A stretch of DNA of 64,000 bases from Podarcis vaucheri (Eukaryota), in assembly GCA_965113315.1 (NCBI GenBank), contig OZ220367.1; one strand, written 5' to 3'. The notes beneath the pieces were generated by a model. That model made no database searches. It was given only the letters and a program-made list of their open reading frames with translations, and had not been told where the DNA came from. A program made the translations under genes and the position numbers. Positions 1 to 64,000 of the stretch are shown here, one piece after another. How positions within the stretch are numbered: position 1 is the stretch's first letter; every line of letters starts with the position of its first letter.

Positions 1-715
1 AATGTGTTGTATGCCTTTTATTCACCAGCTTAGGTCAGGTCTGTACATTTAAATAACCTTCCAGGACGTGTTGTTCCAAAACATGACTTCTCTTGAATTC
101 CTATTTCTTTCAACGAGTCTAGTATAGCAGCAGAACTGTGAATTATGTCCCCTTCCCTACGCTTCTTAAGTTCATCAGTATGAATGTGCCAAGAAGGCTG
201 TTGACTCTATTCTATGTCTTGGATTTTGCAGTTTACAGGGAACGTCAACAGCAACACGGGTTTATATGGGGAGACGGGAGAGAAACAGCCTCATTGTTCT
301 GTTGCTCATATGTTTCTGCATGCTGCCTTGATGTGAAAAGATCTTTAGCCGCTTTGATGTATGAATTGTTTTAGAAATGTGAAAGTACATTCCTCCTTTG
401 TAATATCCACTTTGGGGAAAAAAGACGATGGTAGGTTAGGTTACAAAGAAGGGCGGGTAGAATGGGTTTGCTCCCTAGTGCCGTTCTGCAAACTGTTGTG
501 CAAAGCACTAGGGGAGACCTTGCTGCACAAAGTACCTGCAGCTGCAAAGGCATTATGCAACGGCATGCCTGTACAATGGGTACATGAAGCTCTCCAGTGC
601 ATAGTAAATATTTCCCTGTTGCAAAGCTTGTTTTGCAGCAGGGTTTGGGGGATTTCAAACACCTTACTTGCCAATGTTTCCCAGTGAGGAACTGCATATA
701 ACCCAGCTGTTAGGA

Positions 716-854
716 CAGGGATGGTGAACTTATGGCCCTCTAGGTGGTTGTTGGACTGCGGCTCCTACCAGCCCCAGACAAGCACAAACAGTTACAGTGG
801 ATGATGGAAATTGTAGTCCAGCAACAACTAGAAGCCAGAAGTTCCCCATCTCTG
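716..854. mobile_element. Palindromic hAT-like MITE, about 140 bp
   Basis: Ends CAGGGATGGTGAAC ... GTTCCCCATCTCTG; related decayed copies near 8914-9051 and 25800-25940; no clear TSD. Confidence 0.7.
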
Positions 855-1171
855 TATTGGACTGTGTTCTGGGCATGCGAAAAGAGGCTTAAAACTATAC
901 ACAGTTCAAGATACAAAATCCAGTTAGGAAAGAGAGAACGTTATCTTGTGCAAATGGAAGAACACCTCTGGATTTCACTTCATTGTGAAATGTTCTGCCA
1001 AGTAGGATCCGATCTTGCTTTGAGTGGAAGGGCATCTTTGGATCCACGTGACTCTTTTTGAAGTTAAAAGAAGAAAAGCTCATGCCTCAGCCGTACCACT
1101 CCTTATGCAGAAGGGCTACTGTACCCAGGAATCTTCCTTCTTCCTTCTTCCTTTCCTTTCCTTTCCTTTCT

Positions 1172-2223
1172 CATAGAATCATAGAATCATAGAGTTGGAA
1201 GAGACCACAAGAGCCATCGAGTCCAACCCCCTGCCAAGCAGGAAACACCATCAGAGCACTCCTGACATATGGTTGTCAAGCCTCTGCTTAAAGACCTCCA
1301 AAGTAGGAGACTCCACCACACTCCTTGGCAGCAAATTCCACTGTCGAACAGCTCTTACTGTCAGGAAGTTCTTCCTAATGTTTAGGTGGAATCTTCTTTC
1401 TTGTAGTTTGGATCCATTGCTCCGTGTCCGCTTCTCTGGAGCAGTAGAAAACAACCTTTCTCCCTCCTCTATGTGACATCCTTTTATATATTTGAACATG
1501 GCTATCATATCACCCCTTAACCTCCTCTTCTCCAGGCTAAACATGCCCAGCTCCCTTAGCCGTTCCTCATAAGGCATCGTTTCCAGGCCTTTGACCATTT
1601 TGGTTGCCCTCTTCTGGACACGTTCCAGTTTGTCAGTGTCCTTCTTGAATTGTGGTGCCCAGAACTGGACACAGTACTCCAGGTGTGGTCTGACCAGAGC
1701 AGAATACAGTGGCACTATTACTTCCCTTGATCTAGATGCTATACTCCTATTGATGCAGCCCAGAATTGCATTGGCTTTTTTAGCTGCCGCGTCACACTGT
1801 TGGCTCATGTCAAGTTTGTGGTCAACCAAGACTCCTAGATCCTTTTCACATGTACTGCTCTCAAGCCAGGTGTCACCCATCTTGTATTTGTGCCTCTCAT
1901 TTTTTTTGCCCAAGTGCAATACTTTACATTTCTCCCTGTTAAAATTCATCTTGTTTGTTTTTGCCCAGTTCTCTAATCTGTCAAGGTCGTTTTGAAGTGT
2001 GATCCTGTCCTCTGGGGTGTTAGCCACCCCTCCCAGTTTGGTGTCATCTGCAAATTTGATCAGGATGCCCTTGAGTCCATCATCCAAGTCGTTGATAAAG
2101 ATGTTGAATAAGACCGGGCCCAAGACAGAACCCTGTGGCACCCCACTAGTCACTCTTCTCCAGGATGAAGAGGAACCATTGATGAGCACCCTTTGATGAG
2201 CACCGGGCCCAAGACAGAACCCT
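1172..2223 (-). mobile_element. 5'-truncated CR1 LINE (RT C-terminal part, 3' UTR and (ATTCTATG)n tail)
   Basis: ORF 1251-2189 with [10 protein letters not shown] and KFADD RT motifs, no stops over 312 codons; octamer tail catagaat repeats at 1172-1192. Confidence 0.97.
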
Positions 2224-5200
2224 TCTCTCCCAGGCTATGCTGTACCTGTGCTACGATGGCTCCTGGCCATAATTTTTACAAATATTCTTGGAAAAAATTA
2301 AAAATTACTTTTCATTAAAATAATAATAATATGCCCTGTGACCTTCAGGCTACTCATCTGCTTAGTTTTGGTAACTCTTCAATATTGGGTGTTTCCAGAC
2401 CATTCACTGGGCCTTTCTCCAAGATGAAGCATTTTAAGCCTACACCCAACTATTAGGACTATGTCAGGCTGGAGGGGAGTGACTTACCCAAGAGATCTGT
2501 TTGTGACTGTTCAACTATTACCTTAAAGACTTGTGCTAATTAACTTTGCACTGTCTGATACTTTGTAGTAAGGAATTTCAAATGCTGGGCAGCCTGTCAA
2601 GAGGAGGGTTCCTTAGTGTGTTTTTTTTGGGGGGGGGGGAGCAGGGAGGTAATCAATCCATGTCTGTGTGTGCATTTGCCCATGCCAGTGACAGAGTTAG
2701 AATTAATGATTGGCAAAGCCAGGGACATGCCTTCTGGACTGGCTAATCCAGAATAAAGATTGATTTGCTTCAGTTTTCCCCATGGCTACATCAGGTTTGA
2801 ATTACCAGTCCTCTGAATTTCAAGTTTTGAATGAAATTTCTGATTTCAGTGTGTGTAAGTGGGGGGGGGGGGGAGAGAGACAGACAGACAGACATCCACA
2901 TTGTACATTTAAAGCTCATAACTTCCCACAAAGAATCTTTAGGTTGTTAAGGGTGCTGGGAATTGTAGCTCAATGAGTGGTAAGCTACAGTTCCCATGAT
3001 TCTTTAGGGGAAGCCATGGTGTGGATGACAGAAACGTACCAGTTTGTTCTCAGACAGCTGGGGGGGTTATTGTGGGGCCCACATTTCCCACCTGTGTTCT
3101 AAAGTAAGGGGTCAGCATCGAAAAACCACATAGCCTCATGAAATGGAGGCAGCAGAGTGTAGAGCAGTGCCACAAAATTCAGCATATATACAATGATGAA
3201 ATAAAGCTTGCTTTACTGTGGGGGTTCTAAGCATTATGCTGAATTGTGACTAAGAGTGCTTCCAGATAGGAGTTTATTATGGAATTGGTGCTGCTCATGT
3301 AGGCAAGGCTTGGTTTTGGTTTTTGTTCTTTTTTTCCACATGACATCATTGCCATTAAAATACTGGTCCTTGCTTCAAAAGTAATAATAATAATATGGAT
3401 CTCCCCTTACTATAGAAAATCTGATAAGTAAAAGCAGCCCATTAAGACATCTGCAATTACAGCTGGTATGGAAGCTTGTTAGCATTTTGGGGAGTGTGAT
3501 TTGGGTGGGTGGCTTCTAACACAACACCCCTATACTTCCATTTGCTTCCCAGTTGAGCACAATCTAACCATTTTCTTCCTGGTAGCTCAAATGATATGAG
3601 TGGGCTTATTTCCACCAACTGCTACATGCTGAAGGCACATTTGAATTTCAGCAACCTGATTAGGAGAAGCTGTTTTTCAAGATCTCTCTACTGTTGGGGG
3701 GGGGTATGTACCTCTGAGACTATGGGCTCCTCCACATTTACCTTTTGCCCCACACTTTCTAGGCTTTAAAATTAGATAAAAATATTAATCCCTCTTGTGC
3801 AAAAGCCTTGGTACTAAAAATTAGAAACAAACAAATGGAAATGTCCACCTTCCCCCACAAAAAAACCCAAAAACTACAAGTCTCTGTTTTTGCTTATTGT
3901 GAAACAAGATAACTAAGGCTTGCAACATTTGCTCTTGTGCACTTACTGAGAATTGTTTATGAAAAGGTGTCCTGAATAGAAAAAAGTTTGTGTAGTTTGT
4001 GATGTAGAAGTGGGGCACAAACCCACATGGGTGGAAAAACGATGATATGCAGGATTGAGAAAACTGGGGTGTGTGGAAGCCAACTACTCACACAGAGAGA
4101 TTGTATCTGAATGACCCATTTGTGATATAAGGCCCCAGTCTGGAAACACAACTGCGTGCAATTGAGTCAAATCTGGTAAACAAGAATAATAAGAATTGAA
4201 ACCGTTTGTGCTGTTCTGCAGCTAATCCCTTTTCCTCATCAGATTTTAGCTCCACTTCTGGCTAGCGTTATGTGTATATGTAATAAGGCTGGTACTTTGA
4301 AAAACTGTGATGTCCTGTACCAAAATCGTCATTTGGGCAAACATTTCGTCCCTTCAGCCTCACGGGAATTCTGTAAATGCTGTATACAGTATTGAGGCTC
4401 TTTTCTCTGCCTTTACCAAAATAAAAATAAAAATGGAATTAATCTGGTGGTCATGTGGACATCTATAAGGAATAACAATCTGCTTAAAAAAACAAAACGC
4501 TAACTAGGATTCAGACTGCTGTTCACATACACTTACCAGGGAGTAAACCCCTTCAAGAGAGTGGGGCTTACTTCTAAAAAGACACTTAGAAGAGTGCACT
4601 GTTAGCCAAATGCTGTCTAGCATACAACTGAGCGATGGTTATGCAACCGCACAATTTAGTCACAGTCGTGGGCAATACTTAACACATGAGTGTATACAAT
4701 CTAACAGAAAGTCAGGATGTTACTCCATTGAATGATTATAATTTTTAGTTTAGAGGCAATTATGAGTGTACTTACTACGAGGAGGCTATGGAAGAAATGG
4801 CAAAGATTTCTGAGGAGAGAATTCTGATTATACCTCAAGTTACCAAGGAGAACACTAGATGTATTTCAAAATGCTTTCTATTTTAAGGATTGTTCATCGT
4901 AATAGTCTGACAGGATATATTTAGAAGCGGCAGAGGTCCCCCCCTCCACCCCCCCTTCCTTGTCTGGGAAAATTCATACTACTTTATGCCACTATGGTTA
5001 TAAATCACATAATAAACTTTCCAGTTTCATGGAAAAATGGCAACCCTCAGCTTTGGTGTCTGATAGAAGGAAGATAAGTAATAAAGAGTCTCCTGTGTGA
5101 GAAGAAATAGGGAGAGCCTGCTGTTTTAATTTTGTTCCCAGCAGTGGGCCGAACTTTGTTCTTTCAGCGCCAACCTTCATGACTGGCTTGATTATAATGT

Positions 5201-6329
5201 TGGAATTCAATCCCTTGCATATCTTTGGGTTTGGAGCCATTAATGGAGTCTCCAGGAAGAGGGAGACATCTCCTGCAGGAACATAACAGTAAATAAAACT
5301 AATAACACACTGGATTTACACACAGTAATTTACACACAGATTACTCCGAATGCATAAGTTCACAACAGTGTCAGATTTTATTTCTATACCTTTAGATGCT
5401 GCTGCTTGAAATGCAGTTCAAAGGAATTTCATTTGTATTTCTTGGGATGTGGGAGAACTGTAGTGTCTCCCACCCCTCTTTCATTCTTATTTAATAGTTG
5501 AAATGCATGTATTTTAACACAGTGCACAGTCTAAAGAATTCCATGTATGGATAGGAATATGATATGTGTATGTGTGAAATTTAAAACTAGTTGTTCCAAA
5601 ATAGAGATTAAAAGGATGTTTATAACATTCTGATGACTGCTGGTTATTATGGGGATAACCTATGAAATGGGTAGGGGTGCAGCTGTGTTATACCAATGAG
5701 CTCAAACATACATTTAATGGCTTGGTCAACTAAATCTCAAAATGGTGGAGAAGAATTCTTATGAGAACGCCGGAAGGATGTGAGTTCTGTCCTCTCATCT
5801 TTTTTTTTTAATTTCTAAGTTTCTGCATAGCATGTGACAATAGGGTCCCATTGTTTTACATTTGATTTTACTCCAAATGCTCATACATCTTTAGGCTAAA
5901 AAAAAAGTTCATTGAATGTTGCTGGTTTTCTTTTTACACTTGTGCATTCTGCTCTAGGCTTTGTAATAATTTGCACAGTGGGAGAGGCGCCAGGCGTCTG
6001 TCCATCAGAACATAGGAGACTGTGCTTCTTAGAACCAGATCCAAAATTCCTGACAATATTATAGTTAGTGGCTTATGCATGTAGCCATCCATTCAGTTCC
6101 AGGTTGGAGGTGTAATTCAGATTAATCTTTGTGTATTCTACTTGCCCAGCAAAAGTTGGCCCTGTTCACCTGTTCCCCTACCCTTATTTCTTAAGAAGCT
6201 TCTGATTTAATAGAGGAATCGCCATTGAGTTTGGAACTACTGTAGTTTTGAAGTCAATCCTATTGTCATTAGGATTCTCTGCAAGGATCTTTTTTAGATG
6301 TTGATAGTTTACAGGAGTGCCTCTCCCTA

Positions 6330-6680
6330 TATCAGCCTGCCCCTTTCTTAAGATCGAAGGAGTGTCTTTAGCATGTCCTATCACTGGGGGAGATGTGGTA
6401 TGTGGTGATGCAGAAGAGAGCCTTCTCTGTGGTGGCACCCTGTTTGTGGAATATCCTCCCCTCAGAAGTGAGATTGGCTCTGACAATATTTTTTCACCAG
6501 GTCAAAACCTATTATTTGCCCAGGCATATTATGGTTTAGTTGCTTATTAGCCTGCTTTGTTATTTTTATCTCCCTCCATTTGTTTTGAGGGTTTCAGTGC
6601 TGGTTGTATGGTGGTTTTTAAAGTTTTGCACCCTGGCCAAGTATCTGTAGGTGAAGGGTGAGTTATAAATATTTTTAATA
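6330..6680 (+). mobile_element. Decayed L2-like LINE 3' fragment
   Basis: agagccttctctgtggtggcaccc...tggaat..cctcccc motif typical of L2 ORF2 ends; boundaries approximate. Confidence 0.55.
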
Positions 6681-7169
6681 TATTAAAAGGAAATAGTTGG
6701 CCTTCAACCAAGTGTGATGTCAATTGGCAAACAAATGGATATTTCTTTCTATTCTTTTTCTAAGCCACTCACCTCTTATTTTAAGTTAGTCTATCATAAA
6801 ATATACATGCTGCTCTCAAATTCTTTTATGTCAATTTTTTTTAAGTCATAGGATCTTGTTGGTTACGGTTAGCACTTTAAATAATATAGAGTTTGATGGG
6901 ATCCAAACATTCATTGTCTCCTGCTTCCGTTCTGCTATCCATGATGTAGGCCAATAAAAAACAAAGTTTGCAGTCTCATTAATACAAAGGGCCTTGGAAA
7001 CTTGCAAAATTGCTCAAAATAATTAAAACTTCCGTAAATTGGCTTGTTCAGGATGACGTATCCTGAGTTTGAAATCTCTTCCACTGTTTCAACTTCTGAT
7101 TTGTTTACGGGAAGAAGTGAACAGATGATCAATGGGAGCTGAACTATGATCTGAGGAGCCTCATGAGTA

Positions 7170-7414
7170 CAGTGGAACCTCAGGTTGCAAACGTGATCCA
7201 TGCAGGAGGCGCGTTTGCAACCCACAGTTTTGCGTCTTCACACGCACGTGACACGATTTGGCGATTCTGCGCATGCGCAAAGTGTGATTTAGCGCTTCTG
7301 TGCATGCGCGAGCACTGAAACCCAGAAGTAACCTGTTCCGGTACTTCCGGGTTTTGGCACATCCGTAACCCGAAAATGCGCAACCCACAGCAATCGCAAC
7401 CCAAGGTATGACTG
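7170..7414. mobile_element. Tc1/mariner (Tigger-like) MITE
   Basis: TA|CAGTGGAACCTCAGGTTGC ... GCAACCCAAGGTATGACTG|TA; TA duplication; CpG-rich interior. Confidence 0.85.
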
Positions 7415-7657
7415 TACTCAGGGCTTTCTCCCAGATCTCTGTTTTCATCTTGTGGTAACTAACCTGTGTAAGCTGTATCATAACTCTAAAATTATGTGGG
7501 CCACGCTGCTTCATACAGGGCACTGGTGGTGACTGAAACAATGAGCAAGTGAAATGAATGAAAATCCCAAGCCTTGAAAACCGTTGGTATAATAAGATCT
7601 AGAGCTCCAAATATTTAAACAATGATTAAGGACCTGTACTTGTAGGGTCAGTAAGTA

Positions 7658-7806
7658 CCGTATTTTTCCGTCTATAAGACGCCCCTATTTTGGGGGATTC
7701 CAAATTAAGAAAACATCCCTCAGCACTACCAGTGTGTAAGACGAGCCCCAATTTTAAACCTTTTTTTTTTGTACAAAACCCTAGTCCTATACATGGAAAA
7801 ATACGG
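7658..7806. mobile_element. Tc1/mariner-superfamily MITE
   Basis: TA|CCGTATTTTTCCGTCTATAAGAC ... GTCCTATACATGGAAAAATACGG|TA inverted repeats with TA duplication. Confidence 0.85.
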
Positions 7807-7942
7807 TAGTTCTTTGTGTGTGTGGTTGAATGTGCTGCTCTGATCCATTGTAACTAATAAAGAAAAACTGCTCACAATTTAGGGGAATTGGCTCTTGAAG
7901 TTACAAAATGGCTAATCCTTTTCTTCTTGGTTTATCTTCCAG

Positions 7943-7972
7943 ATCTACGCACAACGAACTAGAAAAGAACCG
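7943..7972 (+). CDS. MXI1: MXI1 coding exon (human exon 3 equivalent), basic region: (R)STHNELEKN(R)
   Basis: Acceptor tttatcttccag, 30-nt exon, donor CG|gtaagt; translation matches the MXD-family bHLH basic region; phase 2/2 joins correctly to 38447. Confidence 0.96.
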
Positions 7973-8913
7973 GTAAGTTACTGATAAACTGTCTTCCTGA
8001 AAATGCAAACTTTTATCAGTGTGTCTAAATGTTAAACCTTTCAGCTTTCCTCTGGTTTGCCCTGGCAGCCTGGAAATGCCACATTGCACCAGGTGAGTGC
8101 TTTTTTCAAAACGGAACAAAACAGCGTACACACAGAGACACACACACACAAATCCATGCAAAGATCTGGAAAGAAGAAGTACCTCTCTTACCCTCCCCGA
8201 AATGCAAAGAAGTGACCCATTTTTGCAGCTCATCTGTATGCAGAAGAAATACTGTTTCTCTTCTCTTTGCAAACTGAAATCTGATTGGGTCAGTGTCCAT
8301 ACATGAGGTTGCTAGGGTATCGGATTTCTCAGACACTACATGTTAAGGCCTGTCATAATCCCTGCCTATTGCAGGGAAATGGCATTGTCCAATGGCTTTT
8401 GAATCTGGCTAGCCATTGCTCCTCTGGAGTGGTGCTCTTGTAACGTGCTTCAGGATGCAGCCCGCTTATCCTTGAGCCCAAGTTTTTCAGCAAGCCATGC
8501 AGTTTTGTTGCTTGGCTAGCTCTACTCTATGACTCATCTCCTTTGTAACAGGAGTTAGAGTAATATAAATACTACTGAGACAACAGGGACTTAGTTCACA
8601 CGCAGATCGGGTTATGGCATTGCTTTCAGGATGCTATCATTGTACCCAGGCTTCCTATTTATAAACGTATCTTCAGGATTGGGGAGGGTGGGTGTAGGGA
8701 GGCTGGTTGAATCACTGTTCCCAGGCTCGCTGATATGGTCCTGTGGAAGGGAAAACCTCTTGCATGGGAAGGGCAGACTTACTCTGATCGCCTTCTGAAT
8801 CCACTGATAATGAAGAGGGGACCTCAGGCCTGGTGCTCCAATGGGACCCAACCACCGCTCTGTCCGGCTGTTGGCCACACCCTTCACAAATTCTGCCTCA
8901 TCAACTCCTTGAA

Positions 8914-9051
8914 CAGGTGCGGGAAACCCTTTTGCCCTGCAGATGTTGCTGAACTACAACTACACCAGCCCCAGCAAACCTGGATGATGGTCCGAGGTGA
9001 TGGGAGTTCAGCCACATCTGGAGGGGCAAAGCTTCTCCACACCAACCTCTG
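8914..9051. mobile_element. Decayed copy of the same palindromic MITE family
   Basis: cagatgttgctgaactac ... gttcagccacatctg internal inverted repeat; same layout as 716-854. Confidence 0.6.
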
Positions 9052-9622
9052 AATGTCTTCTGCCTGCCCTCGTACTCTGTATCTTGCTTGCCTGGGTGGA
9101 GAATAGAGAGGGGGCTGTATGAGTGTGGGTAGAAATTAGCTTCCTGTGCAAAGGTAAAATTCACCTTTGCTGCCTTGCTCACTTTTGCCTCAGGCCCTCT
9201 CCACCCCCAGCATGTGGCCCTCTAGTAAGGTGCTCAGATTGGAGCCCAACCCTCGGTCTGAAACGGGTTCCCCCCACGCCACCCGCAGCAGGGGCATCTC
9301 CAGCTTAGCATCCTGGCTAAAGACACAGCCACAACTCTCAGGCTGGAACAGCAGAAGTTAACGTTCTTCCACAAAATCAAAAGGTTCTGTGTGCGCACCA
9401 GCGTCGCTCTGTCACAGCAGCGCTTTGTAGTTTTTGCTTTGGTGTCCTGCCTTGTCCCCTGACATCGCAAGCCTGTTCTTTGTGGGTTTCCTGTGTATGT
9501 TTACTTCCTTCTGCAAAGGGCTGGGGGCTGGGCCCGTTGTTGTTGTCTTGAGCTGAGCTTGCAATTTCAATTAACGATAATGCTAAAAGTGCACACAGCT
9601 ATATGCTTTTGAGGCACCAATA

Positions 9623-9822
9623 NNNNNNNNNNNNNNNNNNNNNNNNNNNNNNNNNNNNNNNNNNNNNNNNNNNNNNNNNNNNNNNNNNNNNNNNNNNNNN
9701 NNNNNNNNNNNNNNNNNNNNNNNNNNNNNNNNNNNNNNNNNNNNNNNNNNNNNNNNNNNNNNNNNNNNNNNNNNNNNNNNNNNNNNNNNNNNNNNNNNNN
9801 NNNNNNNNNNNNNNNNNNNNNN
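9623..9822. other. Assembly gap (200 N)
   Basis: Run of exactly 200 N; true length unknown. Confidence 0.99.
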
Positions 9823-9953
9823 CAGGCCTCTCTATCTGACATGCTTGGGTTCCCATGGAGATTCTGGCTGCGTTCAACTGAGCATGCCCAGAAGCTTCCC
9901 TTCTGTCAGGGTGTGCAAAGGCCTCTGCACTGAACATATGAAGATACAGCTGG

Positions 9954-9955
<2 letters not shown>

Positions 9956-10005
<50 letters not shown>

Positions 10006-10007
10006 TG
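9956..10007. repeat. Compound microsatellite (CT)n(GT)n
   Basis: Directly visible. Confidence 0.97.
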
Positions 10008-10593
10008 TTCCCCACCTAAAGCTCTTCTGCTCTGTAGGAAGAATCCTGATGAATTGTTAGAATTTTTTTTGAAAATATTGCTAGTGTGATTAATGAATCT
10101 TTCTTGCTAATGAGCAACCTTGTATGCTGAATGGGTACTGATAACTGTAATAAATGAATAGGTGCTACGGGCCACGGATTGAGAGAAGGGGTACTGTAAC
10201 GCTGTTGCTCATCAAAAAAGGGAACATCATAGGAAAGGAGGAAGTACCCAAGTTGCAAAGAACTGATATTAATGTTTACAGAAGTCAAATCCATGCCACA
10301 CCATATATTTAAAGCGCTCTTGCGCCACCTTAGCAGTCATGGTTCCTATGCAATTGTACCTCTGCCAAGGGGCCTCTGAACAACTTTCAGCCTCCTTAAA
10401 ATACTACAGTTCCCAAGATACTTTAGCAGCATAAGAGTGCTAAACTGTGATAACTAGCACAGGATACTTCTGAGATTTCGACTACACAATGTATTCCTAA
10501 AAGCTACTGGGGGGAATAGTCATAATTTTAGCTTTTTGCAGGTATGCCTAAATAATGCCCTTTGTCAGTATCTTTATCGCCCCAAAGGACTTA

Positions 10594-10801
10594 AAGTGGT
10601 ACCTTCGGTTACAAACACTTTGGGTTACAAACTCTGCTAACCTGGAAGTAGTTACCTTGGGTTGTGAACTTTGCCCCAGTTTGAGAACGGGAGGCGGCAG
10701 CGGGAGGCCACATTAGCGAAAGCGCACCTCAGGTTAAGAACAGTTTCAGGTTAAGAACGGACCTCCAGAACTAATTAAGTTCGTAACCCGAGGTACCACT
10801 G
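10594..10801. mobile_element. Tigger-like MITE (CAGTGGTACCTC family)
   Basis: Ends aAGTGGTACCTTCGGTTAC ... GTAACCCGAGGTACCACTG|TA; colinear with copy at 55287-55511. Confidence 0.88.
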
Positions 10802-13800
10802 TATAGGAGTCTTAATGGTGTAGAATGTAGATTTATCACAAGGAACATAGTAGCCTTGTTAAAATTGGACATTTCCTTGGGAGGGGTAGGGAAGAAAACT
10901 ATCCGCTATTTCATGCATTTAAGAAACACATAGTCACAGTGCATTGCAATTTATAGATCCCTATTACGAGCCAAGTTGCTGTATGCTGTGTTTTGGTTTC
11001 CTGTCAGTGGGTTGGAGACAGGGTAGGAAGACTGAAATATGCAATGTGGGGGGAAGTTTTTGCAGCATAGTGAAGACAGCGGCAGGCTTAGGACAGTGCT
11101 TGTGGTAGTGGCGATCTGGAGCTTCTGCCATCCTAGTACAGCTAGAGAGCTGCAAAGCTGAGCATGCCGATATTCAGGAACCTCACGTCATGTATTGTTT
11201 ACTTTCTTAGACTCTTCTTGTTTTATTTCCTTTGCCCTTCACAACAAGAGCTAAAAATCCCCAGTGTGTGTTCTTCATTCTCTTTTGTGTTATGTCAGCA
11301 GCACTGAACTTGGGACGCTTTTAAAATTAGTTTTGCCCGTTTTTGGTTTCGTTATACGCTGTCCCTCCATTACGTGTGGGGCAGGGGAGGGAGGAAGCGA
11401 ACACAGTAAAATGGGAGCAGTTCCCTGAGGTATGATTCCATGTTTCCACGTAAATATTGCAGTCACAGAGCTGGGTCCGGTCTCTTTGATCTTTCCCACC
11501 TGCCAGCTCCCTTTTAGCAAGGGTTAGATTAGGGAAAGTTCCATGCAGGTGGCCCCATCCATATGGCTGTGATATATGCAAACATCCTCTCTTGCAACAG
11601 CAGAGGATCATGTTATGTGGTTCTTGCACTGTTCTGTGTTTGTGAAGGCGCTTTAGAGAATTTAATCTGGACTTTCAGCCTTCAGAACTTCTAACTGTAA
11701 AAGCTCAGAGCAGGTTTGAAGATGACTGGTCTTCTCAGACCTATCTTCCATTTTGCTTTCAATGAATAACCTCCTTCACCCTACTCCTGAACACTGGCAT
11801 CCAACGTTGCCCTAAAGTTTCAGAGCAATACTTTGTCCCCTATTCTAGTCATGCTCAGCTATTGAGAAAGCAGTCTGGGTTCACTGTAGGTTCCCACAGC
11901 TATATCACTGAAGCAAAGTGCTGCTTTTGGGTTGGTGGCATTTTGCTTGAGGAGTAACTTTTGCCTTCACTTGAAATGCGTTCTATGTTTTTATATGTTG
12001 GATGCTTACAAGGATATCAGTGGGCCGCTAGCAGGATAGTGATTGGCTCAACACCTGAAGAGCCCGAGGAAATAGGCAGCAGGTAGTGAGGTGTTGGGGT
12101 GTTTGAGGGGGAGGACGGTGGCAGGGTTCTGTGGCTTGTGTCCCTCTTCTCAAGCCGTTTATGCCAACAAAATTTAATGGACACCCTTCTGGTGCAGCTA
12201 AAAGTAGAAGTAGCTAAAACAGTCACCTGAGAACCAGACAGTGTGTTTTAATGCTAGTGGGGAAATCTCCTTCTGGGCTCCAAGGCAAACAAAAGGATTG
12301 CTTCACCTTCAGATTTTCATTGCTCTCTATCTGTAGCGTCTTTAAGTCTGCAACTGTCTGCAGACTTAACATTGGCAAAGATAAAAGCCCTGAATCTAAT
12401 GGCTTTGTTGCAGGCAGTTGCTCCTTTTTGCTTCTTTCTCTATTCTCCCCCCACCCCCTTGTGGAGATTATTTCCTTTTTGAATCCCCCTGTTATCTCCA
12501 TTATTGACATACCCTGTAATTTTCAAAATTGTCCACTATTAGGTCCCTGACTCAGTTTCTTCCCCCTTTGTCTGCAAGTGGGTGCTTGTCTGGTGTGGTG
12601 TTTAAATTTTATTTTAACCCCTTCTGGTCAGGCAGGTGTGGCTTTTAAAAACATAGGCACAGAAATCATAGGCTTTGCTAACATCCCTCTTCTTTGCATT
12701 AACCACTGTGTAGCATTATGTCTGCACCGAGGTTAATGTTAACCATGGTTTGCTTTAGATGGGGTTTGTAAACCATCGTTGGCTTCTCACGCCTGCTCTC
12801 CTAGCTTGGATTCAGTATTGTTCATAGCCCTATTTGCTTTTCCTAGATGCCTATGTTGCATGGGCAGCTAGCTTTGGGCTGTGTACCATATCCATCCCAT
12901 CCACCCCTCTCTGTTTTACACCCAACTGGTGTCACTGGTTTCTGGTTGGAAGCCAGATGGTGCTTTTTTCCTATTAGCATTCCAACTCACTTGCTAATCT
13001 CTCTCCGCCCCCCTCCTTGAAATTCTACAAGGTTGCTTCAAGTGGGCCTGCTCACTTCAGTAAACAAGCTAAGACTATGTCCATTGGCGGCACTTTTTAT
13101 AGATTCTTGGGACAAATATTTCCCCAGTGCTTTCTTTCTGCACTTTTCCAAAGTGTGCAGCTTCGTTTAAGCTGTGAGTCAAATCTGTGAGATGTGTTTT
13201 AATAGTCTCTCCACCCACAACCTGCACATTTTTGAAACGTGTGCACGTATTTAAAATATTTATATCCCATCTTTAAGCTGAAGTTCCATTTGGACCCAGG
13301 CATAATTCACTGTTGTTGCCACTGTGTGTGAGAATACCAAACAGAACAATCCTGACCTTAGCCTCCCTGACTCATTTTGTAAATAAACTCAGGAAAACTA
13401 GATCAAGTATTTCACATTCATTTATATCATATTCCTAAGTGTATGGTAAAATCTGCACGCATTTATTTCTAGTACTTCATATTAATAAGTTGTAAGACAA
13501 AGTGCTAGACGCAAATCTTATTCTTCTGTTATGTTCAGATCTTAATAGACTTGCAACAGTGTGCTTTCTTTCTTTTAGAACGAAAAGACCCTGAATTTAA
13601 CCCAGCAATTTGGATCTTGCAAATTATAGCTTAAATTTGGGAGTTATGTATGACTATTTTAAAGTTTTGCATGGAAGAACCTAAGGGCTTTGATTTTCTG
13701 GTACGCTATTCAGAATAAATGTATGCATATTTATTGGTATCCATAGTACATAGTGCACTTTTAAAAACTAGAATGTGTGTAGTTTAATTTCAGGTTCTTT

Positions 13801-16800
13801 AGATTCAGGTTCTAGGACTTGGCTGTGTACAAGTTTGGTCTCCCTTAATAACAGTTCCTCTTTGGCCATATCTGTTTTCTCAAGTTGTCCCCTCACTGGA
13901 GGAATTTACCCCTCGGTAAATTCTTCCTTGCTTCTCTGTATAGTGTGCACTTTGGGAAAATCTGTGTGTGATGTTATCATTTATATGTTGGAATAGCTGT
14001 GCCCACCTGATACACAGTAAAGCCTCTTCCCTTTGATGAAAGTGGTAGCTTTAGGTATGAGCTGTCAGCACCTCTGCTGCCAGAGAGTTGAAATGTGGTT
14101 CTGGGAAATCTAGATTCACGTCTAGTCAGCCTTATACATTCTGGATAACCTTGGAGACTGGCTGCCTCTCAGCCCCAAGCCCCCACGTGCGAAAGGGAAT
14201 TGTTGTGACCTTGTTCAGACGTTTCTTGAGTTGATAAGCAAAATAATTATTGTAAAACACTTTGAAAATGAAGTACTGCTGTATAAATGATTGATAATGC
14301 AGGAGCAAACCATTTTTATCCTCACGTATTTGACTAGCTGTGATGAATGCTTCATTTTGGAGGTGAATCAGAGCACTTCTAAATGGTGAATCTCCTTTTG
14401 TAAAGGAAGCGTGCATACAAAAGTACATAATTTGTGTGGTAAGCCTGCTATGGGAGTGGACAAAGCACTTTTTAAAATATACAACCTTATTTTGTTCCCT
14501 GTCTGGTTTTGTGGAAACCAGTTTTGTTACAGCAGAAACTGGCTGTGTGTGTAACACTGATTTGTTTATAGACACTGGTAACACCACTAAGCCATTTCCT
14601 CCCTCCTCCCTGAAACATTATTTAATTGTTTTAAATTGATTCTACATTTCTAAAGGAGCAAAATGTACATGCAGCACCTTGAGGTAAAGTTACAAGAGCC
14701 CACTGAAGAATGAGGTGAGGGGCAAGGAAAGATAACTTGAGTCACTGGCCATTGTATCAGTCGAACGTCCTCAAATGCATTTATGTCTGGTGGCACCTTA
14801 AAAATTTGTAAATGCTGGAACAAGTGGTTTCAGAAGAATGCTCAAGAGGTGCAAAAGAAAGAAAAGCCCTTTTCTGTCATTGCTTGATGAGATCCTGGAG
14901 AATCTGTTTATGTTACAGACCTGAAGTCTTAGCTGTGTTTTCCACAAAGGTAGTGGGATCTGGTGAATCTGGTGGCATTATAATCCTGAAAGTTGGGTGC
15001 TTGAATGGGTGGAAGGATTATACATTACTACACCTACTTAACCATTTGGCCCAAGGGAGCAAGAAATGGATTTCTTGCCAAACCAGTGCTCCTACTGGCA
15101 TCTTTGCACTGTACCAGCCTTGCCCTTCCCCTTCTGGCAAGCCGCAGTGATGCAATTGACTGGAGGTCAGGTGAGTGCTGCTGTCCCACTTTGCTGTCTC
15201 CTACTGCGAGTTGCTTTTAAAATGGGCTGAGTGTCAGCCTTGGATTAGGTTCTGTTTAAAGCCTGTTGGACTGAAGGTGGACATCCAGTGTGGAAAGGAA
15301 ACTTGCCCACAAGTTTCGGGATGGTAGTCTGGTTCTTTAGCCACGTGATTGCTTTGCCTGCCTTGACATTTGTGCTGTTGTTGTTTCCCAACAACAAGAG
15401 TTGTTTCCCCTGTTGCTACAAAGGCAGTAACTGATACAGCAGTGGCAGCTTGATGAGTGCACACTGCAAACATTATAGAAAGGAATAAGACTCCCTTCCC
15501 ATCCCAATTCCTGATTAGAAGTATGTGCAGGCAGGTAAATGGAGTGTTGAAATTGACTTGTCCGAATCTCAAGCAGCTTCAGGCCTAGTTAATTCCACTC
15601 AAGAGAAGCTTAGAAAATGTGGTTGGAAAGCTATACTATATGGAGAAAATGGATTTTAGAAATAAGATAATATTTTCGGGCCAGTGTGCTACTGCTTTGT
15701 GGCTTAGCTCATTTTGTGCTTAGAGATGCATGATTAAACAGGGGTTACGCACATTCCATTGGGTGCTTCAAAAACCACTGTATGCCTGGGGAACAAGTTT
15801 TGGGGTAGAATGAGCCCTGCCAAGACTCAAGGAACTTAAAATAAAATCAAGAGTTTGCAGTGCTGCAATTCCAGAAATTATTTCAAGAACAAAGTAAAGA
15901 CATCCTTGAAATGATGGTATGTTAGTGTTTAATGGATTTGTGGCATGTTTAATGTTTTTTTCCAATAAGAACAGTAGTTACCTTCAGTCCCCTAAAACCT
16001 GTGCATTCTCTTACTGTGACTATAAGTGTGCATGCTCTTGCATTCAAATCTGATATTGAAACTGTTGACAATTCAGTTTTTCTCTTTTTTTTCATAACTT
16101 GGGTTTGTGTCATTGCCTGTGGCAAGGTAAAGGGGGCAATGAGCCAACAGTTTAGTTACAGGGAAAGAATCTATGAGCTGAATAACCACATTCTGCAACA
16201 AGAATGTGTTCTATCCATTCAGGAATTGTACATGTTTACTTTTTTTGCATTATTAGAGCTGAGGCCACTGCATTTCTTCAGTGCAGGACTTTAAGTATTA
16301 TTTTCTTAAGATACTGGATCAGTGGCAGGTACTGCATCTAAACGTCAGTGCCCAGGAATATGTGAACTAGCCAGATCTCAGAGATATCACCTGAGCCAAC
16401 CACTGGGTCTGGATTTCCAGCTCATGTTTAGGTTCGTTCAGGTAAGGGATTCTGATGGAGCAGCTTGTTTGTTGCACATCACATTGCTCCATAGACCCAT
16501 GAGCATCGCCAGGTAGAAACCACTTGGGAAGTTCTGGCGAAGAGAAGATGAGGTAATAATAAGAGCATAATTTTGCCAACCTATCAAGAGTGCTTTAGAA
16601 CATAAACAACTTATGTTCCTTAACTATCTCATTCTTTCCTATGTAGCAGGAAGATAAGCCAAGCAAAGAATGCGCACATAGCTGTTCCGATAAATAAAAT
16701 CATGAATGTTTGTGAACATGATAAATACACAGTAAATATACAGCCATTCACAGATGCATGAATTCTGATAATAGCATGCAGGTGATAAGTCAGTTTTATA

Positions 16801-17300
16801 TGGTATGCTCGTTGCTATGATATCCATAAAGTTGGGTATCTTTCTGTGCAGACACCCATTTAAAATATTAATACCGTGTTAGGGAAATGAGATAAACTTG
16901 CAACCGAAGTGCAGCTTTGAGAGAACGGTACAAAAACTTTTAAAATGACTGGGGGTTGGGGGGCGGACACCAAGTTTGGTGATGCTACCAGGTAGTAGCA
17001 TATAATGCCCATTTTAAAAAAGCTGGATCAAATTAAGGGAGTACATTGCATATTGTTAACCCCAAAGAGTGAACATGCTTGTTTGCGACCATTGTTTCAT
17101 AAGTGCCTATCTTCTCACTTCTGAGCATTTCTGCACCAGAATTGGCAGGTTCATGGAAATATTTGCGCCACCTCATGTCCATGCACCAAAGCATTTTTTC
17201 CCCTTTTGAAATCTTGGATTTAGAAAGGTTAGGAAGGCTGAGTGGGTTTTGTTTGGCTCTTGAAACTTGATGCAGAATTCCTTCCTTTTTAAAGCAGATC

Positions 17301-17341
17301 GGATGGATGGATGGATGGATGGATGGATGGATGGATGGATG
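17301..17341. repeat. (GGAT)10 microsatellite
   Basis: Directly visible. Confidence 0.97.
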
Positions 17342-20329
17342 CATAGACAGAAGTAGGTGGTATCTCAGAAATGGTGTATCCTAAGAACAAGGATTGACTC
17401 AAAATCCTTGGAGCATCCATTTCCAAAGCTGCATTCAGTGATAAGTCCAGAGCTTGATTATTGAATTACACCTGAAGTGTTTTTAGGAGAGCAAAAACTT
17501 CAGTATAAAACAAGCTAATCACTAAGTGTAGCTTTAGCTTATACTTCTAATGTGTTATACAACAGCATACCAATAATTGTCGTGTTATGAGCAACAGACC
17601 CTGCTTTGTATGATACAGATATTGGAGCTAATCTTGAAAAATGATTTTCTATATTCTCAACACTTTGAAAAGAATTAATTTGTTTCTGTGGGTAGACTGT
17701 CATATGGGGTGAATCTGTACTGAATCATGTACCGTACTGAGTCAAGCAATTGGTTATTCCAAGCATGACTCAGTTTAGATCCAAACCTTATTAGTGCCTG
17801 TTACTAATAGTACTATTTAATTTCTGTTCCATGTCAAAGCAGGTTATAACTTAGCCCGCCTCCCCTGTCCTCATCTTGCAATAATTTTGTCAGGTATGTA
17901 GTGAACGTCATCAATCAATCCTCATGTTAACGCTATTCTTAACAAAGGGCTGTGTGGCACCCCTCCCCCTTCCCGTGTCTCCTACAACCACAATCAACAA
18001 TACATTGAGATTCATATATTTAGGTGTGTGCAACAGGAGGAACATAAATATTTTTATTTCTGCAGATGTCCAGGATCTCTTCTTTCTCCCCATCTGCTTT
18101 TGTTCTTCAACGTCACTGTCTGATGCTCCTTTTGTTCATCTCTTCACTTTCTTTCTGCCAACATTCCCACTTCCATCACATGGAAAAGGAGCCATTTGCA
18201 ATGAAGCAAAGCTGCACAATTTAATTTTAATGTTACATTTTGACTGTAGAATTTGAGTTGTGAATTGGAAACTTCTACCAGGTTTTTTGTATTATTTTAC
18301 TTTCTAGTTGCTCAGTAAAAAAGAGTCTCTAGGCAACTTAAAAAAACTTAAGAACCAAGGGCTATAGCATAAAAATGAACAGGACACATCACAGTAAAAC
18401 CACCATCAGTCCTTTTTTGTTGATGATCCATTTCAACCTTGCTTTTCATGATCTCCTGTTTATTTAAAAGGCATTTCTAAACCACTTGATCTTTTTCTTT
18501 CTTTTTTTTTAAATCACTAAGCTGTGTAGAATTATAGATGATCAAGGGCCATCTAGACCAACCGTCTTCAATGCAGGAATCTCAACTAGATCATTATGTA
18601 CAATATGAAACCAATATCCATTAAAACAAAATACAGCCTAAACCAATAAAGCAATATAGAAACATATAAAAGCCAATAAAACAGAGATTTATTTGTAAAC
18701 ATAAATCAGTGTCAAGTCTTACAGATCAGGCAAAACCTGGACAAAAGGAAGTCTTTACAAAACGTCTGAAGCAACTAAGGGCAGAGGGAAGGGCATTCCA
18801 CAAAATGAGCAACAGCAGAAAACGCTGATATTTCTACACTTAATCTCTCTCCCTCCCTCCACCTCCACCCATGTTTTAAAGGTTCCAGTCTTGTGATCAC
18901 TCAACTTGGCGGAACCTGGAGGTGCAGTTTACATCATCATCCCAGCTAAAGGCTAAAATGTTTAAGCCCAAGCCTCCTGTCACTCATTTTGTTGGGGCGT
19001 CTCTATACGCTGCTCAATGCTGCACTAACCTATGGTTGTTCACTAAACTGCCCTCATTATTAGGAGTGGATGTTGGGTGATATGAAATCTCTTTCTAGGG
19101 TGTTAGGTCTCATGGGGCTGTTTCACATAAGCAAATTATCTGCTGGTGCTGCAGTCACTGAATGATGAACATGCATGTACGAACTTGCCCTAACATATCT
19201 GGTGAGGTGGATTGTGAAGTAGAACTGCATAGATACTAAACTCCATTCCATTTTCTGTTATGGGGGTGGGGGGAGGACATTTCCTATGACGCTTAAGTAT
19301 TCTGCCAGCAGCACCATTTCCCCAGACCTATCCATAGTGTGTCATTTATGGTCCGTGCGGTCAAACCACTAAATAATAGTTGTGGGTGTGAAGAAACAGT
19401 GCCATAACTGTGCTTTACAAAGGGAGAAGCTTTTAATAGGAGCTATTTTGAGTCAGCCTGGGGAAGGAAATGGAGGAAACCAGAACTGCTTTGGAGAGAT
19501 ATTATTTATAAAGGCTTGTTATATCATCTGAGGGTTCCCCACCCCCCTTGCTTATACAGGGTGTGTGCTAACACTTGATTCAATCTGGGTTTTGTTGTCT
19601 TTGGAGCAGGATTCTTTCTTCCCTCCGTGGTACCTTCACAATCTTGGAGATCTGGTGTGGTTTATACAATGGTAGTTTGGCTATAGCAGAGGGCCTATTC
19701 TGCTTCTATATTACTCTGCATCCAATACCAAGCAACAAACATATACTCTTTGAGGGCAGGGAGGTATAATCTGATTATGTTTAGGCAGTATTAGTGCTAC
19801 TACTGAAATTGACAAATATGTCCCTTAAGAGATTCCGCAAAAGCCTTATATCCTGTTCAATGTTCCTGGCAGCCTTCTCAGATGCATAGTGCTTCCCTCA
19901 AAGCTAAGGTTCCCACCATTTTGAACTGGCCTGGCTTCTGTACTGCTAATGATAGGTCTGAAATACAGAAATTTAGCAGCTAACATTTTCTTGCCTTGAA
20001 AAGCTTCACCTGTTTACTTCTGCGTTTCATTACTGGCTTTGATCCTGTGCCTTAGAAGGTCAAAACTACAGGCCTGCACCAAATCTCTTTGGGAAGAGAG
20101 CTTTGGGAAGTTTCATAACTTCTTTCATGCTATAGTAGTGGGTGTTTTGTACGCTTGCAATATCTGTATTCCCATAGCGTTTTCTTTTCAAACTCTTAGG
20201 ATCAAAATATTCCCATCTGATTCCGTAATATGACATTTTTGGCTTCAAGGCTTGTTCAACAGTCAAGAGTTATTTGGCACCCACCATTCTTGAAGTCTAA
20301 AAACCTGTTTATTTGTGGATCCATTTTTA

Positions 20330-20528
20330 GCCTGCCTTTCCCCCAAGGACCTCGGGATGGTGTATTTGGTTATTTCTCCATTTTATCCTCACAGCATCTC
20401 AGTGAGGGTAGACTGAGCTGAGCAAGAATAACAGGCTCAAGGTCACCCCTAGAAAGTTGCGTGGCTGAGAGGGAGTTTGAACCAGGGTCTTCCTGGTCTG
20501 ATACTCTAACCATTGCACCACACTGGCT
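20330..20528 (-). mobile_element. Old tRNA-derived SINE (Squam3/MIR-like)
   Basis: Minus strand reads agccagtgtggtgcaatggttagagt (A box) ... ggttcaaactccc (B box) ... gctgtgaggataaaat core; boundaries approximate. Confidence 0.7.
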
Positions 20529-22601
20529 TCTAGATCTTGTGCTGCAGTACAAAGAGGCATGCAAAACAATCTTTGGGAAATGTTACAGAAAAATAAGTAG
20601 TGGCATGCCATGAATCGCTCCACAAACCGAAATCTCCTGACAAAAATAGGTTATTGGGTTCCCAGAAAACAGAATGAGTTACAGAATTCTATGAAGATTT
20701 CAAACCAACTCTGCTACACTCCTTCAAGAAAGGAGTTGCAGCTATATGTTTGGCGTTTCCAAGCTTTTTTTAATAAATAAATTAACAGAAAATGTAAGAA
20801 ATGTAACATAACCTCTGTACAGTGCAGAGTTGATGAATTACATTGTTTATTAATTGTGCAATTCTATACATGCTTACTCTGAGCTACTGGTAAGTCCTGC
20901 TGTGTTCAAATGGGGTCTGGTCCCCAGTAAGTGGGTTTAGGATTGCATTCTCTTATTCTACTACTGATGAAAAGAAAGTGAAACCATTCCTTCTCAAAAG
21001 TATCCAGTTTTACCTTTAACATGTGTTAAAATCTGTAAGGTTATATGTAGTTGTTATCTATACCCGGATTCATTCATCTAGTCACACCTAGGTGGAAGTA
21101 ACTTTTTTTTTTTAGTCTCTTGCAGTCAACGTTCGTTTCTTTTAAACAATTCAAATTGATTTCTAGCTTCTGGGACATCATACAATCACTTCTTATCATA
21201 TGATGCAGTTTGCCCTGCATGTTCTAATTGGGCAGTAATAAATATGTGTAGGAAAAACGCATATTGTAAGGCAAGGGATGTTTATTTTACAGCAGGTATA
21301 TGGCACAGAAAATTTGTACACAACATTTAGGTGCTAAAACAAAAAAGTATTACTTATGTAAAAAATACATATTTTCACAGCTTCCTTACAGGATATTTTT
21401 CTCTAGGCAGTATACAAAAATAAAAACACAACTCTAATAATAGGACATAAAACACAAATTGCAGCAGCCTGCTAGTAGTAACTACGGACTAATCAAGCCT
21501 TTAAAACAGTGTATAGACCAACATAAAAATAGCCCCAAAAATCCTGATAACCAGCAGCAGATTAAAACCAGATGCTCTGAAAACAGCAGCAGCCTAAATA
21601 AAATCATCTAAATTAAAATCACCTTAATGCTTAGGAAGAAGGTTGCTGCCTAAGCAGAATCTAGTGGAAAATGCAGACTTCTAAGAGTTATCATATTTGA
21701 AATGGAACAGAAAAGTCTCCCGATTTAGATTGCCAGGAGTTGAAGTTTTTCTTTTTGACTCACTTACTGGAGTTATTTGCAGTGTGCCTGTACTCTGATT
21801 ATTCTAAACTGCACAAAAGTAACTTATTTTATTTGTTTATTTTGCACTTGTTCCTTTGGTGCAAGGATTTCCACTTCTGCAACAGAACTTTCCCCCTCTC
21901 CTCTCCTGGCAAGTTCCTTGCAAGCTCCTCAAATCCTCTGTGGAGTGTTGGAAGAACCTCACAGATTAGATTTAGCAGGTGCAGGGAGAGGAAGGAAGGG
22001 AAGTTCCACTGAACTGGCAACTCCACCCATTAACTCAAGTCTAACCTGTTTCATAGACTTTTTGTGAGAAAGAAATAAGAGGGATTCATGTATGCATTGA
22101 CCTTCTCAAAATAAAGGTGGAAAAGAAATGTCATGAATAATGCTCTATATTCACCCTTTCTTATACGGGTTCTGGTGAGCTCCATTGAGCACGATAGAGA
22201 TGGGGGGGGGGACCCCTGTGATTACAGATTCAGAATATCTGGTAAACAAGAGGCCCTTGGGAAATCATAATACAGGATCAAAGCTTCTAGTAGGAAGACT
22301 TTGTGAAAACGACATAACACTCTGGCCTGGGTGTATGATAATGGGATGAAAACACTGGTTTTGGCAAGTGAGTGGCACACATGCTCCGCCTCCCCCCCAA
22401 AGCAAACAACTTTGTTCCCTTGATGCCTGGAGAAGTAGGAAAGCAGATCTGAGGGAACAGCATGTCCCTGTAGTATATTCTAGGTAATATTACTCTCTTA
22501 GGAAATGTGCAGTGTTCTCTAGCTGACCCTTTCTAAACTGCTGACGACTAGAAAAATTGGCTTATTAGGCTACATATTTTCTTGAGAAAGAACATGTAGA
22601 G

Positions 22602-22850
22602 CAGGGGTGCCCAAACTTTTTTCAAAGACGGCCAGATTTGATGAAGTGAACATGTGCGAGGGCATGTGTGAGGGCATGAAGGGTGAAGGAAGTTGTTGAG
22701 CTTTTTTTAAGATTGAAGTTGAGCTTTTTTTTTTTACAATTTTACAGATTTTTTTAGGATTTGACCCCGAGGAATAAACTGCCACAGGGGCTGGATTACA
22801 CTGCCACGGGGGCCGAATTAGGCCTCCAAAAAGGACTTTGGACATGCCTG
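22602..22850. mobile_element. Non-autonomous hAT element
   Basis: CAGGGGTGCCCAAA ... TTTGGACATGCCTG ends; 8-bp TSD atgtagag/gtgtagag. Confidence 0.85.
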
Positions 22851-25799
22851 GTGTAGAGGATAGGTGACATTTTGGAATCTGAGTGGATCCAAAAGCCAGG
22901 ATCTTGAGCCGCCCCATACCTCAGAGCAGAGACATCAGCCTCTGTAATAATGCGCCTCCAGGAAGAATCTAGTGTTTCTTTTGATAGAATATGCAATTTC
23001 CCCCCAACAATCTGTGTAAAAGCTTAAAAATGGGGAAAGGGGGGGAAGGGTAGGTTTGGGCTGAAAATAGACATTTGCAAAGGAAAAAGTTTTAGGAAAA
23101 GTACATAACCTTCAGTTGATGTTTGCAGGCCTTGCTTTGGGAAGATGTGTTGTTTAGATCAGAGGTGTAGAATCGGTGGCCTTCCAGATAGTATTGGAAT
23201 CCAAAGTCTCTTATAGTATATCCAAATTTACTGCTGGGGTTGCCAAATTCCATTTAGAAAGGGATTCCTGTGCCTTTCATGGCTACAAACAGAAGAGCAT
23301 TTTGCCAAATGCCGCTTCCGCCACCACTGCAATGTAGTGGTGAAGAAGCTGCCCAACGTCTCTACCTGTATCAGATTGGAGGTAGAAGATTTCCGGAAGC
23401 CACCTAATCCAGTTCAGATAGGACCTAACCTTTGCCACCTGCGTACAGTCCAGGCTAGAGTAATCCACAGAAAGAGAGCACGTGCACTGCAGAGATATAC
23501 CTACAGTTCATGTGGCCCTAGTGAGACAAGTCACATGCTACAGGCAGGGCTTTGTGCACACTGCAGTCCCACTGTTGCACCATGCAGGCATGGCTGAAGA
23601 AATCGTCACCTTGGGAATCTTTGTTTTCTTTGCTTTAATATAAGATTAACCAGCCCTTGTAAATTGCATGGTTTTCAGAAACAACGTAACTCTGTGTGAG
23701 CTAGATCTGTGAGAAACACTTTGAAGCGCCACATATGTACTTGTGGCTATGCTTAGCATCCAAAGGGCTTCTTCAGAAGTTTTGCAAATAGACCTTCCCA
23801 GAGTCGCTCGACTGTCCAAAGAAAAGAACCATGTGGAGCAAGCAGTGCCTGAACCACACATCACTGGATGCAGCCACTCGTTCTTGGCAGCAGTGGAGTG
23901 GTGCTTTATAGCAAGCATTAACATGAGCATGACAGCTGGAAGGAAAATGCAACTGTACTCAGGAATGCGCTAGGCCAAATCGTATGTCCTCTGTGTGGCT
24001 TGGGGATAACAGAATGAAGCAATATTAGTATATCTTGTATCTCTTAGAGTGTGGTATTTTGGAAATTCAGGAAGCCGTAACACCTATCTTTATTAACACC
24101 TATCTCTATGGGGGGGGGGGAATGTGTCACATGATCACTACCATACTGTGAGCCATTTGTTCCTTTTAATAGAAAACACATTTAGTAGTGGACTGTGTTA
24201 ACTGGAGTTCCAATATGGTCCCAATTTTTGGTGTGTGTGTCCCCCACCCCAAATTGTCTCTTGGAAACTCCTGTGGAGGTCTGCTGGTATTTAGTTATTA
24301 ATCATGTAAAAATGGTTTAATGTCATGTGAAATGTTAATTATTCTAGTCTTGTTCACAAGGCACTGTGGCTTCCTCCCAAGAGATATTGTTTTGTCCTTT
24401 ATTTCTACTGCAAGAACTATATGATTCAACGTGTTTCCCACCCTTCTTGTGTATTTTTTTCATTCCTTGCAGGCTTGAATCTAACCCATTCCAAGGCAGA
24501 CATTTGCAGATTAGGTGTCTAAGCAACTGGGCCTGTGAGTTATTAACAGGAAGGCTTGGTTTCCTACCAGGACTACTGTATAACTGACCTTGCTGTATGA
24601 ATCTGAGCCCTTTTGCCATATACCATTTGGTTACCAGGCAAGGTTATCTATAACCTGATGAAAGCTGATCAAGAAGGGGTTCACTAGAACTTCAAAGTGT
24701 TGCATGTAGAATTTTCCCTCCGAGCTCAAGGATCCAAAACAGTAACTTCCTTGCACATTTGATTATGTAATGGACAAAAGAAATTCTAGAAATTACAACT
24801 GATTTGTAAAGGACCAGCATTAGATGGAAAACAATTGGCAATTGTAGGATTTAAGACATTGTGACTGCTGAAATTCAAGATGAGCAAGATTTGGAGCTCC
24901 TTTAGAATTTCTGGATCTGGCATTTTCTGAAATGGAAAATTAATTTCCAAATGTAGGCGCAATTTTGGTTCAGCACTCTTGGATTGTTGACAAATAACAC
25001 ATTTGAAGGCCATGGTGTTTTTGAAAACACACACACACCTTTGTTGAATGGCTTCTAAAGAGGAGTGACTATAATGGGATTAACCAGAATGAGGGCACAG
25101 GATACACGATCAACTATTTCCATAGCAGTCCTTTTTTATTTTTAGCTTATTTTTAGCACCATTAGGTTAATCCTGGTGTTATAATTAGCACAGTTGCATT
25201 CCACATCACATTCATGGGAAATACCATGAGAATAACATGCAGAAACTTTTAAGAATAAACCAAAATCTCTACCTTTTCACACAGTACAAGACTGATCTGT
25301 GGGCCTGGCTCCCATCAGTGATGTGTATATTTTCCATTGCTCCCTCAAGAAGTTCAAGGCAATATATGTGGATTTATTCCATTTTTATCTCTCAGCAACT
25401 GTGTGGGGATAAACAATGGGTTAAAGCCAGAGAAGCTGTAAGAAGAAACTCCTTCATTGGACGAACCTTCTCTGGATCTAACAGTGATTGGTGCAAAGTC
25501 ACTGGATGGTATCCAACTTGTGTTTCTTGTCTAATGACCTCAGTGAGTCTACACTGAGTATGATTCATGTGGGATATCACCCTTTCAATTTTAACTTTTA
25601 AAAATTATTTATTTAAACATACATGCACAGTTGTCAGATGCCTAAGGAACAAGTTACCTAGGCTCATGACTTGAGTTGGGACCTGAATATAGATTTCCCA
25701 GAGCCACAGCAATACATGAGTTCTTCTTCATATGGCGCTTTCACAGCGCTTTAAATTGGGAAGCAATTTGAAAGGGATTCAGTTGCAGTCCTATGCACT

Positions 25800-25940
25800 A
25801 AAGATGGGAGAAACTTCTGCTCTCCAGATCTTGATGAATTTCCAACTCCCATCAGCCCAAACCGGCACGGCTAGTGGTTAGGAGTGATGGCAGCTGTAGT
25901 TCGACTGCTTCTGGAGTGCCACAGAGCTTCTTATCCCAGC
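25800..25940. mobile_element. Decayed copy of the same palindromic MITE family
   Basis: ctccagat...caactcccatca ... tgatggcagctgtagttc...ctggag layout. Confidence 0.6.
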
Positions 25941-26473
25941 CTATACTTTCTGTAGCACATGCCTAACAACCGTTTGTGTGTTGCTCTAAGCAGATGAAGG
26001 TCCGTTTTGCTTTGCCCCACTTGCTTTTCCTCAAAGGTCCCATAGATTGTTGCCAGACATGGATGTTGGGGTCTTCTGTGTATTTCTGCCAGACCTACAG
26101 GGAATTTCCCTGTCATGCGCCCGGGCCCGTTTGGTGTCGCACTACATGTGTGTATGAGTTGGGGCTTGACAGAGAAAAGCAAGCTACTTTGGTCGCCAGG
26201 GAGGGGCAGGTAAGCTGGATGCTATCTCTGCTTCCTTTGCAAGCAATTGCTTTGAATGCCTGGAAAACACCCTTGTCTGGAGTTAGGAGGAGCGTAAGGG
26301 GTTTGGTGGCGGCTGCCTGAGTGCTTAGGAGGGCACCACCGACCTACTCAAATGGAGAAAAGGGGAGTAAAAAAGGTTCTTTATCCCTTCTATTACATGA
26401 GGCATAATACAGTCACCTTGTTTGATATAAAGTTCACCTCCTCTCCCCTCTTGAGGAGAGTATCAGCTGAAGA

Positions 26474-26619
26474 CAGTGGCGTAGCGTGGGTTGTCAGCAC
26501 CCGGGGCAAGGCAAGTAATTTGCGCCCCCTAACCCTGAGTGAGCCAGGTAGGGGCAGAGAGCTGCGATGTTGTGCCCAGTGTGGCTGGCCCCCCCTGCAC
26601 CCCCCACGCTACGCCACTG
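26474..26619. mobile_element. Short non-autonomous hAT element (CAGTGGCGTAGC TIR)
   Basis: TIR CAGTGGCGTAGCGTGGG / CCCACGCTACGCCACTG; perfect 8-bp TSD GCTGAAGA. Confidence 0.92.
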
Positions 26620-28231
26620 GCTGAAGAGGCATGTAAATAGACCAGGTGTGGCAGTTGTTTTCCTGGGTGTGTAGAGATTAGGGATGTGAAGCAGGTGGGG
26701 AAATTGGGAAGGGGGTCCTCCCCATTCTTCCAGGTTTTTTCCTGGGTTTCACGCCTCTAGTAGTGATATTTGCAGTGTGTTTGCACTGGGAGACAAGCCT
26801 TTGAAAGGGGTACACATAGCTTTGAATTTAAAGGTGTGAATGGACATGTCTGGAGGGAATGGGGTACAAGATGTTCCTATATTAGTAGCCAGAGGAAGGC
26901 AGGGAAATTCCTTCAGGCCTGCTCTTATCTTGTTTTGGTCCTTGTTTTGGTTACGTGGCCAGCCTGTATTTAGTTTAGCCTCTGGAAAGGGGATTTTGAG
27001 GGTGTGTTTGTAGCCTGCTTTTGTGTCACAAAAGACTGAAAGTGAAAGGGCAGGAGCTCAAGGGCATTTTATTTCTTGATTTCCTATGTTCCAGGACTGA
27101 ACTTTGTCTCCAATTAAACCCTGATTGTGCCAGTAGCTACACTGGCACAAATGTTTTGGATTCAAGTAAATCGCTCGAGAAAATGGGGAAGAGGCTTCCC
27201 TTTCTGGTTCTATTGCTGCTTCTCTATATTTAGCTGCAGTTTTTCTTCTTCTTACTCTTTTCCGTGTTTAACCAAACGCCTTACGTTAGTTGCTGTGTTT
27301 TAATTTTTTACATTTCTTATTTTGTTGACTTGATTTCAGAGTTTCTTTACTTAGAAGCTCTGGCTGAAAGGGTGTGCAGCCTTTTAAGTAAATAAACTAT
27401 TTCAATGCAGCTTATCTCTTAATCGGCTGGAACTACTGAATGGGGAGGAAAATTAAACGGCAGCTTCCATCGAGGAGGAGAAAACAGTGCTTTCCATTTG
27501 GCTCCATTATATTTTGTTTTAAGCGTAAAGTAGGAAAGCCTTCAAAAAGCTTTCTAAACTGTGGTAGCCGAGTCTGTTTCCGAACGGTGTTGCCAGCTGT
27601 GTATTTCCTGAGAGTAAGGTCATGTGTTTTTGCATTTGTATTTGACAGCCTGCACCTATGAGCAGAGTTACCGAGGACTGGCAGAAAGCCACAGCCGTGT
27701 TACTGTGCCTGGCTCAAGGGTTTGGAGCACTTATGTAACACAATAGCAAAGGAAATACAGTCTCCATCCATCCCCAGCCCTTCGCTGGCTTTCCATTTCT
27801 GGTTTTGTTACTTAGCAAAATCTTGGGTTTCGTCCTTTCTCTGCTAGAGAACAAACTGGCCAATAGGAACCTGCATCGAAACAGCAGCAACCAATGGAAG
27901 GGTGGCTGGGAGGGTGGGGGGTGGAAAGGAGAGAGAAAGATTTGATTGTCTTTTGGGTTAAGGATGAAGCAAACCCGTCAAGTCATATGATGGCTTTACA
28001 AGATAAGCATATGACCTGGGAATTGTTTATGGAAGGATGCCCCTGCTTGCTTTCCTGCTCTCTCTCTGAACATGCAGAATTTATGCAGATGCCTCTTATT
28101 ACTTGGCCCCAAAATGATACTCTTGCAATGATTTATTAATACGGGCTTGGCTGCTTGTCTCCAGCCATTATTTTTCTCCTAAACGATGCCTCCCTCCTCT
28201 GCATTTTTGTAGAATACAATTTAACTCTGTA

Positions 28232-28236
<5 letters not shown>

Positions 28237-28287
<51 letters not shown>
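28237..28287. repeat. (AC)25 microsatellite
   Basis: Directly visible. Confidence 0.97.
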
Positions 28288-28291
<4 letters not shown>

Positions 28292-29526
28292 ATTTCTTGA
28301 AAATACGCTTTGTGTGTTTTTGTGTGTGCGGTTTGTTTTTTATCCTGTAACCATTGTGTAACAAATCCAGACAGGAACATTTCCTTTCCTCTTCTCTGCC
28401 CCTGTTCAAGCAAATATGCTTTCTGATTTGAGGATTGAGTTAGGCTTGTGATTGAGAGAAAAAACTTTGTTCCCTTTAGAGACATTTCTCCTCTTTTAAA
28501 AGAATAAGGCTTTTAAGTCCGTCATCGCAAGACAAGCTTGGTGTTAAGCCACATGGTACCTTAGCAGAATGTGACTGGGTTCTCTTAAGATTGTGCATGC
28601 CAAACCAGCGACATTGTGTGTTCTGTGTAGCTGGCCCAGTTATGGGGAAGGGGGGGATACATTGTTTAAAAAGTGCTGAATATGTCACCTATGTTTTGTG
28701 ATCCTACTATTTCCTGCATGAGGAATTTTGCAATGCAGCCTTGGGCATATCTTTAGCCTTAAGAAAGTATGAGAGGGTCTCTGCACCCCCTTCTCTTGTT
28801 TCTTGTATAAAAATGGCTGCTGCTGTGACTTCTAATAAATAAATAAAATGTGCCAATGATTCCTGAATTAAGCCCCTTTTGGTTTGCATTAATTGAATTG
28901 GTCCAAAGATATATTTACGCTAGCAATCTTTGCCTACTTGGGTAAATACAAAATCATTCCTTTCCTTGCCTGCATCAACCTATTGTGTATCAGAAAAAAG
29001 GGTTTTTCTAGAGCCTTTTTAGTGTAACTCTTTTTTCCTTTTGCAGATAAATGGTTAAACATTGAGCTGCAAAATAGGAAGGGAAATGCAAGTGACATTC
29101 CATATAATCTGAGACTAAAAATGATTGCAAGTATTTGTGTCCATGTACTTTGTGATCAGATATGACCTGTTGGTATCTTACAACTCTTAACTGGAAATCC
29201 CTGGGGGTTGTATCTAGCTAAATTATACTTTGTGAGTAGCCCCATTGAAATCAGTAGGCCTAAATGAGTCATGTCCATTAATTTCAGTGGATCTGTTCCA
29301 AGTATGACTTACATTGGATGCAAATCCCAGGTTTGGGGGTGGAGGTTATCTCTCTCCTGCCCTCTTCCATGTGAGGATATGAAGTGACTGCTTGTTGTCT
29401 CTCATAGTGGAAGTCTGTGTGGCTCCCCATTTGGTGCAGAGTTTAATATGTTTTTAGTGTGCAGTGAGTCTAAAAAAAAAAAAAAATCTGCTTAACTTCT
29501 GTTAGTCTCCAATGTAAACTCAAACG

Positions 29527-29887
29527 TAAAGGTAAAGGTACCCCTGACTGTTAGGTCCAGTCGCAGACGATTCTGGGGTTGCAGCGCTCATCTTGCTTTA
29601 TTGGCTGAGGGAGCCGGCGTTTGTCCACAGACAGCTTCCGGGTCATGTGGCCAGCATGACTAATCTGCTTCTGGCGAACCAGAGCAGCACATGGAAACGC
29701 CGTTTACCTTCCCGCCGGAGCAGTACCTATTTATCTACTTGCACTTTACGTGCTTTCAAACTGCTAGGTTGGCAGGAGCTGGGACTGAACAACGGGAGCT
29801 CAACCCGTCGTGGGGATTCGAACCACCGACCTTCTGATTGGCAAGTCCTAGGCTCAGTGGTTTAGACCACAGTGCCACCCGCATCCC
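29527..29887 (-). mobile_element. Sauria SINE (full length)
   Basis: Reverse complement of the 41488-41838 copy; (CCTTTA)n tail and tRNA-like head with GGTTCGAATCC B box on minus strand. Confidence 0.92.
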
Positions 29888-31729
29888 AAAAACTTAACCC
29901 CAAGAAATTAGAATCCATTTGCATACCTGCTGTGAGAGGTCTGCAAAATGTTACAATGCAGTGGCGGGGGGGGTGGACATTGGGTGAAGATACACATACA
30001 TTACAAGCAGCTTCATGGAAAAGCATGGGAAACACTCCCACATGGCAGTGGCTCCGGGCAGCAGTTATAATGTGGCATCAGTGCTGCCTCATGAAACCAC
30101 TAACACATGGGAAAGCCACTTCTATGAGATGGTCATAATGTACAAATCTGTCCGAATACATGGAAAAGACTTCTCACAGGGATCATTCTGAATAAGGAAA
30201 GAGCCTCCACACCGGGTTCTGACGCCACTGGGAATATGGTGTGGTAGTGTGTGTGTGTGGGGGGGGAACCTTGTTGTGACTGGTTCTTGTGCAATATTGC
30301 TGTTCGTGGAGCTATCACTGTGAGTAAACATTTCCACCAGCACTAATGTGGTAGCTTTAGTAGGAATCCCTATCTTAATTGTGGCGGTGCACAAAGACCT
30401 CATATTCTGGTGTTTAAAACAGTAAAAAAGTGCTCCCTGAATTGCCCCCTCAGTGTTCTAGCCCTAATCTGCAGGGAATCTACAATTATCATTCATAAAC
30501 TTCGAGTTTTGGCAGGATTTCTGCCGTCACTGTGCCCAAGAGGCAGAGGAGGCAGTGTCTGGCCCTGCATGTGCGTGGTACAGTAGGGCTCCAGAGCGAT
30601 GCAGTAAATGCTCATAAAAATAGGCTTCCTCCCCGAGCATTATATAATCAGAGGGAGTGATGTCATTTGTAACTGTGGAGAGTATCTCTGAAATTGCAGC
30701 CCTCCGCAGATGGGTGACTGCTCACCAAGGGAGAGGAGGAGAAGGAGACCCGTCTGACTGTGGTGTGACACACTGCAGTGTGGGGTTTTATAGCTTGAGA
30801 GAAGGAGAAAGCACAGGCTGGCAGGGTGAACAATCTGTCTTTAAACACGCACTCATGTGCTTGTCGCATAAGCTTTGTTCAAGGGAAATATGAAATTATA
30901 TCCATGTGCGCCCACTTAAGGAATGTCGGTGGGTGTAGGCTTTTCTCATGCCTGCCTGGCAAGGTGAGCCTCCCAAAACATACTGGATCTCATCCACCTT
31001 TGCATCAGATCAGCCTAATCCAGCCAGGATCTTTGCCTCTTTCATTTCAAATGGATCTTGCACGTGTACTCTTATGGCTAGCCAGCAGTTTTCTGTCGAG
31101 AGATGTAGAAGCTGCAGAACTCCAGACTCTGTAGCTACATAGCAGAGTCGAATTTGACCCACGTTTGCAGGAGTCTTCTCTTGTGTTTTAACGTGTTAAA
31201 ACTACTTGTGGCCTGTTTTGAGAATGCAAAGCACCTTCCTTTATTAGGTCAGTATGAACATGGAAGCTGGCCTCATTCATTCCTCCCACACTGTTCTCCT
31301 TCATAATGATACCTTTCAGTGCTACAAAAAGTGGTGTGCTTTGAAACTGGTACTTCCTGTCTCTGCAAAGGGCCTTGCGTCAGTCATTTTTACCCAATAA
31401 AGATCAGGAGTGTGGTTGATAGGCTACCAGGTCAACCTTGGTGCTTGCTTGTTTATACCAGTACAAAAGGTGTGTCAGTCTGCAGCCAGACAAATATGAC
31501 CTGAAAAAGTTGTGCGTGGTTTTTATTAAAGAGAATTTATATACCACATAGCATTTTTGGAGCATTCTCATAAGTGGTTTGCAATATATAGAATTTAAAA
31601 TCAAAATACAGTAAAATATACAAATAAAGATCAAAGTACAATAATCGCATTGTAAAAGTTTCGTCACTTAAATGAACAAGTTGGCAACTGAACATGGTAA
31701 CCTGCTCAAGCATCAGAATGAGGCCTGAG

Positions 31730-32080
31730 TAACACACAACCAGGTTTTCAGATATGTTTGAAGTATCTTGGGGGAGAGTTTTCCAGAGGGTTGGGGCTAC
31801 ATTTGGGAAAGGGCTGTTTTTGTAAGGTTTCTGGATGGCAATCCACAGTCTGATGACTGTAAAGGTCAAGTTGGGCTATTGTAGGAAAGGCTATCTGCTG
31901 GGTATTCGGATCTCTAGTTGTTTAGAGATTTATGTGCCCGTAACAAAACCTTGAAACTGTAGAAGTAGCCATACCATTTGGTATTTTAGCTGCTGCATTC
32001 TGTGCTCACTGCAGCTTCCAAACCAAGTGGAAGGGAAGCCCCACATAGAGCAGGTTGCAGTAATCTAAGTGTGAAAGTTG
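31730..32080 (-). mobile_element. Decayed L2-like LINE fragment
   Basis: Minus-strand remnants FPNVAPTLWKTLP and ...ttagattactgcaacctgctctatgtggggcttccctt; boundaries approximate. Confidence 0.55.
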
Positions 32081-34063
32081 CAGTTGTTGGGGATTAATAT
32101 GACTGTACTGATGCCCCTCCCTCAAAAGAAAAGGTGGGAAGTTTCCACATTTCTCCCCTCTTCTGCTGGAATAATCTATGCATGTGTTTTAATCTGAAAC
32201 CAGGTTCTCTTGATAAGTAGTGGAGCTTTACAGTTCCTAGTTCCTCTCTCAGGGAGCCTTCAACAAAGCCGCCCCCAAGTTAGACCTGCTTTCCTTCCTA
32301 TCATAAACTGCATCAAATATTTAGTCCTTTTGCCTGGGCACCTTTGGTATGTATTTTAAATAAGGGCGCCTGTTGCTCTGCGAAAGTCCTGTTGTAGACT
32401 AAGGAGACAGATTTAAGTCCTCAGAATCTAAGTGCCCCTGCTAGATGTCTTTGAATAAGGGACATTTGGTGGGTGGGGAAGCTGGTAACTTTGATATCAA
32501 AGCTTGGTCTGATAGGTCGTCTGCTTGTGAAGCATCCTGTTCTGCGGAATTTATTGTGATACTAAGCAGCACATGGTCAACTCCCATCCTGCTTGGATTG
32601 CAGGATGCGCAAAAGCCAGTTGGTGTGTACTTTGCCTGTCCATTTAGGAGCATTTCAGGAAGCATCTACGTAGGTCACACGGTGTAGATACAGAGAGGAA
32701 ATGATTCTCCAACATGTTGCAGAGGAGGACGTTATCTGCAGAACGTTGCCTTTGTTCTGACTCAGCCCACAAGCCTACCACCTGGATATGAAATTCACCA
32801 GTTCTTTGCACTGGTTCCAACTCCCAATCCTGACCATCTAAAAATTCATCCTTACGTCTCCTGCAGACTATGGATTCATCCACATCTACCACTTGGAATT
32901 AATTGCTTAAAATATAATGGTAGTCTAGATTATCTAAATGTGCAAGGCTGATAAAATGCGGAGACGGGAAGCCACCCTATTATGTACAGAAAGCTTTTCT
33001 GAATTTAAAGGCACTGCTTTAGATTTGAGGAAATATTTTCACCCCTGGTGTCTGGGCGAGATATTATGTTATGTCAGCATAACCTGCATATTAAGAGCTG
33101 GTAAGGTTGACTCCTAATGCTATGGGAGGTAATTACCTAGCAAAAGGGCAAATATTGAGAGGTGATGAAATGTGTTACCTGGTAACTATCATGTTCTGCA
33201 TTTTGACTATCTCTGAAGGAAAACAGGAAACCACCTTTTACCAAATCAAAACTTTGGTGCACTTGGTTCAGTATACTCTACACAGACTGGCAGCAACCCT
33301 CTAGATTTTTCTTCAGAATTCTTTTCTCTCTGATTCTTTTCGTGGAGATGTTGGGAAGTGAGCTTGGGATCTTTGCTATGCAAAGCCTCTGCTCTTCTAG
33401 TGAGGCCCTGAAGCTGAATTCATGGATTCCTCTCTCTCTCTGAGTCCATGAATCAGAGCCACTTCTGAGTAGACAGTTTATAGCCATGAGAAATACACAC
33501 ATATCATGTCGGGTACAAAGAGCAAGATCCTTTCATTTATTTACAGTATTTGTATGGCACTTTTCTGGCAGACCTCACAAAGCGGCTTACGGAAGATTAC
33601 AACAACAATAAGCACCTGCTTTTTAAAGAAGGGTTACAAAAAGTGGAAAAGACAACCTGTTTGTTTAGAAGAAGCTGTTGGTTCTTCTTCTCCCCTCCCC
33701 TCCCCTCAGGGCAGGTGGTCCCTTCAGATGCCCCCGTGGTGACTGTTCAAAGTTTTTTTACACAGCTTAGGACCCAGGCGGGTTTCAGGTCATCTTTTCC
33801 ACCCAGTCACTGAGTTTGCTGTCTTAAAGCTCTCATTTGGGTGCTTCTACCTTTGGAGGCAAGGCAGTGACCTGGAGAGAGCCATCTCTGAACTCTTTTC
33901 CCAGGAAGTTTCACCTACATCATGGTCATTTTGACAGCAATCAAATACCTTTTTATTCCTCCAAGCCTTTTTAAAACCTTGGAAGCCACTGTGAGAGCTT
34001 TATCTGCTGTTTTGTACTATACATCATCAGCTGGTTTTTTTTTGTCATTCCTTTGGAGCTTTT

Positions 34064-34099
34064 TTAATAACTACTACTACTACTACTACAACAACAACT
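34064..34099. repeat. Compound trinucleotide repeat (AAT)(ACT)n(AAC)n
   Basis: Directly visible. Confidence 0.9.
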
Positions 34100-34295
34100 G
34101 TGATCTACTCTGTGTGCCCCTTTTGTGTCAAAGTTGTGGGTTATGCGTCCTGTCAACATAGAATCCCTCAATTTCATATCACCCGCCTTCAGTGCTGCCA
34201 GACAAGGGGACTTGTTTCTGCATAACAATTAAAGCAATGTAATTAGTTTACCCATAGTTATACTGTGCCCTCAAGTCATACGATGATCTTACGTT

Positions 34296-34715
34296 CAGCG
34301 GCGTAGCATGGGTTGTCAGCACCCGGGGCAAGGCAAGTAATTTGCGCCCCCTAACCCGGGGCAAGGCAAGTAATTTGCAGCCCCTAACCCCTAACCTGCC
34401 ACCGCTGCCAGCTTCTTCTTGCTGCTGCCTGGTCTGGTCTGGTGTGGTTCTCTCCTGCGCTCAGCGCTGCGCTGGGCGGCCGCTGCACTGTCCCTCCCCC
34501 AGATAGTCCCTCGCTCTCTCTCCGCACCGCACGCCTGGCACCCACCCCCTCCACAGTAGGCGGCGACCCAGCGGCTCGGATCGGATTCGCACAGCCAGCA
34601 CTGCAGCGAGAGTGAGTGAGTGAGTGAGCCAGGTAGGGGCAGAGAGCTGCGAGTGCGAGCGCGCGCCCCCCAGATGTTGCGCCCGCCCCCCCTGCACCCC
34701 CACCCTATGCCACTG
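34296..34715. mobile_element. Longer member of the same hAT family
   Basis: Same termini and subterminal sequence as 26474-26619; TSD cttacgtt/cttacatt; GC-rich interior. Confidence 0.92.
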
Positions 34716-36440
34716 CTTACATTGCTGCAGTGAGATGGCTGGACAAATCTGAGTGTATTTGCATAAACAGTCCTACATGGACCTCCCCTAATTCGAATTA
34801 GTCGCTACCCTTCAAGTCCAGCAAAGCCCTCCTAAGGCATTTGCAAGTGCACCTGTTGCTGGGGTGGGAACCATTAACTTGTGTCAACTCCCTGTGTCAA
34901 CCAGCAGCTGTCAATATAATTTTGTTATCTGAGTTGCGGGGCCCTCTTGACTGGCAGCATGGGTGAAGTGCTATATACTTTTCTTTTTCCATTTTAGGAA
35001 AGATACGAAAGCCGGGGCAAGAAATGGAAGTTTAGTATGCATTTTTGTCTTCCAGAGTTTTTAAAGGTTTTATTTTTTTATGTGTTAAAAAACAAATCCA
35101 GCAAAGACAAAGCCAGAGCCTTGGGGCTGTTTTTCCAAGTGAATTACAGCCTTTTGTGAAGAGTTTTTTTGGAATTCGAACACTGACAGGCTGTCCTCTC
35201 TAGTGGGTGCTCCTCTTCCTCTGACAGTTCATCAGCCAAACCCCTGACCCCACCACCCTTAATCATCCTTGCTTGTCAGTGATATAATTGTGCGATTACC
35301 AACACCTCCCCCCTCCTGGACTCCTTTCAAATTACTAACAATAGTCCATGTGAAATACAAAATGTAAATGAAGCACCCAGACTAATTTTTCGGCCTTCAT
35401 TCAGATGGACTGAGCTTGCATTCCCCTCCTTTGTCTATGAACATGACTGATGAAGGCTTTCAGGAACTCGGGAGGCCTTCAGTGTAAACGGAGAGGCTGA
35501 CGTCATGGTGTTATCGATTTGGGGATTTCACTTTCAGTCGCAAGTTGTGAATGAGCATTGGGGAGATTTCTTCAGGCGAAGGATGCAAGAACAAACAGCT
35601 ACCAACTCTACCTTTATTTAGTTCAGAAAGTGGGCATTTTGGCCATTGTTGAGTGTTCTGCATCATCTTAAAAACGGTTCGGGGGGGGGCGGAATATAAC
35701 TTGTCCTCACCTTGCCTCCCTGTTTCCTATCCTATTTGAAATTCAGGTTTTTAGCTGAAGAAACTGGCTCCTTTGCATATATTCCTTTAAAGCACCATGT
35801 ATGTGGGTGGCACTGTATTAAATATTTTGATGGGAGTGTTTAATAAAATAATTTTGCATATTGAATTCAAAATGAGCTCTAACTTGATTCTGTGTGTTCA
35901 GTTCCTCCTCACTTCACCTCAGTGTAGTCTGCATGGTCTTATCAGGGTCAGGAAGGTCTTTATTTTGACCTAAGAATGGATAGATGTGCTTTTTATCTAG
36001 TGAGGTGCTGGGAACAGCCACAAGTGGAGATATGATGAAGGACTTTTCCCAGGGAACGGGGTGTGTGGGAAGTAAAGGGTCCAAATAAGTAAACATATGC
36101 ACATATATACCTAGAATCCAAGGCTACCCTTTCTAGTAGATCCGTGACTGAGCAGCAGCGAGGCCTGGGTAGACCTGACTTCTGAGAAACTTGTATTCCA
36201 GATCCAGTCCTCTATTGCTTTCCATGAGTGACTTGGCATCCAGACAGCTTCTTTCCACCTCTAGCTGTAACTCTGAATTCTCTCCCTGGCTCCCTTCACC
36301 GGTTTTAGCCCTACAATAAACTTTGCAGCCCCCTCCCTCATTGTGTTTCCTGAAAGTGGGGGAGCTGACATGTTTTTAGTAGGCATTGTAAAGAGTACAG
36401 TGAAGGCAGACCTGTTCAGGGAAGTTTTTAATGCCTGATA

Positions 36441-36605
36441 CAGTAGTACCTCTGGTTATGTAAACTTTGGAATGCAAAAGTGGCAAACCCAGAAGTATTT
36501 TACTGGGTTTAGCCACATGCGCAGAAGTGGTCCTCTGGTTGTGAAAACCTCTGGATACGGCCGGACCTCCGGAACGGATCCCATCCACAACCAGAGGTAC
36601 CACTG
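36441..36605. mobile_element. Tigger-like MITE (CAGTGGTACCTC family)
   Basis: TA|CAGTAGTACCTCTGGTT ... AACCAGAGGTACCACTG|TA. Confidence 0.88.
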
Positions 36606-37604
36606 TATTTTATAGGAAAGTGCAGTTGCTCTTATTTAAATGAATAAATGTTCATGCGCACCTGTCTTTGCCCTTTGCCTTTGTTTCTCAAGTAGAAGCC
36701 CCGTGGCAGGTGAACTATAATTCAAAATATCTGGATCGTTTTCTATGGGGCCAGTAGTGATTTCTCCCTGCTTCAGGGAAGACCATGCTAGAAGACTTGA
36801 AAAGGATGTGGTCCTTTGTATCTAAGGGTGTCCTGACAACCAGTGTTAGTGTCAGTTGTGATTTTAAAGCTGGATTTGTCAAATGTGTGGTGTGTGGGTT
36901 GGCTGTGAGTGATTGTTTAGGAGTTCCAGCTGGTACAAAAAATGCACCAGCCTGTCTCTTGTCTCCTGACAGGAGTGGGTCACTAGCAGTATGTTTCACT
37001 CATGCTTTGGCATCTGCAGTGGTTCCTCATTCGCTTCTGATCACGAAAGGCTTTTTTATGTTAGTTTAGGCCTAGTGTACTCCTGTGTTCCACTGAAATC
37101 TTTGTGGTTGACAAAGAAACGCCTCTTGACTCAGCCATTCATTCTAGTGTTGAGGGGAAGCAGAATTACCCAAAGCTGTATTGCTTTATTCCCTGGAAGA
37201 TTACAACCCCCCCCCAAAAAAAAAACAACAACAACCCTCAAGCCATATCTTTTAGCAAGTGTTAAAAAGTTTTTTGTTTTTTGCTGTTTTGTTTTTGCTC
37301 ACTGGGCCTAAGCCAATCAAGGTTAGATTTTTTGGTAGATGCTGTTGTAGTGTAATATTTACTTTGATTTTGGCTTCTGTTACCTGTCCTGTAGTAGACT
37401 GAGTATTTTAAAGAATGCAAATTAGCAGTCAATCATGAGTCTGATATGCAGTTGTATTTTGAGTTAGCTAGTCTGGTATTGATGTCCTAATATTCATCAG
37501 GACCTTGACATGTGGATCTGCATTTGTCCAGGGGATGGAATGCTGTATTTTATTGAGGAGAGGTAGTTTGAAGTTGCATCCTTGCCATGGACTCATTTGT
37601 AGTA

Positions 37605-37840
37605 TTATTAATAATAATATTTATTCATTTTTTATTTATTCCCCCCCCATCTGGCTGGGTTTCCCCAGCCACTCCAGGTGGCTTACAGCATATATCAAAA
37701 CATAATAAAACACCAACCATTAAAAACTTCCCGAAACAGGGCTGCCTTCAGATGTCTTCTAAAAATTATGCAGTTCTTTGTCTCCTTGACATCTGAAGGA
37801 GTTCCACATGGAGGGCGCCACTACCAAGAAGGCCCTCTGT
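37605..37840 (-). mobile_element. L2-like LINE 3' end
   Basis: (AAT)n/(AATA)n-type tail followed by typical 3' end (gagttccac...gccactacc.agaaggccct); related fragment at 36400-36436. Confidence 0.7.
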
Positions 37841-38408
37841 ACTGTTACATATGAAGGACTGTATGTCTTGTGCTCACTACATGGTGGTATTGTATAATCC
37901 TAGGCTCCTTGTTGATCTTTTAATAGGAAACATCTTGAATCGGTTCCCTAAACACAGTGGCTGGATGTCAAAATAACTGCATGCAATGGAAGAATAATGG
38001 TGGTGGTGTTGAACATGCCGTCTTGGTTTGAGCCCTCTTTAGTACATGGGGCCACTGCATTTCCAAGTTTCTTTACTGAACACTGAAAAATTCAGGAGTA
38101 CTCCAATGAGTATGTGATAGGTGTTGCCCATGTATAATCAGTCGTTGCATTTATGTCTGGGAATAAACTTCGTCTTAGGTTACTGTAGATGGTAACTATA
38201 AGGAAGGCAATGGATTGACTTTCCCCACAATGTATGGGGTAGATCATCTGGTTAATCCCTTTGCATGTGCCTTATTGAACATACCATTCTATTGAGGTCA
38301 GAGTTTTGCCACATAAAGTGAAATCTGTTGAATGTCAGGTGCGGCTGAAACAACAAGGTTGTTACCAGATGCCTGGGGGAACTGGGGTACTGTTGTTTGG
38401 GAAACTAA

Positions 38409-38627
<219 letters not shown>

Positions 38628-40704
38628 TGATTATCTGGGAGCTATAATTGCACTAAGGAAAGTTGACACCCTACCTTGGAGGATTAGTACCATAACATTG
38701 TTACATTGTAAGTTTTTTCTTACAGCATAGTCCTATGCATGCTGACCTGAAAAGGGCTCAGTGAATTCAATAGGACTTTACTGAGTCCCAGTAAGTGTGC
38801 ATAGGATTGCAGCCTTAGTTTGGGCATTAATGCACAGATCGACCTAGCATTGGTAATACTGTTCCTGAAATGCTACTCTTTGTTTTTAAATGATTCTTTT
38901 AAAACTCCAGAACATTTGCAGTTTCACAAACCAGGAAATTCACCAAGAGTTTGTCTTGCACCAATGCCATTAAAATCAACAGGAGTTGTGCAGGACACTG
39001 CAGTTTGTAAGCCATTGGAGTCAATTGAAAAATATTTATTGTGCAAACGCCATTAATTCCAGCAGGGCTTGCACTGGAGTTTTATCAGACTATAATCACT
39101 ATAATATCCAAACTGCGGCTCTCAGCTTCATATTAGAAACTATAACAGAAAGATACCAAAGTTTAATGAATTCACTGCAGGAGAAGCTGCAGTCAGATGT
39201 GGGAAGGTTTCTGTCTTCCCCAGCCTGTTCCTATAGCATATTCAAGATCAGGAGGTTCTGAATAAGTTCAAAACTAATATGTAGTATGAATGCTTTGGAA
39301 AGGCATTCGGCTATATGCAATGAGTTTATTGCACTTTACTACGTGCGCCTAAAATTTATATCTGGTGTGATTCATTATGTCATTAATCATAGTCTTAGAA
39401 TGCAGATTTTTCCACAAAATTAAATTAAGAGTTGGATCATTTGAAATGATGTGCCCTTCTGCTGGCATTCTTTGTAAATTAACTCTCAAATATATTGAGT
39501 GTATAAATACCACTGAAATACTGAAGAAAACAGGATAGTAAATAATATGTCTGAAATCATAAGATGTTTACTTGGCTAGAATTTCTCCTGAAACTGTAAT
39601 ATGCACAACTGAAATAAAAATAGCAGAGTGTCCCTTACTGCCTTAAAGACTAACAAAATTGCTGCATTAATAATAGCAGCAGAAGTGTAGTTTCAAATTG
39701 GGCTTTAAACTCTTCAGAGATGGAAAGGGGGGAAATAGTAGAATTTGAGCTGGATGGAATTGTTAAAAATCAAGCCCAATCTCAGAAGCAAGGCAAGACC
39801 AGTGAAAGATCATTCAGCATAATCTAGACCAAAGTGTGCCATAGAGAGAATCTGATGTTCAGCAAAATTACTCCAGGTAACTTAAGCAAGTGAGCCAGGC
39901 CACATGCTACAGGGAAATGCTGCTAAGGACCACCAGTGTTAACTGTTTGGGTTTTTTTTTAATGCCCTGAAAAGGGAAAGCCAGCACAATAGTCAGTAAC
40001 AACACAAAGAAAGAGCCAGACTGTTTTGAAGCAACACAGCAGGTGCTCGTGTTCGCAGTTTTTCTGACTCTTCTCCTGATGGTTTGCTTTAACAAAGGGT
40101 AGTGCCAGGCTCACAGGGATCAGGATGTGCTTAAACACACTGGAACAGCTCAGGCTTAGCAAGGGAGGGGAACCGTGCTTGCTTAAACGGATGGCATTAG
40201 CCTGAGATGACTTTAGAGTTACGCAACATGCTGGCCATCAGGAAACCCTGTGCACTGGCCTGGTAAGATTTCCCAGCTGCGATCAAAGGAGTCTGCAGCA
40301 GATTACATAAACCACTGTTCAACTGGGAAACTGCTTCGAAGAAATACCTAATAAACCAAATGAACAAGGGTACACCAACCTTTTTTAAAAAAAAAAAAAA
40401 ACTTCTAATGCCTTTTCCACTTAAATAATCTGAACAGGGCTGAATGTTCCTGGGTCAGGAGACTATGATCCACTAATGGAGAGAGCTGACAGTGCAGCGT
40501 CCTGTGTTAATTAAGCGCTATACTCGATCTCCCCTTGATTTTGTCCTGTTAATTACTCACCAGAATCCTCACAGAGATGTTTTCGTTCTTGTTGCCACCA
40601 CCAGCAAGCTGTTTTGGTGCCACCCGAGAACATAATTCATTTCAGATGTTAGTCAACAGAGGGAAATGAGCCTGCAGAAAAATACTAGGGAAATCCTCTG
40701 TAAG

Positions 40705-40885
40705 GACATAAGGAAAAAGTTCATCTAGTCCAGCATTGTGTTCTCACAGTAGCCAACCAGATACCTATGGGAATCCCACAAGCAGCTCTGGGGTGCAACA
40801 GCCCTCTGCCCACTTGTGATTCCCACAACTGGCACCCAGAGGAGTCTTGCCTCTGACAGTGGAGGCAGAACATACCGTAGCTGTC
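40705..40885 (-). mobile_element. Old CR1-like 3' end just upstream of MXI1 exon 5
   Basis: acataag...catctagtccagcat..gttctcacagt.gccaaccagat motif typical of sauropsid CR1 3' ends. Confidence 0.6.
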
Positions 40886-40926
40886 AAGAAACAATAATTT
40901 GCTTGCCTTGCTTTTTATCATGGCAG

Positions 40927-41098
40927 AAACTTGAAGAGGCTGACAGGAGAAGCCAGCACCAGCTTGATAACCTGGAAAGAGAGCAAAGATTCTTAAAGCG
41001 AAGATTGGAGCAGCTGCAGGGCTCTCAGGAGATCGAGCGAATACGAATGGACAGCACTGGATCAACCATTTCCTCAGATCGCTCTGATTCAGAGCGGG
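40927..41098 (+). CDS. MXI1: MXI1 coding exon (exon 5), leucine zipper: [57 protein letters not shown]
   Basis: tggcag acceptor, 172 nt, G|gtcagt donor; lies inside ORF 40816-41364; matches MXI1 zipper and RIRMDS motif. Confidence 0.97.
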
Positions 41099-41487
41099 GT
41101 CAGTATTTCATCTGTGACTTTAGAGAAGGGTGCAGAATTTTTGAGGCTCCCTTTCCACACATCTCCCCTCCTTCAGCCCATGAGCAGCTTGAATCTAATT
41201 CACCTGGCAAGGCAGCCTGCTTTCACAGAAATCCAAAACATTATTTCTTCCGTGGTAGTTTCTTCTTTAACAAGGCTCACGGCTGGAGTCAGATGAGATG
41301 TGGTTCAAGATATCATTTTGACCCCATGCTGCTTTTCAATTCCTCTTATGGTATTGGCTTTTGATTTTCACCGCCCTGGCCCTTCACCTGGCCCTTTTCA
41401 ACACAGAAACTAGTAGCATGAAGCACAAGCCAGCGCAAAGATAATGGCTTTAAACCTAATTGATTTACCATCGCCCAATGTGCACTG

Positions 41488-41838
41488 GGGACACGGGTGG
41501 TGCTGTGGGTTAAACCACAGAGCCTAGGACTTGCCGATCAGAAGGTCGGCGGTTCGAATCCCCATGACGGGGTGAGCTCCCGTTGCTCGGTCCCTGCTCC
41601 TGCCAACCTAGCAGTTCAAAAGCACGTCAAAGTGCAAGTAGATCAATAGGTACCGCACCGGCGGGAAGGTAAACAGCATTTCCGTGTGCTACTCTGGTTC
41701 GCCAGAAGCGGCTTAGTCATGCTGGCCACATGATCCGGAAGCTGTATGCCGGCTCCCTTGGCCAATAAAGCAAGATGAGCGCCACAACCCCAGAGTCGGT
41801 CACTACTGGACCTAATGGTCAGGGGTCCCTTTACCTTT
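41488..41838 (+). mobile_element. Sauria SINE (full length)
   Basis: B box GGTTCGAATCC, tail cctttaccttta, TSD AATGTGCACTGG at 41477-41488 and 41839-41850. Confidence 0.94.
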
Positions 41839-42122
41839 AATGTGCACTGGAGTGTTTCATGTGTTGGATCCTCCAGTGACTGTGAAGAAGTGCGTGGCCA
41901 TACCCAAATGTATTTCACATTTTCTTCTTTTAGTCATGAGGGACCACAAAACATATTCGGGGAAAGCTCGCAAATTCATTTGTGGTAGAAACATCTCCGG
42001 ATGCAAATGGTACCAGTGTTGTTACTATATTTAAAATTGATTTGAAAAGCACATACTGTGAATACGTAAATGACATCACTAAGGTGTGACAAGATGATTT
42101 GCACTTCTTATCCTACATAGTA

Positions 42123-42464
42123 CAGGCAAACCTCAGAGATATTGTGAGTTCGGTTTCAGGCCACCACAATATAGCAAATATTGCAGTAAAGTGAGTCACA
42201 GAAACTTTTTGGTTTCCTAGTGCATATAAAAGTTTACACTATACTAGATGTTCACACTATGCCATAAAGTGTGCAATAGCATAATGTCTTAAAAAAACCT
42301 CCAGTGTGCATATCTTAATTAATGTGACACAGAAGCACGACATGCATATGCTGTTGGAAAAATGATTCCTCCTTGATGCAGGGTTGCCACGAACCTTCAA
42401 TTTATTAAAAACACAGTATCTGAGAAGTGCAATAAAGCAAAGTGCAAAAAATGAGGTATGCCTA
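42123..42464 (-). mobile_element. Internally deleted Tigger1-like DNA transposon
   Basis: TA|CAGGCAAACCTC ... GAGGTATGCCTa|TA; both arms match the recalled ends of the mammalian Tigger1 consensus; junction near 42320. Confidence 0.85.
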
Positions 42465-43931
42465 TAATTGGGAAGCAGCGTTAACCAGAATGATTGACAT
42501 ATTAACACTGATAAACTCGAACCTAGTCTGCCTTGGCATAATATCAGTATATGTCAACATGGGGTTCTTAGATGAGATGAAAGGAATAGCAAAAATATTG
42601 TGCCCCAAGTCATTGTGTCTGTGCAGGATCAATTAGCAGCAGCGTCTCATCTCCCTTATAACACCCTTGCTAATTTGCTCTTGCTATGCTGGACTGAAAT
42701 AAGGTGTATGTATCTGGCATAGCTATTATTTTAACCTGATTTCTACATAACCATTGAGAAATCTCAGAAGTGAAGATGTTTGATATGTTTCTCCAGGATG
42801 ACTCCAGAATATTATTATCTATTGTTTCCCCCTAGAAGTTTGTTTTACCTTCTGCGGATGGTGAGCCAGTGTGCTTGATGACCCAAAGTATTGTCTATAT
42901 ATTTTTAATGGCATGGGACACACATAATGTGCCATGTAGTTTGATACACTATGTGGATTAGTGTCCTCTTTCATTAAAGCCTGTCTTTTATGGTTGCCTA
43001 GAGGAATTTCTAAATACAGGGACACACTTGCAGGTCAAGGCTCTTTGCTGATTCAGTCATTCTAGTCTATATTTCTCCCTGAAGTGCTAGTTTTCCATAT
43101 TCCATATTTTTTTATTGTATACACTAGAGCATTTCAACATGTGTTGCATTCTGAGATAATACAGTTCTCTGCTTTGCTGTGTGCTTTTTCTAAGTGTTTG
43201 AAACAACAGACTGTAAAAGGAGACTCTGTGCTAGGCATCCATTGGTCAAGATGGCTGAAGGTCTGCATGTCTTCCTGCTCCGCAAATGACCCTTTCCTAG
43301 ACCTCATTTGCCCTTGCAAATTTAAATCTCTGAGAACTCAAAAATTTAGAATGAATCGTGCAAATTAAGTGAGAGGATGCCAATTTACTTGTATTACTAA
43401 TTCAAAGCGTAGAATGTGATAAGTGTCTGGGTATAATTTGCATGCAACGATTAATGTGCATTCCCTGGTTTGCAACAAAGCTCCTTGTTGTTGATTTGAG
43501 AAGGGCAGCAGGAGTTCAAATTTACGATATTGTATTGGTAACTATCTGCTTAATCCAAGGCTGTGCCACTAGATATGAATTTTCTCTCTTGAGCTAGCAG
43601 CTGAAAGTGATAATCTAATCAATAGCTTTCTAATCAAAATGACTGAAAATGTACTAAGCAGTTAAATAGTTGTGTAGTAATAAGCTCCTTTCCGTGCTCA
43701 GGAGCGCTCACCAATAATTTAAAATGTTTAATCCAAAATCTGTTAAATTGGGAGTCCAAATCAGCTGGCACCAAATGGGCTGTAATAATAATTCTTTCAA
43801 AACATTGTTTAATATAACGACATTTTCCTGCCTTCTGTTCTTCCTTTTTCCTCAATGATACAACACTAGACATTTCCAAGCAAATCTCATGATGTGGCCA
43901 GGACCTTTTGCCATTCTTGATTGAACAGTGA

Positions 43932-44138
<207 letters not shown>

Positions 44139-47100
44139 AGCATGGTGCTAGGGCAGAGCAGATGATTTCTTTGGGGTAGTTGAAGTTCACACAGCAGAGC
44201 TCTTAGATACAGTATTTTTCTTCTCCGAACCGCACTTCAACAGCTAAGCTTGGACAGATGCAACTCTAGAATAGCTCTGTGGGTCCACAGGAGGGTGGGA
44301 ACCTAACAGGGGAGTCAGTCAGTCTCCATACTGTCATAGTCCAAAATACTGACTTAGTGCTGAACCCATAGCTATTTTGACGTCTGAAGCAGGACTCCAG
44401 TTGTGCACAGCTGGACTGAGATTTGCCCATGTATAAGTGGATAGCTTTGCTAAGAGATTATTTGATTTGGACAAGGGATCTTGGTTATTCTGGCCCCAAT
44501 CCTTTTTCTCAGTTTGTCATACCTTCTGAGAAATGGAATTTTTTCCATCTTCCAAATTTAGCAAGCTTTGTTAAGAGCCCTTGTGGTGCTAAATATAAAT
44601 AAAAACGTTAGTCCAATATCTCATGATGATGATCTAACGCTAGTCCCAGATTGTGGGACAAAAGTAGCCCAGGTGATACGTTTCTTGGACCAGCCTCTTC
44701 TGATGAGTTTGCACAATTTTATGAATTACAAAACTCCCTTTTTCATTCTCCTTAAAATCCCATCACTTGATTGAAGCTTCTTTCCCCCTTTAACCTGAAC
44801 GCGAGAACTATGGGAAGTTCTTGTGTACTCTCACCAGCAGTAGCTAGTCCAGTCAACACCTTCTGCCCACTAGGTTTCTCCAGTCAGCTCTGATCATTAT
44901 TACCTAAGAGATAACAATAATAGTTAGAAGCTCTGCTCATCCCCTGTGAAAAGAGAGGTGCTGCAAATCTGGAAGCAATTCTCATTCAGCTCAACTTTTC
45001 AGCTGGACATTGTTTCAAGGCAAGAGCTTGTGCCGCATTATTTAGCACTAGGTTGTTGAGCTGTAAAATACCAGCACACAGTGCAACTGCTCTCTGGATT
45101 CAATGGCTACAGCAGTAACTCCTTGTCTATAGAGTGATGCTTCTGACAGAGCGAGACAGACAGACATACAAGCCTGTAAAAGATATGTTGTGCAGGAAAG
45201 GCACAGCCTCCATTCTGAGCCGCAATGATCCTTTTTTTTTTTCCTTTTGCAAATTATTTTGATAAATGTTTGTAAAAGTTGTTCAGGTGAGAGAACCTAC
45301 ATGCAACAATGTCTTTTTAGAACTCGTAGGCATGATTCTGCAGATGTCTTTTGTAACTAACACCAATGGAAAGGGACCCGTTTTTCTGCTGCCATGCACA
45401 AAAGGAACAGGGAACTCTCCTCGGGTTTTATGGCTCTTCCTTTTGATTTCCTTTATGGATTCCCTTTGCAAACTTTGCCACCTGGATCCAACCATAGTTG
45501 TGGGCCCACAGTTAACATGGCATGTGTCTCACAGTTCCTCAGGGGATGCCTCCCACTCTCCCTGAGCAGGAACTGTTGCAGTTGTCTTGCTGTTAACAAA
45601 ATAAGATTGTATCCAATTTTTAAAAAATGATTTTCCTTTTGCGATAAGCTTTCTAACCTGCACTTTGAGGTCTTCTTTGCTTTCACTTTTAAGTTTTTAA
45701 CTACAAGGATTTTTATTATTGTTCCTTTACCAAGTTTAAACTTCTTTTTTTAGAGACCTCATTTATGACACTTGTTTGAGACTTAAGTAATTTGCCTACC
45801 CCGTAATTACTAAGGGGAAAAAAAGAGAAAAAGAGAAAAAAATGCTTTATAAAATTCATAACTTATTGCTGATTATAATTATTGGGTTGTTAATTTCAGT
45901 CCTGTAGATTTTTAATTTTATTATTCTTTAGATAGGGCTGGGCGACAAAAAACAAAAAAACAAAAAAAAAACAAGGTAACCTCATTTAGCAGTGCAGTGG
46001 AATTGTGTTTAAATGTTAGCATATGGTTCTGCTTAATAGTAGCACTTTAACACCATTAAACATTTCTGTATCTGAAATGCACTGTGTTCTGCCATTTTGG
46101 TCACTCATGATAATATTTTAGAATTCCCATGTTCTTGTGCCTGGAAGTTTTTTTAAAAACCTATTGGCCATGTGATTAGATGACCCCAAATGACCTCTCA
46201 TGTAGATCTTGTCTTGATACTGATATGCTGCGTGTATGTTTGAACCCACATGTTATCCATTCACCCCAGAGCTATTACTGTGTCATATAATACAAGACAC
46301 AACTTTAGAACCTGTGTCATGAAATAGAAGCATAATCCCACCAAGGTTATAATGTGTAATATAGAGCTGGGGTTTTTTGTTTTTTATTTTGTTTGGTAAA
46401 GCCTGGATCCAGTTGTTGTTCTACATTAATCTTCCCTAGGTGACTCTATAAACATTCTGGTTTACTGCATGTGGTACTCTCTCCCTCTAGTGGCTGGAAT
46501 AAGAACCCATTAGTTGTAGTTAATGGGAGTAAAACGTTCAGCTGAACCAGTAGCAACAACTTTTATAGTACTGAGGTCTGTTAATTGGCCCATAATCTGC
46601 ATGTGTGAAGCTATAGCGTCCCAGCACAATTCTTTGGGGCTGTCAGAATGACTGGCGAGAACTCAAAATGAGCCAAAATTGTAGTACTGAGTTGTGTGGG
46701 TAGCCTTGGTTTGTGATTTTGCAGACACAAAAATCTGTCCCACTGACATCCTTTGAGTCCATTTCTGATCACAGGAGCTCATGTAGCAGAGTACATGCTT
46801 TGAAGGTAAAAGGAGTTGAGTTCAAACCCTGACATCTCTGGTTGGAAATTTTTTTTTAGAAGGACTAGAAAAATGATGAGCCTGGAAAGTTGCTGTCCAG
46901 ATGTTGAATACTGATCTGATTTAAGTGCTGTTATGTGTCAAGATCATGTAAAAAATAATTAGATGGGAAGGACGGACAAGTCTCTTCATGCATTACTTTG
47001 TTGAAGGGGTAACATGACTGTTCCTGGACTCTCTTGAAGAATGTTTGGGGAGGAGGAATTTCCTAGCTCCATAGATTCCCAGAATGATTTAGAATGTTGG

Positions 47101-50100
47101 GGAGTCTACACTGATAAAAAGGTTCTCTCCTTAAGAAGTTATTCCTCAACAAGGCACCAGGAAGAGCTGTGTGTGACCTTTGGGTTAGAGCTAGACACAC
47201 AACCTCCCTTTGTATAATAAGTAACATATAAAAAAGATTCTACCTACACTAAATTCTGCACAAGCACAATATAAACCTAGAGGGTCTTTGAAGTGTTGCT
47301 CTAGAATCACATATAACAGTTTGTATGTTAAAGAGCCACTGCAGCAAGGTACAACAGGCTAAATATGTATGTTATGTTAGCCATTCTATTAAAAAAAAAA
47401 AATGAAAAGGGTACGTTTGCTTAACTTAGTCATAGTGATAGCCAGAAAGCAGCTCAAACTTCAATATAACATCTAGAAAAGATTTTATTTCCCCATGTTC
47501 ATTAAATTGAATTTATATCTTGAAATTTCCTCTTGTTCCTTACACTTGAGATTAATTTATATGTAATCTTCTCCCCCTCCCCATGTCTAATTTCTAATGT
47601 GACCCTATGCATGTTTGCTCAGGTCACACTGTGTTCAGTGTTTCACTTTCAGATAGACGTGCCTATATCTGTAGACTTGAGACCCAAAAGTTAAATGTGA
47701 CTTTGCATTTGGCATACAGCTTGCATCAGCTGCAGGAATGGGCCATTTCCAAAACTAGTAATCCCATATAGGTGCATCACCAGGCCTTGAATGGCTGGGA
47801 AATTCTATTCACCCAAAAGCTAATGAACATAAAAAGGCTAAACTGACTTCATTATCACCAAGACTGTTGACATTCATGATGCTTACTGAGAAATATATCA
47901 GTCCAGGTTTGTCTTCATCTTGGTGAAAGCTCTTATTTGAGGTATTTGTCACTGTTAATGCTTGTGTGGGTAATGCCAAGAATGGATGTGACCTTACTAT
48001 ATCCAGAAGATACGCAAGAGTTATGTTTGTTTTCTGCCACCTAGGAAATGATGGACATAAGCAACCACTAGTGAGGTTGCTAGTGTCTATGTTTATTCTC
48101 TCTCTAGGATTAGGCATGGATATTTCCAAACCTTGCTATAGGAGAGCCATACTCCTGGAGATGCGGGGATTGAACTCTTTCCATGCAAATCATGTGCCCT
48201 ATATCTGAGCTTTTTTGAATGTGATGAAAAATGGAAGCAGCAGCTGTACATGCATGGCCACTTTTCCCTGAACAGTCTTGAGTGAGGCAACTAGACAGCA
48301 CTGAACTTCAAACTCGTGCAATGTGATGGACTATATGACTTGGAGCACACTATGGCACTTCAGTTCAAAGACAGTAACATACTAGTGGAATGGGCTAATA
48401 TGGGCAATAACAACTTACAGTTAATTAAAATTCATGATTCTCAGAAACTTGAAACCCTCTTTTGTTGTGACTTCATCTTTTGCTCTTCAGACTTCATGCA
48501 CTGAGGAGCTGGAAACTGCAGTTCCAGTAGCACATGATTGGTCATGCAACATAAAAGTGGGAAAAGGGTTGTGAGTTAAAGGAGATTTAACCAATGTGAA
48601 CCAATGATCTTAGCTTCCAGAGGCAGAGCACCAGGACCAGTTGATGTACCATGGTCTGCATCAGATCAATGGCGTTAGAGAAACTGGCAAATGTTAGAGC
48701 CAACTGAAAGCAGTTGTTACTGTTCACTCTTCACCTATGGCCTAATCCTTAGCCATTTTACAATGCTGTAACAACTGGCCTCCCTGGTGCACAGTCTACA
48801 CCTGCCATCATTAAATTACGCCACTGGAAAGTTCTAAACAGTAAGATAATTTACAAAAGAAGGAACACTAAAAACAGAACCGTCAACATCAAGAATTGTT
48901 CATTTTTCTCCTCTCTAGCCAAGTTGCAAATAATTTTTTTAACTGTACTAAACACTATCCACTATTTCTCTGTTCAGCTGGTCAAACCAGTGCGGGTATA
49001 TATAAGCCAGTGTCAGAACTATTTTTTTAAAATGCTAAAGATGCTTTTAGAAAAACAGAGGAAATTTGGATGTAAATGCTACTAAAATAGCTATGAATAT
49101 CTACGTCCTCATACTTCAGATACCACTAGCATTTACGTAGTTTGCCCCCACCCCTCTTGATTCCTTGTAGTACAATATGATCTTGGTTTTAGTATATTAC
49201 TCTATTAACAACCACTGCATACAGAAGGAACCTGCTTCTATGACTATAACAGGACTAAAGCTCAGGGCCAACTCAGATCACTGTACACAAAATAGCTGGG
49301 GGGGGGGGAGAGAGAATGCACAAACGGTCTACACTGGACTAACCTTCAGCTCAATACTAGGCAGAGGATCCAGCATCAGGAGTTCAAGAAACAATGGTTA
49401 CTGCGGCATGCCAAAAGCTGAATGCTGCATGTGGCTGTGGGTGTATAAGACAAGCTGCTAATGAAAACGGCAGGATTTTCCAGTAGCTACTATTGCAAAA
49501 CTTCTACGTGTGTGAATCAACCTTCAGCTCCTTTCCTATTTTCTGTACATTTAAGATAGATATTTAAGTAAAGTTACTTACCTGAAGTGGCTACCTTCCT
49601 CACCCACCCCCAAATGCAAGCTACAGTAGCATTGTACAGTTTCTCAAATACACAGCTATCCTTAATTTCTGTTACAAAAGCAGCAGGGACCAAGTCATAC
49701 ACAAAGAGTTCAACAGGCTGGTCATTTGATTACAGTGGGCTCAAGCATGCCAAACACTCTATTATACCGTGGTTAAAATCTCCAGTCAAGGAAGTGTAGC
49801 GGCATTACTGCTCCTAATGCTCTGCAAGATTAACTTGTCATACACAAACAAAAAACAATGAAATCTACAAGGCTATGTAGGATTTGAAGAGCTGAACAGT
49901 AAAATCAATTACTGAATCCAATGTGGAAGACACATATCAATTCAGACATTTGCTAGATAGAAAAATATCAGCAAGTCCTGCTAGAAATTTTACAGGAGCT
50001 AGAAATTTAGCAGGCGCTCCAACACACAACAAAATATTGCATGTCAGGAAGCTGAGTGTAAGTTATATACCCTTCCCTATAGGGACTTCAGCTGACCCCC

Positions 50101-51385
50101 TAAGGGAGGGACCAACCAGGTTGTGCAACATGATACTCCAATTGGCAGTAACTAGGGGGTGTATTCAGGCAGGTGTTTCCTGCATAGCAGCTCATTGCTT
50201 GTAGCAAACTGCCAGAACAGATTAATCCCTTTTTTGAATGAAGAACATGCCAAATGAAGGCAAGCTAACCCTTTATATGCATAAAATGCCTTATCCATTA
50301 TAAAAACATGATTCAAATTCAACCCAAATAAGTAATGATAGGGCTCCTCCACAGAGAAAATGCGCTTCTCTGGAGATATTTCTGATAGTGCTCTTGTTGG
50401 AATAGGCTGATGTCCCTATTCAGCACCTATTGACATGGTACATTAAATTGTTTTAAAATCACAACAGCTAAGAAAAAAGTGCATTTTTTCATCAATCACT
50501 GTTGTACTACGTAGCTCTTGGATTTTAAAATGTCACAGTCTTGCGGTATATAAACAATCCTGCTACTGATCTTCAAGCCTAGCCATCGCAGAATGCAAAG
50601 GAAATTGTAATTCAAGCATGACATCTCACTTTGCAAATATCAAAATGTTTTCCTAAACTTAGTCTTCTGCAGCTTCTAACTATTACTTTGCTATTTTAAA
50701 AGAAAAGAGTTACTGCAGTGTAATCTTGCATAGGATTTATGTTTGCAACTATTATATTCTAATGTAAAATGACTACAATACAGGTCTTTAAACCCAGCAA
50801 GTACATTTTATCTTCAATCACATTAACCAGTGTCTGATGCACAAAATTAGGTTTGTGCCATTATAATTTTTCCCAGCTGTTAAAAAAATACCAGCAACTC
50901 TGTTTCAGCCTCTACTGAATTATGGGTTTCCTTTGTAATTTGTGTATTAAAGGGGGGAAATGTACAGTGCTATGTTTCTATATAATGATACTGCACTGGT
51001 CTAGGAATGCAATTCCGTGTTTAAACAGATATGTATCCTCTTGACAAATATTTTTATGTGCAAGTTTATTTTTAAGATTTCTGTTATCACTATTTTGCTT
51101 CCTCTGAGGTTTCCTGAACTTTGGTGCAGTTACTCTAATGCTGCTGTAGCCAACTGCTACTTGAGGAACTGAATAATAAAACCCCCCAACCAATCCATGA
51201 TTGGTGCTTAAATTGACCAGCGCCAATCGTCAAAACAATACTGAAACAGCATTATCTATAGTGGTGCAGGGATGGTGCTGACAAAGATGTTACATTTTCC
51301 ATCATTGTAAACATTATTCTTTTGTTTGTGGGCATCTATATAAACTTGTTTAAAATATACAAATAAATTTTATGAAATTTTATTT
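44139..51385 (+). other. MXI1: MXI1 3' UTR (maximal extent; real end uncertain)
   Basis: Follows the stop codon; AATAAA at 44598, 51175 and 51362; block 45780-46060 resembles the recalled human MXI1 3' UTR. Distal end inferred only from the 51362 signal and the U-rich sequence after it. Confidence 0.55.
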
Positions 51386-52014
51386 CTAGTAAGATTTGTT
51401 ACCCTTTTCTCTTCCCACATCGCTAATGAAAAAAATTAATACTAGTTCAGTTGTCAAACTGCTGCAACAGCATAGCTCCATCTACGTTGATTAGAGGCTT
51501 ACCTAGTCTACTGAAAATTGCAGCCCAGTTTTCCATACAAGTGCACAAATCTCCTGCAGTAGTTAAAAGAACAGTAGGCTCTGCTGCACTGGCCTCCAGC
51601 TTTACCTGCTTTGAAAAGAAGTGAAATGCTTTCCCATAGGAAAGTTAGCTATTCAGTCACAACAAACAACAGAATCAAGATATTAATCCTGGCAGTTTCT
51701 CATCTCAGGACACAGACATTCAGAATTTGAATGATCAGCTTCAAGGACAACTGAGAATCCTGCCTCAATATGCATGTCTTCCTAACAGGTAAACTGTCAT
51801 CAATGGCATAAGCCACAGTACTGCTAGATAAAAATTAAGATACTGCTATAGTCCGATTTGACCAAGGAACATCTCTTTAGAAGAAAAAAAACCTTAGTAG
51901 TCTGTGAACTTCACAAGTGTTATTTCAAAAGTGTTGTAACTCCTACAATTTTCACCATATTACGTAATTTCATACCAGATTTAATTTTTTTCACATTTTT
52001 AGATTCTTCGGAAC

Positions 52015-54095
52015 AAAGCCAAGAGGTTTTGAATTCTTTATTTTAATAAAAGTTAAACATACAAAACTGAAATCAACACAGTCATAAAAATTACCTCCTC
52101 CTTTTGTTAACAAGAAGAACCTCTCTCTATGGATGGATTCTAAGCTACTAGATATGGATTTTAGGCTCAAGTAAACTGTCAGACATTTACACTAATCAGT
52201 GCATCAACAAATGCTGATGGTTCCTGATCTTATTTAATTCAGAAAACAAATTACAAAAGGGAACTGCAACAACATAATATACATGGAGAATGGAGTTCAG
52301 ATTAATGAGCAAGAATTACTCTTGTACGAGAAATAACTAAATCCAGTCTTGTTCATTAACTTAACACCATATTTTACAAAAATAATTATCTACACTGTAT
52401 ACAGGGCTATACGTTAACTTTTTGTGTCAGACACATTTCAAGATTGAGAGATAGACTACAACCCTAAGCAATACGTATGGCAAAGGGAAGCAATTGCATC
52501 CACAAGATACAAATAGGCCTGGACTTTTACACATGGTTTCCCAAATAAAATCAAGGAGGGCCAGCAATACTAACGTAAGTTAAACCTTGTAAGAGTAACC
52601 TCCTGTTGCATTTAAAAAAGCTGGATAAGCACACACAAAAAATTCAGCACAATGCAGGTGACTTGCCATATTTACCAACATAAACGCACTGAGTAATTCT
52701 CAAGAGGAATAACTATTTCTATATGTAACATTTGACTCTTTGAACACTTAAAAGTGCTGATCAAACCTGCAAAGTGACTGAATACATCTTAGGAAGCCTA
52801 CAGGTAGGTTCTCAAGGCCTATAAATCAAAATGTTCTGCTCCTGACAATAAATATGCTTACCTGCTTGGCACTAGCAAGTGCTTTTTTTCCTGGTGAGAA
52901 CCTCCACCTCCTTGAGCTGGGAGAAGGATGGTGGAATTTTCAAGACTTTGGATAATACCCAACTAAGTTAAAGCAGACCCCCTGATTTCAGTGGGTTTGC
53001 TCCAAGTATGAGTTGAACATCACCCCTTGTGCTGAATTCAGAGATTCCCCTAGTTTTTCTCCATACTCAGAAGAGGGCAAGAGAAATCTACATCAATTTA
53101 TGATGAGCCTTGGGGAGAAGCAAGACGTCCTGCTGCTTTTGAAACAGTCCAAGATCTGGGAGTTCCTTCCACCACCCTCCCAACCTTGCAGATATTTTGC
53201 AAAGTGGGAAAACAGCAGTGTATCTTCCTGCTTTTCAAGGATTTTCTGAGACTCAGTGTGACAGAGACAAGCCCCTGGTTCTACCACTATCCAGCCTGGG
53301 CTAGGGGAAAATGACAGGGACATGCCCCTGAAGTCACACTAAGCTTTAGAGCATCTCTGAGACTTCATGTCAAAGTTCACTCCCTTCTCCTCAGTTGAGT
53401 CAATCATGAGCACAAATTTTGCCTACCAAGACCAGTCAAGCTTTGTGGAAACCCTGTTTTGCTCATGTAGATGGATTGTGTCAGCACTTCCAGCGCAATG
53501 CATTCAACCTGTAATCTTAAAATTTGAACTGCACTGTTTCTGGCTTATGAATCATTAACTGGAGATTAGATGGCCCAGATTCATTACAAGCCAAGGAAGC
53601 AGATGCAGATTGTGATCAACTAACAATTGACTTTCAAAATAGAATAAAATCCAGAGAAAGTCATCATAATTGTACTAGTTCTGCAGGAGTTACAGTGCTT
53701 AACAGCTATCCTGCAATAAGATGGCAGGCCTGTAAGCACATAAGAGGGAGCAAGGAAAGCTGGGATAACTATTTTATTTCACGACCATTTGTTTGATGGC
53801 ATTCCCAACTAATGCTATAGGGATGGACACTTGAGAAATCAGACACTTCAGGATACTGCAAAGGGCATTTCATCAACACAGTCTGACGTGTGCACATTTA
53901 TGCAATTTACATCTTTAAGAGCAAAGGGGTCATCTGAACAGCTATTACCTTGCTTAAGGCTTGTACCAGCATAAGCCAACTGATGTCAACAACCATTTTC
54001 ACTATGCGCCAATAGTTTACTTTTAGAAAAATAGAACAATAAAAAGGTAAATGTAAAGCCCTGCAGAAGTGATGTTAAGTCATTTTCTCCCTCAA
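52015..54095 (-). other. SMNDC1: SMNDC1 3' UTR (approximate)
   Basis: Follows TAA; minus-strand AATAAA at 53778-53773 and 52042-52037, the latter preceded by a UGUA-containing U-rich stretch. Confidence 0.6.
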
Positions 54096-54233
54096 TTACT
54101 GGGGCATCAAATGTCTGACATTGTACTTGGATGTATCTTGGTACTGTGTCATGGGTTTGTCTGCAATTCCACACGTTCCAACTCCAACCTTCCCTGTTAC
54201 GCTCTCAGGAGAAGCAAAGATGCTTCGCTTTAC
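54096..54233 (-). CDS. SMNDC1: SMNDC1 exon 6 coding part: VKRSIFASPESVTGKVGVGTCGIADKPMTQYQDTSKYNVRHLMPQ*
   Basis: ttccacag acceptor; TAA at 54098-54096; exon lengths sum 120+143+162+154+138 = 717 nt = 238 aa plus stop. Confidence 0.97.
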   Translation of the reverse strand, partial: VKRSIFASPESVTGKVGVGTCGIADKPMTQYQDTSKYNVRHLMPQ

Positions 54234-55286
54234 CTGTGGAACAAATTAAAAGCACCAATTGTAACATTTTCAAATTTCAACAAGTCAGCAAAGGAGTGCT
54301 AATATCAAATGTTCACATGCATCATTCAAAAAGCAAAATACAACTACATTTTATTGATCATTAAACAGGAACCTTTAACAAAAAAGCTGTAATTGGAAAT
54401 GAAGCACTTCTGCTCTGGTCATGGCACTCAGCAAGTCCTATTTTCTCCCAGTGAACCACTACAGTTCTATAAGGGTCCTTTCAATGCACAAAGAAGGGCT
54501 AAAGGAAAACAAAACCTTTTTTGCCCCTATAGCTATAAACTTCATAAAGTGTCACCAGCCTCAGTTGCCTGAAGTGTCTTCTGCATGCTCTGTTAAGGGT
54601 ATCTTTACAATGTGGTGCTTATTAATGTTTTTCCTTTGCCGCCACCACCACTCAAAATAATTTAGCATGCAAACAGCACACACTAAAAACCTAACTCACA
54701 TATCAATGGGTCAAACAGAGTGTGAGTTATATTTGGCAATACCAAACTCGAGAATATGAAACATACAGAGCTTTGTACCACGTACATTATGGCAGCCTGA
54801 AAGCATCATAGTGCAAGCAACTATGCCACAAGCTTTATAGGCATGAACTTTTAACTTTACAGGTGCTACTATTGGAACGGTTGTTATCAGAAATCTGTTG
54901 TTCAAACACAAAGAATTATACTCAAACTTTGCTACAGAAATGGCTGATTCAGATATCCAAACAGCTGGAGTTTGCTCATGTCCTTACTTGTTTGTGCTTT
55001 GCTGGTCACCAGCACCCATTTTGGGCAAAAACCATAGAAGGGAGAGTCATCAGACAAATCAGATATCCCTTTGTCTGGCTTTTGCTTATTGGCTGCAACA
55101 GTCTCAGGCAGAAAGCATGGATTAGAAATGTTCCCATAGGAAATAATGGAAATTGCAAATGCTTGCCTAGCGAACAATTTCCTGGAAATGCATTGTGCTT
55201 GGAAACTGGGACCTGCATGCATATCCATTAGTTTATCCCACCCTATCTGCAGGGACTCAAACTAAGTGTAGTGATATTTAACAATA

Positions 55287-55511
55287 CAGTGGTACCTTGG
55301 TTACAAACACCTCGGGTTTCAGACTCCGCTAACCCGGAAGTAGTACCTCGGGTTAAGAACTTTACCTCAACATGAGAACAGAAATCACACGCTGGCGGCA
55401 CAGCAGCAGCGGAAGGCCCTATTAGCTAAAGTGGTACCTCAGGTTAAGAACGGTTTCAGGTTATGAATGGACCTCTGGAATGAATTAAGTTCGTAACCAG
55501 AGGTACCACTG
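55287..55511. mobile_element. Tigger-like MITE in SMNDC1 intron 5
   Basis: TA|CAGTGGTACCTTGGTTAC ... GTAACCAGAGGTACCACTG|TA. Confidence 0.9.
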
Positions 55512-55691
55512 TACGTTAAGAATATTATAAAGAGATCTCTCCCATTGTATATTCCAGAAACAAACAGCTTTGCCTATAATATTATTTTGTCTTTGTTTGG
55601 GGGATTACTCCTGTGCTGCCATACATTTAACACTGCTCCTCTTCAGCAAGAAACCTCTATGAGTAAGCTACTAATGCAAGCATATACAAAC

Positions 55692-55845
55692 CTGGCCTTT
55701 TTTGTTTTTTGAATAAGCTCTGTTGTTGAACTGCTGCCATTTGACTTTCTGGTCCTCTCGCTCTTGTTCCAGTTCTTTGATTCGCTGGGCCTTTTTCAAA
55801 GCTTTCTTCTTTTTATATTCTCGTTGCTGAGCAATCATTTCTTTT
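55692..55845 (-). CDS. SMNDC1: SMNDC1 exon 5: KEMIAQQREYKKKKALKKAQRIKELEQEREDQKVKWQQFNNRAYSKNKKGQ
   Basis: ctcattttag acceptor, 154 nt, CAG|gtttgt donor; basic helical/NLS segment. Confidence 0.97.
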
Positions 55846-57146
55846 CTAAAATGAGAAATGGCACTGAAGGTTACTTATGTACCTCAGTTTCCTCTTCAGA
55901 AAGTCTAAGGGCAGTAATGTGTCATGGCAAGGTGGTTGCTATACAATCAGGGCAAATTTTCACAAAACATCAAATATGAAGAGATTAAGCCGAGGTGGTT
56001 AATTCTGAGTTATCCATACTGCCTTACATCCACATCTTTACCCACCAGAACTGCCTTCTTTTTACAACACTGGCAGTTCAGCCACAGTATATGGCAATGG
56101 TTTTGTATGGGCATTACATCTACATTGCAACCAACTGGAAGCCCCACATCACCTTTGCTTTAACTTCACTTTTGTTCTCAGAACATGTAGATAAAAGCAA
56201 GGATACACTGATTAAGAGAGTCTCACCTTGGGCTAGGTGAATGTAAAGATAAACTCTCAGTACAATGGGGCTTCAGCTGTCCAGGCCCATTTCATTCTCC
56301 AGCTGTAGAAAGTGCTGTCATTCCTTCTGTAAAGCAATCTGTGCATTGCAAGTTTCAATAAAGCACAGCAATCCTACTTTCATGCACTACTACGAATAAC
56401 AGCTCTCTTTCAGAAATCAGTTGAAACTAGCTAATGTCTTGCTAAACACAGAGCAACTCTAGCTCAGAATTTGTCCCAGGGGAAATATACTACTACACAG
56501 GCATGGAGCAATCATTTTGGAGTTCATGAGACTAGCCAACTCAGCATGATAAGCATTAAAGTTAGTAGCACAAACCATTACACCTTCATCATAATCTCAA
56601 ACCACTATGTATATGTTCACAGTAGGGATTGAGGATAATGTAAGAACTGCATTTTTAAGAACTGACCTAATTCACTCCATATATTTCAATCCATATTTAA
56701 AGATTCTTTTTCATTTGGATTTTTTTAAAAAATCACAGATTAATGTGAAATTGGAAGGGACCTATGAACAAGCACAAACAGAACAGAAACTGACACATCT
56801 GACCATCCCTAGTTCTTAGTTCAGTCCTAAGATGCCAAAGACTGTTTGGGGCTTTACAAGTTTCCCTAGGTTGGACCTCTGAAATTGGGGCAGCGAAGCC
56901 CATATCCTAAGGCATTATTTAATTTGGGGGGGGGGAGAATAGACAATGTGCATTACCTCTTTCCCAAATCTAGGGTAACTACGCAGAGTATGGTTCAATA
57001 ATATCTAAGGATAGTGTTGACTTCTATGACTTTTTTGCTGTAAAATCACCTTTGGGAAGAGATGATTCATCAGCAAAGTAGCCTTACAGCTCTTCTTATT
57101 GCTATATGACACACTGAGCCAACTGAAAACTGTTTCAGCCACTTAC

Positions 57147-57308
57147 TTGGACATGGGTTTGTTGCCACTGTCTTCCTTTGCTTTCCTTCCCTCTTCCACA
57201 GGTTTCAGATTGAGCAGGGGTGTGACTTCAGCATTGCCATATCCCGAAAAGGTGACTGCAGCTGTGCCATTCTCTTCATCTATCTCTTCAATTTCAGCTT
57301 CATAACAC
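57147..57308 (-). CDS. SMNDC1: SMNDC1 exon 4: CYEAEIEEIDEENGTAAVTFSGYGNAEVTPLLNLKPVEEGRKAKEDSGNKPMS(K), rest of Tudor domain
   Basis: ctttacag acceptor, 162 nt, AA|gtaagt donor; SMN-type Tudor aromatic cage residues present. Confidence 0.97.
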
Positions 57309-59063
57309 CTGTAAAGATATCATGGCTGTAAGCATGTGAGTAATGGTTTACAACTCAACCCTACAAAACTTGTATTTGCAGTGATTAATATTAATATTAA
57401 GTTTCAGGACATTCCTGCTTCATTTTGGATTGACATTTCAAGTCAAAACTCTTAAAACATAAATTCTGTTCAAGAATTGTCAGGTGCCTGGCACACAAAA
57501 TAGTTACAATCCTAAAGTCCAAGAGCTGGTTAGTCAACTGATTTGAAATAAACTTCAGTTTTGAACCTTTTGTTACCACATATATATTTTCACCTTCACA
57601 CATTTAACCTGACCTTTGTTTGATTTTGTGAGAACTAATTTGTTTAATAGAATCTGGAGGATTCATGTTTGGCTGTTTTATAATTTGTACTAATTTTCAC
57701 CACCACAAGAGGCATTCAGCCACAATACCCATGTATTTCGAAGTTCTATGGGACTTACATCTTAGGAGATATGTATGCATAGGATTACAATGTGAGATTG
57801 TAATTTGACAGAGGTTTCACTGCCCTCATATAATCTCCCTCTCTGAAAGCAAGCAGTGAATTACTAACGTAAGAAGATGGATTAAGAAAAGCATTAAGCA
57901 ATGTAGGGTTTGTGACAGTAACTTAAAAGAAGATAGATAATCAAGGTAATTATCTATTTTTCTCAATCACATCACCTGATACTCAAAAGCAGTACATCCT
58001 GAAGTAAACTAAGTGGAATGTCTGGGCCCAGGCATCTCAGGGGCCTAAATGGAGAAGCGGAAGGCCATGGCAAGAAAGAGACCCCAACCTTGCAGAAAAA
58101 GAACTGCTGGTTGTCTTCTTCCCATAAGGTATTAAAAAATACCTCTACCAGAAGGCAGGTCAAAGGCAACAGGACTAGGAGAAAATGTGTTGGTTCACAC
58201 CATCACTTTCTGCTGTCAGCAAATCATACCAAACAGAATGACTCTGAGGGGTTTACTGCTGCATCCCACTTCAGCAAAGACCAAGGAGAATTGAATTTCT
58301 TCTGGTGGAGGACCATCACTGATTCACTTTGGAAATGTGCAAAAGGATACACCCTAGTGGTACATCACTATTTGTGAAGGGAGCTCTAAATGTCTTTATT
58401 CAACCCTCTTAAAATATTTGCCTGTGGATAGTTTTGGGAAGGATGTTAAATGCCCTGCTTTATATTCCCTTACCACCATGTCTGGATGGGTGCAACAACC
58501 ACAGATCCTCCCAAAAGCAGCAGCCTTCTACATGTACACAATTGTGAGCAAGGACCTCTGCTTTCTCTAAGCCCATTCCTGCCCCACTTCAAAGAATAAA
58601 TTTACAGTACAGAAAAGGGGGAGGAAGCAGTGGAAAAGTTTGCTGCCCTATACTTCTTTCCCTACTGCCGCCTCAATGGTTCCCAAGTATCTTAATACAA
58701 TCTCAACAGAGTTCCAAGTTTTGAAATAAATGACATTCCAATTAACATTTTCAGATTAGGGATGAAATGTATACACAACAGATTTCAGTTACTGCACAAC
58801 AGATTTTTCGAAGGTGGCAAATTTTAAAAGATATTAGAAGCCATATTATAGTGTACAACGTTCTAGTCAAATTAAACAATTAAAACAATGGACCTGGCTC
58901 TAAAGTTTAATATATTTTGTATTTGAAAAATACAAGATCCAATCAATGATTTTTACTGAACTGGTGCTCAGCCAAAGAGGAGAGTATAAACCAAAGGGAA
59001 GTATCTTACCATGGAACTGTATTATTTCATGTAACTGTTACAGAAGTTTGTTTCTACACTTAC

Positions 59064-59206
59064 TGTCCATCTTCACTCCATATTGCCATACATCTGTCTC
59101 CAACCTTCCATGTGTGACTTGGAGGAGCAGAAGCAGAACTGTCAGAACTTGCAAGTGTTTCTGAAGGTTGTGTTGAAAGAAGGTCTTTGGTTAATTCTAT
59201 AACTTC
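59064..59206 (-). CDS. SMNDC1: SMNDC1 exon 3: EVIELTKDLLSTQPSETLASSDSSASAPPSHTWKVGDRCMAIWSEDG(Q), start of Tudor domain
   Basis: ttccatccccag acceptor, 143 nt, CA|gtaagt donor; manual translation of the minus strand. Confidence 0.97.
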
Positions 59207-60147
59207 CTGGGGATGGAAAAGAACAAGTCGTCAAACACAGTTTAAGTAGACTCACCCCTGCCTATGCATGAAGACTATTTACCAACTGCGGTATTGCTGG
59301 CAAATGGTAGCAGACTGAACAACACATGAAATTTGTCCGCATAATTTACTAAAGGTTTTTCTATAAGCTTTGGGAATCTGGTTTCTTAGCAAGTATCAAA
59401 TACTACTCCCATAGCTCATCCCAATTTTAATATTGGGGGAGGGCAGCAAGGAAATTTCTCGTTTGCATTACAAATGAGTATTATATTTAATGGAAGAGTA
59501 AAAAGTAGACTGCAGAAAATGATACACAACTACAGAATGGAGTTTTCTGCTCTCCTTCCAGTGATAAAGCAAGTATTACTGAGACTTTAAAAAAAGAAAA
59601 TTATTGTGCAATGAATGCACTGGCTAGTGGAAGAAATAGGTTTTTCAGCAAGTTTTCTTGCTTGAATACTGAAAAACTGTACTTATGTGAGAATAGCCCA
59701 CTATACACAAACCAGATACAAAGAATGAACGCATACAGAAAATACTTTTGTTTATAAAATACATATGAGCAAGGACTCAGTAGTTTCCTGCATATGTTTT
59801 TTGCTATTTAGAGATTATAAAGAAAACTATTAATAGGCTATAGCTACAGGTAATAAATTACATGTATTTTAGATTTTTAAATCTACTGGATTGTATCCAA
59901 TACTGTTGTCCCACTTGTGCAACAGAACTTCTCTTTCCTTTCCTCTCCCTTGTACCCACTCAAAATCTGTTCCAGAAGGTTGGGATAGCCTCTGAAGCAG
60001 ATTTTTGGGGTATCCAGGGAAAGGAGAGGAAGGTAAAACACATAACACATTGTTGTCAAACTAATTTCCCTCATCTACTTTTTCCTTCCTTCCTTCCTTC
60101 CGCTTCCCTTCCCCTCCTCTTTTTCTCTTGTCCCTTTAATTTGTAAC

Positions 60148-60246
60148 CATGGGGCGGGGCCTCTGCATCATTTCATTTAGGCAGTGAGCCTGCCACCATC
60201 ATTGAACTTTTGATTGAGATGAGCTTCTCTGAGAGACAGTATCTGC
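60148..60246 (-). other. SMNDC1: Candidate SMNDC1 poison (PTC) cassette exon in intron 2; 3' boundary uncertain
   Basis: Long pyrimidine tract ttctatttttattccacctttcag|GCAGAT; in exon-2 frame reads ADTVSQRSSSQSKVQ then TGA (60201-60199); weak donor ATG|gttaca at 60148/60147. Confidence 0.6.
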
Positions 60247-61057
60247 CTGAAAGGTGGAATAAAAATAGAACAAATTTTAACAAGAAAAGGAATAATTTAA
60301 TACATATGCACCTTTCATATCTGATGCGATTAAGACTTGTCTTTTGTCCTCAGATATTGGCAGCTGAACAATAAGCTTGTAAAAGGCTGCTCTTACATGT
60401 AGAAATGGCAAAGAAAACATGAATGAACAAACAGACCATATGACAAATTCATTTGCAAAATACAGTCTAAGAGCTAGAACCACTGATGACTGTTTAGTGC
60501 TTGCAAGGCACACCTGAGTCATATACTAAAGATAACAGCACACGTAATAGTGCATTATCTAGTATTCTAAATTTGTTTCCTAAAAGACCCTAGTTTACAG
60601 TGATTTTCAAAAAGCAAAACTCAAATGAACACACAGATAAACATTTACTCCAGGACAGTGCTTTTCAATTTGTGGTAATCATTCCACCTGGCTTAATGTA
60701 AAAGATTACAAGTTTTTTAAAAAAGCATTTAGAGATCAGTGTTAAAGTATCAGTATTAAAAGACTGCATACAGCACTGAGCAAAATATAAAAGTACGAAG
60801 TTCTATTGATTAACCAGCTACATTAACCCATTAAAACTTTTTAGCAACTAAAAAGGTGCCCCAATTGACTGAGCAGAAGGTTCTTAAATATACATATTTT
60901 CGGCACACAAGCACTCATAAAAATTGTGGGTGGCAAACACCATCTTTAAAAAAGCATTTTTTCTCATGCACAAGCAAATGCCTTTTCTGAGATAATAACT
61001 CTTACAATTCACATGTGGATCGTCTGAAAACAAAATGGCTTATTTGTTCATTTATTT

Positions 61058-61366
61058 CAGGGGTCAGCAAACTTTTTCAGCAGACCCCTCAAACCTTGTG
61101 GGGGGGCCAGACTATTTTTTTTTTCGGGGGGGAGAACGAATTCCTATGCCTCACAAATAACCCAGAAAGGCATTTTAAATAAAAGCACACATTCTACTCA
61201 TGTAAAAACACCAGGCAGGCCCCACAAATAACCCAGAGATGCATTTTAAATAAAAGGACACCTTCTACTCATGTAAAAACACGCTGATTCCCGGACAGTC
61301 TGAGGGCCAGATTTAGAAGGCGATTGGACCGGATCTGGCCCCCGGGCCTTAGTTTGCCTACCCATG
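61058..61366. mobile_element. Non-autonomous hAT element in SMNDC1 intron 2
   Basis: CAGGGGTCAGCAAACT ... AGTTTGCCTACCCATG; TSD atttattt/atttatct; internal direct repeat of about 60 bp (61152-61211 and 61223-61282). Confidence 0.85.
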
Positions 61367-61673
61367 ATTTATCTGACTTATATGGCCCCCTTCATCAAAA
61401 GATCTCAGGGCGGTTGATTGCTTCTGAACTCTCATTTTTACTCAGGTGCATATTTTATGTCAATTTAATTGCCAAAAATTCATACAATTGAGATGCCTTT
61501 AATCACTTTAATGAGGTGACAGCCCTAGTTCTTTGTGAAAGATTTTAAACCCCAACATTTAGCACATCTCGTTAATATCACCATAGTAAATTCTTTGCCA
61601 CTGACAGTGTAGAAGATCCTCTTCACTATACGTGTAAAAACATTTAAGTTACAAAGCTATTTCTTATTCTCAC

Positions 61674-61793
61674 CTGTAAGTCTTTTTTGAGCTTTAGTAA
61701 ATCTTCATTTTCTCCATTTCCCGTCAAAGCAGCTTCAACTTGTTGGAGTTGAGCTTTATAGCTAGCTAACTGTTTTGCAAGGTCTTCTGACAT
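61674..61793 (-). CDS. SMNDC1: SMNDC1 exon 2 (first coding): MSEDLAKQLASYKAQLQQVEAALTGNGENEDLLKLKKDLQ
   Basis: ttttcccttttccag|ATG; 120 nt; CAG|gtgaga donor; matches SPF30 N-terminus. Confidence 0.97.
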
Positions 61794-61899
61794 CTGGAAA
61801 GGGAAAAAAGGCATTACAAAATACTGTAATGACGAAATACAGTGGAACAATATTTAGAAACCACTTCTTTCCTTCATGTTGTGTCTCTTGTTCATACTG

Positions 61900-62220
61900 T
61901 CATGTGCACACGATTTGCCCAGAATCCAAATCAGAGCTGCCTTTAGGGAGGAGAGTGGTTCCTCATGAACCAGAAACATGACTCATGTCAATAAGGAGTT
62001 GTGCCTTCAGTGTTGTGGACCCAATTCCATGGAATGCCTCCGCTACACCAGAAGGCACCAACCCTACTGAATTTCAGGTGCCTGGTGCAACCTGTTTTAT
62101 TGCAGGAGACCTTTGCACCTTGAATCCTTCTTAGATGTTTACATTTTTTATTTATCTGTTGCTGTACACCACCCTAATGGTCCTGTTACTTAAGGGTAGC
62201 TTACAAATATATTAAACATT
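61900..62220 (+). mobile_element. Decayed L2-like LINE 3' fragment in SMNDC1 intron 1
   Basis: gccttcagtgttgtggaccc...tggaatgcctcc motif and AT-rich tail; approximate. Confidence 0.5.
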
Positions 62221-62839
62221 CTGCACATTCCAAGATTCTGTTGTATTCAGTTTTCCAGAACACAGTCCTTGAGAAGTATGACTATTCAACTGTTCTTAAC
62301 ACGAGAGTCATTTTCAGCATCATACTGGACAACCAAACCCCTTGCCTGACCTTGACTAAATCCTTCTCTCTTAGCATTAGTTCCCATAAGGAAATTCACA
62401 GCAACACATGGATTGTGTTTATGGATCTTCTGCCACAATTCTGTTATCTAGCCTTGGACAAACCTCTTTCCTCAGTCTTTGTCAAGGTGACAGATACAAG
62501 ATGGTACAGATCACAGAGCGGGTGAGGCATGGAGCAGAGCTGGGGTGGAACTCTTGAGCATCAAACTAGTGCTCACTTTGGAAATATAAAAACTGAAAGC
62601 AATCCAAACACAGATCCTTTGTTAATACCTAAGAACTATCCTAGTCCTTTCAACACCGGGTGTGAAGTTTAGAGAACACTATCTGTACAGAATTAGCAGA
62701 AGCCAAATTTGGTAGGAATGGCTTGAATAGCACGTGACCTGCAAATTCTGCATATCAACACCATACTGTGGACAATACCCTCTTTATAATCACATTACAA
62801 GGATACAACCCGACAAAAAAGGACTTGACTCCAATTAAA

Positions 62840-63890
62840 AGGCCCATACGCCGAAAAAAAGCCCGCAAAAGCGGTGCCATTAAAACCCAGCTGTCCTGCT
62901 ACAAAGGAGCGGGGGTTTCGGGACAGAATGGAAGAGCCGAGACGGACCTCCCGTAAAAAAAAACAGTATAATCCTCGGAACACAGAAGGCGAATCTTGCA
63001 AGCCGACGAAACAGGCCTCCACGTGCGGGAAGCCCGCAGACAATGGCTGGCCGTAGACAAAACTTCAGGCGGCGGAATCACTGGGAACCGGGCGGAAAAC
63101 GCGCCTGGGCCTGAGGGAGGGCCTAACGGAGGCCCCGGAGCGAGTGAGGAAGGGGCCGGAGGCCTGGAGAGCCGAGCGCCGTGTACGGAGAGGGGAGGTC
63201 GTGACGGAGGGTCGAGGAGAGCGAAGGGCCTCCCCGCCTTCGCCCTGCGAGAGGAGAGGGAAGTGGGGGAAGGGCCGCGCCTCTCACCTTGGCCTCGCGC
63301 GCCGGGGGCCTCTCTCCGTCCCGTCAGGCCTCAGGAGAAGCGGCTGTACTCGCGCGCGCGCGCACCCACGCGAGATTTGCCACCCCCCCTCCCGACCCCC
63401 AACGAACGTCGCCCCCTCCCTTCTTGCTGCTTCCTAGCGACGACGCCAAGAGCCCGGTCGGCGGAAATGAACGCTCGCGAGAGGGGGAAGCCGGACCTGA
63501 CGAAGAAGCCGGATCACATGACCACTCCGGGGGTGGGGAAAGCACAAACCAAGAGGAAGATCGAAACCGATACTTCCGACTCCCAGTTGCGATTCCTTGG
63601 AATCCTCCATGTGCGGGGCGAGAGTGGCGGAAGTGCAAAATAAGTAGCGTTCGGCATGTGAGAGTCAACGCAAAAAACCCAATCTCGCCGCAGGGCTTAT
63701 TATTTAAACTGATCGAATCTTCTAGGGGGGAATCGGAGCGGGATTTCTGCCCTTCTGAAATAATTATTTTGGCGGGGGGCACCGCTGCTTTTAACTGCCT
63801 TGTGCTCAGGTTCTCCTCGCTGGTTCCTCGCAGGCCTCTGGCTGGCCAATGAGAACAGGGCGCGGGACTAGGTGGGCCATTGGCCTGACA
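62840..63890. promoter_or_regulatory. CpG-island promoter of SMNDC1
   Basis: Abrupt rise in GC and CpG; ETS-like GGCGGAAGTG near 63626, TCTCGCGAG (BANP/ZBTB33-type) at 63474-63482, CCAAT 63846-63850, ATTGG 63879-63883, CACGTG 63020-63025. Confidence 0.9.
63288..63480 (-). other. SMNDC1: SMNDC1 non-coding exon 1 (5' UTR); start site approximate
   Basis: Strong donor GCCAAG|gtgaga at 63288/63287 inside the CpG island; exon 2 begins at the ATG, so an upstream exon is required. The 5' end is a guess (about 63470-63640). Confidence 0.7.
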
Positions 63891-63928
63891 TGTTATGCAC
63901 CTGGAAATAAGCCCTATTGGATCCCAAA

Positions 63929-64000
63929 GGAGCAAGACTCTTAACGTCAAGGTCATGGGTTTGAGCCCCACGTTGGGCAAAAGTTTCCTGCCTTGCAGGG
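63929..64000 (+). mobile_element. tRNA-Lys(CTT)-derived SINE fragment, running off the window
   Basis: gactcttaa...ggtcatgggtttgagccccacgttgggc matches the 3' two-thirds of tRNA-Lys-CTT, then continues into SINE body (aaaag.ttcctgc.ttgcaggg); 5' acceptor arm is missing. Confidence 0.75.

What the first reader, a model, noticed from the sequence alone, without database searches (positions are those of the whole stretch)
57280..57330. Alternative acceptor exactly 17 nt upstream of SMNDC1 exon 4 creates a PTC
Seen: minus strand reads atgcTTACAG|ccatgatatctTTACAG|GTGTTATG, two TTACAG acceptors 17 nt apart (AGs at 57327-57326 and 57310-57309). Use of the upstream one shifts the frame to HHDIFTGVMKLKLKR then TAG at 57282-57280, 133 nt before the next junction, so NMD-competent and truncating the Tudor domain. 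From recall, human SPF30 autoregulates through a 17-nt-extended exon 4. Inference: that switch is conserved in a reptile, implying amniote-wide selection on an unproductive acceptor.
Basis: partly seen in the sequence, partly recalled or inferred. Interest (0 to 1): 0.7.

Follow-up and report, generated by a model that had tools for sequence, protein, structure and literature searches.

The report
Known SMNDC1 self-limiting splice site, reptile
A second splice acceptor sits 17 bases before exon 4 of this reptile's SMNDC1 splicing-factor gene; its use would cause an early stop, and it is likely the same self-limiting switch already shown in human cells and already reported as conserved from fish to mammals, so it is real but ordinary.

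Summary
It is the orthologue of human SPF30/SMNDC1 'exon 4a' (PMC12398788): SPF30 binds its own exon 4, shifts splicing 17 nt upstream, and NMD removes the message. That paper already says exon 4a is retained in fish and birds, so conservation is in print and wider than amniotes. An out-of-frame upstream YAG alone is common (29-41% of YAG sites here). The support is comparative: 9 of 141 fetched proteins carry the exon-4a tail (coral snake 15/15 identical to this window's, bat, mouse, two rat, four unnamed), and F199/S201/V209 are kept. Junction use, NMD and feedback in this species are untested. One small extra: the rodent intron-2 poison exon is undetectable in this intron 2, so exon 4a may be the only switch here. 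Already known; interest 0.15.

The parts
57326..57327 (-). Upstream acceptor AG (exon 4a 3' splice site)
   Evidence: pyrimidine fraction 0.69 at -20..-5
57309..57325 (-). 17-nt exon 4a extension (last 17 nt of intron 3), ending in the canonical AG at 57310-57309
   Evidence: its six encoded residues are identical in snake, bat, mouse and rat records, which fixes 11 of the 17 nt
57147..57308 (-). Exon 4, 162 nt, C-terminal part of the Tudor domain
   Evidence: SMN_Tudor E 1.3e-05
57296..57306 (-). Exon 4 nt 3-13, the position of the element needed in human for SPF30 binding and exon 4a regulation
   Evidence: position from PMC12398788; by nearest-codon reading the bat record differs from the window at 1 of 11 positions, mouse and rat at 2; human letters not seen
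57280..57282 (-). Premature TAG in the exon 4a frame
   Evidence: 133 nt to the exon 4/5 junction, 287 nt to the exon 5/6 junction
57295..57328 (-). Predicted hairpin: 10-bp stem pairing 57324-57315 with 57310-57301 (covers the canonical AG), plus a 4-bp lower stem
   Evidence: -14.1 kcal/mol for 64 nt, z -1.92, 10 of 200 shuffles fold as well; prediction only
57329..57337 (-). Branch-point-like YTNAY adenosines at 57337 (29 nt from canonical AG end, 12 from the 4a AG end) and 57329 (21 and 4)
   Evidence: motif scan; motif recalled, use untested
59064..59206 (-). Exon 3, 143 nt, ends in phase 2; donor shared by exon 4 and exon 4a
   Evidence: SMN_Tudor E 3.1e-05
61674..61793 (-). Exon 2, 120 nt, starts with the ATG
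59207..61673 (-). Intron 2, 2467 nt; holds the poison cassette exon in mammals, no detectable homologue here
55692..55845 (-). Exon 5, 154 nt; its two junctions lie downstream of the PTC
54096..54233 (-). Coding part of exon 6; encodes residues 197-217 (54224-54162) with F199, S201, V209, the region needed for feedback in human

Best explanation
This is the squamate orthologue of the SMNDC1/SPF30 exon 4a acceptor, and it likely works as the same negative-feedback switch shown in human cells. Shown here: two competing AGs 17 nt apart with modest pyrimidine tracts (0.62 and 0.69), a frameshift to a stop far upstream of two junctions, and an intact C-terminal RNA-binding segment. Shown in human only: SPF30 binds exon 4 nt 3-13 through residues 197-217, raises use of the upstream AG, and the product is cleared by UPF1-dependent NMD. 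Inferred for this species: more SPF30 moves splicing of intron 3 from the canonical to the upstream AG, the message is destroyed, SPF30 falls. A predicted stem that covers the canonical AG may set the baseline ratio but is probably not the sensor.
For: Anatomy matches human exactly: 17 nt, PTC inside exon 4. 9 of 141 fetched proteins continue from exon 3 into the exon 4a tail: Micrurus P0001 (99/102 identical to this window's predicted product, tail 15/15), Pipistrellus P0018, mouse P0081, rat P0079 and P0080, four unnamed Logan proteins; 8 of the 9 keep all six extension residues. Nine positions outside the canonical YAG are forced identical between mouse and this window; chance under intron 3 base composition about 5e-7 if the intron were otherwise saturated (an assumption). 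Residues 197-217 are identical in 8 of 10 compared proteins and differ at one site in the two fish; F199, S201, V209 present. The paper reports exon 4a retained in fish and birds.
Against: No junction counts, NMD block or SPF30 perturbation in this species. An out-of-frame upstream YAG is common by chance. No bird, turtle, crocodilian, amphibian or fish record with the tail was found. The human letters and Fig. S7 were not seen. The origin of the Micrurus record in a transcript assembly is recalled, not shown; a gene model would be weaker evidence. In the human minigene, replacing part of the 17 nt (mut2) did not remove regulation, so feedback alone does not explain why those bases are conserved.
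Confidence: 0.85

Rival explanations
1. The upstream AG is used and feeds NMD, but in squamates at a fixed leak rate or under another factor, not under SPF30.
For: Only the isoform, not its regulation, is seen outside mammals (P0001). Both acceptors have modest tracts and a branch-point-like A lies 12 nt above the upstream AG, which would allow plain AG competition. An unidentified partner protein is implied in human.
Against: The trans side (residues 197-217) is invariant and exon 4 nt 3-13 differs from bat at about 1 of 11 positions; in human, 4a use falls 14- to 30-fold without SPF30.
Confidence: 0.08
2. The upstream AG is silent in this species; the 17 nt are conserved because the canonical acceptor or the hairpin needs them.
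For: The 17 nt are also the tract of the canonical site; a predicted 10-bp stem is compatible with 7 of the 8 tail-bearing records tested, one by an A-U to G-U change; upstream YAGs are common.
Against: A snake record is the spliced 4a product with an identical tail; purines within the tract are conserved, which a plain pyrimidine tract does not need; the stem is only marginally better than shuffles (10 of 200) and mouse breaks one pair.
Confidence: 0.05
3. The point of the acceptor is a 102-aa protein (N-terminal helices, broken Tudor, basic tail), not decay.
For: The product is 102 aa in this window, snake, bat and mouse, with a similar basic tail.
Against: Rat runs on to 121 aa, so length is not kept; the tail is dictated by the overlapping canonical frame; human 4a transcripts rise with cycloheximide and the feedback is rescued by UPF1 knockdown.
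Confidence: 0.02

Closest known systems
Human SPF30/SMNDC1 exon 4a autoregulatory acceptor (Izumikawa et al. 2025, PMC12398788)
   Same: Same gene, same intron, 17-nt offset, PTC in exon 4, predicted stem between the extension and the start of exon 4, F199/S201/V209 present; vertebrate conservation already stated there.
   Different: Only the species: squamates are not named in the main text (0 hits for 'lizard' in the preprint; journal Discussion read). Here the upstream AG is predicted paired in a 4-bp lower stem, in human it is predicted in a loop; that lower stem has one mismatch in all 7 non-snake records tested. Regulation untested here.
Smndc1 intron-2 poison cassette exon (Belleville et al. 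2024, PMC11357089)
   Same: Second AS-NMD feedback switch in the same gene; reported in human, mouse, chicken EST and Arabidopsis.
   Different: A cassette exon, not an alternative acceptor. No homologue of the rodent exon was detected in this intron 2 (best score 16.7 bits, 31 of 60 shuffles as high).
AS-NMD autoregulation of splicing factors (SRSF1, SRSF2, PTB, hnRNP L, hnRNP D, TDP-43; as listed in PMC12398788)
   Same: A factor promotes an unproductive splice form of its own pre-mRNA.
   Different: Most are cassette exons or 3' UTR introns (recalled); this is a short frame-shifting 3' splice-site shift in a spliceosome assembly factor.

Membership tests
SMNDC1/SPF30 exon 4a AS-NMD switch | Gene is the SMNDC1 orthologue | tested here: met
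   238 aa, 233/238 to P0002 (Anolis-named SMNDC1 cluster), SMN_Tudor on exons 3-4
SMNDC1/SPF30 exon 4a AS-NMD switch | YAG acceptor exactly 17 nt upstream of the exon 4 acceptor | tested here: met
SMNDC1/SPF30 exon 4a AS-NMD switch | Frameshift to a PTC in exon 4, more than 50-55 nt upstream of a junction (rule recalled) | tested here: met
   133 and 287 nt
SMNDC1/SPF30 exon 4a AS-NMD switch | Extension conserved with mammals | tested here: met
   6/6 extension residues in bat, mouse, rat and snake records; 11 of 17 nt thereby fixed; protein-level only, human not compared
SMNDC1/SPF30 exon 4a AS-NMD switch | Upstream acceptor used in transcripts | tested here: inconclusive
   Spliced product on record for a coral snake and mammals; no junction counts for this species
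SMNDC1/SPF30 exon 4a AS-NMD switch | Cis element at exon 4 nt 3-13 | tested here: inconclusive
   1-2 of 11 positions differ from bat, mouse, rat by nearest-codon reading; human sequence (Fig. 4A, Table S2) not readable
SMNDC1/SPF30 exon 4a AS-NMD switch | Trans element: residues 197-217 with F199, S201, V209 | tested here: met
SMNDC1/SPF30 exon 4a AS-NMD switch | 4a transcript stabilised by NMD block | not testable with these tools
   needs cycloheximide or UPF1 knockdown data in this species
SMNDC1/SPF30 exon 4a AS-NMD switch | 4a use depends on SPF30 dose | not testable with these tools
   shown in human cells only
Smndc1 intron-2 poison cassette exon | Homologue of the mammalian cassette exon in intron 2 | tested here: not met
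   tblastn of rodent poison-exon peptides: no hit; degenerate DNA profile at shuffle level; planted copies found 30/30 at 70% identity, 24/30 at 60%, 10/30 at 55%

The most novel reading that the evidence does not exclude
This squamate lineage has lost the intron-2 poison exon that turtles, alligators and mammals keep, so exon 4a is its only SMNDC1 feedback switch, with its set point tuned by a conserved stem that hides the canonical AG. Lizards would then be a natural single-switch test of the published idea that exon 4a is the older and stronger arm.
Probability: 0.3. Interest if true: 0.35.

Novelty: already known. Interest (0 to 1): 0.15.

Why it matters
Little is new. The mechanism and its vertebrate conservation were published in 2025. 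This window adds a squamate instance, public protein records showing the 4a product in a snake, bat, mouse and rat, and a hint that the other switch (intron-2 poison exon) is lost or strongly diverged here. That would interest people working on SMNDC1 dosage or on how AS-NMD switches are gained and lost, as one more data point.

Tried and rejected
Sequencing runs: 24 runs listed, no RNA holder listed; four 2026 raw RNA runs shared a species label with a partial holder. No reads were laid, so junction use in this species stays open. No whole genome is held for the window. Supplement of PMC12398788 too large to read: Fig. S7 alignment, S6 fold and Table S2 unseen, and they bear on novelty (squamates may be in S7) and on the cis-element comparison. 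PMC2447145 (Saltzman 2008) not held. Fish-centred search for short forms: 7 hits among 62 candidates; the four non-amniote-like short proteins (P0090, P0091, P0093, P0143) all end at the end of exon 3, none with a 4a tail; weak evidence. Bird short forms P0003 and P0070 have other tails and were not counted. 70 of the 141 proteins lacked the exon-3-end motif used for sorting and were not classed by script; seven of them were read by eye. Literature: 'SPF30' + 'exon 4a' gives only that paper and its preprint; the 20 listed of 3318 papers in the squamate search and the 25 listed of 60 in the alternative-acceptor search showed no reptile SMNDC1 splicing study. Earlier scan notes: none. Rejected: the repeated hexamer as evidence in itself (46 of 4314 YAG sites have one within 8-30 nt); the hairpin as the sensor (human mut2 keeps regulation; z only -1.92). 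Searches were input slips, corrected in 18, 26, 33.

Full report
Observation. The window holds SMNDC1 (SPF30) on the minus strand. Five coding exons with GT-AG introns give 238 aa, 233/238 identical to the Anolis-named cluster representative and 231/238 to a crow-named one, consistent with a squamate; the exon 3 search ranks snake and Anolis records first. Splicing exon 3 (ends 59064, phase 2) to 57325 yields 102 aa with TAG at 57282-57280, 133 nt before the exon 4/5 junction and 287 nt before the exon 5/6 junction, well past the 50-55-nt rule (recalled). The Tudor domain (residues 72-122) is cut after G87, keeping W83 and losing Y90, F108 and Y111 (positions; their role as the methyl-arginine cage is recalled).

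Chance. Among 4314 YAG sites on both strands of the window, 171 have a YAG at exactly -17, 1778 an out-of-frame YAG 8-30 nt upstream, 3 the same hexamer at -17 and 46 the same hexamer 8-30 nt upstream. Intron 4 of this gene has a CAG at -18. A second AG is therefore unremarkable on its own; only comparison makes it meaningful.

What is in print. I read the abstract, introduction, results and discussion of PMC12398788 (parts 1-5 of 9) plus passages; no figures, no supplement. [quoted passage not shown] Replacing part of the 17 nt, or the upstream intron and branch point, did not remove regulation. [quoted passage not shown] The preprint has the same passage (passages only). Of PMC11357089 I read one section and passages: it covers the intron-2 poison exon only. 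A search for SPF30 with exon 4a finds only that paper and its preprint.

Independent comparative evidence. Of 141 proteins fetched, 9 run from exon 3 into the 4a tail, 50 are canonical, 9 stop at the end of exon 3, 3 have other tails and 70 lack the sorting motif. The nine are Micrurus P0001 (99/102 identical to this window's predicted product, tail 15/15), Pipistrellus P0018, mouse P0081, rat P0079 (named isoform 2) and P0080, and four unnamed Logan proteins. Eight keep all six extension residues; P0096 keeps four. Rat's tail is 34 residues, so the stop position is not fixed. These residues force 11 of the 17 nt to be identical; the nine outside the canonical YAG, with the degenerate positions, would match at about 5e-7 under intron 3 composition if the intron were saturated (saturation assumed). 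That the Micrurus record comes from a transcript assembly is my recall; (listing only) shows that such transcriptomes exist, not that this accession is from them. No bird, turtle, crocodilian, amphibian or fish record with the tail was found, which is weak evidence either way. Residues 197-217 are identical in 8 of 10 proteins compared and differ at one site in two fish.

Mechanism. Shown in the sequence: two acceptors with pyrimidine fractions 0.62 (canonical) and 0.69 (4a) against 0.69-0.88 for the other four acceptors; branch-point-like adenosines 29 and 21 nt above the canonical AG end, 12 and 4 nt above the 4a AG end. Predicted: a 10-bp stem pairing the extension with the canonical AG and the first 8 nt of exon 4 (-14.1 kcal/mol for 64 nt, z -1.92, 10 of 200 shuffles as good), like the one predicted in human. 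By nearest-codon reading the stem is compatible with 7 of the 8 tail-bearing records tested (P0080, same tail as P0079, left out); mouse breaks one pair, P0096 changes one pair to G-U, and the 4-bp lower stem has one mismatch in all seven non-snake records. Inferred: SPF30 binds the start of exon 4 via its C-terminal segment and favours the upstream AG; the frame-shifted message goes to NMD; SPF30 level is buffered. The stem may set the baseline but is probably not the sensor, since human mut2 keeps regulation; why the 17 nt are so conserved is not fully explained. Confidence 0.85; rivals are unregulated leak (0.08), silent AG (0.05), functional short protein (0.02). No reads were laid, so use, decay and feedback in this species are untested.

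The other switch. Mouse P0120, rat P0112 and Apodemus P0025 carry a 60-61-residue insert after exon 2, which in P0120 runs into frame-shifted exon 3; I take it to be the poison exon (inferred). It gave no tblastn hit in this intron 2 (34 non-canonical tails searched, one weak unrelated hit) and a degenerate DNA profile scored 16.7 bits against a shuffle mean of 17.1 (31 of 60 as high). Planted copies were found 30 of 30 times at 70% identity, 24 of 30 at 60% and 10 of 30 at 55%. So the mammal-type exon is absent or under roughly 60-65% identical. An unrelated poison exon is not excluded: intron 2 has acceptor-like sites at 60525 and 60246 and donor-like sites at 60397 and 59256.

Verdict. Interest 0.15. 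The boldest reading left is a single-switch squamate gene (probability 0.3, interest 0.35).

Noticed in passing
window 59207-61673 (-): No detectable homologue of the rodent intron-2 poison exon, although it is reported in turtles and alligators.
   Followed up: partly
window 59256 (-): The best-scoring donor-like site of intron 2 lies only 49 nt above the exon 3 acceptor, probably too close to splice to it; chance or decoy (matrix recalled).
   Followed up: no
window 60525-60397 and 60246 (-): Acceptor-like and donor-like pair spanning 129 nt, and a strong acceptor-like site at 60246, in intron 2: candidates for an unrelated cryptic exon.
   Followed up: no
window 55863-55864 (-): Intron 4 also has a CAG 18 nt above its acceptor (in frame, pyrimidine fraction 0.44), a likely unused control case.
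   Followed up: partly
window 59063-59060 (-): Retention of intron 3 gives a stop right after residue 88; 9 of 141 fetched proteins end there, most likely unspliced or gene-model fragments.
   Followed up: no
P0070 (Cairina moschata record): 95-aa duck record whose tail starts like exon 4a (first residue) and then diverges; unexplained, perhaps a gene-model artefact.
   Followed up: no
window 61148-61282: Two-copy 71-nt tandem repeat, 92% alike, inside what looks like an interspersed repeat in intron 2.
   Followed up: no
window 1251-2234 (-): 327-aa open frame with a reverse transcriptase domain (RVT_1, E 8e-16), likely a LINE fragment; 13 other frames tested had no Pfam hit.
   Followed up: no
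window 63288 (-) and 62001-64000: Donor-like site in a GC-rich stretch (GC 0.52): probable end of non-coding exon 1; 5' end not determined. A 200-N gap lies at 9623-9822.
   Followed up: no
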